DNA from: Eledone cirrhosa
Taxonomy: Eukaryota
DNA: 64,000 bases
Direction: 5' to 3'
Assembly (NCBI GenBank): GCA_964016885.1
Contig: OZ024750.1
Location: forward strand, 20,894,001-20,958,000
In this document: piece by piece, positions 1 to 64,000 of the stretch
Position numbering within the stretch: the stretch's first letter is position 1
Layout: the number at the start of each line of letters is the position of its first letter
The notes under the pieces: model-generated
What the model was told of the DNA's origin: nothing
Database searches by the model: none
What the model saw: only the letters and a program-made list of their open reading frames with translations
Made by a program: the position numbers and the translations under genes

Positions 1-215
1 ATATCCAATTCCCCAGATTGGTATTTATCTATATATATGCATACAGTAAAAGGCAAAGATGAACACCATAAAGCATTCTATCAGATACTATAACTACTCA
101 GCGTATATATAGTATATATACTATCTGCTATATCTCTCTTATCGATCGACTTTCGTCAAATCGGACCGAGGAAACAATGTTTCCGTTGGTCTTTCCAGTT
201 GCTAATACTATCTAT

Positions 216-358
216 CGGTCGCAACTCCTGGTAGAAAGAGCAACGTGAAATAAAATGCCTTGCTCAAGGACATAACGCATCACCCGGTCCGGGAATCGAA
301 CTGACAACCTCACGATTGCGAATTCTGTTCTCTAACCACTCAGCCAGGCGCCTTCACT
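216..358 (-). mobile_element. tRNA-derived SINE, family 2 (5' part)
   Basis: Minus strand reads AGTGAAGGCGCCTGGCTGAGTGGTTAGAG (A box), CAGTTCGATTCCCGG (B box), then TGTCCTTGAGCAAGGCA. Diverged copies at about 24294-24428 and 57432-57560. Confidence 0.75.
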
Positions 359-819
359 CTGCTATATCAGAAACAATTATATGGACAATAATATATTTTT
401 AATGTCTGACCTCGGAGGAAAATGGAAGATATAATTAAGTCGATGTATATATACAAGATAAATATATAACGGTCGTCTAGTTTTAATAAGACCGAGATAA
501 CTGTAGCATATAACCTAGATTTCAATAAAAGCTGATTCGAAATATTTATAGTAATTCTCTGAATATTGTAAGAAGTAATTCCTCATCGGCACTGGAAATC
601 TCCCAGAAAGTTGTCGGCTTCATATTTCAACAAATAGTTTGTCGCTTCACCTACATAAAAACAATGGAAAAGGATAGACAGCATATACGTTGCAATGTCT
701 GGGGAAATAGTAGAGCAAAAGACAGATCAAATAACCCAGTTAAATTGTCTCATAAGCGCATATAGACCAGTAGTCAGGACATTGGCAGCTTATCAAGTAA
801 TCCATTATGAACTTTCGTG

Positions 820-2186
<1,367 letters not shown>

Positions 2187-2351
2187 GAACCAGTAAGACC
2201 CCGACAGCTGAGCTCAAGCCGTTTCGACGGCTAACGGCTTGAGCTCAGCTGTCGGGGTCTTACTGGTTCCTATTACCCACTCTACTACCTCAAGTATTGA
2301 GTACTTTGGTGCGTTATGGTCCACCTGGTTCCTTACCACATTTCCTTCGTT
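2187..2351 (+). mobile_element. Fold-back Penelope-like/retrozyme fragment, family A
   Basis: Perfect 37-bp arms 2187-2223/2233-2269, then a tail with ATTGAGTAC (2296-2304). Flanked by (TA)n on both sides. Same family at 8934-9126 and 18851-19007. Confidence 0.8.
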
Positions 2352-2429
2352 ATATATATATATATATACATATATATGTACATATATATATAGATATGTA
2401 CATATATATGTATATATATATGTATATAA

Positions 2430-2960
2430 ACTGGCAACCCCACCAAGGTTTCTTGGTGAGGAGGGTGACTTTGGACATCCTGCAGGACTAAAAACAAAAC
2501 CTGTCATAGGGAAAAGGAGCTCTTAAGAGTCAATGGCCATCCAAAATTACCGGGAGAGATGACCCCTTAGCCTTTGTCAAGGCAGAATTCTAGGAGAAGG
2601 ACAACTCTGATATAACACCTGCAAACCTGATGGTATCCAATGATGTTGACTTGTTCTTCTTTTTGGTAAATATCATCTTGGTTAAGAGAGTGGGACTGGC
2701 TTTGTGCAGTGCCTTTGCTCACTATAAAAGCTTCACGGCACAGGCATTGCTTTATATCTGGAGATCTCTCTGCACTTGTCGTCACATGGTACCATGGGCC
2801 CAGCACTATGTGTCAATATTTGTCACAAGTGTAGTGTTTGTACCAGAGTTTTCAAGTCGCTGGCTGGACTAAAAAGTCACACTCGTTCAGCGCATCGGTA
2901 GGGGTTCTCCTACATTGATATAAAGTAGTGGCCGCTCTCGAAAACGAGTTGGCAGCCACC
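2430..2960. mobile_element. GC-richer insert between TA tracts, possibly an RTE LINE 5' region
   Basis: Contains AGAAGGACAACTCTGATATAAC, resembling RTE 5' UTR sequence. No convincing ORF. Confidence 0.35.
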
Positions 2961-3084
2961 ATATATATACATATATATGTAAATATATATATACATATAT
3001 ATGTACATATATATTTATATATATATATATATATATGTACATATATATGTACATAAATATTTATATACATATGTATATATATAT

Positions 3085-3131
<47 letters not shown>

Positions 3132-3187
3132 TATGTACATATATATATACACATATATATGTACATATATATATATATATATATATG

Positions 3188-3229
<42 letters not shown>

Positions 3230-3380
3230 TATGTACATATATATATATATATATATATATGTTTGTATATATATATATATATATAGTCACTTATATATTA
3301 TGAAATACTGTTGGCTTCACGCTCACAATAATTTCTATATTTTCATTTATATATATGTATATGTACCATATATACGTATA

Positions 3381-3465
<85 letters not shown>

Positions 3466-3692
3466 GGTATAAAAGGATGGAATTCACTTCTACCACTCAA
3501 CGTCATGTTAATTCCTAAAAACAATGATGGCATTTTTAGTCCGCTTTCTTCCACTCGAAATTGCCTTGGAAATGTTATCTCTTGAATAATGTTTGCTGTC
3601 TGTATAAATCATGCTTTCTATCGTCATTGAAATACGTATAACGGCTCAATTAATAAAGGACGCTAACATCTTCAACTAGGTATTTTCCTCTG

Positions 3693-3724
<32 letters not shown>

Positions 3725-3726
3725 TA

Positions 3727-4278
3727 AATTAATAAAGTAATGAATAAACAAAAAACAGTTCCTTATATCAAAAAAATTCATCATTTTACGATCGTTTCTA
3801 GGATATATGTGATAGTGTTGGTATGCATATTCTATAGATCTATGTAAAATATTTATACAAACTATCAGAGGGAATATACATACCTACACATATATATGCT
3901 GTCTTCAGAAATAATTGTTTCTACTTTTGGCACAAGGCCAGCAATTAATCAGTACATTATTTTATCGACCCCGTAAATATCTTTATTTCTTCAGAGATAA
4001 TGATATTTGTTTATTGAAAAAACAAAGATTTAATACAATAAGTCTGTTTGGGAACAGGTTTTGAATTGACCAATAGAAAGAAAGTGAAGGTCAAGATAGT
4101 AATCTATTAGTAAGAGAACCTTAATTTATGGGTAGAGGAAGGTAGATTTCAGTTTTGGATGGAAAAGAATATTATGAATGAAAGAATATTTTAGGGATGA
4201 AAATAGGTCATATGCTGACCTCAGAAATAATTATATTTGTTCATTGGGACACTACCGTATATTTTTGGTAGATTTATC

Positions 4279-4282
<4 letters not shown>
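3727..4282 (-). mobile_element. Penelope-like 3' non-coding segment (family P) with hammerhead, interrupted by a SINE tail
   Basis: Aligns by eye to 30212-30590, which continues into a GIY-YIG ORF end, and to 7063-7192. SINE fragment at about 3915-3977 sits between near-duplicates TCTTCAGARATAAT (3902-3915/3988-4001). Confidence 0.75.
3781..3914 (-). ncRNA. Type I hammerhead ribozyme with extended stem II
   Basis: Minus strand: TTATTT-CTGAAGA-[cagcatatatatgtg...cacatatatccta]-GAAA-CGATCG-TA-AAATGA. Palindromic stem III, GUA triplet. Confidence 0.7.
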
Positions 4283-4320
<38 letters not shown>

Positions 4321-4501
4321 TGTGTTAATAATATGTTAATGAATAAGCAGGGGATGTATACTTAAAACTGCCTCACTTCGTAATACAATTGACACTACGA
4401 ATGATAACTTATCGATAATACTTTAAAGAACCCATGATGTTGAGTGCTTTACACCTGAGTAAACTAGAGTCGGTCGATCCCCCATCATTTCGTTATCTGA
4501 A

Positions 4502-4574
<73 letters not shown>

Positions 4575-4883
4575 TTGTGTGTATGTGTCTGACTATTCGT
4601 CTGTATGTCTGCCTGTCTGTGTGTGTGTATTTCCAGAGATATATGTAAAACACACTCATGTGCTGAGGAATTAAGAGGATTAATCATGAACAGGGCGATA
4701 ATCGAGACTGATTTAATCATTTGAAAGCAAATACGCGAGATTTGGTGTAATCGTATTTTAGTGGAATAATATAGGGGCGTAATATTTATCTGTTCAATAT
4801 CACTTCCACTAAAGATCGTATTAAACTTCATGACAGTTGAAATATATTGATTCCTAATCTGCCACTTACATACATATATAAAT

Positions 4884-4914
<31 letters not shown>

Positions 4915-5355
4915 CTGGGTGTGTGTGTGTATTTGCGACGGATGCTAAAATGTCGAAGATGAGTACTTGGTAATGACATCATAGCATACACACGCACATA
5001 TTCATATACGCCCCCCCCCCCCCCCCATATATATATATATATAGTATTAAGGATACTATTTATGGTTATGTATATACTAACACTTTTTATAGTTATATAT
5101 ATTTTAAACCCTAAACAGTGAAAGACAGTAATTTATTACTACGTTATTACCAGTAAGATAAATAGCTCAATGTAATAACATCAGTTGTTCTACAGAGCAG
5201 TTATATTGAATATTATATATCTATTCTATATATATATTTATATATATATACAGGTTGTCAATAACATTTATCTACAATAGTATTTTTAATTGTATTGTTT
5301 ATCTAAGAAGAAGAGAATGGGTTATACGAGTCATAATGTGTCATATATTAATTAT

Positions 5356-5545
5356 AATTGTTTCTACTATTGGCACAAGGCCAGCAATTAATCCAGTACG
5401 TTACTGGTACTTTATTTTATCGACTCCGTAAGGATGAAAGCCAAAGTTAACCTCGGCGGGATTTGAACTCAGAATGGCAAGGGCCTTAACTCTATGCGTC
5501 AAAGCAAGACGTCCGACCCTCTACCGGTACTGCCAATTCACCGCC
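5356..5545 (-). mobile_element. tRNA-derived SINE, family 1, full length
   Basis: A box, B box (GAGTTCAAATCC), body CTTTCATCCTTACGGAGTCGATAAAATAAAGTACCAG, tail GTAGAAACAATT. TSD CATATATTARTTATAATT at 5342-5359/5546-5563. Confidence 0.9.
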
Positions 5546-6390
5546 CATATATTAGTTATAATTCGCACAAATATGCAGACAACTACATATAACTTTCTGA
5601 TATAATTATACGGATTTATAATGTTAGCCCTCTCACCGCACTTGCTGGATTCATGGTGAGACAATGCACTTTACCAAACTTCGAGAACTGGACTTGTTAC
5701 TAGAGTAAATTAGAGTTGTTGCTGCATTGTAACTGTTGTCAGTGGCGATTGTTATCAGTTCGTGATCGATGAAAAATATAGCGATTCACGTGAAAGCGCT
5801 CTAATCGCATAAATCCATGACCTTGTGCTAATGCTACAAGTTATCATTATGAGATTCATCATTAATATATCTCCTGTTATTTTGGCTGTTGATGTTGTTG
5901 TCGTGGGTGTTGTCGATCTCGTTAGTTTGCTGTTGGTGTTTTCGTGGCTGCTGCCCTTGTTCTGCCATACACAATTCGATGATGAATTATTGTAAAGTCA
6001 AAGTTGACTGATACAATAGCGACAAGGACTCAATAAATTTGATTGGTCATTCCACTTTCTGAGTTGAGATTTGTCTGTAACGAAGAAAATGAATAGATGT
6101 TACATTTGTTTAGTCAGCTGTGATGCTCTTAGGAAGAATAGAAAAAATAGTGTATATGATATAATATATAACTTAACTCCAATGACTATTAGTTATTGCA
6201 TTATATTACAATTATATTATCTTATATATTTTTATTCCTCATAAGTTTATACTCTAAAACACACAAACGCATAATCTATTTGATTATACATGTTTGCACA
6301 AATGCACTTAACGTGTACATGCTGCTCATAGCCCTAGAATCCAGCTTCACATTTATATTAAAATAAAACATCACTCCTCCCATTATCGCA

Positions 6391-6420
<30 letters not shown>

Positions 6421-6421
<1 letters not shown>

Positions 6422-6815
6422 GGTAGCTAACATGCTTCCATTGGCGGTATGCCGGTTGAGCAATATATGCCCTACGGAGCAGAGTATGATAGCATGGAAA
6501 ATGAAAATTCACTGATGCATCGGAACTCAGTTGATTGTGTGTTACAATTGTTTTCCCGGCGAACAGCTCGATGTGCGATCTTTGTTCGGCTCGACCTGAC
6601 TCTAGACTCGCATGCAAGAGGACATTCTCTGAAATCAATAGACGTGTCCGGGGAACCTGCGAGTCTAGAGTCACGTCGATCCCCACACAAATCGCACCTC
6701 GAGCTATTCGATGGGGAAACAATTGTAACACAATAATTTGAGTTCCGATGTATCACTGATTTTTCGTTTTCCATTCTATATATATACCTCTGCTAAAGGG
6801 AGAAAAGTAATCTAC
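6421..6815. mobile_element. Diverged fold-back element in TA tract
   Basis: Imperfect arms about 6494-6612/6658-6774. Decayed hammerhead-like motif GTGT-CCGGGGA...GAAA-CAATTG-TA-ACAC at 6644-6731. Confidence 0.65.
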
Positions 6816-6827
6816 ATATATATATAT

Positions 6828-7044
6828 ATATAGATGAGATTCTACAGGACTAGAACTGTTTCATTCTTTAGAAATCATCAGGAATCTCTGATTCATCAGG
6901 AATCTCAGATTCCTGATAATTTCTAAAGAATGAAACAGTTCTAGTCCTGTAGAATCTCATCTATATTAAAACTTTTATACTCTGCAATGTATTGAGTACC
7001 TTACTTACTGTGGTTACCTCCGATTCAACCCGGAATAACGTAAT
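6828..7044 (+). mobile_element. Fold-back Penelope-like/retrozyme element, family B
   Basis: Arms about 6828-6887/6907-6966, tail with ATTGAGTACC (6991-7000), TA-flanked. Older relative at 29353-29543. Confidence 0.85.
6836..6888 (-). ncRNA. Type I hammerhead ribozyme, intact core
   Basis: GAGATTC-CTGATGA-TTTCTAAAGAAT-GAAA-CAGttctagtcCTG-TA-GAATCTC, with a 7-bp stem I. The plus-strand copy (6907-6958) has CTGATAA, an uncompensated G8A. Confidence 0.85.
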
Positions 7045-7062
7045 ATATATATATATATATAT

Positions 7063-7192
7063 AAAATATTAAACAAATAATGAATAAAACAATGAAACAG
7101 TTCCTTATATTAAACAAAAAAAGTTCATTATTTAACGATCGTTTCTAGGATATATATGACACTACCGTAAACTCTTGGTAGATTTATCTACA
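7063..7192. mobile_element. Short family P fragment: inverted piece plus 3' tail
   Basis: Shares AACAGTTCCTTATAT...ACGATCGTTTCTAGGATATAT with 3750-3810, and the tail GACACTACCGTA...TGGTAGATTTATCTACA with 4248-4282. Confidence 0.7.
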
Positions 7193-7249
7193 TATATATA
7201 TATATATATATATTTATATACAAAGTTAGTTCCACATCAGTGAGTTAAC

Positions 7250-7770
7250 CATTTAAGAGGTCACACATTTCACCTTGCGGATTGGGGGCGGCTTGATTTC
7301 CGATCGATCCTTTCCATGTTAGGTGGTCAGTGCCATCATGTGCATTGAAGTCTCCTATCGGGATATATGAATCAATCTTAACTACATCTAATGCCGCAGT
7401 GACTTTATCAAGGAAGGATTTGAATTCGAACTCGTTGTTAGGTGCTTAAACAGTCACTACCCACAGTTAGCTATCTTTCAACAGAAGCTTCAAATATCAG
7501 ACCCTCCCTCACAACGAGATACAGTCCATAAAACATTCTGACAGCCGGGGACTTGTGAGTATCCCCACCCACGCCTATGCCCTCATGTATGACGCCATAT
7601 CTGAATAGTGGAGTTTCCGTCCTCCATGTAAATCTACATATCGGAACCACAGGACTTTGTTGAAGAAACCCCGACTATATCTAGCTGGAAGCATCTCCTC
7701 TCCTCCACGAATTCCTTTTTCTTAGCTGTAATGGTAGTGATGTTTCAGGTTCCAGCTGTTGAGGTTTGCT
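7250..7770 (-). pseudogene. Decayed RTE-clade LINE AP-endonuclease N-terminal region
   Basis: Minus-strand translation gives GT*NITT...QLDIVGVSSTKSCGS...VGILTSPRLSEC...VTV*APN...IGDFNAH, matching RTE/Expander APE motifs, with many stops. Confidence 0.85.
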
Positions 7771-8900
7771 TCCTTCTGAACCTTCATTGGCATCTCAGAA
7801 TACGCAAACTTTGTGCATCCTTCTCATGACTCCATGGACAATTCGTAGGCCTATCGCTAATGTTTGCAGTACGAAATGGAAACTGCAATATATTTTTTTA
7901 AATGGCCCCTCTACTTAAGGTCTGAACGTGTCCCTTGTTAACCTGCGGGAATATGGTCTTATACGTGCCAGTCACCAATCTGTAAAGTTTTCAAACATGA
8001 AAATAATTAGTTTATTTAAATGCGGCCTTTACTTGCCTCCCTGTAACTAGGTCACTGGGTTGTGAGAGTATTCTTAGGAGCGACATGTGGAACCCATTGC
8101 TCCATCTTCCCTAGTAAATTACTGTTGTTGCTGTGTTGCTCAATCATCCGGATTTTTTCCGCTTGTATCGCAACTAACCATCATAAATGATTTTCTTTTT
8201 CCTTTGGCAATCATTGCCAATCATTGCCAATTGCTGGCTATTACTATGATATTCACTAGCTATGATAATACTTTAATTTAACTGAGAATTTGGGGTGCAT
8301 ATGTTAATCAATTTATTTAACCTGCACCAGTGTTCTCTAAATACATGTAATTGGCATGAGTTATTTCCTCCGAGACCAATTTATTTTTTAATCACCTGCA
8401 TTGTTCTCACACAGGTTCTTTTGTTTTTTCATATAGTCCACTGCTATTGTTTTTTATAGTAATGTTTTCAATATTTATATTGCCATTAATTTGTTAACCT
8501 GGAGAGAAAACCCAGATATCGAATAAATAAGATCTTTAAAATGTAGTAGTGTGCAACTCCGCTTTAATAAACATCTTGTTATTTTATTCCCCTCCTCTTC
8601 TAAATAAATGCTTCTATCGTGAATCTTTAGATTAATTAGGTAGCTAACTGATACAATCTGTAGTTGAGTGCCCCAAATGTGGTAAAGTGGTCGGTTTCAC
8701 TATAATGAATGACAATAAAAGTCAATTTAACCCTGCAGCGTATGGTGGCTCGAGTAGCAGAATTTTTTCATCCACATTTTATATTTTTTTATATTTGTTT
8801 AGGTATATGTATTTCAAAGAAATTTAATTAAAGATTGTGTGTAAATTATTTTTCACAAAATTATGTTTTCTTCCAGAAATTACACTTTTGCTTCATTAGT

Positions 8901-8933
<33 letters not shown>

Positions 8934-8937
<4 letters not shown>

Positions 8938-9126
8938 AACCAGTAAGACCCCGACGGCTGAGCTCAAGCCGTTTCGACGGCTAATTCTGTCCAGAATTAG
9001 CCGTCGAAACGGCTTTAGCTCAGCCGTCGGGGTCTTACTGGTTCCTATCACCCACTCTACTACCCTAAGTATTGAGTACTTTGGTGCGTTATGGTCCACC
9101 TGGTTCCTTACCACATTTCCTTCGTT
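8934..9126 (+). mobile_element. Fold-back element, family A
   Basis: Arms about 8933-8989/8992-9048 (1 mismatch, 2-nt loop). Carries a hammerhead 3' half: GAAA-CGGCT-tgagctc-AGCCG-TC-GGGGTC. ATTGAGTAC tail, TA-flanked. Confidence 0.85.
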
Positions 9127-9333
9127 ATATATATATATAAATATATACATATATATATATATTTATATATTTATATATATATATATATTTGTATATATAT
9201 ATATATATATTTATATACATATTTCTGTGTGTGTGTGTGTGTATGTATGTATTATTACTATAGATATGTATGTACATATATATATTTATTATTATTATAT
9301 TTATGTATATATATATATATATATGTGTGTGTT

Positions 9334-9365
<32 letters not shown>

Positions 9366-9377
9366 ATATATGTGTGT

Positions 9378-9426
<49 letters not shown>

Positions 9427-9432
<6 letters not shown>

Positions 9433-10402
9433 GCCTTCGTGAGCCACCTTTTTTTTAAGTAAAGAAATTCAAACACACACACACACAACACACACACACA
9501 CACGCACAAGCACACAAATAAACATACATATCTTTACTTTCTTTATTCAATAGAAAATCTGAATTCTGTCACCCCACCGAACTAACCATATTCACTGAAC
9601 CAGAACAATTCTCCCATCCCTTTCTCTTGACCATTATCTTTCACTTATCATAAGGGTGGTGGATTGGCAGTATCGGTAGAGGGTCGGGCGCCATGCTTTC
9701 CAGCATAGTTACGTCCCTTTACGATCTGAGTTCAAATCCCGCCGAGGTTGACTTTGCCTTTCGTCCTTACGGGGTCGATAAAATAAAGTACCAGTAATGC
9801 ACTGGGTAATTGCTGGCCTTGTGCCTAAAGTAGAAACAATTATCTTTCACTTATCATAAAATTCTCTAAAAAGGCTACAGAATGGATTTCCAAATAAGGG
9901 CACGAAAATTTAATGAAAACTTGTTCACGTGACAACCATAATTTCATTTTAACCAATAAAACAAAAGCCTTCGTGAGCCCCTTTTTTCAAGTAAAAAGAA
10001 ATTCAAACACTCATATATGAAAAAACAACCTGTGACAACCCCCCCCCTCTTATTTGAAGAACTATTGTAACGCGAACTGGCGCGAAATTTATTATAATTG
10101 TTGACAAACCAATCAAATTACTTCTCGAAAAACCTGGCATTTAGACCCACTTTTTCCATATAAAACAAGTAACATTCAGAGACCAACCAGATGTGAGAAA
10201 AACCACAGACCCTCCATCTCAACTCACCTTTCGAAAAGCAGAGGAACTGCGAAACCGGTAAAGGAACCAAATAACTATATATATATTTTTTTTAAATAAG
10301 ACTCCAGTTGCATTTTCGATTTCATCTCTTTTTCTTTATACTTTCACTCGTGTAGGACACCTCGGTTATTCTTCAATTTGTTAAAAAAAACCTCACTTTC
10401 TA
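9427..10402 (+). mobile_element. Family C Penelope-like non-coding element (hosts the SINE above)
   Basis: Internal direct repeat AAAAGCCTTCGTGAGCC...AAGAAATTCAAACAC (about 9428/9963). 10186-10340 is near-identical to 27921-28068. Hammerhead-like CCTT-TCGAAAA-GCAG..CTGC-GAAA-CCGG-TA-AAGG at 10227-10264. The 5' boundary is uncertain. Confidence 0.65.
9654..9838 (+). mobile_element. SINE family 1, full length
   Basis: A/B boxes. 21-bp TSD ATTATCTTTCACTTATCATAA at 9633-9653/9839-9859. Confidence 0.93.
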
Positions 10403-10527
10403 ATATATATATATATATATATGTGTGTGCAAATGAAGTAATTCCGTCCGAAAAGTTCAGGAAAAAAGAGTGCTCTATGTAGGTAACAGAGCTTAATAGT
10501 TATGTAATAAACGACATAAGACAATTA

Positions 10528-10588
10528 TTTCATTTACCAGTGGTTTCTTAAAAGCAAAAAAAATTTGCTTTCAATCATCAGAATGAAA
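10528..10588 (-). ncRNA. Type I hammerhead ribozyme, mirror copy
   Basis: TTTCATT-CTGATGA-TTGAAAGC...GCTTTTAA-GAAA-CCACTGG-TA-AATGAAA on the minus strand. Confidence 0.88.
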
Positions 10589-10609
10589 AAAACCTGGCAT
10601 CTAGGAATT

Positions 10610-10670
10610 TTTCGTTCTGATGATTGAAAGCAATTTTTTTTGGCTTTTAAGAAACCACTGGTAAATGAAA
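10610..10670 (+). ncRNA. Type I hammerhead ribozyme, canonical core
   Basis: TTTCGTT-CTGATGA-TTGAAAGC...GCTTTTAA-GAAA-CCACTGG-TA-AATGAAA. Predicted cleavage after A10663. Confidence 0.88.
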
Positions 10671-10722
10671 TAATTGCCTTATGTTGTTTATTACATAACT
10701 ATATATATATATATATATAAAT

Positions 10723-10753
<31 letters not shown>

Positions 10754-10756
10754 AAT

Positions 10757-10789
<33 letters not shown>

Positions 10790-10795
10790 ATATAT

Positions 10796-10826
<31 letters not shown>

Positions 10827-10828
10827 AA

Positions 10829-10864
<36 letters not shown>

Positions 10865-10866
10865 AA

Positions 10867-10902
<36 letters not shown>

Positions 10903-10904
10903 AA

Positions 10905-10938
<34 letters not shown>

Positions 10939-10940
10939 AA

Positions 10941-11072
<132 letters not shown>

Positions 11073-11124
11073 TATATATATAAATATATATATATATTTA
11101 TATATAAAAATATATATATATAAA

Positions 11125-11158
<34 letters not shown>

Positions 11159-11192
11159 AAAATATATATATATAAATATATATATATATAAA

Positions 11193-11224
<32 letters not shown>

Positions 11225-11820
11225 TATATATAGATGTATGTATATATATATAGATTTATGTATATATATAGATGTATGTATATAGATGTATGTATATATA
11301 TAGATGTATATATTAATTCTGTAGTAATTCTGTGGTTGCAAATTAGTAGGGGAGATGGTGGCTAAACCTGCCAGTAGGAGAAATAGGGGAGTGGGTGGAG
11401 TAGCCCCAATCAAGCGTTTGTAGTGCCAGCTAGAGCTGGGCATGAGGTCAAAGAAGATACAGGGGAGGGGGAGGAAGTCGGAACGGTAGGTAGAACAATG
11501 TATATATATAGATGTATATATATAGATGTATGTATATATATAGATGTATGTATATATATAGATGTATGTATATATATAGATGTAAGTATATATATATAGA
11601 TGTATGTATATATATAGATGTATGTATATATATAGATGTATGTATATATATAGATGTATATATATATATAAATGTATGTATATATATAGATGTATGTATA
11701 TAGATGTATGTATATATATATAGATAGATGTATATATATATAGATGTACATTATGAAGAGAGAAGAAACATTTAGATATAATTAGTAATAAAATGTATCA
11801 TACCTAAACTGCTCCTAAAT

Positions 11821-11910
11821 TCCTCGACTACGTAGTTTCGTGGCATAAACAAAAACAATATATCATAAAGACATAGAGTCCCTGCGAGGTCTGCCGACTT
11901 ATCAAGAGGA
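11821..11910 (-). ncRNA. Type I hammerhead, U3:A8 core variant (copy 1)
   Basis: TCCTC-TTGATAA-GTcGGCA...TGCCAC-GAAA-CTACGTAG-TC-GAGGA. Palindromic stem III, GUC triplet. Confidence 0.8.
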
Positions 11911-12415
11911 TACCTCATTTTACTAGTCTCAAGAACGCGTCTACACGACGTGAGAAAGAATCCCAAAAGGCGGAGGGGGAGATAGTCACGCGATATAACG
12001 GTCGAGAAACAGAGCTAAGCCTCTTATAACCACGAAGAAAATACCACGGAGGCGGAGGGGGTATTCATATCGAGGCCGCAGAAGAGGTGGTGAAGAAGGC
12101 TAGAAGTATGAGTAATGGAAGCTTTCCAGTTGTCCCCACACTTCAAAGATTGCTCGACCAGAGGGAGTTATTAACAATATATTTAGAAACACACAGATAC
12201 ATGCGGACACACACATATATACATGAATGCATCCGCACCCAACTGTGAGTTAAGGGTGCCAACTTCACCGATGTTGCTCAATGAATGACCGGGACAGACC
12301 AATTCAGTTGAACTAGACTGAACCAGTATCAGAGTTAAAAATACATTATGAAGAGAGAAGAAACATTTAGATATAATTAGTAATAAAATGTATCATACCT
12401 AAACTGCTCCTAAAT

Positions 12416-12505
12416 TCCTCGACTACGTAGTTTCGTGGCATAAACAAAAACAATATATCATAAAGACATAGAGTCCCTGCGAGGTCTGCCGACTTATCAA
12501 GAGGA
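12416..12505 (-). ncRNA. Type I hammerhead, U3:A8 core variant (copy 2)
   Basis: Identical to 11821-11910. Confidence 0.8.
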
Positions 12506-12848
12506 TACCTCATTTTACTAGTCTCAAGAACGCGTCATCACGACGTGAGAAAGAATCCCAAAAGGCGGAGGGGGAGATAGTCACGCGATATAACGGTCGA
12601 GAAACAGAGCTAAGCCTCTTATAACCACGAAGAAAATACCACGGAGGCGGAGGGGGTATTCATATCGAGGCCGCAGAAGAGGTGGTGAAGAAGGCTAGAA
12701 GTATGAGTAATGGAAGCTTTCCAGTTGTCCCCACACTTCAAAGATTGCTCGACCAGAGGGAGTTATTATGTATGTATGTATATATATAGATGTATGTATA
12801 TATATATAGATGTATGTATATATATAGATGTATGTATATATATAGATG

Positions 12849-12952
<104 letters not shown>

Positions 12953-13788
12953 TATGCATTTATATATATTATTATTATACATTTTCACAACAACAGAGAG
13001 ATTTTCATTATACGCGGCGGCTATCTAACATGTACGATTGTACCAAACACGTGTAATAATGAAAGCTTTGATCTTTGAATAAATGTGTAATTATATTTTT
13101 GCCTAAAAAGAAAATACCTCAATCTAATTTCATTAGCACTAATGTCAGTTTATCTATTATTTATGGAAAACTGTTTTATAAATTGTTTCATCAAAATTCT
13201 CTAACACTGTAGTGTTCAATTACATTACACGAACTACATGCATGGCATTGTAGTTAAAGATTTCGTGCGAATCATATATTATCAATGTAATTTTTTTAAT
13301 GTCTGTTCTGTAAATTATCCACACTAATTCAACCATTGATAAAAAAAGTCGAGGAATATCTAAAGCAAAAATATTCATCTAACTCGTTGAATTTACACTG
13401 ATTCAGTATCTTTCTTATCGCACTCACTAACCTACCTACATATGAATAAGACAATTGTTCTATGAAATCGTACATTTTATGCGAAAAGGGTAGTGTATAA
13501 GAGTATATATATATATAAGTATATGTGTACATATATGTATATATATGTATATATATATATATGTATATATATATTTATACATGTATATATGTATGTATAT
13601 ATATATGTATATATGCATATATGTATATATGTATATAAATATATGCATATATACATATGTATATATGCATGTGTATTTATTATATGCACACACACACATA
13701 TATATATATAAACATATATGTGTGTGTGTGTATATATATACAGATATATGTATGCGTTTTACGTATACGTATATATATATATATATAT

Positions 13789-13867
<79 letters not shown>

Positions 13868-13876
13868 TATATATAT

Positions 13877-14050
<174 letters not shown>

Positions 14051-14429
14051 GAAATACACACAAACTGCCAGATGAGTAAGCATCTGTGAGAAAAAAAAGT
14101 AGTTTACGAACAATTTCTAATTAAATTTCATTGAAAAATGTAATATATCCAAATATAAATAACAAAAAGAATGTTAAACACAGACAAGAAAAGTCTACGT
14201 TTCATTTTAGAAATGTTAAAGATTAAATTGATATGTATTGTTATACATTTGAAAAGTAAAGGAACGACAAAATTGTTTGAATACTGAAATATAGATGTTG
14301 TAACATTCGGTAATACAGCCACTATGATGCTGGTAAACAGAAACATAATTTGAAATTTGAAATGTGCGCATCCCAATGTAGATGACTATAATTAGTAGTT
14401 AACAAATTTGCTTAAGACAAAAGTTGGGT

Positions 14430-14720
14430 GAGGACGCTGTAGGAGTGAGTTAGCTACTAGGCTAAAGTGCTGCTCCCCTTGTAGAAACATGGAATGGCTC
14501 TTCCAACGCATCTCGCTTACCATCCTCCGGGGAACGCCTTCTCCATTCTGTCCGTCAGGGCTATGCGGCGGCCAGCACGTGGGACCCCATTTGCTCACTA
14601 TACAGAGAGATGGGGAGGGCGAGATCGATGGGGGTGTTGATGGTGGGTGATCGGCTCTTCTGTGTTCGGACACATTGCACCTGTGAAGAGTGTGCTTTCA
14701 TACTTGTAACCACGGAGATT
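14430..14720 (+). mobile_element. CRE-like non-LTR retrotransposon 3' fragment
   Basis: Translates SELATRL...EWLFQRISLTILRG/NAFSILS with one frameshift, matching the CRE C-terminal QRISxAIQRGNAxSIL motif. Confidence 0.7.
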
Positions 14721-15911
14721 GTCTGTAAAGCATTAATGTTCGTTTTTCTCTAGACACTGTTTAATAGGACGTAATGGAATCCAATATTTTTGAATGTCAT
14801 TTACACAGTGCCATCAAAACTGTTGTATCAAATATCGAACAAAGTTGCCCTTCTTATTAATAGCATAAATTAGAAGAGGAACTAAGCAATCCACAGAAGA
14901 TCTTTATTATTTCACATACGTTAAATATACAATTGAAAGTTGTATTTTACACATGGTTTTACATTCCATTTTAAAGCCTTCAACTCAACAATAATTTTAA
15001 CATTGATATCTCGGGAGGTTTAACTAATTTATTCTGCTTCTTAATTGCCAATGTTTACTTAAGTCATTTTATGTTAAATATAGTTCTTAATATTTAGCAC
15101 CGAAAATTTGGAGTGCATCTACGACGTCGGAGTGTCTTCAACGACGTGAAATACGTAGACTAACCATTCACATTAGTAGCTTGAACATGAGTTAAAGAGA
15201 AAATGGAGCTCCACGAAATACCTATATAAATTCAAATTTGTTCGACTGTTTTCTTTTCAATTTACTACATCAATATCAAATGTAGAAGCCATAAATATAA
15301 ACAACGATAGCTATAACTGCAAATGAAATAAAACAAAACTATATGAATAAATAAACGATAGAAATAAGTGTAATAGATTAATTAAAATCGAAAATGAGCT
15401 AGCACGTTGCAGTTGTGATACATTCAATGACTCACTAAAAATATTCACTCTGAAGTGCAAATTCCTTCATAAATGAAACAAAGGAATATACTAAATACGT
15501 AACCGTTATGTTTGGTCAATACTGATTAACGGGAAATATTTAAAGGAACTTAGAATCAATTTTACAAGGATAATTTAGAGGTTAATGAGGACAAGATATC
15601 TTCATTTGTAAATATATTAAGAATTGTGAACCTAATCTCCGTGACATTATCCTGTAACAATTATCACTAGATTTTAAATTTCCTTCTCCAATGAAGAGGG
15701 AACTTTCGATTCAGCCATTGGAATTGTTTAGCATAAAATGTATTCACCAAATGCCCATCCAGACTACCCTAATTGCAAATTATGCTTCCTTCGGCCTTAC
15801 GTAAATACCTACTACGTATAATTTTCCATCAGCAGATTTTTTCAAAGAAATCATAAATAATACGGTTTAAAAAAGAACACACATTCACACAAACATACAC
15901 ATATATATATG

Positions 15912-15955
<44 letters not shown>

Positions 15956-16435
15956 CTAGCGACAGAGCGAGAGAGAAAGAGAGAGAGTGTGAGAGAGTGA
16001 GAGGGTGAAAGAGAGTGTGTGTGAGAGAGAGAGAGAGAAAGAGAGGAAGGGCGAGATATGTAGGTATACGTATATATTTCTTTTATTTTTTCAACAGAAA
16101 AAAAGAAAATAATATATGCAGAAAATAGGGCAATGCTCTCCATACAAAATGTTTTCTATTTAGAATTGCGTTTCTAAGGTCTACATTAATATAAGACATC
16201 CATATTGTATTCGGGTTTTATATGAGCTAAATTTTATTGTGTATAATCTCCAAATTATACATCTTTCTTAAATTTACATCGATGTATTTGAAAGGAGATA
16301 TTATAGAGAAACATTCCGAATATATTATCTTTTTTAAGAGAAGCGAATTCATAAAAATGTATCATACTTATGAAATGAAAGACAATATATGTATATGCGC
16401 ATCGTTCTCTACATATGCATATAGTATGTCTATAT

Positions 16436-16470
<35 letters not shown>

Positions 16471-16803
16471 CATGCATTCGTGTTCTTGGGTTTCTGTGTC
16501 TTTTAAACGTTTCTGTGTTCGACTGTTCAGTTTTATGTGTCGGTGGTGTCTGTGTATATATGTGACTGTATGTATATGTGAATGTTTGTAAGGTGACCAT
16601 AAAAATATTATTTCTTCAATATACAAGATTTCCCTACTTTCCTGAAAATTAATATTTACCATACTGAAAAATAAGGACGAAATTGCTCCTAAAGTATAAT
16701 AAATATAATCGGGATAACCTAAAATATATAGGTCCACATATGCTGCCATTCACCTGAAATTATAAGGAGCGAAATTTTAGCTATATTTCATTAAATGATA
16801 GGC

Positions 16804-16845
<42 letters not shown>

Positions 16846-17369
16846 CATATATATAGGATATTTGAGGCCAGGTACGATAGGTTTATGTATAATATACATA
16901 CAACTATCTCACTCTGAAGGTTTTAAAATATTATCGTACCTAATTTATCTCATACGACTACTAAACTAGCTGTTACTTGATCAGAAATTATGATGCTTAT
17001 AGCGAGACACTTTTATTTTCATTATACACAAGTAGAAAAACCACCCGAAGTGCGGTTTTCTTCTAGCATACGCAGTGTGCGTATTGGTTTTATATGCAAA
17101 TATATATGCTTATAGATATGATATGTAAATTGAAAAGTAAATTGACAATATCTTCTTCTTCACCCACTTATAAATGTATCATACTTATGAATTGAAAGTA
17201 TAGTGTGTCAGTAGCAAACATATCTAACTGATCCAACTGGATCCCAAATCGAGACCAGCCAAACTCATGGATCTTATCCAACTATCTTGTTATGCATAAG
17301 CATATTGGATAGGCCTCCATATATGGCTCTGCTATGAACTATGCTCCGTTAGAATAATTTTTATATATT

Positions 17370-17593
17370 AACTAGACCACCAGTGACCCGTTTGGTCATG
17401 TCAACTTAAAAATATTTTTTAAATAATTAAAATATACACAGACAAGTATATAATATAAAAGTGTGTGTATGTATATATATGTAAATCTGTGTGTGAACAT
17501 ATATATATATGTGTGTGGGTGTATGTGATCTATTTACACTTGTCATAGATCCACACACACATACACACCCACATATACATATACACAAACACT

Positions 17594-17634
<41 letters not shown>

Positions 17635-17999
17635 CACCACCACCAGCTCTCCCTCTCTATCTCTCTCCCTCTTTCTTCCATTCGCCTTCTCTCCCTCATC
17701 TCCCTCTCTCTCTCTGTCTCTCTTTCAATCTACACTTTCACAGCCACTATCTCTTTCTCTCTATATATAGATATATCTATATCTCTCTGTTTATGAAGGT
17801 ACTCGGAACCCCCCCCCCCCCCCGTATCTCGGCATCCCGTGCTCCAATTTACGCGATAATTGTTTTATTCCATTTGTATTCCCATTTCAGGATCAACTTC
17901 CTTTCAAATATTTTCCTTTTAGTCACCCTTTTGCCTGTATTACATAACAGAAAAGCAAGCAAGTAAGCTATCTCACGGTTTTAGTAATATATAGAAGAT
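17370..17999 (+). mobile_element. Helentron/DINE-like non-autonomous element
   Basis: Starts ACTAG...GACCCG, has internal microsatellites, ends AAGCAAGCAAG...GGTTTTAGTAATATATAGAAGAT. Confidence 0.5.
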
Positions 18000-18512
18000 A
18001 AATATACGATCATCTATGCCGATATGACTCACAAGAGGTGGCTTAAAAAAGGTGTATGTATAGAAAATTGAAGCGCAATATAAGTTATGCTCCAATTATA
18101 TATAGATTTATTTTATATTTATGTATTTAGTGTACTTTTATCATGTCTACTGAATATGTCGATTGAATACATATTTGTTAATTGGTAATTAATCAACACA
18201 GATGAATCATCACATTTCGATGTGTTTAAGAAATCTTTGTTTCTATATTAACTCTTTGTATCCCACGTTTAATCTTTTGTGTAATAATAGCAAAACGGAA
18301 ACTCAACGTAACGATTCAAGTATTCCGATTTAAAAAAAAAAAAAAAAAAAATGTCCACTACTTATTCATACAATATGGAATTTTTTGTCCTTTCTCCCAA
18401 AACAAACATTCCTATATGTATACACATATATATATATATCGACAGTCGATTGTCTTTCGTCAAATCGGCCAGAGGAAACAATGTTTCCGTTGGACTTTCC
18501 TGTATATATATA

Positions 18513-18755
18513 TAGAAGTGGTTACACAACAGTTAGTTCACCATACCGAGAACAATTGTTTCGCCTTAGCGGATCCTCAGCTCGTAATGGACATCCAACA
18601 ATGATGTCCATTACGAGCTGAGAATCCGCCGCTAAGGTGAAACAGTTGTTCTCGGTATGGTGAACTAACTGTTGTGTAACCACTTCTACTTAACTCGTCC
18701 CATGGACTGAGTGCTCTACCACTACGGATATTACCTTCCAGTGTTCTACCACTAT
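18513..18755 (+). mobile_element. Fold-back element, family E
   Basis: Arms 18513-18595/18603-18688, tail with ACTGAGTGC, TA-flanked. Confidence 0.85.
18547..18584 (-). ncRNA. Minimal type I hammerhead
   Basis: CGAG-CTGAGGA-TCCGCTAAGGC-GAAA-CAATTG-TT-CTCG. Palindromic CAATTG stem III, weak stem II. The plus copy (18614-18654) has CTGAGAA. Confidence 0.72.
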
Positions 18756-18850
18756 GTATATATACATATATATATTTATTAATATAACATATTAATGTTT
18801 AAGCAAATAATCGCTGTTTTCACCCTTAAAGGGATCTTTATATATATATA

Positions 18851-19007
18851 GCAAGATGTTAGACCCAGTCGGCAGAGCTCAGAAAAAGTCCAGAAGAGTC
18901 CAGAAATAGCCGTCGAAACGGCTTGAGCTCTGCCCACTCTACTCCCTAGATATTGAGTACTCTGGTGCGTTATGGTCCATCCTGTTCTTTACCACACTTC
19001 CATCGTT
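18851..19007 (+). mobile_element. Diverged family A element
   Basis: Shares TAGCCGTCGAAACGGCTTGAGCTC and TATTGAGTACTCTGGTGCGTTATGGTCCA with the 2187 and 8934 copies. Confidence 0.75.
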
Positions 19008-19256
19008 ATATATATATATATATCCACACCCACACAGACACACACTCATGAACACACACTCACAGACACACACTCACGCACGCACCCACTCACGCACGCA
19101 CACACACGCATACACACACATACACACATAGACACACACACAACCACACATATATATATATATATATATGTTAGACTATTATTCACCAGAGTACTCCTCA
19201 ATACTTGGGTAAAATACACATACACCAATACATACACACACACATATATATTTGTA

Positions 19257-19293
<37 letters not shown>

Positions 19294-19734
19294 ATACATT
19301 TAGGAAAAGACAATGCAAATTATATATATGTGTTTGCGCGTGTGTGTTTCTCTAAATGGTGTTTTGCGGTTACTGAATATTATTAGCACTGCAGTGGTTC
19401 CACTGTGTCTCCTGTACAACACAAGCCTTTGCAGTGTTCTCTTTCCATTCAATACGAATAGGGTTGGTCTGGGTTACATAGAAGAAACAATGATAGATGA
19501 ATAGTGGCACATTTTCTCACTATAACAATGGAAGGAAAATTGTTGCTAATTGTGTTACATTGCATAAGTTTTCCGGCTTACATTTTTCATTGATAGCTTC
19601 TGAGTTATAATATCTAAATAACACATTATGTCTCTCGCTGCATTAATTCATTTATTATATCACGCACGACATATCTTCCCCTCTTCTCTCTTCTTTCTCT
19701 CTAAAATGTAAATATATATATGTATATATATATG

Positions 19735-19791
<57 letters not shown>

Positions 19792-19819
19792 GTATATACA
19801 TATGTATATATATATATGC

Positions 19820-19855
<36 letters not shown>

Positions 19856-19965
19856 GTATGTATATATATATATATATATGTGTGTGTATGTATATATATA
19901 TATATATGTATGTATATATATATATATATGTGTGTGTGTGTATGTGTATGTATATATATGTGTAC

Positions 19966-19996
<31 letters not shown>

Positions 19997-20038
19997 TACA
20001 TGTATATATATATATGTATATATGTGAATGTATATATA

Positions 20039-20095
<57 letters not shown>

Positions 20096-20139
20096 GTGTG
20101 TGTGTGGGTGCACGAGTCCGTGTGTGTATAAGTGTGTCC

Positions 20140-20174
<35 letters not shown>

Positions 20175-20267
20175 TTTAGGTATTCTGTTATTAAGTATTC
20201 AGTTTTCTCGTCTCTCTTTCTTTATTTTGGAGGTGCAGCTATTATTATTATCATTATTATTATTATT

Positions 20268-20470
20268 GTTCTTTGAGTGTCAATCATTGATGTTATTTAA
20301 CTGGAAAGTTTGTTGAAATGAATATCAAGCCACTACCTACAACCTCAGATATTCATGGCGTATCGGAGGGTTCTTGCTGTTCCCAGCAAGCATGCCTTTT
20401 GAAGTGTTCGAAAAAGCGGGGCGGGATCAATTTTCGTTAACCATCCTTGGAAACTCTTTGAGGTAGTACC
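20268..20470 (-). mobile_element. Dong/R4-like non-LTR 3' end in (ATT)n
   Basis: Minus translation GTTSKSFQGWL...TLQKACLLGTARTLRYAMNI*, matching the LQKAxLLGTARILR C-terminus. (ATT)n on both sides. Confidence 0.75.
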
Positions 20471-20517
<47 letters not shown>

Positions 20518-20518
<1 letters not shown>

Positions 20519-20667
20519 AGCTGCATTTATCTTGTTTTATGTTCATACGAGTTATCACCAAGTCACAACCAGTGACCTCAAGAGACAACAAGGTCTGCCA
20601 TGTTCAAGAAAGAACATACATACTCACACATGCATATTTAGGTGTTTAGACTTGTGATGTACTTATT
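20518..20667 (-). mobile_element. 3' UTR fragment of the Dong-like family at 38479
   Basis: Near-identical to 38485-38625 and adjacent to (ATT)n. Confidence 0.75.
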
Positions 20668-20789
20668 GGGGAATTTTTCATTGTTATTTTATCACATCCT
20701 CTTTTTTTTACACGCAGAAATGCCCATTTGTACCGTCATGTATTGTCCTGTACTGTCCTTAATGTCTACTTTATGGTTAATAAAGAAAA

Positions 20790-20847
<58 letters not shown>

Positions 20848-21644
20848 TACAACATTAGATTGTCACGCAGAGTAGATAGAAAATGCATCGGAGTATTTTG
20901 TAATATGTTAAATCACATCTAGGACTTCAGACATATAATATTCTCCTAAAACTGCAGATTTCTGAAAGACATTAATCATGCAGCCTTGGAGTTTCACTGG
21001 GAATAATCTTAGTACCCTTACCACAATTGAAATCACTTCCATATTATTATTAGCGTTTTCGTCGGTTGATTTGTCACTATCGATAGTGTCTGACATCATA
21101 CTTTGCGAAAGTAAAAGGCCATAACTATATGGCCTTTTACTTTAGACATTCAAATCCCATCGAATTCAGTGTTCCCTTCCATCCTTACGAAATTGATAAG
21201 ATAACGCACCAGGAACGCATTGAGATCGATTTAATCGGCTCTTGCGTTTTCACATTCAAATTGTTGGCTTTGGGTCAAATGTAGAAACTATATACTCTGT
21301 CTTCTAATATTTGGGTCTTTCATATGTCTTTGTATGTCTTTGTATGTTCCCCGCCGAAGTACATGACTTGGCACGGTTGTTTGTTGAAGACCAGCAGTCA
21401 CATCTCCATAACGGTCTCCCCTGTCCATGCCGCAGATGTTGCCTAAGGGAAAGGCAATGTTTAAAGCCTCGTACCATTGACGTCACCACTCATTTCTACA
21501 GATGTGTGAACTCCAGCCATGTGTAATAAATATCTCGCTAAAAGTCACACGGAATCACCCAGTACCAGAATCGAACACACAACCTCAAGATTGCAAGCCA
21601 AACGCTCTAACTACTAAGCCATGCGACTTCCTTATATACATATA

Positions 21645-21678
<34 letters not shown>

Positions 21679-21899
21679 TATGTGTGTGTCTCTGTGTGTG
21701 TGTATGTCTGTGTGTGTAACTTTTAACTCTTTCTTCTTTTTCGCATCTTACATTTTTTTACTTTTCTTTCCGGCTATTACTTCTTCGTTCGTTACTTTGA
21801 TTATTTGGTGCTGGAGATCACTGGTGGGTTTTATTGTCCCAACTAATACTACTCGATGTCTTTGATGTTTTGTGTGTTGTGGTGGAAGTGTTTACGCGC

Positions 21900-23030
21900 T
21901 CTATTGTTTATCGACTGAATACAAAAAAGATGAGTGTTGTGGTTAATATTATTGAATCATGACTTGACAATAGTTCGGATAATTGAAATAATTGGTGGCC
22001 TGTTGGACCTTCACGTCTTTGATGCTACGCAATAATAGGAAATTCTTTGACATTTTACATACATTATTGCTACTAATTGTTTAATGATTTGCAGTCTGTT
22101 TCTTTCATTTAATGCTCTTTTTTGTGTATCAACTTTGATTGCATACGTGTTCATTTATTGTTATTATTCTTCACGGTTTCAATCACTGATGAATATGTTG
22201 CTATCATCGTCATTGTACTGTATTTTTATGCTGATTAGTAGACGTAACATGATCAAATGGTAAGAAGACGACTGCTATAGAGTCAGGGTTTTCTGGTTTT
22301 GATCAGTACGTCGGGCAAGTGCTCATTTACCACAGTCTCATGTGGATCTCCCCTAGCATAGGGAATTATAATGTGTAGTAGAAAGGCTATAAATGCCCCT
22401 AGTATGTACTGTAACTGTAACACAATGTGTCAATGTCGTTACACAGGCACAGTATTAATATTAGCCGGGTTATGTTTACTTTGATACTAAAATATTGTTT
22501 CGTTTCACTGGTGAAATCAACAGTTTTGTGGGGGTGATTCCATGTCCAGTTTATTTTATATTCACAGTATTTGCATCTTTTTCTTCGACTGTCTTTTCTT
22601 TTTCAAGGATATATCGACTTTTCTGTGCTCTTTGTCCGTGTTGCCTATTTTCCTTTTTTGATAATTTGTTGTTGTTTTATATCTTTCATGATATTCCAGC
22701 ATGTTTCTTCTCTGACCGTCTATGTGTACTGTTCCATCCAGCCTATATATTCAGGCTTATGCTAACTCATGAAACTCCTGCCAGAGGATAAGTATCCTTC
22801 AAAACCCTTTGTATACTCGTTTACTTTGATATACTCGTTTTCTACCAATCCAATTAACCCACTCATCAGCATCGTTCCTATAACAGTGTTGAGTATCTGA
22901 AATATTATGACATTCTCAAGCTGTAAAAAATGTGATTCATTATGATACAGTTCTTTATTTTTAATCCCGTTTTCTTCAATGTCTTCTCCTCTATTAAGCA
23001 ATTAATGTTGGTACCGCATTGTGGTACAGC
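21900..23030 (-). pseudogene. Possible heavily decayed Dong/R4-like ORF fragment
   Basis: Minus-strand remnants GLIGLVENEY...GYL and RQHGQ resemble the post-RT region. Weak. Confidence 0.3.
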
Positions 23031-24913
23031 ATCTCCCTTGTCATGTTGCTTGGGTTATTTAACAACTTGTAACTAATTGTATGTGAGTGTCTTTTCTGCT
23101 TACCTGTCAAATTGTAGTAGCGTCGTAGTGACTATTGACAACTGAATAACTGAACTGACAGCTAACAGATGGTATACTCTATACATTCATTACTAAATTC
23201 ATAAAAAATGATAAGTAACTAACTAGGATATATCAATTATATTTGTAGTGTATCTGTAGATTTATATGTTTGGACATGGGTTCCAGTAAGAATAAGAACC
23301 ATTCGTCAACGTTTTCTGAAACCTAATCATCTATCCATCCATAGGCTTGTAGCACTTAATGTAGTATTAGTGACGCCGTTGTGATGTTTCTTGTGTATTT
23401 GAACACAATGGAAACCGTCTCTATGCAGATCTGACCAGATGTCATTTCTTTAAGAGATAGATAGTAAGAGAAGGCGAAGAGGATGAAAGTGAGAAATATA
23501 TAGAGAAACAATTGATGCCAAATACTGAACTCATAATTTATTTATTTACACAGAACGGTGAAAGGCAAAACTGATAGCGGTGCGTTTTTCTAAACATGTC
23601 ATGCAGAATGCCAGAGTGACTAACGCAAAGCATTCTACCCGACGTCCTAAGGACTAATAATTTGACACCATAAACCTAATAAGTAATAAACTGATTTGAC
23701 AAAATTTATTTTCAAGAAACAATAGCTGTATGGTATATCAGTAAATATATTTAGAACCCTATAAATGTATCATTTATATTGTGAAAACATTTTGTTTCCA
23801 TTTATGAACTTAGCAAAAATATTATACTCAATTTTAATATATTTCTTGAAGTGCTCTCTACTAGGAAGTAAAACGTTAAATTAGTCCTCTGCCTTATTTA
23901 AAAATATGTCGCAATAAACCGGAAACGTGCATGTAGAATTTCGGTCGATGCTCTAAAGGTACTTCTTGTGCAATGCTTTAGACTGGTAGTTTAATTGTCG
24001 ACATATGAATGTGCGAAATGCAGTTGAATTTAAAACGGAAGAATCTCTTAAGAAACTCTACTGATGCTGCCAAATCGCAATCGTCATTTATTTAACTATT
24101 TTATATAACATTATATGACATTTGTACGTGCGCTGGATCAGATGGAATGTATTTCAGTTATTTGATCAACAGAACAGCCTGTTCATCATGTTTATATGCA
24201 TGTTGCTGGAGCTTGCCTCAAATTCGAATACGCGATATTCGGAGAGACATGTATGACATGAGTAGGCATTTGAATTATAGTTACAACTCTTTTTCCAGCT
24301 AAATAGACTGGAGCAAAATGAAGTAACGTGTTTTATTTGCTCAAAAATAGAAGTTGCCGCCGGGAATCAAATTCACGACTGTACGATACTGAGCAAAATA
24401 ACCTAACCACTACGCCAGGCGTTTTCATCTATACACTTATACAAGTAAGAGATCATCCCTTCAAAGTGTACCAAGATCTATTGAATATATGTCATTATAA
24501 TTAATGTAAATGAAGATTGCAGATTTATCTATGGAATATTTCGGTTGTACTTCTCAAGGTTAAGTCCATAACTTTATTCAGTGCATCATCGTAATGAAAT
24601 AAATTCGACATTAGCTAACCCGTTCTCTTGACAGTTTGTCAATGTAAGATGGGAAATACTTGATGGTAAAATCTTCCAGTCTTAATAAAGAATTTAGTGG
24701 CATATTGAAATAACAAACTAAACCCTAAAGCTTCAAAAGGGATAATTCTGCTGTCAATCTATGAGAGGTGTTGCACTAAATTCCATTCCTGTTCCCACAA
24801 ACCACATGATGTATGTCGATCTTTGAATTTGCAATCATTACCCACAGTAGGACATCACCGTTGCATCACCGTATATGTAGTTTGCTCCCATATGAATGCA
24901 TCCTTCTTAATCG

Positions 24914-24976
<63 letters not shown>

Positions 24977-25552
24977 TAAGTAGTTGTCGTTGTTGTTGTC
25001 ATCGTCGTCGTCGTTTTTGTTGCAGAGTTTTCGAGATGGTGTCCTTCATAGTACAAGTACGAGTGTCTGTGTAGCAAAATTAGCATTGGCAGCATCAGTT
25101 ATACGTCACACCGAAATAAGCAGACCTACGATGAAACCGTTCCATGCAGAACCATCTCGTCAATTCCTTATTTATTTAGATCTTTTATATTAAATACTAC
25201 CATATTGAGCTATACGAAATATAAGTTCGAAAGGAAATATGGATGTTATGTGTAGCAGGTAAACTGATCGCATAGATGATTATAACAGTTCGTTCTACAT
25301 ATTTTGTTTGGCCCAAGGGTTTATCTAGCCAAGCAATAATTGCATCAAACACATTCCATTTTCCCATACCTTGTAGTACCTTATCTAATGTCACCTACCT
25401 ATTTAAAGACGTTAGGCAATGCTTTAATACAATTCAACTGCCATTTATTGCATATAAAGCCATTATGAAGTGGCATCATGACAACGTTTCCCTAAGATGG
25501 TAAAGCACAATAGAAAGAAATTACCAGGTTGTCTCTTTAATTTTAATATCAT

Positions 25553-25772
25553 GAACTTTTGCAAACTCAAGGTTAATTAACATATAGAAAAGTGCATTTG
25601 CACCAACATGACTTAATAACGTTACAATCTTTAATTAACACCAGCTAATTTCTACACAAAATTCTCTATTTGTGTATAATCTGTATTTTTAACCTGGGGT
25701 GACTTTTGAAATTTCAATGAGGAAAGTGCATTCTAACTTGTAAATCCTCTATCATTATTCACACTAATTTTG
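25553..25772 (+). repeat. Diverged ~220-bp dispersed repeat, copy 1
   Basis: Aligns to about 31633-31870 (TTAATTAACATATAG, TTGCACCAACATGACTT, TTTTAACCTGGGG, TGAGGAAAGTGCATT). Confidence 0.8.
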
Positions 25773-26308
25773 CTAGAATTAGTTTTAAATTATAAAGATG
25801 CTAACTGTGAATGCATATGCGGTGGTTAATCTTATGCAATAAATTGTAATGCAAGCAAACCTACCTTTGACTAATTATGCACGAGTGAAAAGCCGTGATT
25901 GTAATCTTTTAAAAAAGATCAGAAATACAAAGAAATGTTTTAGATAATGAAACTACTTTTGATGAGTCAATTAATCATGGCCTCATCAACTTAATTATTA
26001 TAAAGCGTTTATATTATGCTATAAATTGCTTTGGCTAGATGCCTACATTTGTCATTTCGTATGTGGGAAAAATTTGTTTGCTTACTGATAACGAGTAATT
26101 ACAAAAATAATGGTTAAGTAAAAATGTTGTTAAATAAAAGATATTTTAAGAACGAATTTTAGTCTGAAAATAGAAATAGACTCGCTAGTTTTTCAATTAT
26201 TAATGTAAATAACATTGTGACTGACGGCATGGATACATGGTGGAAATAGGATCTGCCTCTTTCTTAAACTGTATCCTATCTGGTTAACGAAATATATATA
26301 TATACATA

Positions 26309-26692
26309 TGTGACGAAGAAACTCACTCAGATGGTAGATGGGTGCTACACGAGAATGCTGAGAATGGCTGTGAACATTAATCTGTATTATACTCTGTGGA
26401 TGAAGAACTCAGAGCTGTACGGCAGCCTCCCAAAAGTCAGTTCGGGGGTAGCACAGAGGAGACTGATGTTAGCCGGACATGCTCACCGACATCCATAGTT
26501 GATTCTGCACTCAGTGCTCCTGGGGGAGCCCCTGCGTGGACATACTGGAAGCGGGAGACCAAGGTTGACATATGTTGATGCCATAAGGACAGACACTGGT
26601 GCCTTGCCGATGCAAAGCATGGCAGCGATGATGACGTAAAGAGACAGATGGACAGATCTCGTCCATGCATCTCGCGAATCTTACCCGCTCTC
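26309..26692 (+). mobile_element. RTE LINE 3' end, 5'-truncated, in TA tract
   Basis: DGCYTRMLRMA...NSELYGSLPKVS...RRLMLAGH...EPLRGH..GRPRLTYVDAIRTDTG, the typical RTE C-terminus. Confidence 0.88.
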
Positions 26693-26719
26693 TATATATA
26701 TATATAAATATATATATTA

Positions 26720-26971
<252 letters not shown>

Positions 26972-26983
26972 TATATATATATA

Positions 26984-27050
<67 letters not shown>

Positions 27051-27234
27051 TACAATAACAGAGATAGCTTAACGCTAAACTCCGACTGGTAACCATCTCA
27101 CTCAACAAACATTAGGTTATATGTTAGTACAACCCGATTTAAGTGTTTGGGGTGCTAACTATATGTATTTTGTGGAAAGCCAGTTGTATTATTTTATGAG
27201 ATATAATTAAAGTTAAAATATATCTCTCTTTCCA

Positions 27235-27303
<69 letters not shown>

Positions 27304-27351
27304 TATATTTATATAAATATATATATTTATATATATATAAATATATATATT

Positions 27352-27407
<56 letters not shown>

Positions 27408-27433
27408 TATATATTTATATATATATATATATA

Positions 27434-28068
27434 TTGGTAAACGGAATAGAAAATGCTGACAAATTGTTCACAGTTGAAAAATGGTTTAATTAGGAATAAA
27501 AGAGTATTAGTGATTGTATGGGTTAGTATTCAGTTGTGGTTTTAAGTTTTTAAGTTTTTACCGGTTGCGCATTTCTAAATGCTTTTCAAAAATAATTTTG
27601 AGATAGAGTGTCCGTGCTGTTTGCTCTGATCTGATTAGTTTTGGGAATTCTACCTGTTTTTATGTTAAAAAAGTGGCTCCAGCGTTATTTTTGTGTTGCA
27701 AAAATGCTTGTGGTCAAAACAATTTTGATTGGTCGGTAGAGGTCATGTGAATGTAAAAAGTTGATTTTGCGCCAAGACTGTTTTTATGTTAAAAAAGTGG
27801 CTCCAGCAAAAATTCTTGGTCAAAACAATTTTGATTGGTCGGTAGAGGTCATGTGGATAACAAATTGGTTTTGCGCCAAGATTTTTATCCAATTTTTATC
27901 CAATGAGAGTTTTTCTCACATCTGTGAGAAAAACCACACACCCTCCATCTCACCTCACCTTTTGAAAAGCAGAAGAACTGCGAAACCGGTAAAGGAACCA
28001 AATAAATATATATATTTAAAAAAAAAATAAGACTCCAGTTGCATTTTCGATTACATCTCTTTTTCTTT
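27434..28068. mobile_element. Family C chimeric inverted element with two hammerhead variants
   Basis: 27434-27631 matches the 39146-39344 palindrome arm. Internal tandem duplication 27655-27777/27778-27881. Strand switch near 27921, after which the sequence matches 10190-10340. Confidence 0.8.
27958..27995 (+). ncRNA. Minimal type I hammerhead, U3:A8 variant
   Basis: CCTT-TTGAAAA-GCAGaagaaCTGC-GAAA-CCGG-TA-AAGG. Palindromic ACCGGT in place of stem III. Confidence 0.72.
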
Positions 28069-29220
28069 ATATATATATATATATATTGAACCATGTAACG
28101 TCCAAATATTAAAATAGCTGCACGTCATTGATTGAAAGGATTTGGTTATTCGTCTCGTTGTATATTATTGACATTGAGTTTATCGACAAGCGTGGAGGTA
28201 AAGTTTTATTTATTACATTATTAGAAATAATGGATGCTGCTTCCCATTTCTGGGATGAAGCCTACAATACTGCTATTGTAATTTATAACGTAATATATAA
28301 GTACAGATTACGAGTTCGGATAGTGAAAGATCGCCATTAAAGAATATTTTGTTAATCATGTAGTTAAAAATCAGGTGCATTGATGATACTGATAATAATA
28401 ATCTAGTGTTAATCTATATATGGGATTATAATTTGATTTCTGAATCGCCTTTGTTTAGTTCATTATCTCATAATTATCTATTGATTCTCCCCTAATTTAA
28501 ACAAGTCATGCAGCAATTTCCCCTGACCAGTGATGAATTATCTGATCTTGCTTAGGTTCTCGTCACAACGTTAACTGTTACGACTGACAAGTTATCTGTT
28601 GACAGTTCAATAGAAATAAAGACTAGCAGCAATTACTGCAAGTGTTCATTATCGACCTCTAGTGTTACGGGTCATGAGTAAATATCCTGTCAAAGGCTTC
28701 ATTATGTAGACTTGGACAAGAGGCTAAAACCTTCGATTTCAATCGATACCCATAACTGAATAATTAGGAAAGTAAAGGTGGGTCAATTTGGCGAAGGTCG
28801 TTGATACAGGATTTATGGTTGTGAGCTGAGAGAAAGGAGGAACGAATGCTGAAGCAACGTGACAGTTTATTCTATACAATTCAATACAATTCAACTTTAT
28901 TTTGCTTTGAAACTTAGTAAAAGAAAATATAGGATATAGCAAACTCATAAGGTGCGTTATCAATTAATTTGATTAGGTTGATAATATTCAATAGCACAAA
29001 TAGCATTTACATAAAAATAAGTTAACAAAAAGGAAAGATTTAATGAGCATTGGATTTAATTATTCTTATTCATTAATGAAATAAATTCTAGATATATGCG
29101 TCATCTGTTTTTCACACATGGCACCATGTGCTCACCTACTCTTTTGCTAATCAATAAGTATATACAAAATTATTTGTTCAAACATTATATCAATGTAATT
29201 AATCTCTGTCTATCACACAC

Positions 29221-29325
<105 letters not shown>

Positions 29326-29352
29326 GGTGGATGTGGGTGTGATATATATATA

Positions 29353-29543
29353 TGAGTCTCGGTTTCAATCGGGGGTAACCACTCTAAGAAAGGTACTCAA
29401 TATAAGTTGTTTAATATAGACATGGTTTGTTCAGGTCTAGAACTGCTTCATTTTTTTTAAAGAAACAGTTCTAGTCCTTTAGAAACCATTTCTATATTTA
29501 ACGTGAATTATAAATAATGCGTGGTCCATCAACCCCTTATTTT
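29353..29543 (-). mobile_element. Diverged family B fold-back element
   Basis: Minus tail TATTGAGTACCTT...GTGGTTACCCCCGATT. Imperfect arms about 29411-29449/29462-29500 containing GAAACAGTTCTAGTCC. Confidence 0.7.
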
Positions 29544-29560
29544 ATATATATATGTATGTT

Positions 29561-29592
<32 letters not shown>

Positions 29593-29602
29593 ATTATATA
29601 AA

Positions 29603-29938
<336 letters not shown>

Positions 29939-29976
29939 TATATATATATATATATATATATAATTATATATATATA

Positions 29977-30022
<46 letters not shown>

Positions 30023-30211
30023 TATATATATATATATATATATATAATTATATATATATATATATATATAATTATATATATATATATATATATATAATTA
30101 TATATATATATATATATATATAATTATATATATATATATATATATATAATTATATATATGTATATATATATATATATAATTATATATATGTATATATATA
30201 TATGTATATAT

Positions 30212-31387
30212 AAATTAATAAAAACAATGAATAAAATCAAAGAAACAGTTCCTTATATTAAGGGATATATAAGTGTGTGGGTATGTTATCATATAGATCT
30301 ATGTAAAAAATATACAAACTATTTGAGGTAATATACATACCTACACATATATATACTGTCTTCAGAAATAATGATATTTGTTTATTGAAACACACCAACA
30401 AAGATTTAATATAATAGGTCTGTTTGGGAAAAAGGTTTTGAATTGACCAATAGAAAAGTAGTCAGTGGACAAGTTGATAGAATAGTAGTAGTAGAAATTT
30501 AATTTAGGGATAGAGGAATGCAGGCTTCAATTTTGAATGGAAATAAAACTTTGAATGAAAATATTACTTTGGGGATGAAATGAAGTCAAGCCGGTGAAAG
30601 GTACATGAAAATTTGATGTTATTAAAGAATAATGCTAATGTTAAAATAGAAGGAGAATAACATTTTAGGATAAATGTGTCAGTGAGAAATACCAATCTTA
30701 TTAAAAACATAAGGAATTTAGATCTATAAAAAGAAATTAAATTAATTTAATTGATAGGTATACTTATAGGGATACATTTATATTAATTCATATAGATGTG
30801 ATAAATAAAAGTTAGATATTATTAAAGAATGTTGTTAAAAACGAAGGAAAAAAATGTGGAGGGGGATAAATGTATTAGTGAGAAATAACAAACTGATAGA
30901 GACTACAAGGAATTTAGATTCATAGCAGGAAATTAAAATAGTTTATATGTATACATATAGGCAATAATTTTAGGAAAAGATAGCTGTAAAAGGGAAATAA
31001 AATTATGAAGTTCTCAGTAGTAAAATACTAATTATAGGTTAACTAAAAAAACCCTAATTATAATAATTTGTAAAATAAAAGTGTATATTAATTAGTTTAT
31101 AATATTTGAAAGTTTTTCTAATTCTATGATTGCACGATATAATTAAGTCTTGTCGCTTATTTAATAGGATATCCTTAGATTTCATTATTTCAAAAAGTTC
31201 CTGGGAACATAATCTACACTTATTTCTGTTATTTTGAAATAGGGTACTCCAGGTTTTGAGCACACTGCAGGTCAGGTTATAATCGATATTATTTTTTCTA
31301 TAATTATTAATTATTTCAGCCAAGGATGTTGTATTAGCTAATGCGGCATTTTTAAAACTGTGTTTGTGGGTATTAAATTTTACTTTA
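30212..31387 (-). mobile_element. 5'-truncated Penelope-like element (family P): endonuclease end plus long 3' non-coding region
   Basis: ORF end at 31054-31386. 3' region homologous to 3727-4200. The GAAA/stem III part of the hammerhead is deleted in this copy. TA-flanked. Confidence 0.8.
31054..31386 (-). pseudogene. C-terminal part of a Penelope-like GIY-YIG endonuclease
   Basis: KVKFNTHKHSFKN...NTTSLAEII...VLK...KCRLCSQELFEI...LLNKRQDLIISCNH, matching the PLE pattern HKxSF...TxLS...CxLCxxE...LLNKRxEL..xCxH. Confidence 0.8.
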
Positions 31388-31399
31388 TGTATATATATG

Positions 31400-31430
<31 letters not shown>

Positions 31431-31632
31431 GTATATATATACATATACATATATATATATATATACATATACACACACATATATGCATCATTGTGTATAT
31501 ACATGTGAGGGGGGGTCTTTCTCGGTGTGTGAATCTCTCTCCTTTTTCCCCTCTCTCTCTCTGTGCTAATTCAGTCGTATTACTTTGGACTTTCTGCTTT
31601 ATGTATCCACAGGCTTATCTGACACGACTCGT

Positions 31633-31870
31633 GAACTTTTGTATGTAATTATGGTAACTAAATATTAATTAACATATAGTAAAGTGCAATTGCACCAACA
31701 TGACTTCATCATGGTAAGGTCTTTAATTAATTTAGCTGATTTTTACTCCAACATACTCCAATTTAGTATTATCTGTATCTGTAATTTTTAACCTGGGGCA
31801 CTTTGGCAATTTCAGTGAGGAAAGTGCATTTTAGGTTGTAAATACTTTATCATTATTCGCACTAGTTTTG
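31633..31870 (+). repeat. Diverged ~220-bp dispersed repeat, copy 2
   Basis: Aligns to 25553-25772. Confidence 0.8.
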
Positions 31871-33241
31871 TTTCACGTACTATAATATCTTTGAATATTG
31901 CAAAAGTTACTTTCAAAATTATACAGAAAATATGTAATATGTCAGATGCAGCTAGATGACTCTCTCTCTCTCTCTCTCTCTCACATATAGTCTTTGTTGT
32001 GATCCAAGTTTTGTCTCTGAATTCGGGAATAGAGGTTGAGGTTTAGTTTAGCGAGCGTTATGAGTGCAGCACAGATGTTGGTTTACAGTAGTCTTTGCAT
32101 GGTTTGTTTATGTGTTAAGGCTATCAACGGTCTTATTTACATACCTTCGTTAATGATATGCCGGAAATTAAGTTGAAGTCGAATGTATTTTACAACAGAT
32201 TAAATACCCTGTACATGGAATGAACTGAAAATCAAGAGAGACAAATCATTAAAACAAAATGCATATATGTTTCAAAGACATGAATGCATGTAAAATATAC
32301 GTAGGTTTTTTCAATTATTCACTCAATCATATGAAGGGGGATATATTTTAAATAGACTACTTCGTATGTAGCTATACAAAACATAAGACATCGTAAGAAT
32401 AGGTTTAGGAAACTTCGAGTATTTCGATCTAAACCTATGCAGTAGTATATTATCTATAGGATAGGTTTACATTTTCGGATGTAACATTGAGATCATGGAA
32501 TTGTAGGAAATATCTAGAGATACTCGTGAAATACATTGAAATTTCCAAGTTTCAAGACTTTTCGTGGGCTTTGTACAGGAATACATTCACGGTGCATTTG
32601 GCAAATATGTACAAAGAACATACACACACATGCATATATGAAGTACGTTCAAGTATGGAAGCACGTGTACATACATATATCTATTATATGTTATACCATG
32701 CATGATCCATATTACGTGTGTGTACCGATAAATATTTCATTGAAAATTAAGAATTATAAAAGTCAAACATCAATGAAAAATAAATATAAAACTATTATTA
32801 TAATCCAGTTTTATGAATCAAGTCACGTTGCCTTGATGCCCAGTTCAATTAGAGGGACTCCGTTAAACATGAAAGAGGTATGGGGGGATCTTTTATATTT
32901 TTTCTACATTAAGCTTCAATGGAACGCTGATGGCAACGCATAAAAAGTGAAATGCAGTGTTGAGATTAAACGGTTAGCTATTTGAATCTTATGAAAGCGC
33001 ATCTCAACAAATTATAATTACTTTGGACAATCTTGATAATAACTCTTTTTAGCAAGGCAATTGCTCTTTTATATGGCTATGGATATATTTTTCGACAATC
33101 AATTGCGTGATGTAATCTGACAGAAAACCAGAGTCAACGCTATTATCTGATGAAAGTGTTAAAAATGAAATTGGCTTTTCAAAGAAAATACCGAAGAAAC
33201 AAGAAGCGAATTGACTTTTCAAGCACTGATTAGTCACTTTA

Positions 33242-33311
<70 letters not shown>

Positions 33312-33322
33312 GTATATATGTC

Positions 33323-33359
<37 letters not shown>

Positions 33360-33602
33360 GTATATATGTCTATATATATATATGTGTATATATATATGTA
33401 TATATGTCTATATATATATATATATATGTCTATATATATATATATATATGTCTATATATATATATATTTATATGTCCATATATATATATATATATATGTC
33501 TATATATATATATATGTCTATATATATATATATATATATATATGTCCATATATATATATATATATGTCTATATATATATATGTATTTATGTATGTATATA
33601 TG

Positions 33603-33633
<31 letters not shown>

Positions 33634-33776
33634 ATATATATATGTGTATATATATATATATGTCTATATATATATATATGTCTATATATATATATATGTC
33701 TATATATATATATATGTCTATATATATATATATGTCTATATATATATATATGTCTATATATATATATACATATGTC

Positions 33777-33822
<46 letters not shown>

Positions 33823-33838
33823 GGTATATATATATATG

Positions 33839-33872
<34 letters not shown>

Positions 33873-33932
33873 TGTATATAGGTATATATATATATGTATA
33901 TATATATATATGTATATAGGTATATATATATG

Positions 33933-33965
<33 letters not shown>

Positions 33966-33969
<4 letters not shown>

Positions 33970-34191
33970 TAAAATAACAGATTAAAGTTTAAGCAAAAAA
34001 TCGCTGCTTTCACCCTTAACGGGATCCTCTGAAACTAATTAAGGGTGAAAGCAGCGATTCTCTGCTTAAGCTTTAATCTGTTATGTTAATCAATATTTGG
34101 TCTACGGTTCTTATATATTTGATATATATTTATCCTTATCGAGCCCTCTTTGGATTTTAGTCTTCAAATTTACTAGTATTACTATTATTAC
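33966..34191 (+). mobile_element. Fold-back element, family F
   Basis: Arms about 33968-34019/34039-34090. Minus hammerhead AGTTT-CAGAGGA-TCCCgttaaGGGT-GAAA-GCA..TGC-TT-AAACT (33986-34036, U4A). Tail has TCGAGCCC. Relic of the same family at 18776-18840. Confidence 0.8.
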
Positions 34192-34209
34192 TATATATAT
34201 ATCTATCTA

Positions 34210-34308
<99 letters not shown>

Positions 34309-34441
34309 GTATGTATATATACATGATATATATATATATATTTATGTATGTATATATACATGTATATATATATATATATTTATGTATGTATATATACATT
34401 TATATATATATATATATTTATGTATGTATATATATATATGT

Positions 34442-34495
<54 letters not shown>

Positions 34496-34534
34496 ATGTA
34501 TGTATATATGTATATATACATGTATATATATATG

Positions 34535-34575
<41 letters not shown>

Positions 34576-36381
34576 GTATATATGTATATATACATGTATA
34601 TATATATATCTGTGTGTGTATGTATGTATTCACAGCATTCCTGTTATTGTTATCCTCGTTTGTTTTCTTCAATATCTTTGAGTTTATATTTTCAGTCTTT
34701 CTTCTTTTTATGTTTTCTGGCATACTGTTTTCATCTCTCATCAAACCATCATTTCATGACACTTCTCTCCTCCATATCTATCTTCCTCTGATACTCAAAT
34801 ACTATCTCCATTACTTTATTCCTCTTTGTGAATCATTTATTTGCTCACCACACCTGTTTTCCATATATATATATTCAGCTTTGTTGTAGCTTTTTCTTAC
34901 TCTCTTCACTATTTCTTCTTCCTTACACTCTTCGCTATATTTTCTTTCTTATTATTTCTTCTATTACTCTGTCACACTATCGCCTTTCACCCCTCTCTTT
35001 CTACTATCTTTCATTTCTACAGTCATTCTTTTCAAATCTCTGAGGTTTCTCTTTATTCAACTCTCCACCCTCTTCTACATTTTCTTCCTATCATCTCTCT
35101 TTCTGCAATCACTTTTTTTCAAATCTACATTTCACATCCAACATTTCACTCCCCACTTCTCTTTTATTGTATCGATATTCTCTTCTTCCCCTTTTTCCTA
35201 ATATTCCTAATTATTTCAGGAGTTTGGTTGACTTTTGAATTACGAAACATAATTAATGAAACACCATTAAAACATATATGTATTTGGTAAATTACCTGAT
35301 AGATTAATAATCTGATTAATTGTGCACAAAAATCGTCTTATCAGTTCCATGCACGCCTGTCAGTTAAATTTGCCTAATTGGTTGTATCTTAAACATAGCT
35401 GGTTCTTTTTTGTTTGTGTCTATTTTTTTTTTAGCAATAACAATAAACATAACACAGTTATGTTATTAAAATAATCCTTTGGCGGTAGATTTATTTATCG
35501 CTGTAGAATTCAGTATTAATTGAAAAAGATGATGAGGAGGAAATGTCTAAGAATGGTTTTCATCGATGGCTAATGCAATGTATTTATATTTTAATTGCAT
35601 ATTCATATTTTTAATTTTATATATGTACTCATTTTCATCGAATGCCCCTACGTATAAGTATTCTTATGTTTCTACTTATTTTCAAGCGGTTATCCGCTCA
35701 TATAGTGAATACAGTTTTTTTATATTTAAGGAAGATATTAATTTAGTAATTATGAATAAAAGGACAAAACAATGAAGTTACGAGACATTTTTTATATAAC
35801 CAAATGAATTGTTAAATATTATTACAAGATCCGTACGCAAATACACTGCAGAGAAAATTCCAGATAGAGTGTGGATTAGCAGGTGTTATTTTTGGATTAA
35901 TGTGTTAACCTATAAATAAAAGAAAACGTGATTCATTAACGGATGGTAAACATAATGTTTCTAATCATTGCTCTGGAGATTTAAACAAATGTGGCGAGCT
36001 TTATGGTGTTCTAGTTGAACACAGATCAAACATGCAAAATGTCTTAACACATTTCACTTCTAATTTCGCCAATTTGTTTGTGGTTTGGCTGGTCGTTACT
36101 AGGGCTTTTAATTATTAACTTAAACCAAATTCAGCAATTTTACCCCCGTTGAAAATAATTTATTAATCTCTACTGTTTCTTTTTTCAAATGTTTATTGAA
36201 AAAGTAAATTTGCATTTGTTTAGATAAGAAAAACATGTGTCACATGTTCTTTTAATCTTATTCATTTTTTATATCGCTTTTTCCATACCTAAAAGTCAAA
36301 CAAAACATATCTGCTATTTTATACACGAACAAAGCGCCTTCGTGTGATTTTCATAATGGTAAATATATACACGAGTAGAAT

Positions 36382-37030
36382 ACCCAGTGCATTACTGGTA
36401 CTTTATTTTATCGACCCTGTAAGGATGAAAGGCAAAGTTAACCTCGGCGCGATTTGAACTCCGAATGGCAAGTGCCGTAACTCTATGCGTCACAGCATGG
36501 TGTCGACCCTCTATCGATACTGCCAATTCAGTGCTAATAATGAAAATAATGCTATATTGGTCACAAAACGAGATATTTATTGGAATGGGTAAATACATTA
36601 ACGACTTATTTTTTAATATAAACATAGATAGAATGACGGACAATGGTGGTATTAGTATGCTAACAACAATTGTATGGTCTTCTCACACACACTTTGTTAT
36701 CCTAGAACATACGTGCATTGACCCCGTGTACCTAGTTTCCAGTTTAAGAAATGGGGCTATCGGTGTATTTCTCAAAACATGACTAGCAATAGAAATATTG
36801 ATAACAATGTTTCTGATTTAGATACAAGTCCAACAATGTTTTTTTGTTTTTTCTTTAGGGTGAAACCGAGTAATTCGATTTCAGTGCGTTATTGGGACTT
36901 TATTTTATTGATCCCCTAAGGATGAAAAGCAAAGCCAACCTAGGCAGGATTTGAACTCAGAAGAAAAGGAACGCAACTATGCCACAAAGCATGTTGTCCA
37001 ATGCTCTACGGATACTGCCAATCCACAGCC
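36382..37030 (-). mobile_element. Two SINE family 1 copies (about 36382-36530 and 36805-37030)
   Basis: GATGAAARGCAAAG...GATTTGAACTC...GATACTGCCAA signatures. Confidence 0.8.
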
Positions 37031-37949
37031 CTAATAACAAGTACAATAGTAGAAGGAAAAGAGGGAGGGACATATAAACAAACAATGTAAGGTTCTACAC
37101 CACAGAAATAATGTGTTCCATGATACAGCTTGAATTATTAGATATGTGCTGAATATATATAGAAAAGAGAGTCTCTTCAGCACATAGACATCGAAATACG
37201 AATTGTCCTTTTGGGGCACTGTCTCGCTAGTCAGATAAGTGGTGCCTGTGTAAAATCACTGCGGAAACTGTGCATATAATAGCAGATCCAATAATCAATT
37301 CATCAACAGCGACAAAACAAAAATAAATCTAAAAAGAAAATGAAAAATAATCTGTTAGACAAGAACTAACACAGATTTCCAAAAATATGTTTTATGTGTA
37401 GCTTGTCTCTATCGTGTAAATCTCTTTGTTGACATTGAAAACACGTGTAAAAAATGCAACCAGTTGAAAAAATAGCCAAAACATGATACAGAGAGCTTTC
37501 AAACATGAAAAAGAAAGATTCGAAAATCGATGTATGTAGCACACGTAAAATTTATTGAGTTTTGGTGTATTACAAATGTTCATAATATGATAACACGTGC
37601 ATAAAAAAGATGGATAAACTGACAAGAAAATGATATAAACACAACAAATACTAAAAGTAAAGTAGAATCGATTAAATTGACCACAGGACTTCACCGATAT
37701 TGTATTTTATCGACTAGGAAATGATGACTCAAAGATTACTTCGATGAGATGTCACTCAGAACACAAATATCTGGAACGTATACCATAAATTATTTCTCGG
37801 ACGGACTACTAACTTTGTATGAGAGGAAGTAGATGAAATCGACACCAGTTCATCACTGGTACTTTATTCTATCCATAGCGGTTGAAAGGTAAAGTTAACC
37901 ATGCCGCAATGAGAACTCAGAAAGTAGTCATCCTCTAGTTGACATCATA

Positions 37950-38263
37950 TTTCACCGAGGTTAGCTTTGCCTCTCATCCTAAAGGGGTTGATGAACTAAA
38001 GTATCAGTAATGCACAGAGGTCGATTTAATCATCTTTCTCCTCCGCAATAAACATTAGCGTTGTGGCTAAATCAGAAACTATTATTTGGCAGCATCGGTA
38101 GAGGGTCGGACGCCATGCTTTGCAGCATAGAGTTACGGCCCTTTATGATCTGAGTTTAAATACCGCCGAGGTTAACTTAGCCTTTCATCCTTGCAGGGTC
38201 GAAAAAGTACAGTACCAGTAATACACTGAAATAATTGCTGGCTTTGTGCCAAATGTAGAAACA

Positions 38264-38305
<42 letters not shown>

Positions 38306-38460
38306 GTAGAGGGTTGGACGCCATGCTTTGGGGCATAGAGTTAGGGCCCTTTCAATTCTGAGTTCAAATCCCGCCGAGGTTAACTTTGCCTTTCATCCGT
38401 AAAGTACCATTAATGCACTGGGTAATTGCTGGCCTTGTGCCAAAAGTAGAAACCATTATT
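37950..38460 (+). mobile_element. Cluster of three SINE family 1 copies separated by ATT repeats
   Basis: Copies at about 37950-38085, 38086-38270 and 38306-38460. Confidence 0.85.
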
Positions 38461-38478
38461 ATTATTATTATTATTATA

Positions 38479-38749
38479 GTTGGATTTATCTTGCTTTATG
38501 TTCATACGAGTTATCACCAAGTCACAACCAGTGACCTCAAGAGACAACACAAGGTCTGCCATTTTCAAGAAAGAACATACATACATGCACATGCATCTTT
38601 AGGTGTTTAGACTTGTGATGTACTTATATTGACAGAATCTTCCTTAATATGTTGGAAGTTCCCATTAGTACTACATTTTCTATTTCTCCTATACGCGGGT
38701 TTCCTGGAATTTGCGATAAATAATCGTTAGACCCCTTAGGTATCATTCC

Positions 38750-38750
<1 letters not shown>
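38479..38750 (-). mobile_element. Dong/R4-like non-LTR 3' end in (ATT)n
   Basis: GMIPKGSNDYLSQIPGNPRIGEIENVVLMGTSNILRKILSI* followed by a 3' UTR. (ATT)n on both sides. Confidence 0.8.
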
Positions 38751-38797
<47 letters not shown>

Positions 38798-39059
38798 CAG
38801 TAACCTTTCTATGAATTTGCAAATGAAACCATACTTTATAATGCGAAGACACAGAAGCCGAATATACATGTTTCATAAATTCTGCTCGATGTTTCTTATC
38901 ACAGTAATTAATTAGCTAAGTTCGCAGCAGTTTATAAATAGCTGCATAATATATGTTGAATAGTTAAATATTTAATGTCATGTCAATTCAGAAACCAAAC
39001 ATGTATTTTCTCATGAATGCAAGGACCATTTAGAAATTTAGAATATATTTGCCATAATG

Positions 39060-39106
<47 letters not shown>

Positions 39107-39110
<4 letters not shown>

Positions 39111-39545
39111 AAAGAATAGAGGTGTAACACACTAGTTATTATATATTGGTAAACGGAATAGAAAATGCTGACAAATTGTTCACAGTTGAAAAATGGTTTA
39201 ATTAGGAATAAAAGAGTATTAGTGATCGTATGGGTTAGCATTCAGTTGTGGTTTTAAGTTTTTAAGTTTTTACCGGTTGCGCATTTCTAAATGCTTTTCA
39301 AAAATAATTTTGAGATAGAGTGTCCGTGCTGTTTGCTCTGATCTCAGAGATCAGAGCAAACAGCACGGACACTCTATCTCAAAATTATTTTTGAAAAGCA
39401 TTTAGAAATGCGCAACCGGTAAAAACTTAAAAACTTAAAACCACAACTGAATGCTAACCCATACGATCACTAATACTCTTTTATTCCTAATTAAACCATT
39501 TTTCAACTGTGAACAATTTGTCAGCATTTTCTATTCCGTTTACCA

Positions 39546-39552
<7 letters not shown>
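39107..39552 (-). mobile_element. Family C element forming a 206-bp-arm palindrome
   Basis: Arms 39140-39345/39347-39552 with a 1-nt loop. Short tail 39107-39139. Hammerhead-like TTGAAAA-GCATTT..AAATGC-GCAA-CCGG-TA at 39388-39425. Confidence 0.85.
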
Positions 39553-39585
<33 letters not shown>

Positions 39586-40277
39586 ATGTATATATAAAAA
39601 TTAGAATTGCTGCTCTGAAATAGCGATATATATATGAATGTATATAGAGTGTATTTTGCAATAAACCGTATGCTTAATTAAAAGCATTTCGAAGACCTTA
39701 CGCTATTGTTTTAGAGTAGTGACAGTCTCACTTACTTTAATTTTCAGTAAACAGGGGAGATAAAGCTGACCGAGCTCTGTTACGCACTTTTTGGTGCTTA
39801 TCAAAGCTAACTACTCCACCTGTTTGCTGAAAATCATGAATGTTTGATTCTTATAGAATTCTAGTAATAATCAGGAACTTATTATACAGAACGGTTGCAG
39901 GTCAAGCAGAAATTTAAAATTAGAATTGTTGCTCTGAAAACGCAAAGTAATTTAAATTAATTTAAGGAGTGACCGGTATTGAAAGAATAAACTGTCACCG
40001 CCCAGACTCCAATGAACTGCATACTCCATTCATGTGCTAGTGACACTAGCAGAAGAAAATATGTACAGAAACATGCTGATAACAATGCATCATCTGCACA
40101 CTATGCAACTAAACATAATACATAAATTACAGAATCCTGGTATGGTTAGAGTAGCGGATGGCATAATCTATATAGGCAGAAAGGAAATTCAACAGAACAC
40201 AGATTCTGTATTTTTAATATTGATAATATCAATGAATGGTGGGTTATATCTCATCGCGTCGCTTTTGTCTGCATTAT

Positions 40278-40862
40278 GGCGGTGGATTGGCAGCATCGGT
40301 AGAGGGTCGTATGCTATGCTTTCCAGCCTAGTTAAATCCATTTGCGGTCTGAGTTGAAATCCCGCCGAGGTTAACTTTGCCTTTCATCCTTACGAGGTCG
40401 ATAAAATAAAGTACCAGTAATGTACTGGGTAATTGATGGCCTTGTGCCAAAAGTAGAAATAATTATATTGGTTACGGGTGGGGGATTGGTAGTATCAGTA
40501 GAAGGTCGGACGCCATGCTTTGCAGCATAGAGTTACGCCCCTTTATGGTGTGAGTTCAAATGCCGCCGAGGATAACTTAGCCTTTCATCCTTACGAGGTC
40601 GATAAAATAAAGTACCAGTAATATGCTGGGATAATTACTAGCTTTGTGCCAAAAGTAGAAACAGTTATGTATCGATGGATTGGAAGTATTGCTAAAGGAT
40701 CGGACGCCATGCTTTGTAGCATAGAGTGACGGCCCTTTATGGCCTGAGTTCAAATCCCGCCAAGGTTAACTTTGCGTATCATCCTTACAGCGTCGATAAA
40801 ATAAAGTACCAGTAATGTATTGGGATAATTGCTGGCTTTCTGCCAAACATAGAAACAATTAT
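40278..40862 (+). mobile_element. Head-to-tail trimer of SINE family 1
   Basis: Three diverged full-length copies at about 40278-40466, 40476-40668 and 40675-40862. Confidence 0.92.
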
Positions 40863-41789
40863 GTATTCAAAGATGGAAAGCCAGTACTCGTAGCCATTTT
40901 CAAAAACTAAGAGATTTGATTAAACGAGTGCGAAAATATCTTCATACTGGAGACCTCAGCCGAGTGTTTCTAACAGAATGAATGCAGCTAAAGGACCCAA
41001 GAGTTCAACTTCTTTTGTTATACTGGATGACGTATTAAGTCACACACCCCATTAAGTTTACAAAATGAACCGAAATAAGAACGTACATAAAAGTCAATAT
41101 CACATAATTCATGATGTCCTGCAACGATATATATATTTTCCATATAATAATATATTAAAATTAATGATTTATATTTTTATCATTGGGCGATATTATCACA
41201 GTTGGCACATCCATCTCAGTGGTAATTTTATCGATCACAGAAAAGTACAAGTCACACTGAAGCCCGATAGTATTTGAACTCAGAATATACGCGAATGAAT
41301 CTAAGGCCTTGTTTTCAATAACAGGTTGGAATCATTTTTTATTATATATCAATCAATGTTTGGGATTTGCAAATTAATTTTTACGTGAGGCAATTTATCA
41401 CACCATTGATTTAGGATATAGTTTATTATCAATGGGAATTGAGATGTAATTTCGAAGGTTATACAAATTATCTGATATGCCGTATCTATTGAAAATATCT
41501 CGAAATCCCTCATCGGCATTTACTATGGTGTTTCCACCATAATTTAACACATTCTAACACGCCATTGCGTAACTGACCTCAATCGGGAATACGTACATGT
41601 CTGATACATATATCACACAAACACACACACACACACACTGCTTATATATGTTTGTGTACGTGTGTTACTGAAAAACAACGATTTAAATGTATATATGAAA
41701 GTGTTTAAGTCTCTCCGATTTAAATTACTTCACGTCTCCTCTAAAATCCGCATTTTCTCCTCGCCTCTTTCTACCTCTCTCTCTCTCTC

Positions 41790-41869
<80 letters not shown>

Positions 41870-42149
41870 TGCACTCTTAGCTGCTAATTATTGGATTGGT
41901 CTATATGAACTTATGAAATAGAGTTCCCATAATATACCAGAATATATTGAATTTGAGTCGATGTAGATTAAAGTTGGCTATGGCTTTCATTGAATCCGAC
42001 TCGGTCGGCTTTATTCCGATGCAATGACTGTCTATGTCCGAAGACGGCTTGTTTAATAATCGAAAGGAACTCACAATCTATTGTTTTCAAATATATTTTA
42101 ACACTCTTGATGCAAAAGCTCTCAAATCTATCACATATTATATGATACT

Positions 42150-42338
42150 CATGGACGGTGCTTTTCAGCATAGAGTTACGGCCTTTTACGATCTGAGTTC
42201 AAATCCCGCGGAGGTTAACGTTGCCTTTCATTCTTACGGGGTCGCTGAAATAAAGCTCCAGTAATGTAGTAGGGTTGATTTAATCGATTTACCCGTCGCC
42301 CAAAATTGCTGGCCTTGTGCCTATATAAGAAACCATTA
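42150..42338 (+). mobile_element. SINE family 1, longer-body subfamily
   Basis: B box, body and GCTGGCCTTGTGCC tail, with an extra GGGTTGATTTAATCGAT segment. Similar copy at about 49880-50052. Confidence 0.85.
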
Positions 42339-43845
42339 TATGATACGCAGCTGTGTACCTTGTGGTATCTCTAAACATATTCCATCAGAACTTTCTATGA
42401 AACATGTTATGTTATATATCTCTAATACTAATTTAATACTGATTTTTAAATCATCGGCTTTGTCTTTTTCTACAATTACAGAGAATTCATCCACAAACTG
42501 ATTGATGAAGATAAATAACATAATTACATATTGTTTGTGATGTACTGAACCGAAAATATCCCATGCATTTCATGGTGCATCGATACGGAACGTTATGAAT
42601 CGGATCATTTTCAGATACATAACTCATCATCATTGTGTAATTGTTGTTGTCTTTAGCAGGTTGTCTGTGTAAGTCCAGTCTGCTCAATTTACATTACACA
42701 ATGGTCAGCTAGCATAATTAGAATTGTGAATAAGGGCAGCTTATTCAATGAATTAAAACATGAAAAAGTAGCAAGCTGTCTTCATATTGTTTCTTATACA
42801 ATTCTCCGTTATATACCCACTTACGTGCACAGAATCATACAACTATGTAGGGATTCCATCTCACTAAAACGTGATTTGAGATTCCCAGTACTGGACACCA
42901 TATTTTAGCTAGTGTATTTTAATATATTTGGGAGACGAAAAATGTTTAGAAGTTCGCCAAATAGATATATCGAAATAGGTCGATATAATTCTGTCAGGTT
43001 TGTTCTAGGACATGGATAAAAGTAATAAAAATATATTTACATAACTAGCAAAACAACAGTTTAACGTAAGAAATAAGCAAAATAAACTCTTTGCAAAATC
43101 AAAAGATTTATATTTTACAATTACAATACTACCTGCTCTACAATACAATATTGCACAAACATAAACATAAGGAACGTGTAGCTGGACTGGGACGTGCAGC
43201 AGTAACTGCCATGAGCATCAAAGAATTAAACCGGAATACTTGTCATGCAACGGTAGCGCTCCAAGAGATCAATTACGAGGAGAAATTATGAAATATGTTA
43301 TTATAACGGGAACAAACATAGAGCGATATATTTAACTTGATGCTTGTTCTACTACATCTTTAATGTTTCGTGGTTCTTTAGAAATAAATTCCCAATAGGT
43401 TTTCAATCTATGAGTAAAACTAAATGTTATGTAATATAATTCTTTCAAAATCTTTGATTACTTCATAGTTCCAAATATACTGAAACCCATTAAGGATCTC
43501 TCATTGTACGTTTCATTATACATGAATGTTTTCAATTGTCTTCCTGCTAAATTTAGTTGTTTACAACCTGCATTGCTACAGGAAATCTCCACTTGCAGAT
43601 CCGTTCTAAAATTAAATATGTCACGCCGAGATGTATTAAATATGAAATGCATTTATCAGAGAAGAGAGAAGGGATATGAAACGAAAAATAATAGATTTTA
43701 GAGCAAATCTAACGTTTTATTGATTATAAACAGAAATATAAATATATATATTTATGTGTGCCTGTGTATGTATGTGTGTATATATGTGTGTATGTATGTA
43801 TATATGTGTGTGTGTATGCGGGTGTGTCTGTGTGTGAGTGCGCAC

Positions 43846-43877
<32 letters not shown>

Positions 43878-44254
43878 AAATATGTGTATATAAATTCATA
43901 ATGTATATATACATATATATATATAATGCGTATAATTGTTAAATATATATATGCCCCATATGTATATCATATATATATGTATATGTGGTACCAGTGACTG
44001 AAAGCTATGGCCAGACACAAGTGACATCAATTTCATACCACCCCTTCCGAAACAGCATCTTGGATAAATTGAAGAAAGATTCTTCATATCATACCACTAA
44101 GGGGCTTGCGGCATCCAACGCAAAACCATTAGGCGTCGTGGTCGGCTTCATAAATTCATATATATATATATTCTTCCATATATATAATTAAATATATATC
44201 CGGATATACGCATTATGTGCTTTTATATGCGTGAGTGTTTGCATATCTACATAT

Positions 44255-44372
44255 ATAATTGTTTCTACATTTGGCACAAGGCCAGCAAATACACAGTACA
44301 TTACTGGTACTTTATTTTATCGACCCCGTAAGGATAAAAGGCAAAGTTAACCTGGCGGGATTTGAACTCAGG
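44255..44372 (-). mobile_element. 5'-truncated SINE family 1
   Basis: Tail to B box only. Confidence 0.85.
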
Positions 44373-45072
44373 CTAATTCCATATCTGATTATTCTAGTAC
44401 ATTTTTCCTCTAGCGTCCATGCTTTTCATTAAAAGTTTGGTATTTCGTCAGAATCTGTTTATCCTTTTACTTTGTTTTATTTTTCTTTATCCGTTTTTTT
44501 AAATGTATTTCTTCGTCTATTTATTTATAATTCCAATTGTTAGAAGTGCTGCACGATTGAAATATGTCTTCTTATTAGATGTATTGATGCCACGTGGGAT
44601 TCTATTCTACACTTAAACGTTGACAATTTTCATTACTTAAATATATAAAGAAACACCTTCATTTACTTCTTCGCTGACTTATCGTATTCTGCTACTGTAA
44701 ATATTTTTCTTCCAGGATTTTGAATCTAAAATCAATTGCTAATCGATACCGATGACTAATTGCTTCTATGTAATCGCATTTTTCGATTCCATTCATTTAA
44801 ACTATTTTAACAAAAATCATGTTCTGGGGTCGTTAACCTGACACCATTCCTCCAATTAAAGTTTCTTTTTGCTGCTCCAGAACCTATTCAGAACACAACA
44901 TGAGGCTGAGAGATTTCTTTAAAACTAATTTATGAAAAGGTTTCTATTAAACATATATCCAACGAAAGACAAATCAAAAAATAATAGTAATGATGATGAT
45001 GATGATGAGGATAACAACAACAATAATTACAACAATAACCACAACAACAATAATAATAATATTATTGGTAGT

Positions 45073-45261
45073 AATAATTGTTTCTACGTTAGGCACAAGG
45101 CCAGCAATTACTCAGTACATCACTGGCACTTTATTTTATCGACCCCGTAAGGATGAAAGGCAAAGTCAACCTCGGCGGGATTTGATCTCAGATCGTAAAG
45201 GGACGTAACTATGCTGGAAAGCATGGCGTCCGACCCTCCACCGATACTGCCAATCCACCGC
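45073..45261 (-). mobile_element. SINE family 1, full length
   Basis: Near-identical to 49038-49225. Confidence 0.92.
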
Positions 45262-45438
45262 ACAAAACCCACATCGTACCGTCCTGTACCGTCTGTAATG
45301 TTTTTCTTGATGTCAGCCCTTGTGGCCAATAAAGAAATCATTATTGATAGTAATAATGATTTCTTTATTGGCCACAAGGGCTGACATCAAGAAAAACATT
45401 ACAGACGGTACAGGACGGTACGATGTGGGTTTTGTGCG
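45259..45438. repeat. Perfect 87-bp inverted repeat of a retroposon-like 3' tail
   Basis: Arms 45259-45345/45352-45438, loop GATAGT. Arms end in CAGCCCTTGTGGCCAATAAAGAAATCATTATT. Confidence 0.92.
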
Positions 45439-46211
45439 TGTATATATTTTTATTATTTATATAAGAAAAGAAAAAAAAGGACAATAATAAAACTATCTTA
45501 TCGGATATTCAACTTTTATTCTGAATACAAACATTGACAGCTGCTTTAAAATAATATTAAATGACAAAACCTACATTTGTAAACAGAGATGCGAAAATAT
45601 TTTATAGCTTTCTATTTTATCGAAATATATTGATGCCATAAATATTTTATGCAACTCTTAATACAAAAGCTACTCCGTTGAGTGGAAATAGAACTGTTTT
45701 ATATTCATGTGTTTATGATGTTGTTAATACACGGAAATATATTTTAGGTTATAACATGATATTCCTTTATTCTTTTAATGGTTGCGGTTATTATACCACG
45801 GGGAAGCTGGAACACCATCCTTGAAGTATTCAATTGTATCGAACCCAGTATATATTTTGGAAACTGATGCCGCTTTCCTCGGTGTATATTTCGTCTAATG
45901 ATTAAGATAAAGGATATAAGCACATACGTAAAAAACCATCCGCACACTTCTAACGTATATATAATCCGGCTCTTGGTAATATTATATTACACTAGTTGAT
46001 GATATCAGTTTAAGCTCTCAACGCTATTGCGAGAACAGAACTGTTTGTTAACCTAAATTGCAGATCGTATGTATAAAACAAGAAAGAACAACGTTCATTC
46101 TATTCTTATCTTCTACGCTTCTGATGAGCAAATTGGCACCAAATTTTGGCTGATCCTAAATAATTAAAGCTTTGAGCTACCGTAATCGTTTTTGAAACAC
46201 GCGTTACAAGT

Positions 46212-46247
<36 letters not shown>

Positions 46248-46302
46248 GTGTTAAAGTTTGCTTGAAGCATTGTGAAATGTGTAAAATATGTATATATATA
46301 TA

Positions 46303-46432
46303 CACTAATTCATTCTTCTGAAGAAGCACTAGCGTCCGAAACGTTAACAACGTCTTCCTGGTATTTGAAGCGTTAACCTAATATATTCCTTCCATATACT
46401 GTACCGATTGTTTTTATTTCAGTTTACCGTTT
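46303..46432 (+). mobile_element. Short microsatellite-flanked element with decayed minimal hammerhead
   Basis: TTCTT-CTGAAGA-agcactagcgtcc-GAAA-CG-TT-AACAA (46313-46350). Stems imperfect. Confidence 0.45.
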
Positions 46433-46442
46433 ACACACACGC

Positions 46443-46482
<40 letters not shown>

Positions 46483-46734
46483 ATGTGTGTGTGTGTGTTT
46501 GTGTTTATCAGTGCAGAACCACCTTTAAAAGAGTTAGACCATGACATCAGATGGTACTGGGATGATAGTAGATTATGGCAAAATTATAAAGTCGAGTCAC
46601 GACGGTATTGAGCTTTCAACAGCTAATTCCAGACAGATAAATATATATATACAGAGAGAGAGAGAGAGAGAGAGAGAGTGAGAGAGAGAGAGAGAGAGTG
46701 AGAGAGAGAGAGAGAGAGTGAGAGAGAGAGATTG

Positions 46735-46840
<106 letters not shown>

Positions 46841-48883
46841 AGAGAGAGACACAACATAGCTCTTCAAATTCCGTCTACCAAATACCACTCACAGGGTATT
46901 AGGCTCAGTGTTATTGAAGACACTTTCCGAACGTGTCACGTAATGTCAGATGACCCAGAACCACGAGGTGTCAAAGCAAACTTTTCATTGCATACTTAAT
47001 ACTGCGCAACATATTTGATATTTATTTAGCAACACCTTCGTTAATACTAATAATACCAAAACGTAGCAACTTTTAAGAGTATTAAATAAGTTTTATGTAA
47101 TTGGAATTGCGAGCGCGTGATCTTTTGAAAAATGTATATTACCTTTGAGACAATGTCGGAAAATATGTTAATGTTATATGAAACAGCGAATTCTTTTTAA
47201 GTATGTAATGTTGTGGGAACATCTTTTTGTGAGGTTGTTGCAAAAATGCTTAGATGTTCGGATCGTAAAATTTAAACAAATATCATTGGAATATCTTTCA
47301 TGCTATCCTCTCAACAATATTGTACAAGCGTATTGTTATTACCTGCTTACAATGGCATAATGAATATTCACAGATTAATGTTTAATATATAGTATGATGT
47401 ACGTTACATCTTATATTCATATATGTACTCTCAACCCACCGCAGAGATAGTATTATATACTTTAATTTTCGTCTGTTATGAACCATATAGCTGACAATGA
47501 TCTAAAACAGGAACTTTGTACCTGGTCGTTGAATCTGTACAAATAATTAAGCATAAATAGAAAGAAGATGATTGTCTGACCGGACAAAGTGAACTGCTTT
47601 TGTTAGTCTTTCCATTGCTGATTCTATGTGATGGAGTATTTCGTATATGGAAAATACGGGATTTGAACTCTAAATGTACTGAGCCAGATTACGCGCCGCA
47701 TAATATCCTGTCCGGGCATTTAACATTTTCGCTAATCCATCTCTTCTGGTGCTTTATTTATCGACTTTTAACAGATGAAAAACATAATTAAGGTTGCTTG
47801 ATCCAGTTTTCCAGAACATTACAGTAAATGGATGATGATGTGTAGCTAAAATAACCCAAATTTCACCGAATAACTTTGCAGACACGATTCCGGCGCTAAA
47901 CACACGGGACAGTTGTCGGTAGATTTATTCTCCAGTTTCTTGTCAGCGAAATAGAATGATCGACAAAACGTCACACAAATGTTTCTGTATTCCACAGTTA
48001 TGTGTCTGAGAAAGTTAATCCTGATTGTGAAGCAGAGTGATACTGTGTAATAAGACTAACATTTAGAATTAAATGTACGAATATCCTTGTAAGGTAAATG
48101 ACATTCGTTCAAGATGTCTCGAAATCGCAATAATAAACAGATGATCTCATAATCTATGAAGAAACTATATGAAGGAAATTGGTAGAAGAAATTGTATTGA
48201 ACCTTGAGTGGTGAATGATACATATAATTGTTTGACCCACCATTGTAACATACTGTATCACATCGACAGTCACTCAGAGTCATGTTAAGTGTTATGATAG
48301 ACAAATTAATTTTCGTCGTCAATACAGACGGTTGATCCATTATGATAACTCATGGTCTAATCATTAGATTCTAATGTACACTTATTTAAGCGGAGGCGTG
48401 TGATTTGACAAATATTTCGCTGCAACTGATAGTAGGCTGTGATATAACATAGCTACTCAGTAGTAAGCCCATATTACAGTATGTATAGTTCAGTACTGAA
48501 TTATTTGTTCTACTTTTATAATCATCAGTAAGAGAGTAAATTGGATTAGCTTTATGCATCCCCTCTGTCTAATTATTTAATCAATGTATATTAAGAACTA
48601 AGAAGCTCAATCGCTTGGAAGAAATATACAGAAAAAAGACACTGATTATATCCTGATATTCCTAACTAAAAGAGAACAAATAATAGTTTAAATTAAATTA
48701 GATGTTTGCAAAAGAGTGTAAAAAGTATTCAAATACAACCCGAGGAGTGTTAATTCTTTTAGAAATTAGAAACATCGTATATATTTGTTTTTTAAATAAT
48801 ATTATGTCATCAACTAATTTTATATATCACAAACTAAACGGCGGAATGCAGCTTCCATCCCGAACACTATTTTAGTACACGCG

Positions 48884-49854
<971 letters not shown>

Positions 49855-50507
49855 CACCATGAGAGTCTGACACCATGAGAGTCTGACACCATGATTTGCA
49901 GTATAGATTTACGGAACTTTATGATCTGAGTTCAAATCCCGCCGAGGTTAACTTTGCCTTTCATTTTTAGGGGATCGATGAAATAATGTACCAGTGATGC
50001 ACTGGGTTCCCCTCCCCCAAATTGTTGGCCTTGTGCTTATATAAGAAACCATTAGTGATAGATTAAAAAAGGATTCTAATTAAATATTTTACCACTAAAA
50101 ACAAACAGTAAATTGGCAGAGTCATTTGAACGTCACATTAAATTCTTCGAGATAAACGTTTCCCCTCTCCGGGTTTTGACTTCACATACTGCTGGAGTTA
50201 ATTATATCATTCATGCTTCCGATGTAAATCGTCGTTTCTGTTGAACGCTGTAAATACGTCTTCTAGATCTAATTTTGACTTTCTCTCTATTTCATTCTTT
50301 CTCTTGATGAAATCTGGAGAAGTTTCGATGCTTCAGATATAATTTGTGTCACGATGACGCCCCTACGAACATTAACTATTGATACACACCACCAAAGTTT
50401 GATTTTCCGATCTTCAGTTTTCAGTGTTTACAATTGTGTAAATAATGTATATACTTAATATCCATATATATAAATACATATCATTAATACATATACATAT
50501 CATTAAT

Positions 50508-50538
50508 ATTTATTTTATTTCCTCTGTTGCAGGTAAGC
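50508..50538 (+). promoter_or_regulatory. Candidate recursive splice site (acceptor abutting donor)
   Basis: TTTATTTTATTTCCTCTGTTGCAG|GTAAGC. Confidence 0.4.
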
Positions 50539-51180
50539 ATTCACCTTCCGTTGAGATCATTATATTTCGTTTGTCGGTAAGAGTGCATTTCGTATTTATT
50601 CATAAATTTCTAGATGTTGTGTTAATGTAAATGTACTTGTGGTATATGATTCGTAAATATCGTTACCTTTGAGCAAGTCAATCAATTTTCCTACGTCCTG
50701 GGGCTCAGCTTATCACAGTCTATCCTGGTACCATTGATATTAAGCGCGCGCGGGAAGAAAGCATTCTGGATGGGATGCTGGGCTTTTGCTTGTTTATGTC
50801 CTTGCTTTTAATGTTACAGTTCCTGGTCGTAGTAATAATATGGGCATTAGTAGGTAAATATTAAAGTGTTACGCTCAAAGACACAAAGCGCAGTTCTGTT
50901 TTGTGATCAACATTACACTTGTGAGCCCTTCACCGTAAATGTGAGAATTCCGATCGAACCAGCAACATTCTCCAAGTCATGACAACGTCCTTTGAGCAAT
51001 ATAATGTTTCGTTAACTGTTCCTTATTATAATTCACAAAGAGGTATTATTACTTCTCTGTGAATCAATACAATATTTGATTTTATCTCTCTAATTGCATG
51101 CCAGGCTCTCTATATATCGTATCTAGTATATATATAAACACACACACACACATATATATATATATCGAATATTTCCTCTT

Positions 51181-51220
<40 letters not shown>

Positions 51221-51412
51221 TATCTATCAATCCAGATATATCTTTGTCTGTCTCTCTACGAACCTCTCTGACTGAGTATCTGTCTGTCTATCTAGGTATG
51301 GTGTAATTTGCGTATAAATCCATATAACTATGTACATTTACATATCTTTACTAAATTTGATGTTAATTCGTGCTTGATAACAAGTATTTCTCCTTCTCAC
51401 TGCATGCATCTA

Positions 51413-51467
<55 letters not shown>

Positions 51468-51601
51468 CTATTAATTAGTTTTGCGAAGTTTTTGATATGA
51501 AATCGTGTGTCGAAACACGTATAATAAGACTATTAATTGATTTTCTGTTTTCTCATCAACAGAAAGAATTAGATGTCACTATTGACGCATCACTGTATTT
51601 G

Positions 51602-51705
<104 letters not shown>

Positions 51706-51840
51706 AAGCATATATACGTACGGAACGGTAGATACAGATAGCAACTATCAATTTGATAGTTTGTCCTTTAATTATATAAATTAGTTCATCTCTATCTCCA
51801 TACGTGCATGTATAGAATAAATTATCTTCGTATATATCTT

Positions 51841-51915
<75 letters not shown>

Positions 51916-52489
51916 GTCCACAATCTTGCATGCACAAACCAATGTTCTCAAAATAGACTTTAATAATATAGAATATAATCGTAGTTAAATGATATTGGAG
52001 GAATAAAATAGGCGGTCAATTGCCTTCCTTTCATTCCTTCATAACTATATTCAGGAATATGGAAAATGGACATTTAAAAATAGAATTATTAAACACGTCT
52101 CACAATCCGCTTGACTGCTGTCATAAATGACGTTGGAATAATATGTGTTTTAAATTGAAAGGGACTCTAGATAGATAAATTTCCCGCCTCACTAATTTCC
52201 TTATCTCGCAAAATATTACAATGGTTTGACATTTTGATATGGCATGAGATACTCTTACTTGAGATCAAGAAATGAACGTGTGTATTTATGCATATATGCA
52301 AGAAGGCATATATGTAGGTATTGCATGTGTACGTGGTGATTTTGGATACGCGTTTATATGCGTATATAGTTCATGTATGTCTTTATAAATACGCACGCAA
52401 TTATGCGTCATGCTCATGCAAATGCATTCGCTTCACTACCCGTCTACCGATCAAATACGACGCAGAGACCGGATATGTAAGTGCACATT

Positions 52490-52615
<126 letters not shown>

Positions 52616-54385
52616 GTGGGGGTTAAATTCATGGCTGTGTGGTTAAGGGATCACTTCTCATGACGTGATTCCATGCTCGCCCTCATTACGTGATGTATTG
52701 GACAAGTTGTTCCCTCGTAGACATATGTTGTCCATTCGGTTTTGGGGAGAATTCCGTTGGAATAAACTCCACAAAATACTATCCTTAGCACATGGGACAA
52801 CATAAGTTGCTGTGGTACATCACGCTCACTGTGATCTGAGTTCAAACTCCGGCATGGTATACATTACTTGTCATACTTTCAGGTTCAGTAAAATAAAATA
52901 CCATTCTAGAGCGGTTGATTGACGACAGAGAAATCAGAATGGATGCATTAAGTTATCTCTTGCGGCCCTCATGAATACATACTTTGTAGAGTTAATTCCT
53001 CAACCGCTTTCAAACCGCCAGCTGATACTGTGGCTGGCTTTATCGGTGGTCAGTGTGTTAGTAGTATTCGGAGCATTTTATTTCTGCAGTTTGGTATCAA
53101 CTTATTCGTACATTTCAATGGGCCTCTCAATGAATAAAACATCATTTGTAATTATGCTACTATATGTTACTATACTAGAGGAAAATACCATAATGTTTCA
53201 CCAATAGCTTATCAGAACTTCAAAGTACCTCTTTCAAGTATTTTTTTTTTCGTTCTAAAACGTAGAGACAAACTTTCAATTTTGAGCAAATTGACCGTAA
53301 CTAATAATACTTTTCGCTAAGTTTAAGACGTCAAAGAAAGGATGTCATTGTTTGTCTTTAAATGTAATGGTAAACCACACAGAAATATTTAGTGAAGAAC
53401 GTAATCTGCAGCGGATTACAAGATCATGATTTGGACTAAAGATTTGAGTTTCTTTGATTTCAGTAGAGAATTAAAGCCGTCATTGAAATAAAACCGTTGA
53501 AACAGCACATAAAAGAGGAATAGAGAATGTGAGATGACAGTGAAAAGAAGACTTTGTTCCATTGTGTCTGGTTATACAGCCTCAGTCAAAATTGAATATT
53601 TAAACAGACAAGGATGGAGTAGAATCATTTTCACATTCAATATAGATCGAAGTCACCAGAATGGATCTTCGGCGATTTCTTTGATGAGTGTTTCAGTTGT
53701 TCGACTAACGGATCAGCCTGCTTGTGAAATTAACTTCTATGTTGCTAAACATAACCCGTAACCTTTTTATTGTAATATTATACATAACTTCTACATACGT
53801 AGGATAGTATTTGCAATATACTCCAAATAAATGGATTTCTGTACACAAGCATATTTTGTACACAAGCATATTCTGTACACAAGCATATTTTCGAACAAAA
53901 CATTTGACTGGAGCAACTTGAAATAAAATGTTTTGAACAATAACACAATACACGCCCGGGAATTTAACTGACAACCATACGATTGCGAGATGAATCACGT
54001 TACCACAAAGCCAGACAAATTCGTTAATTTAGCATTGCAACGGAATTAGTAAACTATAAGTATGACTATTGTTCATACGTAATAATCTTCAAAAGTGTTC
54101 ATTCGAATTTTGTAATTTTTCGTTTCTATATTACTTTTTGTTATTATGTGTGAGACATCAAAGAAATAGCCCCACAGAAAATATACCAATTATCGCAAGG
54201 AAAAGATAAAAAAATTAAAATAACATTCTTCTTGTAAATTGTCTTAAGATACTAAGACTAATATTCATCGGAGATTACAGAAACATGTATATACATAAAG
54301 AAATTACATATTCACTAATAGTTAGTATGAAATTATTAAAACATTCATAATATTCTTATTTCACTTCTAAGCATCTGATAAATGA

Positions 54386-54448
<63 letters not shown>

Positions 54449-57400
54449 AAAATTAAAACATCTAATATATTATGTAATTCTGATTTTCTACACATTTGCA
54501 GACTGTGTGGTGCGCTTTATTTTAATTAAACTTCTTCTTCCACTGTAACGTATAATTCTACTGGATATCAGCAATCTTTCATTCATATTTGTATGCAATT
54601 AGCATTATGAAAGCTAATCCAATGCAAACAATCACAAACTGTCATGACGCTAAGTAAATTGATACTATAGCAATATGTAAATATTTACTAATTATGTAAT
54701 TACCATATCACTCGTGAGAATGTAATTTTGGGCTCTTTGTGAACTGACGTATTAAATATTGGAGTTGGAAAATTGCACTAGTATTCCTGGTCAATCAACC
54801 CCAATATCCTCTATTACATTTCTGCATACTGCCGCAGCAGTTCGCGGAAAACTATAAATATCAAACGACTCTACATGTTTACGGTAAGTGATATTAGTCT
54901 ATTTGTCATATACGTCGTGAATAGTGAGAATCCAGAAGGATATTCCCCTTTAACCACATAGCAGGTCAAGGGATAAAATATATATTCGGCAATATATTAC
55001 TTTGACCATATAACGGTGATCGTTAAACTCTTTTTCTCGCAGAGACCTTATACAATGTTCCGAATATCATCAAAAAAACAGCTATAGTTTACCTACTAAA
55101 ATAACTTTAAAAGGTCATTAAATAAGCAAGGCTAGTTTTACGGAATGTATCCATAAGCAAATGTGATATTATAGATTTTCATTGAACTTTACTTCAAAGA
55201 CACATTATCTTGTCAAAGTACAAGATGACTTTTTGCGAAAACTGAATTCCTTCGAAAGCGACATGGAAAGGATTATTACATATTATAAAGCTATCAAATA
55301 ATATTATAATCTTATATTGTTGTGCTGCATGATGAAATATTGATACTTATGATAGTTATGAGAGAAACCGCTTATGTGATCCAATTAAAGATAAACAAGA
55401 CTTTTGTAGCTTTTACGTTGTTTAGCTAGGGTTTTCAGTGCAAATTCAACTCTCACATAGAATTATACCGGATTTCTTTACACAGATATAATTACCAGAA
55501 ACCTCTCATTTCCATATTTCTAAAGGAAACCACTGCCTACGATTTTCACATAATTTTTAAAATTATCAGGGTTATTAAACTGACATTTGGAGTATATTTA
55601 GCAAACATTCTTACGTAAAATGAAAAGAATACAAATGCTTTGGAATCAAAAGGGTTAAATACCATTAAATTAAGCTATTATGCAGAGTATATATGAGGGT
55701 TCATTAAACTTGTAATAAGATACTATTGTTATTTTCCATTGTAGTACATGTTCTGCATCCACATTTACCTGCCAAAGGAAATACGAACCGTGGTGGTAAA
55801 TCAATGGGTGTTTATTAGGATACTGAACAACCAGACCATCGATTTATATTAAATGAGAGATTAGTTAAGATAGAAGATATCAAAAGCTTAAATTCTTTTC
55901 CCGTGCACAACCCAATTAGTTGATAAATATTTCATACATCAAATCTCAAATATATTTATATTTGTCAAACATTTACACATAACTACTTGAACGAATATCA
56001 TCACATAGTTACAACTACTTCGTGTCTTCTTATCCTATATGTACATGAAAAAATATTCATAAGCGTATGCACATATATGCATAGTGTGATGCAGAATACA
56101 CACATACATATATACACCTGTCTCTGTGTGTGTTTGTGTATGAATGTGTCAGTATGTGCGTGAGAGGATGTATGTGTGTGAGAGTGCGTGTCTGTGAATT
56201 AGAGTTAATCCCTGTGTATATATACCGACATAATTGTATGTTCTGCAGTTTCTTTATTAAATAGTGTTTTCATATGGTATCAGTAACAGCAGATAGGAGC
56301 ATCAGCATATATGATTACTGTTGGATTGGAAGCGCCTTTGGCAGAAGATATATGCTTCACATGTGATAAGTGGCATCAAGAACAACAATAACAACATAAA
56401 CAAATTTAACAACAATAATAATAAGCAAAATAAAACAAAATGAATGCAAAATTGCAATTTGGTGTCCGTTTTATATTCGTTAGAACTTTTATATATATAT
56501 AGGATTCATATTGTGATTTCTTTTTTTTTTAGTTTCATTATTGTTCCGTTTTACTATGAGATCAAATTTTTCTGACATGCATATTTCACATTTAAACTTA
56601 TTTAAAGTATTTTTTAAGTAATTAGTGTTAAATATTTCAGTTTCAGAACTTTTATTGATCTACATTGCTAAGCAAATCATGAAATGCGTTTCATTTTTAC
56701 AATTTTTTTTTCTTTGGTTTTGTATGTATATGTGTCTTCCTATTACTCGACAAATGTTCTGTATTTGCTGTTATATCAAATTTTTTTTTTATATTTTATT
56801 AGTTTTATTATTTTCATATGTATTTGTTCTATTGCTTCAATATTTGGTAAATCAACTGAAAAACAGAGGCGACTCGTTGTCTCTATCGACCAAAAAAGAA
56901 GAATATATGAAATATTTCATTTGAGGCTACATTTATATTAGATCGCTTGCTATTTTTTACTTTATCATTATTTATGTTTAATAATTAGAGACTGGCTTTA
57001 TTGTATCATAGCATACTTTAGAATGAAGGGAAACAAATTGCTCTCAGTGAATTATTGTAGTTTTATAGTTTATGAAGCATTAGAGCGAACGGAAATCTCT
57101 CTTTCTCACTCTCTCTTACTACGCCAGACTTCATATTCTTTCCAATTATTTTGAAGTTTGACGTTTAGATAGAAAACATTATATAAACGACAATGACCGT
57201 TTATAAAGCAAAGAATATTTTCATTATAATAGAGAGAAAATATGACAAAAAAAGTAGTGTATAATTATATCTTTTTAAATCAATAACTGTGCCACGCAAG
57301 ACTAGACTTGTTTCTATATACGGGACACTAGATATATAACTTCTTGCCATGAGTTCGACATCATACCCGTTCGCTTTATATATTAAAAAAACTATGTTTC

Positions 57401-59204
57401 CATTAATTTTACGATTTTTAACTATACATTGCGGTCGCAACTCTCGGTAGGGGAATCAAAGTGAAATAAAATATTTTGCTGAAGAAAACAACGTGCCGGT
57501 TGGTCCGGAAGCGAACCTACGGCTTTATGATTGCCAATCCAATACACTTACTGTAAAGTCAATCACATTCAATCATATGAAAACGGCCCAATATACATGC
57601 TTATACATTACTATTAAGGAGTTTATTCAGTGGAGAACATATAGATTAACTTATATTTATCATCACGGTTGATATTATGTATACATAAATGTGGTTTACA
57701 TACACGACATAGGTTATGTACGTTGAGAGTTCAAATACTTCCTATTGCCACAACAGAAACTGTGACATGTATGTTAGGAAATGCCTACCGCAGATAGTTT
57801 CAGCATTGAAAACACCAAGGGAAACAGTTGTGTTTATCCTATTTGACGATCGGATGCTTTCCTTTCTCCTTTTATAGTTCAGCATAGGTAAATCTTGTTT
57901 GTACTATTAACAAAGTATATAGTGTAGAGTTGTATTGAAATTAACCTTAACGTATGTAAAATTCGCTATACCAATTATGGTGTTCAGCCTTTAACTATCT
58001 ATTAGTTTCCTTACAACATACATTACTCTAGAGAGAGCCTTCCCTTTCATGGATGGTGATTGATCTATTCTTTAAATAAACGTCATCGTATTGTATTTAA
58101 ATTACAATAATTCTTAAAACTCAATCCCATGTCATAAATTTCAATAGAGTATGTTTTATACTTCACTCTTTTAGTACATTACCGTTGCATATTGTGAGTT
58201 CTCTATACAGTTTCGACTCAATTAAAATGGTTGCTTTACATCCTTTATATCAAACGACAATCCTCAAAACGTCTAAAGGAATGATTCTTAAGTAGTTACT
58301 GTTTCCTTTGAAGACGTAGTTTCACAGAAATACGACCATCTAAGCTACGGTAATGATGCAGTATTCACTTACTGTGATAAGAGATAACCGACAATACGAT
58401 TCAGAAATCTGAACTAATTACGGAAAAATGGCGCATTGCTGCTTAGACAGAAACGATGTATTGCTGTTTATAGAGAATTCTTTTACGGACAGAATACTAT
58501 TGTCGTTTATAGTTCGTATTAATAAAAGCGAGTGCTTTGTATAGACAAATCACTCCTCAAATCTAATAACACAGAGAATATGTCATTCGTAAGCCTACCG
58601 TATTGACATATTCTTGCAAATAGTTGATATTTTACTCTTCCTATCAAATCATTGTATGTATGGAAATTATTTTATTAAAGTTCGTATGATTGATAAAAAT
58701 ATTTTATCGAAGACACCATATAAATCTGATGGAATTATTATTAGCAATATTACAATAATCTATATTTGTCTATTTTTCTTATACTTCATTTTTTATTTCT
58801 CTTCTTGATGTTGTCGTCCTTCTTCTTCTTCTTTTTCTTTTTTTTTTCTTTTTGTTTTTGTTTTTGTTTTTCTTTTTCTTTTTCTTTTTCTTTTTCTTTT
58901 TCTTTTTCTTTTTCTTTTTCTTTTTCTTCTTCTTGTCGGAACCAACACAAGATCAACAATAACGGGAAGTTAAATAGTAAATTATATAGATATGTTTTCA
59001 TCTATGTAGATAGGTACGTGTGTAGATCGGTAGATCAGTATGTATGAACGTATGTGTAAAACGTACTTTGTTCAATTCAGTGGAGCCGTTCATTAAAACA
59101 ACGTCGATCCGAAAAGCGTATATTTATCTGCACTTCATTGAGGGTGAAAATATATTTTGTTTACAAACTGAAGTAGATATCATCTAACATATTTGCACAC
59201 ATAC

Positions 59205-59274
<70 letters not shown>

Positions 59275-59800
59275 GGATATAATATATATATATGTATATA
59301 TATATTTTTAGAAATATGAAATTCAAATATGTGTATATATATATATATATTTGAATATCGTATTTCTAAAGAAATACGGTATGTTTAAAAATAAACATTT
59401 CGAAAGCCGTAGCTATACAAACATATTCACAGCTAACACCACCCAGCGGTGTCCAGTAGAAGCAAGGGGGAAAATCGTCGCTGCACTTCGAAATTGAAGT
59501 GGTTCCCGTAAAGACGATACCTCCCGCTTTTGCAACTGCTGGACTTTGGAAACATGCGAGAATATATAGTTTCTCGTTTGTGTAAATGAGATGATTAATC
59601 TCATTTACATATGTAGCTCTATAAGTTAGCTCAATATATATACGTATATATATACGTATATATATATATATATATATATACGTATAAGTTAGCTCTATAA
59701 GTTAGCTCAATATATATACGTATATATATATATACGTATATATATATATATATATATATATATACGTATATATATATATATACGTATATATATATATACG

Positions 59801-59846
<46 letters not shown>

Positions 59847-60293
59847 CGTATATATATATATACATATATATATATATACGTATATATATATATATACGTA
59901 TATATATATATATATGGTGTGTGCTTAATACTAAGCCACTTAGGCCTTAATTCAAGAACAAAACATTCAACTGAAAGAAACCCTCAGAGGTCACGCTCAT
60001 ATCTAATGGAAGATTCATAGATTACATAAAACAGATCAGCTACACCAGATATCATTACTGCACCCATTACCCTACGACCTCGTCTAGCATGTAGTTGATA
60101 TATCCATATTTTAAAGAGGAGAATGTTTATTTAAGTATCCCTAGAAATTGTGATCTATCCATTAAACACTTAAAATGTCAAGCCACGTCAATTTTGATTT
60201 TTGCCAACAAGTAGATCGTTTAATATGAAATTTCATATATAACATTAAATAGATTATGCATAATATATCAACATGCAGTTCATATATATATAT

Positions 60294-60331
<38 letters not shown>

Positions 60332-60339
60332 CTATGCTG

Positions 60340-60700
60340 AAAAATGTATTGGATACGACCATTGGCGTTCATCTTAAACATGCCATGACGTCCTAAGACA
60401 CGCCAAAAGGGGTTATCCTTTCCCACACATACATTCTTATCTCCAAGAAGCAAGATCTTGTCCGAATGTGGATTCAATGTTATGCAACCTCGTAAATATT
60501 GGTAAAAACGATGATTGATTCTTGGCTATTATCCGTACACTGAGATGACAGAAACGAAACGTTCCCTTGAAAGAGGAATTCTTAGATGCATAATTAGATT
60601 ATTAATGCCTTCTAGTTTCTCAAGTCGTTTTGTGATCTCTGTCCAGAGATCAAAATCCATTCCGCGATGCCTCAATAAAGTACAAGCCAATATTTGCGCC
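60340..60700 (-). pseudogene. Decayed RTE (BovB-like) AP-endonuclease fragment
   Basis: GINNLIMHLRIPLSRERFVSVISVYG...PHSDKILLLGDKNVCVGKD..W.VLGRHG..KMNANG. Confidence 0.82.
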
Positions 60701-61043
60701 ATTGATTATATCCAGTTTCTTTAGTACATATGCCCATGATCTCTTTGTAGAAAATTCATATTCGTATCTAATTTCACACTGAATTCTTTTTCCGGTCTAA
60801 CACAATAATTCTTGTTCCGGTTTAAAATTGCCTCTCACGGATGCACCACTCTTGTAAACATTCGAACCAGGTTTCTCACCTAAGCATTATTTTTTCCCCG
60901 TGCCACTTCATCTCCTCAGTACTGAAGCTCAGAAATATGTCAAGGGTTGTAGATCTTTTAGTGGGTTAATTATTGTTCCATTCGAATCTAGACAGGTTTT
61001 ATGATATATCGCTGTTTATATTTTTAAAAGCGTTTAATTTAAG

Positions 61044-61160
61044 GACAATATATCAAAATTGACTGTAAGAATCTTAATTAATCTAAGGACCATATATCAT
61101 AATTTACTGTAAGAATCTTAATTAATCTAAGGACCATATATCATAATTTACTGTAAGAAT
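61044..61160 (+). repeat. Local tandem duplication, ~48-bp unit, ~2.4 copies
   Basis: ACTGTAAGAATCTTAATTAATCTAAGGACCATATATCATAATTT repeated. Confidence 0.9.
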
Positions 61161-64000
61161 GATTCTAAAACAACATCACCTTACTAATAAACACATTACT
61201 TATATTAGTGAATCTTTCCAGTGTTGATTTTCTTTAAAAAGCTTATGTAAACTATAAGCAAAGTCTCCCATTAGAAGTGTGATAACAAATAGATTAAATG
61301 GATATATTTATCCTATATCTTCGCTCGTTAAGATGTCAATAAGGAGACAGTTATATATAAAATGTTGCCACTTTCTTGATTGTTTTCGTAACTTATTTCA
61401 CATGTATAGGAAGTGACTCTTATTAGAAGTATTAACGACAATTTAAAAATAAAATAAAACACATATACACTGTATAATGTGCCTATACACCTTTCACTTC
61501 TTCATTCACTTTCTCTCTAACCATATATAAGCCACGTTCATTTGTTTATTATTCGTACATGTTTATAAATTCACTGGCAATCGTTCCTATATTCTCGTTG
61601 GATCAATTTCAATCGTTATCTTCAAAGGTTACAATCGTAAATCTAAAACATATGGAGAACATTGAGAGATAAATGTTATAACTGAATCCTAACGTTACAT
61701 TTCTTTAAAGATGGCGGCGAAGTATGATGTTACAATGAAGGAGGTGATGAACGATTGAGCATAATGCATCAACATTACGCAGAAGATAATAGTATTTCAC
61801 TGATATATTCTCACTAGAGGATAATCAACAGTTCAGTGTACCCGCCTCACTGGTGATAATCTAAGAGTGCAATATTTATTGATTTGCATTTATATAATTT
61901 TCTATAGGAAGGAATTGAATAAATATAACTGGATTCTAGTTATTTTTCTATTTCTATCCTACTATCATATGTGTAATTTCCTACAGCCCAGCATGGTATT
62001 TTGTGTTTATTGAAAGAAAGATAATTACGGTAGAAAAAAGAAAGGAACCGACGATCGTCAGATCAAACCGAGGAAACAGCTTCAATTGTTTTCTTCATTG
62101 GTGATATTAGCTGCAGATCACTTTTTTGTGTTCATTTATTTTTAAATGTGGGTAAACAAAGACAGAATAATATTAATACACAAAATACATGTAATATATG
62201 AAATGGAATGGACCTCCGACGATTTCGTCAATGAGTATTCCAGTTGTTCGATAAACGAAACAACTTTCTCGTGAAACTAACGTTCAAATATGTTTGAGTA
62301 TTTCACAGACACGTGTACCGTTAACTTCGTTCTGAGGGATGTTCAGTGTTACAGAGTGTATGACAAGGCTAATCCTTTCAAATGCAGATACAGTCCAATC
62401 GACGGGTTTCCAGTTAGCGTCCGTCTATCCAATTTCACTCACAATGCATGGGTTGAACCAACACTATGGGAAATGACACTTGCCTAATAAGACAGGCAGT
62501 AGGATTCAACTCAGGACCTAATACATTGTTGATTTTATCTGCTGCTTTTCCCACCTGGCTGGAACTCCACAATTTCCAGCTGACAAGAGTCAAATTTTGA
62601 ACTCAGAAAGCACTGAACCTAGAAGAGACAGAGTCAATCACTATGTCCAACTATCTAATAATTCCCCTACCTCTGGCACATATTTAGCGACCGTGAAGGG
62701 ATGAACAAAAGCGACGCCTCAGCCTGATTGGAATGCAGATTTATTATCAATGCATTCAATCAAACGACCAAACGGCTCTAGTCAATTAGTCGTGGTTAGA
62801 TCAGAAGCGAACCATGATCCCCAATTATTAGGTTGTCATTCTATATCACATTCGGCAAGTTTGGTCAATATAATAAATCATTATAATATATTAGCTATAT
62901 ATTGTGATAAAAGGACTATAGCTCGATTTATGATAGGATATACATTACAATCTGTAATTTATCATGAAATCTATTCTTCTTGTTTGTTTCATCATCGTAT
63001 TTATACACATTCTTAATATATTTCTTCAATGGTATATATTTCTACTGCCAAGTAATATATCTAAGACTGGATTCCCGTAAGTAATACTCTTCACGTCATA
63101 GTCACAGAAAGATCGAAGCAGAACATGGAAACTGATCAAATGACAAAACTGATTGATTGTCGTATGCTGACTACTCAAGCTTTTCAAGTTGAAGAGTGGA
63201 CAGACAGGACAATAGATTAAATCAACCACATAGTAATATGAAATACTCGTTCATCAATCACTCTTCTGGCCGGACATCTATATAACATTGCCCAAATTTT
63301 CCAACACGTCGGTCGATCCAGGAAGAGTTGATTCTAATAGTCTCACACTTCTTCTTCTTCTTCTTCTTCTTCGTCTTCGTCTTCTTCTTCTTCGTCTTCG
63401 TCTTCTTCTTATTATTATTCTGATTCTTATTCTTATTCTTATTATTATTATTCTGCTACCAAGCCAGACTATCAGCCTACACAGCCCCACGTGCCTGGAT
63501 AATGTTCGAGGTAGGCCCCTATTAGTCGTTCCCTTTATGTTTTTCGGGAGCCAAACAAGAACACATCTGACTTCAGCCCTGGGCAGCATTTAGAGTTGAT
63601 GCTACAATCTCATTACGTTCCTATAAAATTGAGATCCTGAAAAAAAAAATATTGAAGCGCAAGAAAAGGTAAACATATCTATTACGTGTTTTAGGTAGCA
63701 CAATCTAAAAATGTCAAGGCACATCAATCTTGATTTTGACATTCCATCGGTCATATTAATAATAAATGCCAAAGGATATGTAGCAGTACTAACCATTTAT
63801 CTGTTATATATCTCGTATATCTCAATATAGTTTCAATGATTTGTTCTGAAATTTATACAGGTTTGAAGAAACACCTCCTTTGGATACTAAGAAACATGGT
63901 AATATTATATAGATATATAGATAATAATAATAATAATAATATTATTTATAGTTAGATATACACTATATACAAATATAAACAGGAAATGAAAGCAATAAAA

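What the first reader, a model, noticed from the sequence alone, without database searches (positions are those of the whole stretch)
30212..31387. Hammerhead-tail family physically linked to a Penelope-type endonuclease: candidate driver
A stop-free ~110-codon stretch encodes a GIY-YIG C-terminus with a CxLC...LLNKR...CxH ending. Its 3' non-coding region is homologous to 3727-4200, which holds an intact hammerhead. This ties the non-coding fragments to an autonomous PLE. The C-terminal Cys/His pattern may indicate the Hydra-type PLE clade (tentative, from memory).
Basis: partly seen in the sequence, partly recalled or inferred. Interest (0 to 1): 0.72.

Follow-up and report, generated by a model that had tools for sequence, protein, structure and literature searches.

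The report
Broken Hydra-clade retrotransposon with long ribozyme
This is a broken, truncated copy of a known kind of animal jumping gene; its family has over ten thousand ends in the genome, includes young intact copies, and carries an unusually long-armed, predicted self-cutting RNA into which a second small parasite has inserted again and again.

Summary
30212-31387 is a 5'-truncated copy of an abundant Hydra-clade Penelope-like element (Craig 2021). It lacks RT and the GIY/YIG motifs, has a conserved Arg changed to Lys, and has lost half its hammerhead in a 27-bp deletion. 3727-4281 is no separate non-coding family but a truncated two-armed insertion of a younger subfamily. Full-length relatives exist: 813-817-aa RT-EN ORFs with the Hydra motifs, TERT-like RT and GIY-YIG folds, followed by the same hammerhead; the youngest are 97-100% identical, some in tandem arrays. 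Beyond the published clade: a 95-116-nt stem II with compensatory changes (10,426 genomic matches), a 3' UTR grown from 0.7 to 3.8 kb, and a SINE hot spot at the ribozyme's edge (358 filled/1,488 empty sites against 18/597 at a control site; mostly independent insertions). Two-armed ends and twin stems beside them are present; this scan noted those, and long stem II, before on other DNA of this genome. Cleavage, expression and enzyme activity are untested. New member of a known kind.

The parts
31092..31386 (-). C-terminal 97 codons of the Hydra-type GIY-YIG endonuclease (after GIY/YIG; has H, CxxC, E, N, CxH; conserved R changed to K, W to C; stop lost by a 1-nt deletion)
31387..31470 (.). 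5' truncation point running straight into (TA)n; no second arm seen
30212..31091 (-). 3' UTR of the older subfamily, about 91% identical to L003/L008, with an internal ~190-bp duplication (30602-30770 / 30802-30961, 71%)
30263..30374 (-). 5' half of the hammerhead: stem I 5' strand, CTGAAGA (30365-30359), long stem II; the 3' half is deleted between 30262 and 30263
29781..30211 (.). (TA)n target array next to the element's end site 1 at 30212
3727..4246 (-). long arm of a truncated two-armed insertion of a younger subfamily, ending at site 1 in (TA)n
3778..3915 (-). complete hammerhead letters with 103-nt stem II; predicted cut between 3787 and 3786
3916..3987 (-). 5'-truncated SINE tail inserted at the ribozyme edge, 14-bp duplication at 3902-3915 and 3988-4001
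4247..4281 (+). short inverted arm ending at site 2 (tail end) in (TA)n
7066..7191 (.). third, tiny two-armed insertion of the youngest subfamily (GUU cut triplet; 3' half of the hammerhead only; site 1 left, site 2 right)

Best explanation
The flagged stretch is a dead, 5'-truncated insertion of an autonomous Hydra-clade Penelope-like retrotransposon, and the hammerhead fragments in the window are truncated ends of the same family, likely written into (TA)n repeats by the RT-endonuclease of intact copies elsewhere in the genome. Shown: one unit is tail/5' UTR, an ~815-aa RT-EN ORF, a 0.7-3.8-kb 3' UTR, the hammerhead, end site 1, and ~131 nt further end site 2; units occur head to tail, ends run into (TA)n/(CA)n, and two-armed insertions have one end of each kind. 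Inferred: read-through RNA from tandem units binds the protein; the GIY-YIG domain cuts (TA)n; RT starts at either of two sites, each 5-8 nt before a bulged RNA stem, from the two sides of the cut; the cDNAs stop early and join, which gives the truncated and inverted copies. The hammerhead is predicted to fold with an extended stem II and to cut as a dimer or with protein help; it need not be required for insertion. The SINE most likely enters later, at DNA level, through a LINE enzyme that prefers ATTAT sites; its duplication rebuilds the core.
For: Hydra motifs in full ORFs: all seven tested in 14 of 21, one missing in the other 7 (definitions). RT model's best matches are TERTs; EN model (pLDDT 94) matches I-TevI, Z 9.2, rmsd 2.3, 89 aligned, then EndoII and UvrC. 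Whole hammerhead downstream of 13 of 21 full ORFs within the DNA fetched. 83 of 88 non-read-through ends enter (TA)n/(CA)n; 20 of 21 resolved two-armed insertions have one site-1 and one site-2 end. 5' break points spread from 3 to over 1,500 nt upstream of the core and no tandem hammerhead monomers in 30 of 30 copies picked by the ribozyme alone. Across subfamilies four pairs change on both sides, and N7 (A 132, G 7) and H17 (A 121, U 17, C 1) vary as the hammerhead consensus allows. Two RT start sites and a protein-assisted, dispensable hammerhead are shown for another PLE (PMC11167929).
Against: No tree with named PLE clades was built; clade rests on motifs. Foldseek alone gave no EN match at E<=0.001 and Pfam none for the family's own proteins. 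Covariation is nil among 40 close copies and, among 28 copies that I chose to span subfamilies, the count of pairs is reached by 78 of 500 shuffles; copies are related and the structure came from these sequences. The pair closing stem II is C-A in 129 of 139 copies, not the usual G-C. No hammerhead family is among the 150 Rfam rows shown of 267. 6 of 21 full ORFs showed no hammerhead in the 0.1-4.4 kb fetched behind them and 2 only its 5' core at the edge. One two-armed locus (L035) has two site-1 ends.
Confidence: 0.88

Rival explanations
1. The hammerhead fragments are a separate non-autonomous, retrozyme-like family, and the coding element is its driver in trans.
For: Many copies hold no coding sequence; arm ends cluster just before the core (5 of 30; 10 abutting head-to-head pairs among the first 100 matches). 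Retrozymes derived from PLE ends are proposed in print (bioRxiv 10.64898/2026.07.22.740005, part 1 of 5 read).
Against: 3727-4246 is 95-97% identical to the UTR of ORF-bearing copies and nests among them; break points vary widely; none of 30 copies has two same-strand hammerheads within 1.5 kb; all upstream sequence is PLE UTR or the inverted arm.
Confidence: 0.07
2. The core motifs and the long stem are a decayed or inactive hammerhead: an AT-rich hairpin kept for another purpose (RNA folding, promoter, RT pausing), no longer cutting.
For: C-A closing pair and 2-bp stem III with a 2-nt loop; metazoan PLE hammerheads cut poorly in vitro (PMC4209133) and mutants of one do not affect insertion (PMC11167929); covariation is modest.
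Against: Core letters are shared by all subfamilies while the UTR around them grew fivefold; changes fall on N7, H17 and pair-keeping positions; the same C-A closure is listed for PLE-X1_cBra and U-U for Hydra families (File S2).
Confidence: 0.3
3. The SINE is captured during PLE reverse transcription: RT stalls or runs off at the 5' strand of stem I and jumps onto the SINE RNA's ATT tail and back, rather than the SINE inserting later into DNA.
For: The SINE site coincides with the commonest fold-back point of arms; apparent duplications vary from 3 to 18 nt; one two-armed locus has the same rare SINE allele in both arms with different 5' junctions (L190).
Against: The SINE makes 9-21-bp duplications starting ATTA at unrelated sites too (14 of 14), re-hits its own duplications (L061) and has another repeated target (L051/L066); both arms are filled in only 2 of 7 two-armed loci not chosen for that, as independent hits at about 19% would give.
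Confidence: 0.12

Closest known systems
Hydra clade of C-terminal EN+ Penelope-like elements, e.g. Hydra-1_Obim of Octopus bimaculoides (Craig et al. 2021, PMC8557442)
   Same: Single RT-EN ORF; RW[K/R], DKT, CxCX5C linker, no CCHH, CxxC and CxH; (TA)n targets; sense hammerhead near the 3' end.
   Different: A different family from Hydra-1_Obim by eye (its N-terminus and hammerhead in the supplement differ). Unit 3.6-6.7 kb instead of under 3 kb; ~815 aa with a ~125-residue low-complexity insert; stem II spacer 95-116 nt where the Hydra rows of File S2 have about 11-25; RWR for RWK; clear pLTRs and tandem arrays; over 10,000 hammerhead ends.
PAc (Poseidon of Anolis; Frangieh et al. 2024, PMC11167929)
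   Same: Two alternative ends downstream of the hammerhead, AT-rich targets, tandem organisation.
   Different: Different clade; its tail is 30-40 nt inside the ORF start, here ~131 nt in the 5' UTR; its activity is measured, here inferred.
Minimal/dimeric hammerheads of metazoan PLEs (Cervera and de la Pena 2014, PMC4209133)
   Same: Type I, short palindromic stem III suited to dimer formation, located in pLTRs.
   Different: Helix II there 6-8 bp with conserved G10.1-C11.1; here about 25 bp in two segments with a C-A (older copies U-A) closure and a C-C mismatch.
Metazoan non-LTR retrozymes
   Same: Non-coding hammerhead-bearing pieces related to PLE ends.
   Different: No tandem monomers and no fixed unit here; the pieces are truncated copies of a coding element.

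Membership tests
Hydra-clade PLE | Single ORF, RT with C-terminal GIY-YIG EN | tested here: met
   806-817-aa ORFs; TERT-like RT fold; GIY-YIG fold, I-TevI Z 9.2, rmsd 2.3, 89 aligned. Met by the family; the window copy has only the EN end.
Hydra-clade PLE | RWK motif at the N-terminus | tested here: met
   RW[R/K] in 21 of 21 full ORFs, seen as RWR; database relatives have RWK or RWR.
Hydra-clade PLE | DKG modified to DKT | tested here: met
   SDKT in 20 of 21 full ORFs.
Hydra-clade PLE | CxCX5C linker and no CCHH inside GIY-YIG | tested here: met
   CxCX5C in 20 of 21; no conserved Cys pair between Y31 and Y44 in 103 aligned relatives.
Hydra-clade PLE | CxxC and CxH flanking the conserved E and N | tested here: met
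   21 of 21 full ORFs and the window copy; C108, C111, E114, N127, C136, H138 at least 90% conserved.
Hydra-clade PLE | (TA)n insertion preference | tested here: met
   83 of 88 ends enter (TA)n/(CA)n.
Hydra-clade PLE | Canonical hammerhead near the 3' end | tested here: inconclusive
   Core, three stems and cut triplet present, but stem II is 95-116 nt with a C-A closure: present, atypical, activity untested.
Hydra-clade PLE | Length generally under 3 kb (a tendency in the paper) | tested here: not met
   Units of about 3.6 to 6.65 kb because of long UTRs and a low-complexity insert.
Hydra-clade PLE | RT groups with Hydra references in a phylogeny | not tested
   No named reference sequences were available as tool-held sequences; placement rests on motifs.
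Penelope/Poseidon, Neptune, Nematis, Naiad | CCHH motif with two Cys between GIY and YIG (all); N-terminal EN (Naiad) | tested here: not met
Type I hammerhead ribozyme | CUGANGA, GAAA, NUH with helices I-III | tested here: met
   10,426 genomic matches to two exclusive patterns, reversed controls 0; not met by the flagged copy.
Type I hammerhead ribozyme | Self-cleavage | not testable with these tools
   No RNA run was listed.
Non-LTR retrozyme | Tandem non-coding monomers each with a hammerhead | tested here: not met
   0 of 30 copies with two same-strand hammerheads within 1.5 kb.

The most novel reading that the evidence does not exclude
The 5' strand of hammerhead stem I is a working junction of the PLE reverse transcriptase: cDNA arms end there and, at the same letters, the enzyme jumps onto SINE RNA and back, so that a Penelope-type RT captures a SINE into its own ribozyme without destroying it; the young intact 813-aa copies, with their twin start stems, make this and two-armed insertion testable in vitro.
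Probability: 0.12. Interest if true: 0.72.

Novelty: new member of a known kind. Interest (0 to 1): 0.38.

Why it matters
The Hydra clade is known from 27 mostly incomplete consensus families and has no biochemistry. This family supplies natural, near-identical intact ORFs, two sharply defined ends with a bulged stem beside each, a (TA)n target and a dated subfamily series, so it is a ready system for asking how PLEs choose RT start sites and make inverted copies. Its ribozyme is too long for usual descriptors, which suggests that hammerhead counts in such genomes are low. The SINE hot spot is a clear case of one parasite repeatedly hitting another's ribozyme while rebuilding the core. The flagged copy itself is an ordinary fossil.

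Tried and rejected
Rfam: no hammerhead family among the 150 rows shown of 267. Pfam: nothing for the window peptide or two long ORFs; PDB sequence search nothing usable; a word-indexed homologue search with the EN region found none although the exhaustive one found 4,629. No RNA holder listed; three contig runs of one study were laid and served only to confirm the 1-nt loss near 31094. ARAGORN found no tRNA gene in four SINE loci, so 'tRNA-derived' is only my reading of A/B-box-like letters. Covariation among 40 close copies gave nothing. The tail region does not fold better than shuffles (z -0.4 to -1.6). Rejected: this copy as driver; a single inherited SINE-bearing master (25 different junctions in 27 sites; filled copies scattered over the UTR tree; inheritance seen once, L188/L189); 47,798 first-look candidates as a copy number, since other Hydra-type families share the words. 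The first six copies with a start codon were all interrupted; intact ones appeared only with an N-terminal query. Literature searches (listings and abstract starts only) showed no paper on this family, on a stem II of this length in PLEs or on a SINE hot spot in a hammerhead; subscription journals, Repbase and Dfam were not covered.

Full report
What is at the coordinates. The minus strand holds a 120-codon stop-free frame at 31054-31416. Ten codons are (TA)n, and the last ~13 are read-through after a 1-nt loss near 31094. The remaining 97 codons are 84% identical to residues 628-723 of a long open frame elsewhere in the genome. Downstream lie about 880 nt of non-coding DNA ending at 30212 in a long (TA)n array. 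This UTR matches 3727-4246 in three pieces at 78-88%. The host is an animal, likely an octopod: inferred from the one named database relative (P0025, Octopus bimaculoides) and from my recollection of octopod SINEs.

The protein. Pfam does not recognise the peptide. A genome search returned 150 of 150 scored matches at 78-90% apart from the window itself. With an N-terminal query, 37 of 150 matches by my count lie in open frames of 823 codons or more without a stop. I fetched 20 such loci: 21 ORFs of 806-817 aa; 14 carry all seven motifs tested, 7 lack one. The motifs are those that define the Hydra clade in PMC8557442 (read: part 1 of 10, sections 6 and 11, passages, supplement parts 2 and 59 of 59 and passages): RW[K/R], DKT, CxCX5C, no CCHH, CxxC and CxH. 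That paper lists Hydra-1_Obim from an octopus; its N-terminus and hammerhead differ from ours by eye. A model of a 725-aa frame matches telomerase RTs best (E 1.4e-9). A model of the linker-EN part (pLDDT 94) matches I-TevI (Z 9.2, rmsd 2.3, 89 aligned), EndoII and UvrC; Foldseek alone gave nothing at E<=0.001; 27 of 103 relatives touch Pfam GIY-YIG at E<=0.1. The window fragment starts at residue 53 of this domain, after Y31 and Y44/G46, and has K for conserved R55 and C for W92. It cannot be an active driver.

The link to the tail. The whole hammerhead lies downstream of 13 of the 21 full ORFs within the DNA fetched; 2 show its 5' core at the locus edge, 6 show none in 0.1-4.4 kb. Upstream copies form pLTRs. 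The 3727 fragment is 95-97% identical to such UTRs and nests among ORF-bearing copies, while the flagged copy sits in an older group. Among 30 copies picked by the ribozyme pattern alone, the sequence upstream is PLE UTR or an inverted arm, break points run from 3 to over 1,500 nt, and none has tandem hammerheads. So the tails are truncated copies, not a separate family.

Ends. Of 92 ends, 54 stop at site 1 and 29 at site 2 (~131 nt further) in (TA)n/(CA)n, 4 read through to the ORF, 5 are other or unresolved. Of 21 resolved two-armed insertions, 20 have one end of each kind, including 3727-4281 and 7066-7191; L035 does not; L044 was ambiguous and left out (test prompted by earlier notes). This fits the one-sided tail of PMC8557442 and the two RT starts of PMC11167929 (main text read). 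A bulged stem begins 5 nt after site 1 (14 of 24 by script; in 6 more the script stopped early and one search shows the stem in these loci) and another 7-8 nt after site 2 (21 of 24) (lead). Their role is inferred.

The hammerhead. Stem I is 9-10 bp, the spacer between CUGANGA and GAAA 95-116 nt, stem III a palindromic CGAUCG. Two exclusive patterns find 3,263 and 7,163 matches, controls 0. A copy without SINE folds with z -2.9. Among 40 close copies there is no covariation signal. Among 28 copies that I chose to span subfamilies, four pairs change on both sides; cells and score exceed all 500 shuffles, the pair count does not (78 of 500); relatedness inflates this. N7 is A or G and H17 A, U or C, never G, in 139 copies. 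The closing pair is C-A in 129 of 139 and U-A in 7; File S2 lists the same C-A closure for PLE-X1_cBra and U-U for many Hydra families. PMC4209133 (parts 1-2 of 4) reports dimeric, weakly active PLE hammerheads with 6-8-bp helix II. The flagged copy lost 27 bp covering GAAA to stem I. Cleavage is untested.

Age series. The distance from stop to core is 0.70-0.75 kb in the older group, 1.0-1.7 kb in the middle one and 2.6-3.8 kb, rich in microsatellite, in the youngest. Youngest ORFs are 96.7-100% identical across chromosomes and stand in 6.65-kb head-to-tail arrays, which suggests recent activity.

The SINE hot spot. A ~190-nt SINE (131,597 exact 3' ends) sits at the 5' strand of stem I in 358 sites against 1,488 empty ones; a CATTATT site in the same UTR gives 18 against 597, about eightfold lower. 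Exact patterns, tandem fills and long duplications blur both counts. In 68 loci not chosen for it, 12 of 14 SINE ends inside the element are at this site. Junctions differ in 25 of 27 sites (two without anchor and one duplicate dropped). The SINE makes ATTA-starting duplications elsewhere too, and both arms are filled in 2 of 7 unselected two-armed loci, so later DNA-level insertion is the simpler reading; one locus pair shows an inherited SINE in both arms (L188/L189). The same letters are a common fold-back point: 5 of 30 arms and 10 abutting pairs among the first 100 matches. Capture by the PLE RT is not excluded.

Verdict. Real, correctly assigned to the Hydra clade, and largely explained by published work (an O. 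vulgaris repeat annotation, PMC13282606, passages only, reports active Penelope families without clade or hammerhead). The additions are family-level. Earlier notes of this scan reached long stem II, two-armed ends and twin stems on other DNA of this genome; none matched this sequence. bioRxiv supplements were closed, and only parts of the Craig supplement were read.

Noticed in passing
L113, L114, L116 and relatives, 3' UTR: A second abundant Hydra-type family whose hammerhead-like motif reads CAGAAGA instead of CUGAAGA, with a short stem II; at least three further Hydra-type families appear in the same sample.
   Followed up: no
L031:4129-4578 as query: 4,629 protein clusters at 50% identity match the Hydra linker-EN domain, far more than the 27 published families; a fourth linker Cys (CxCX5CX5C) is the best conserved.
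   Followed up: partly
window 6820-6950 (-) and 29360-29490: Another family in (TA)n with a CTGATGA...GAAA motif whose core is duplicated at 6881/6899; a decayed relative lies just left of the flagged array.
   Followed up: no
window 46110-46350 (+), 10580-10670, 33140-33180: Further hammerhead-like core matches from unrelated sequence contexts.
   Followed up: no
window 29594-29779 (+): A frame resembling the C-terminus of an RTE-type LINE (recalled, not tested), next to the (TA)n array.
   Followed up: no
window 39301-39391 and 2180-2267: Two near-perfect hairpins that draw chance miRNA matches in Rfam.
   Followed up: no
L051, L066, L061: The SINE hits one other repeat at the same letters twice and forms four-unit stacks on its own duplications.
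   Followed up: partly
window 4205-4246; L045:1230-1270: The 230-bp UTR duplication of the middle subfamily carries a decayed copy of the hammerhead's 5' half, and two arms (L163, L164) break at it.
   Followed up: partly
L037:626-1357: A fragment of a CCHH-type PLE endonuclease (another clade) beside a Hydra copy.
   Followed up: no
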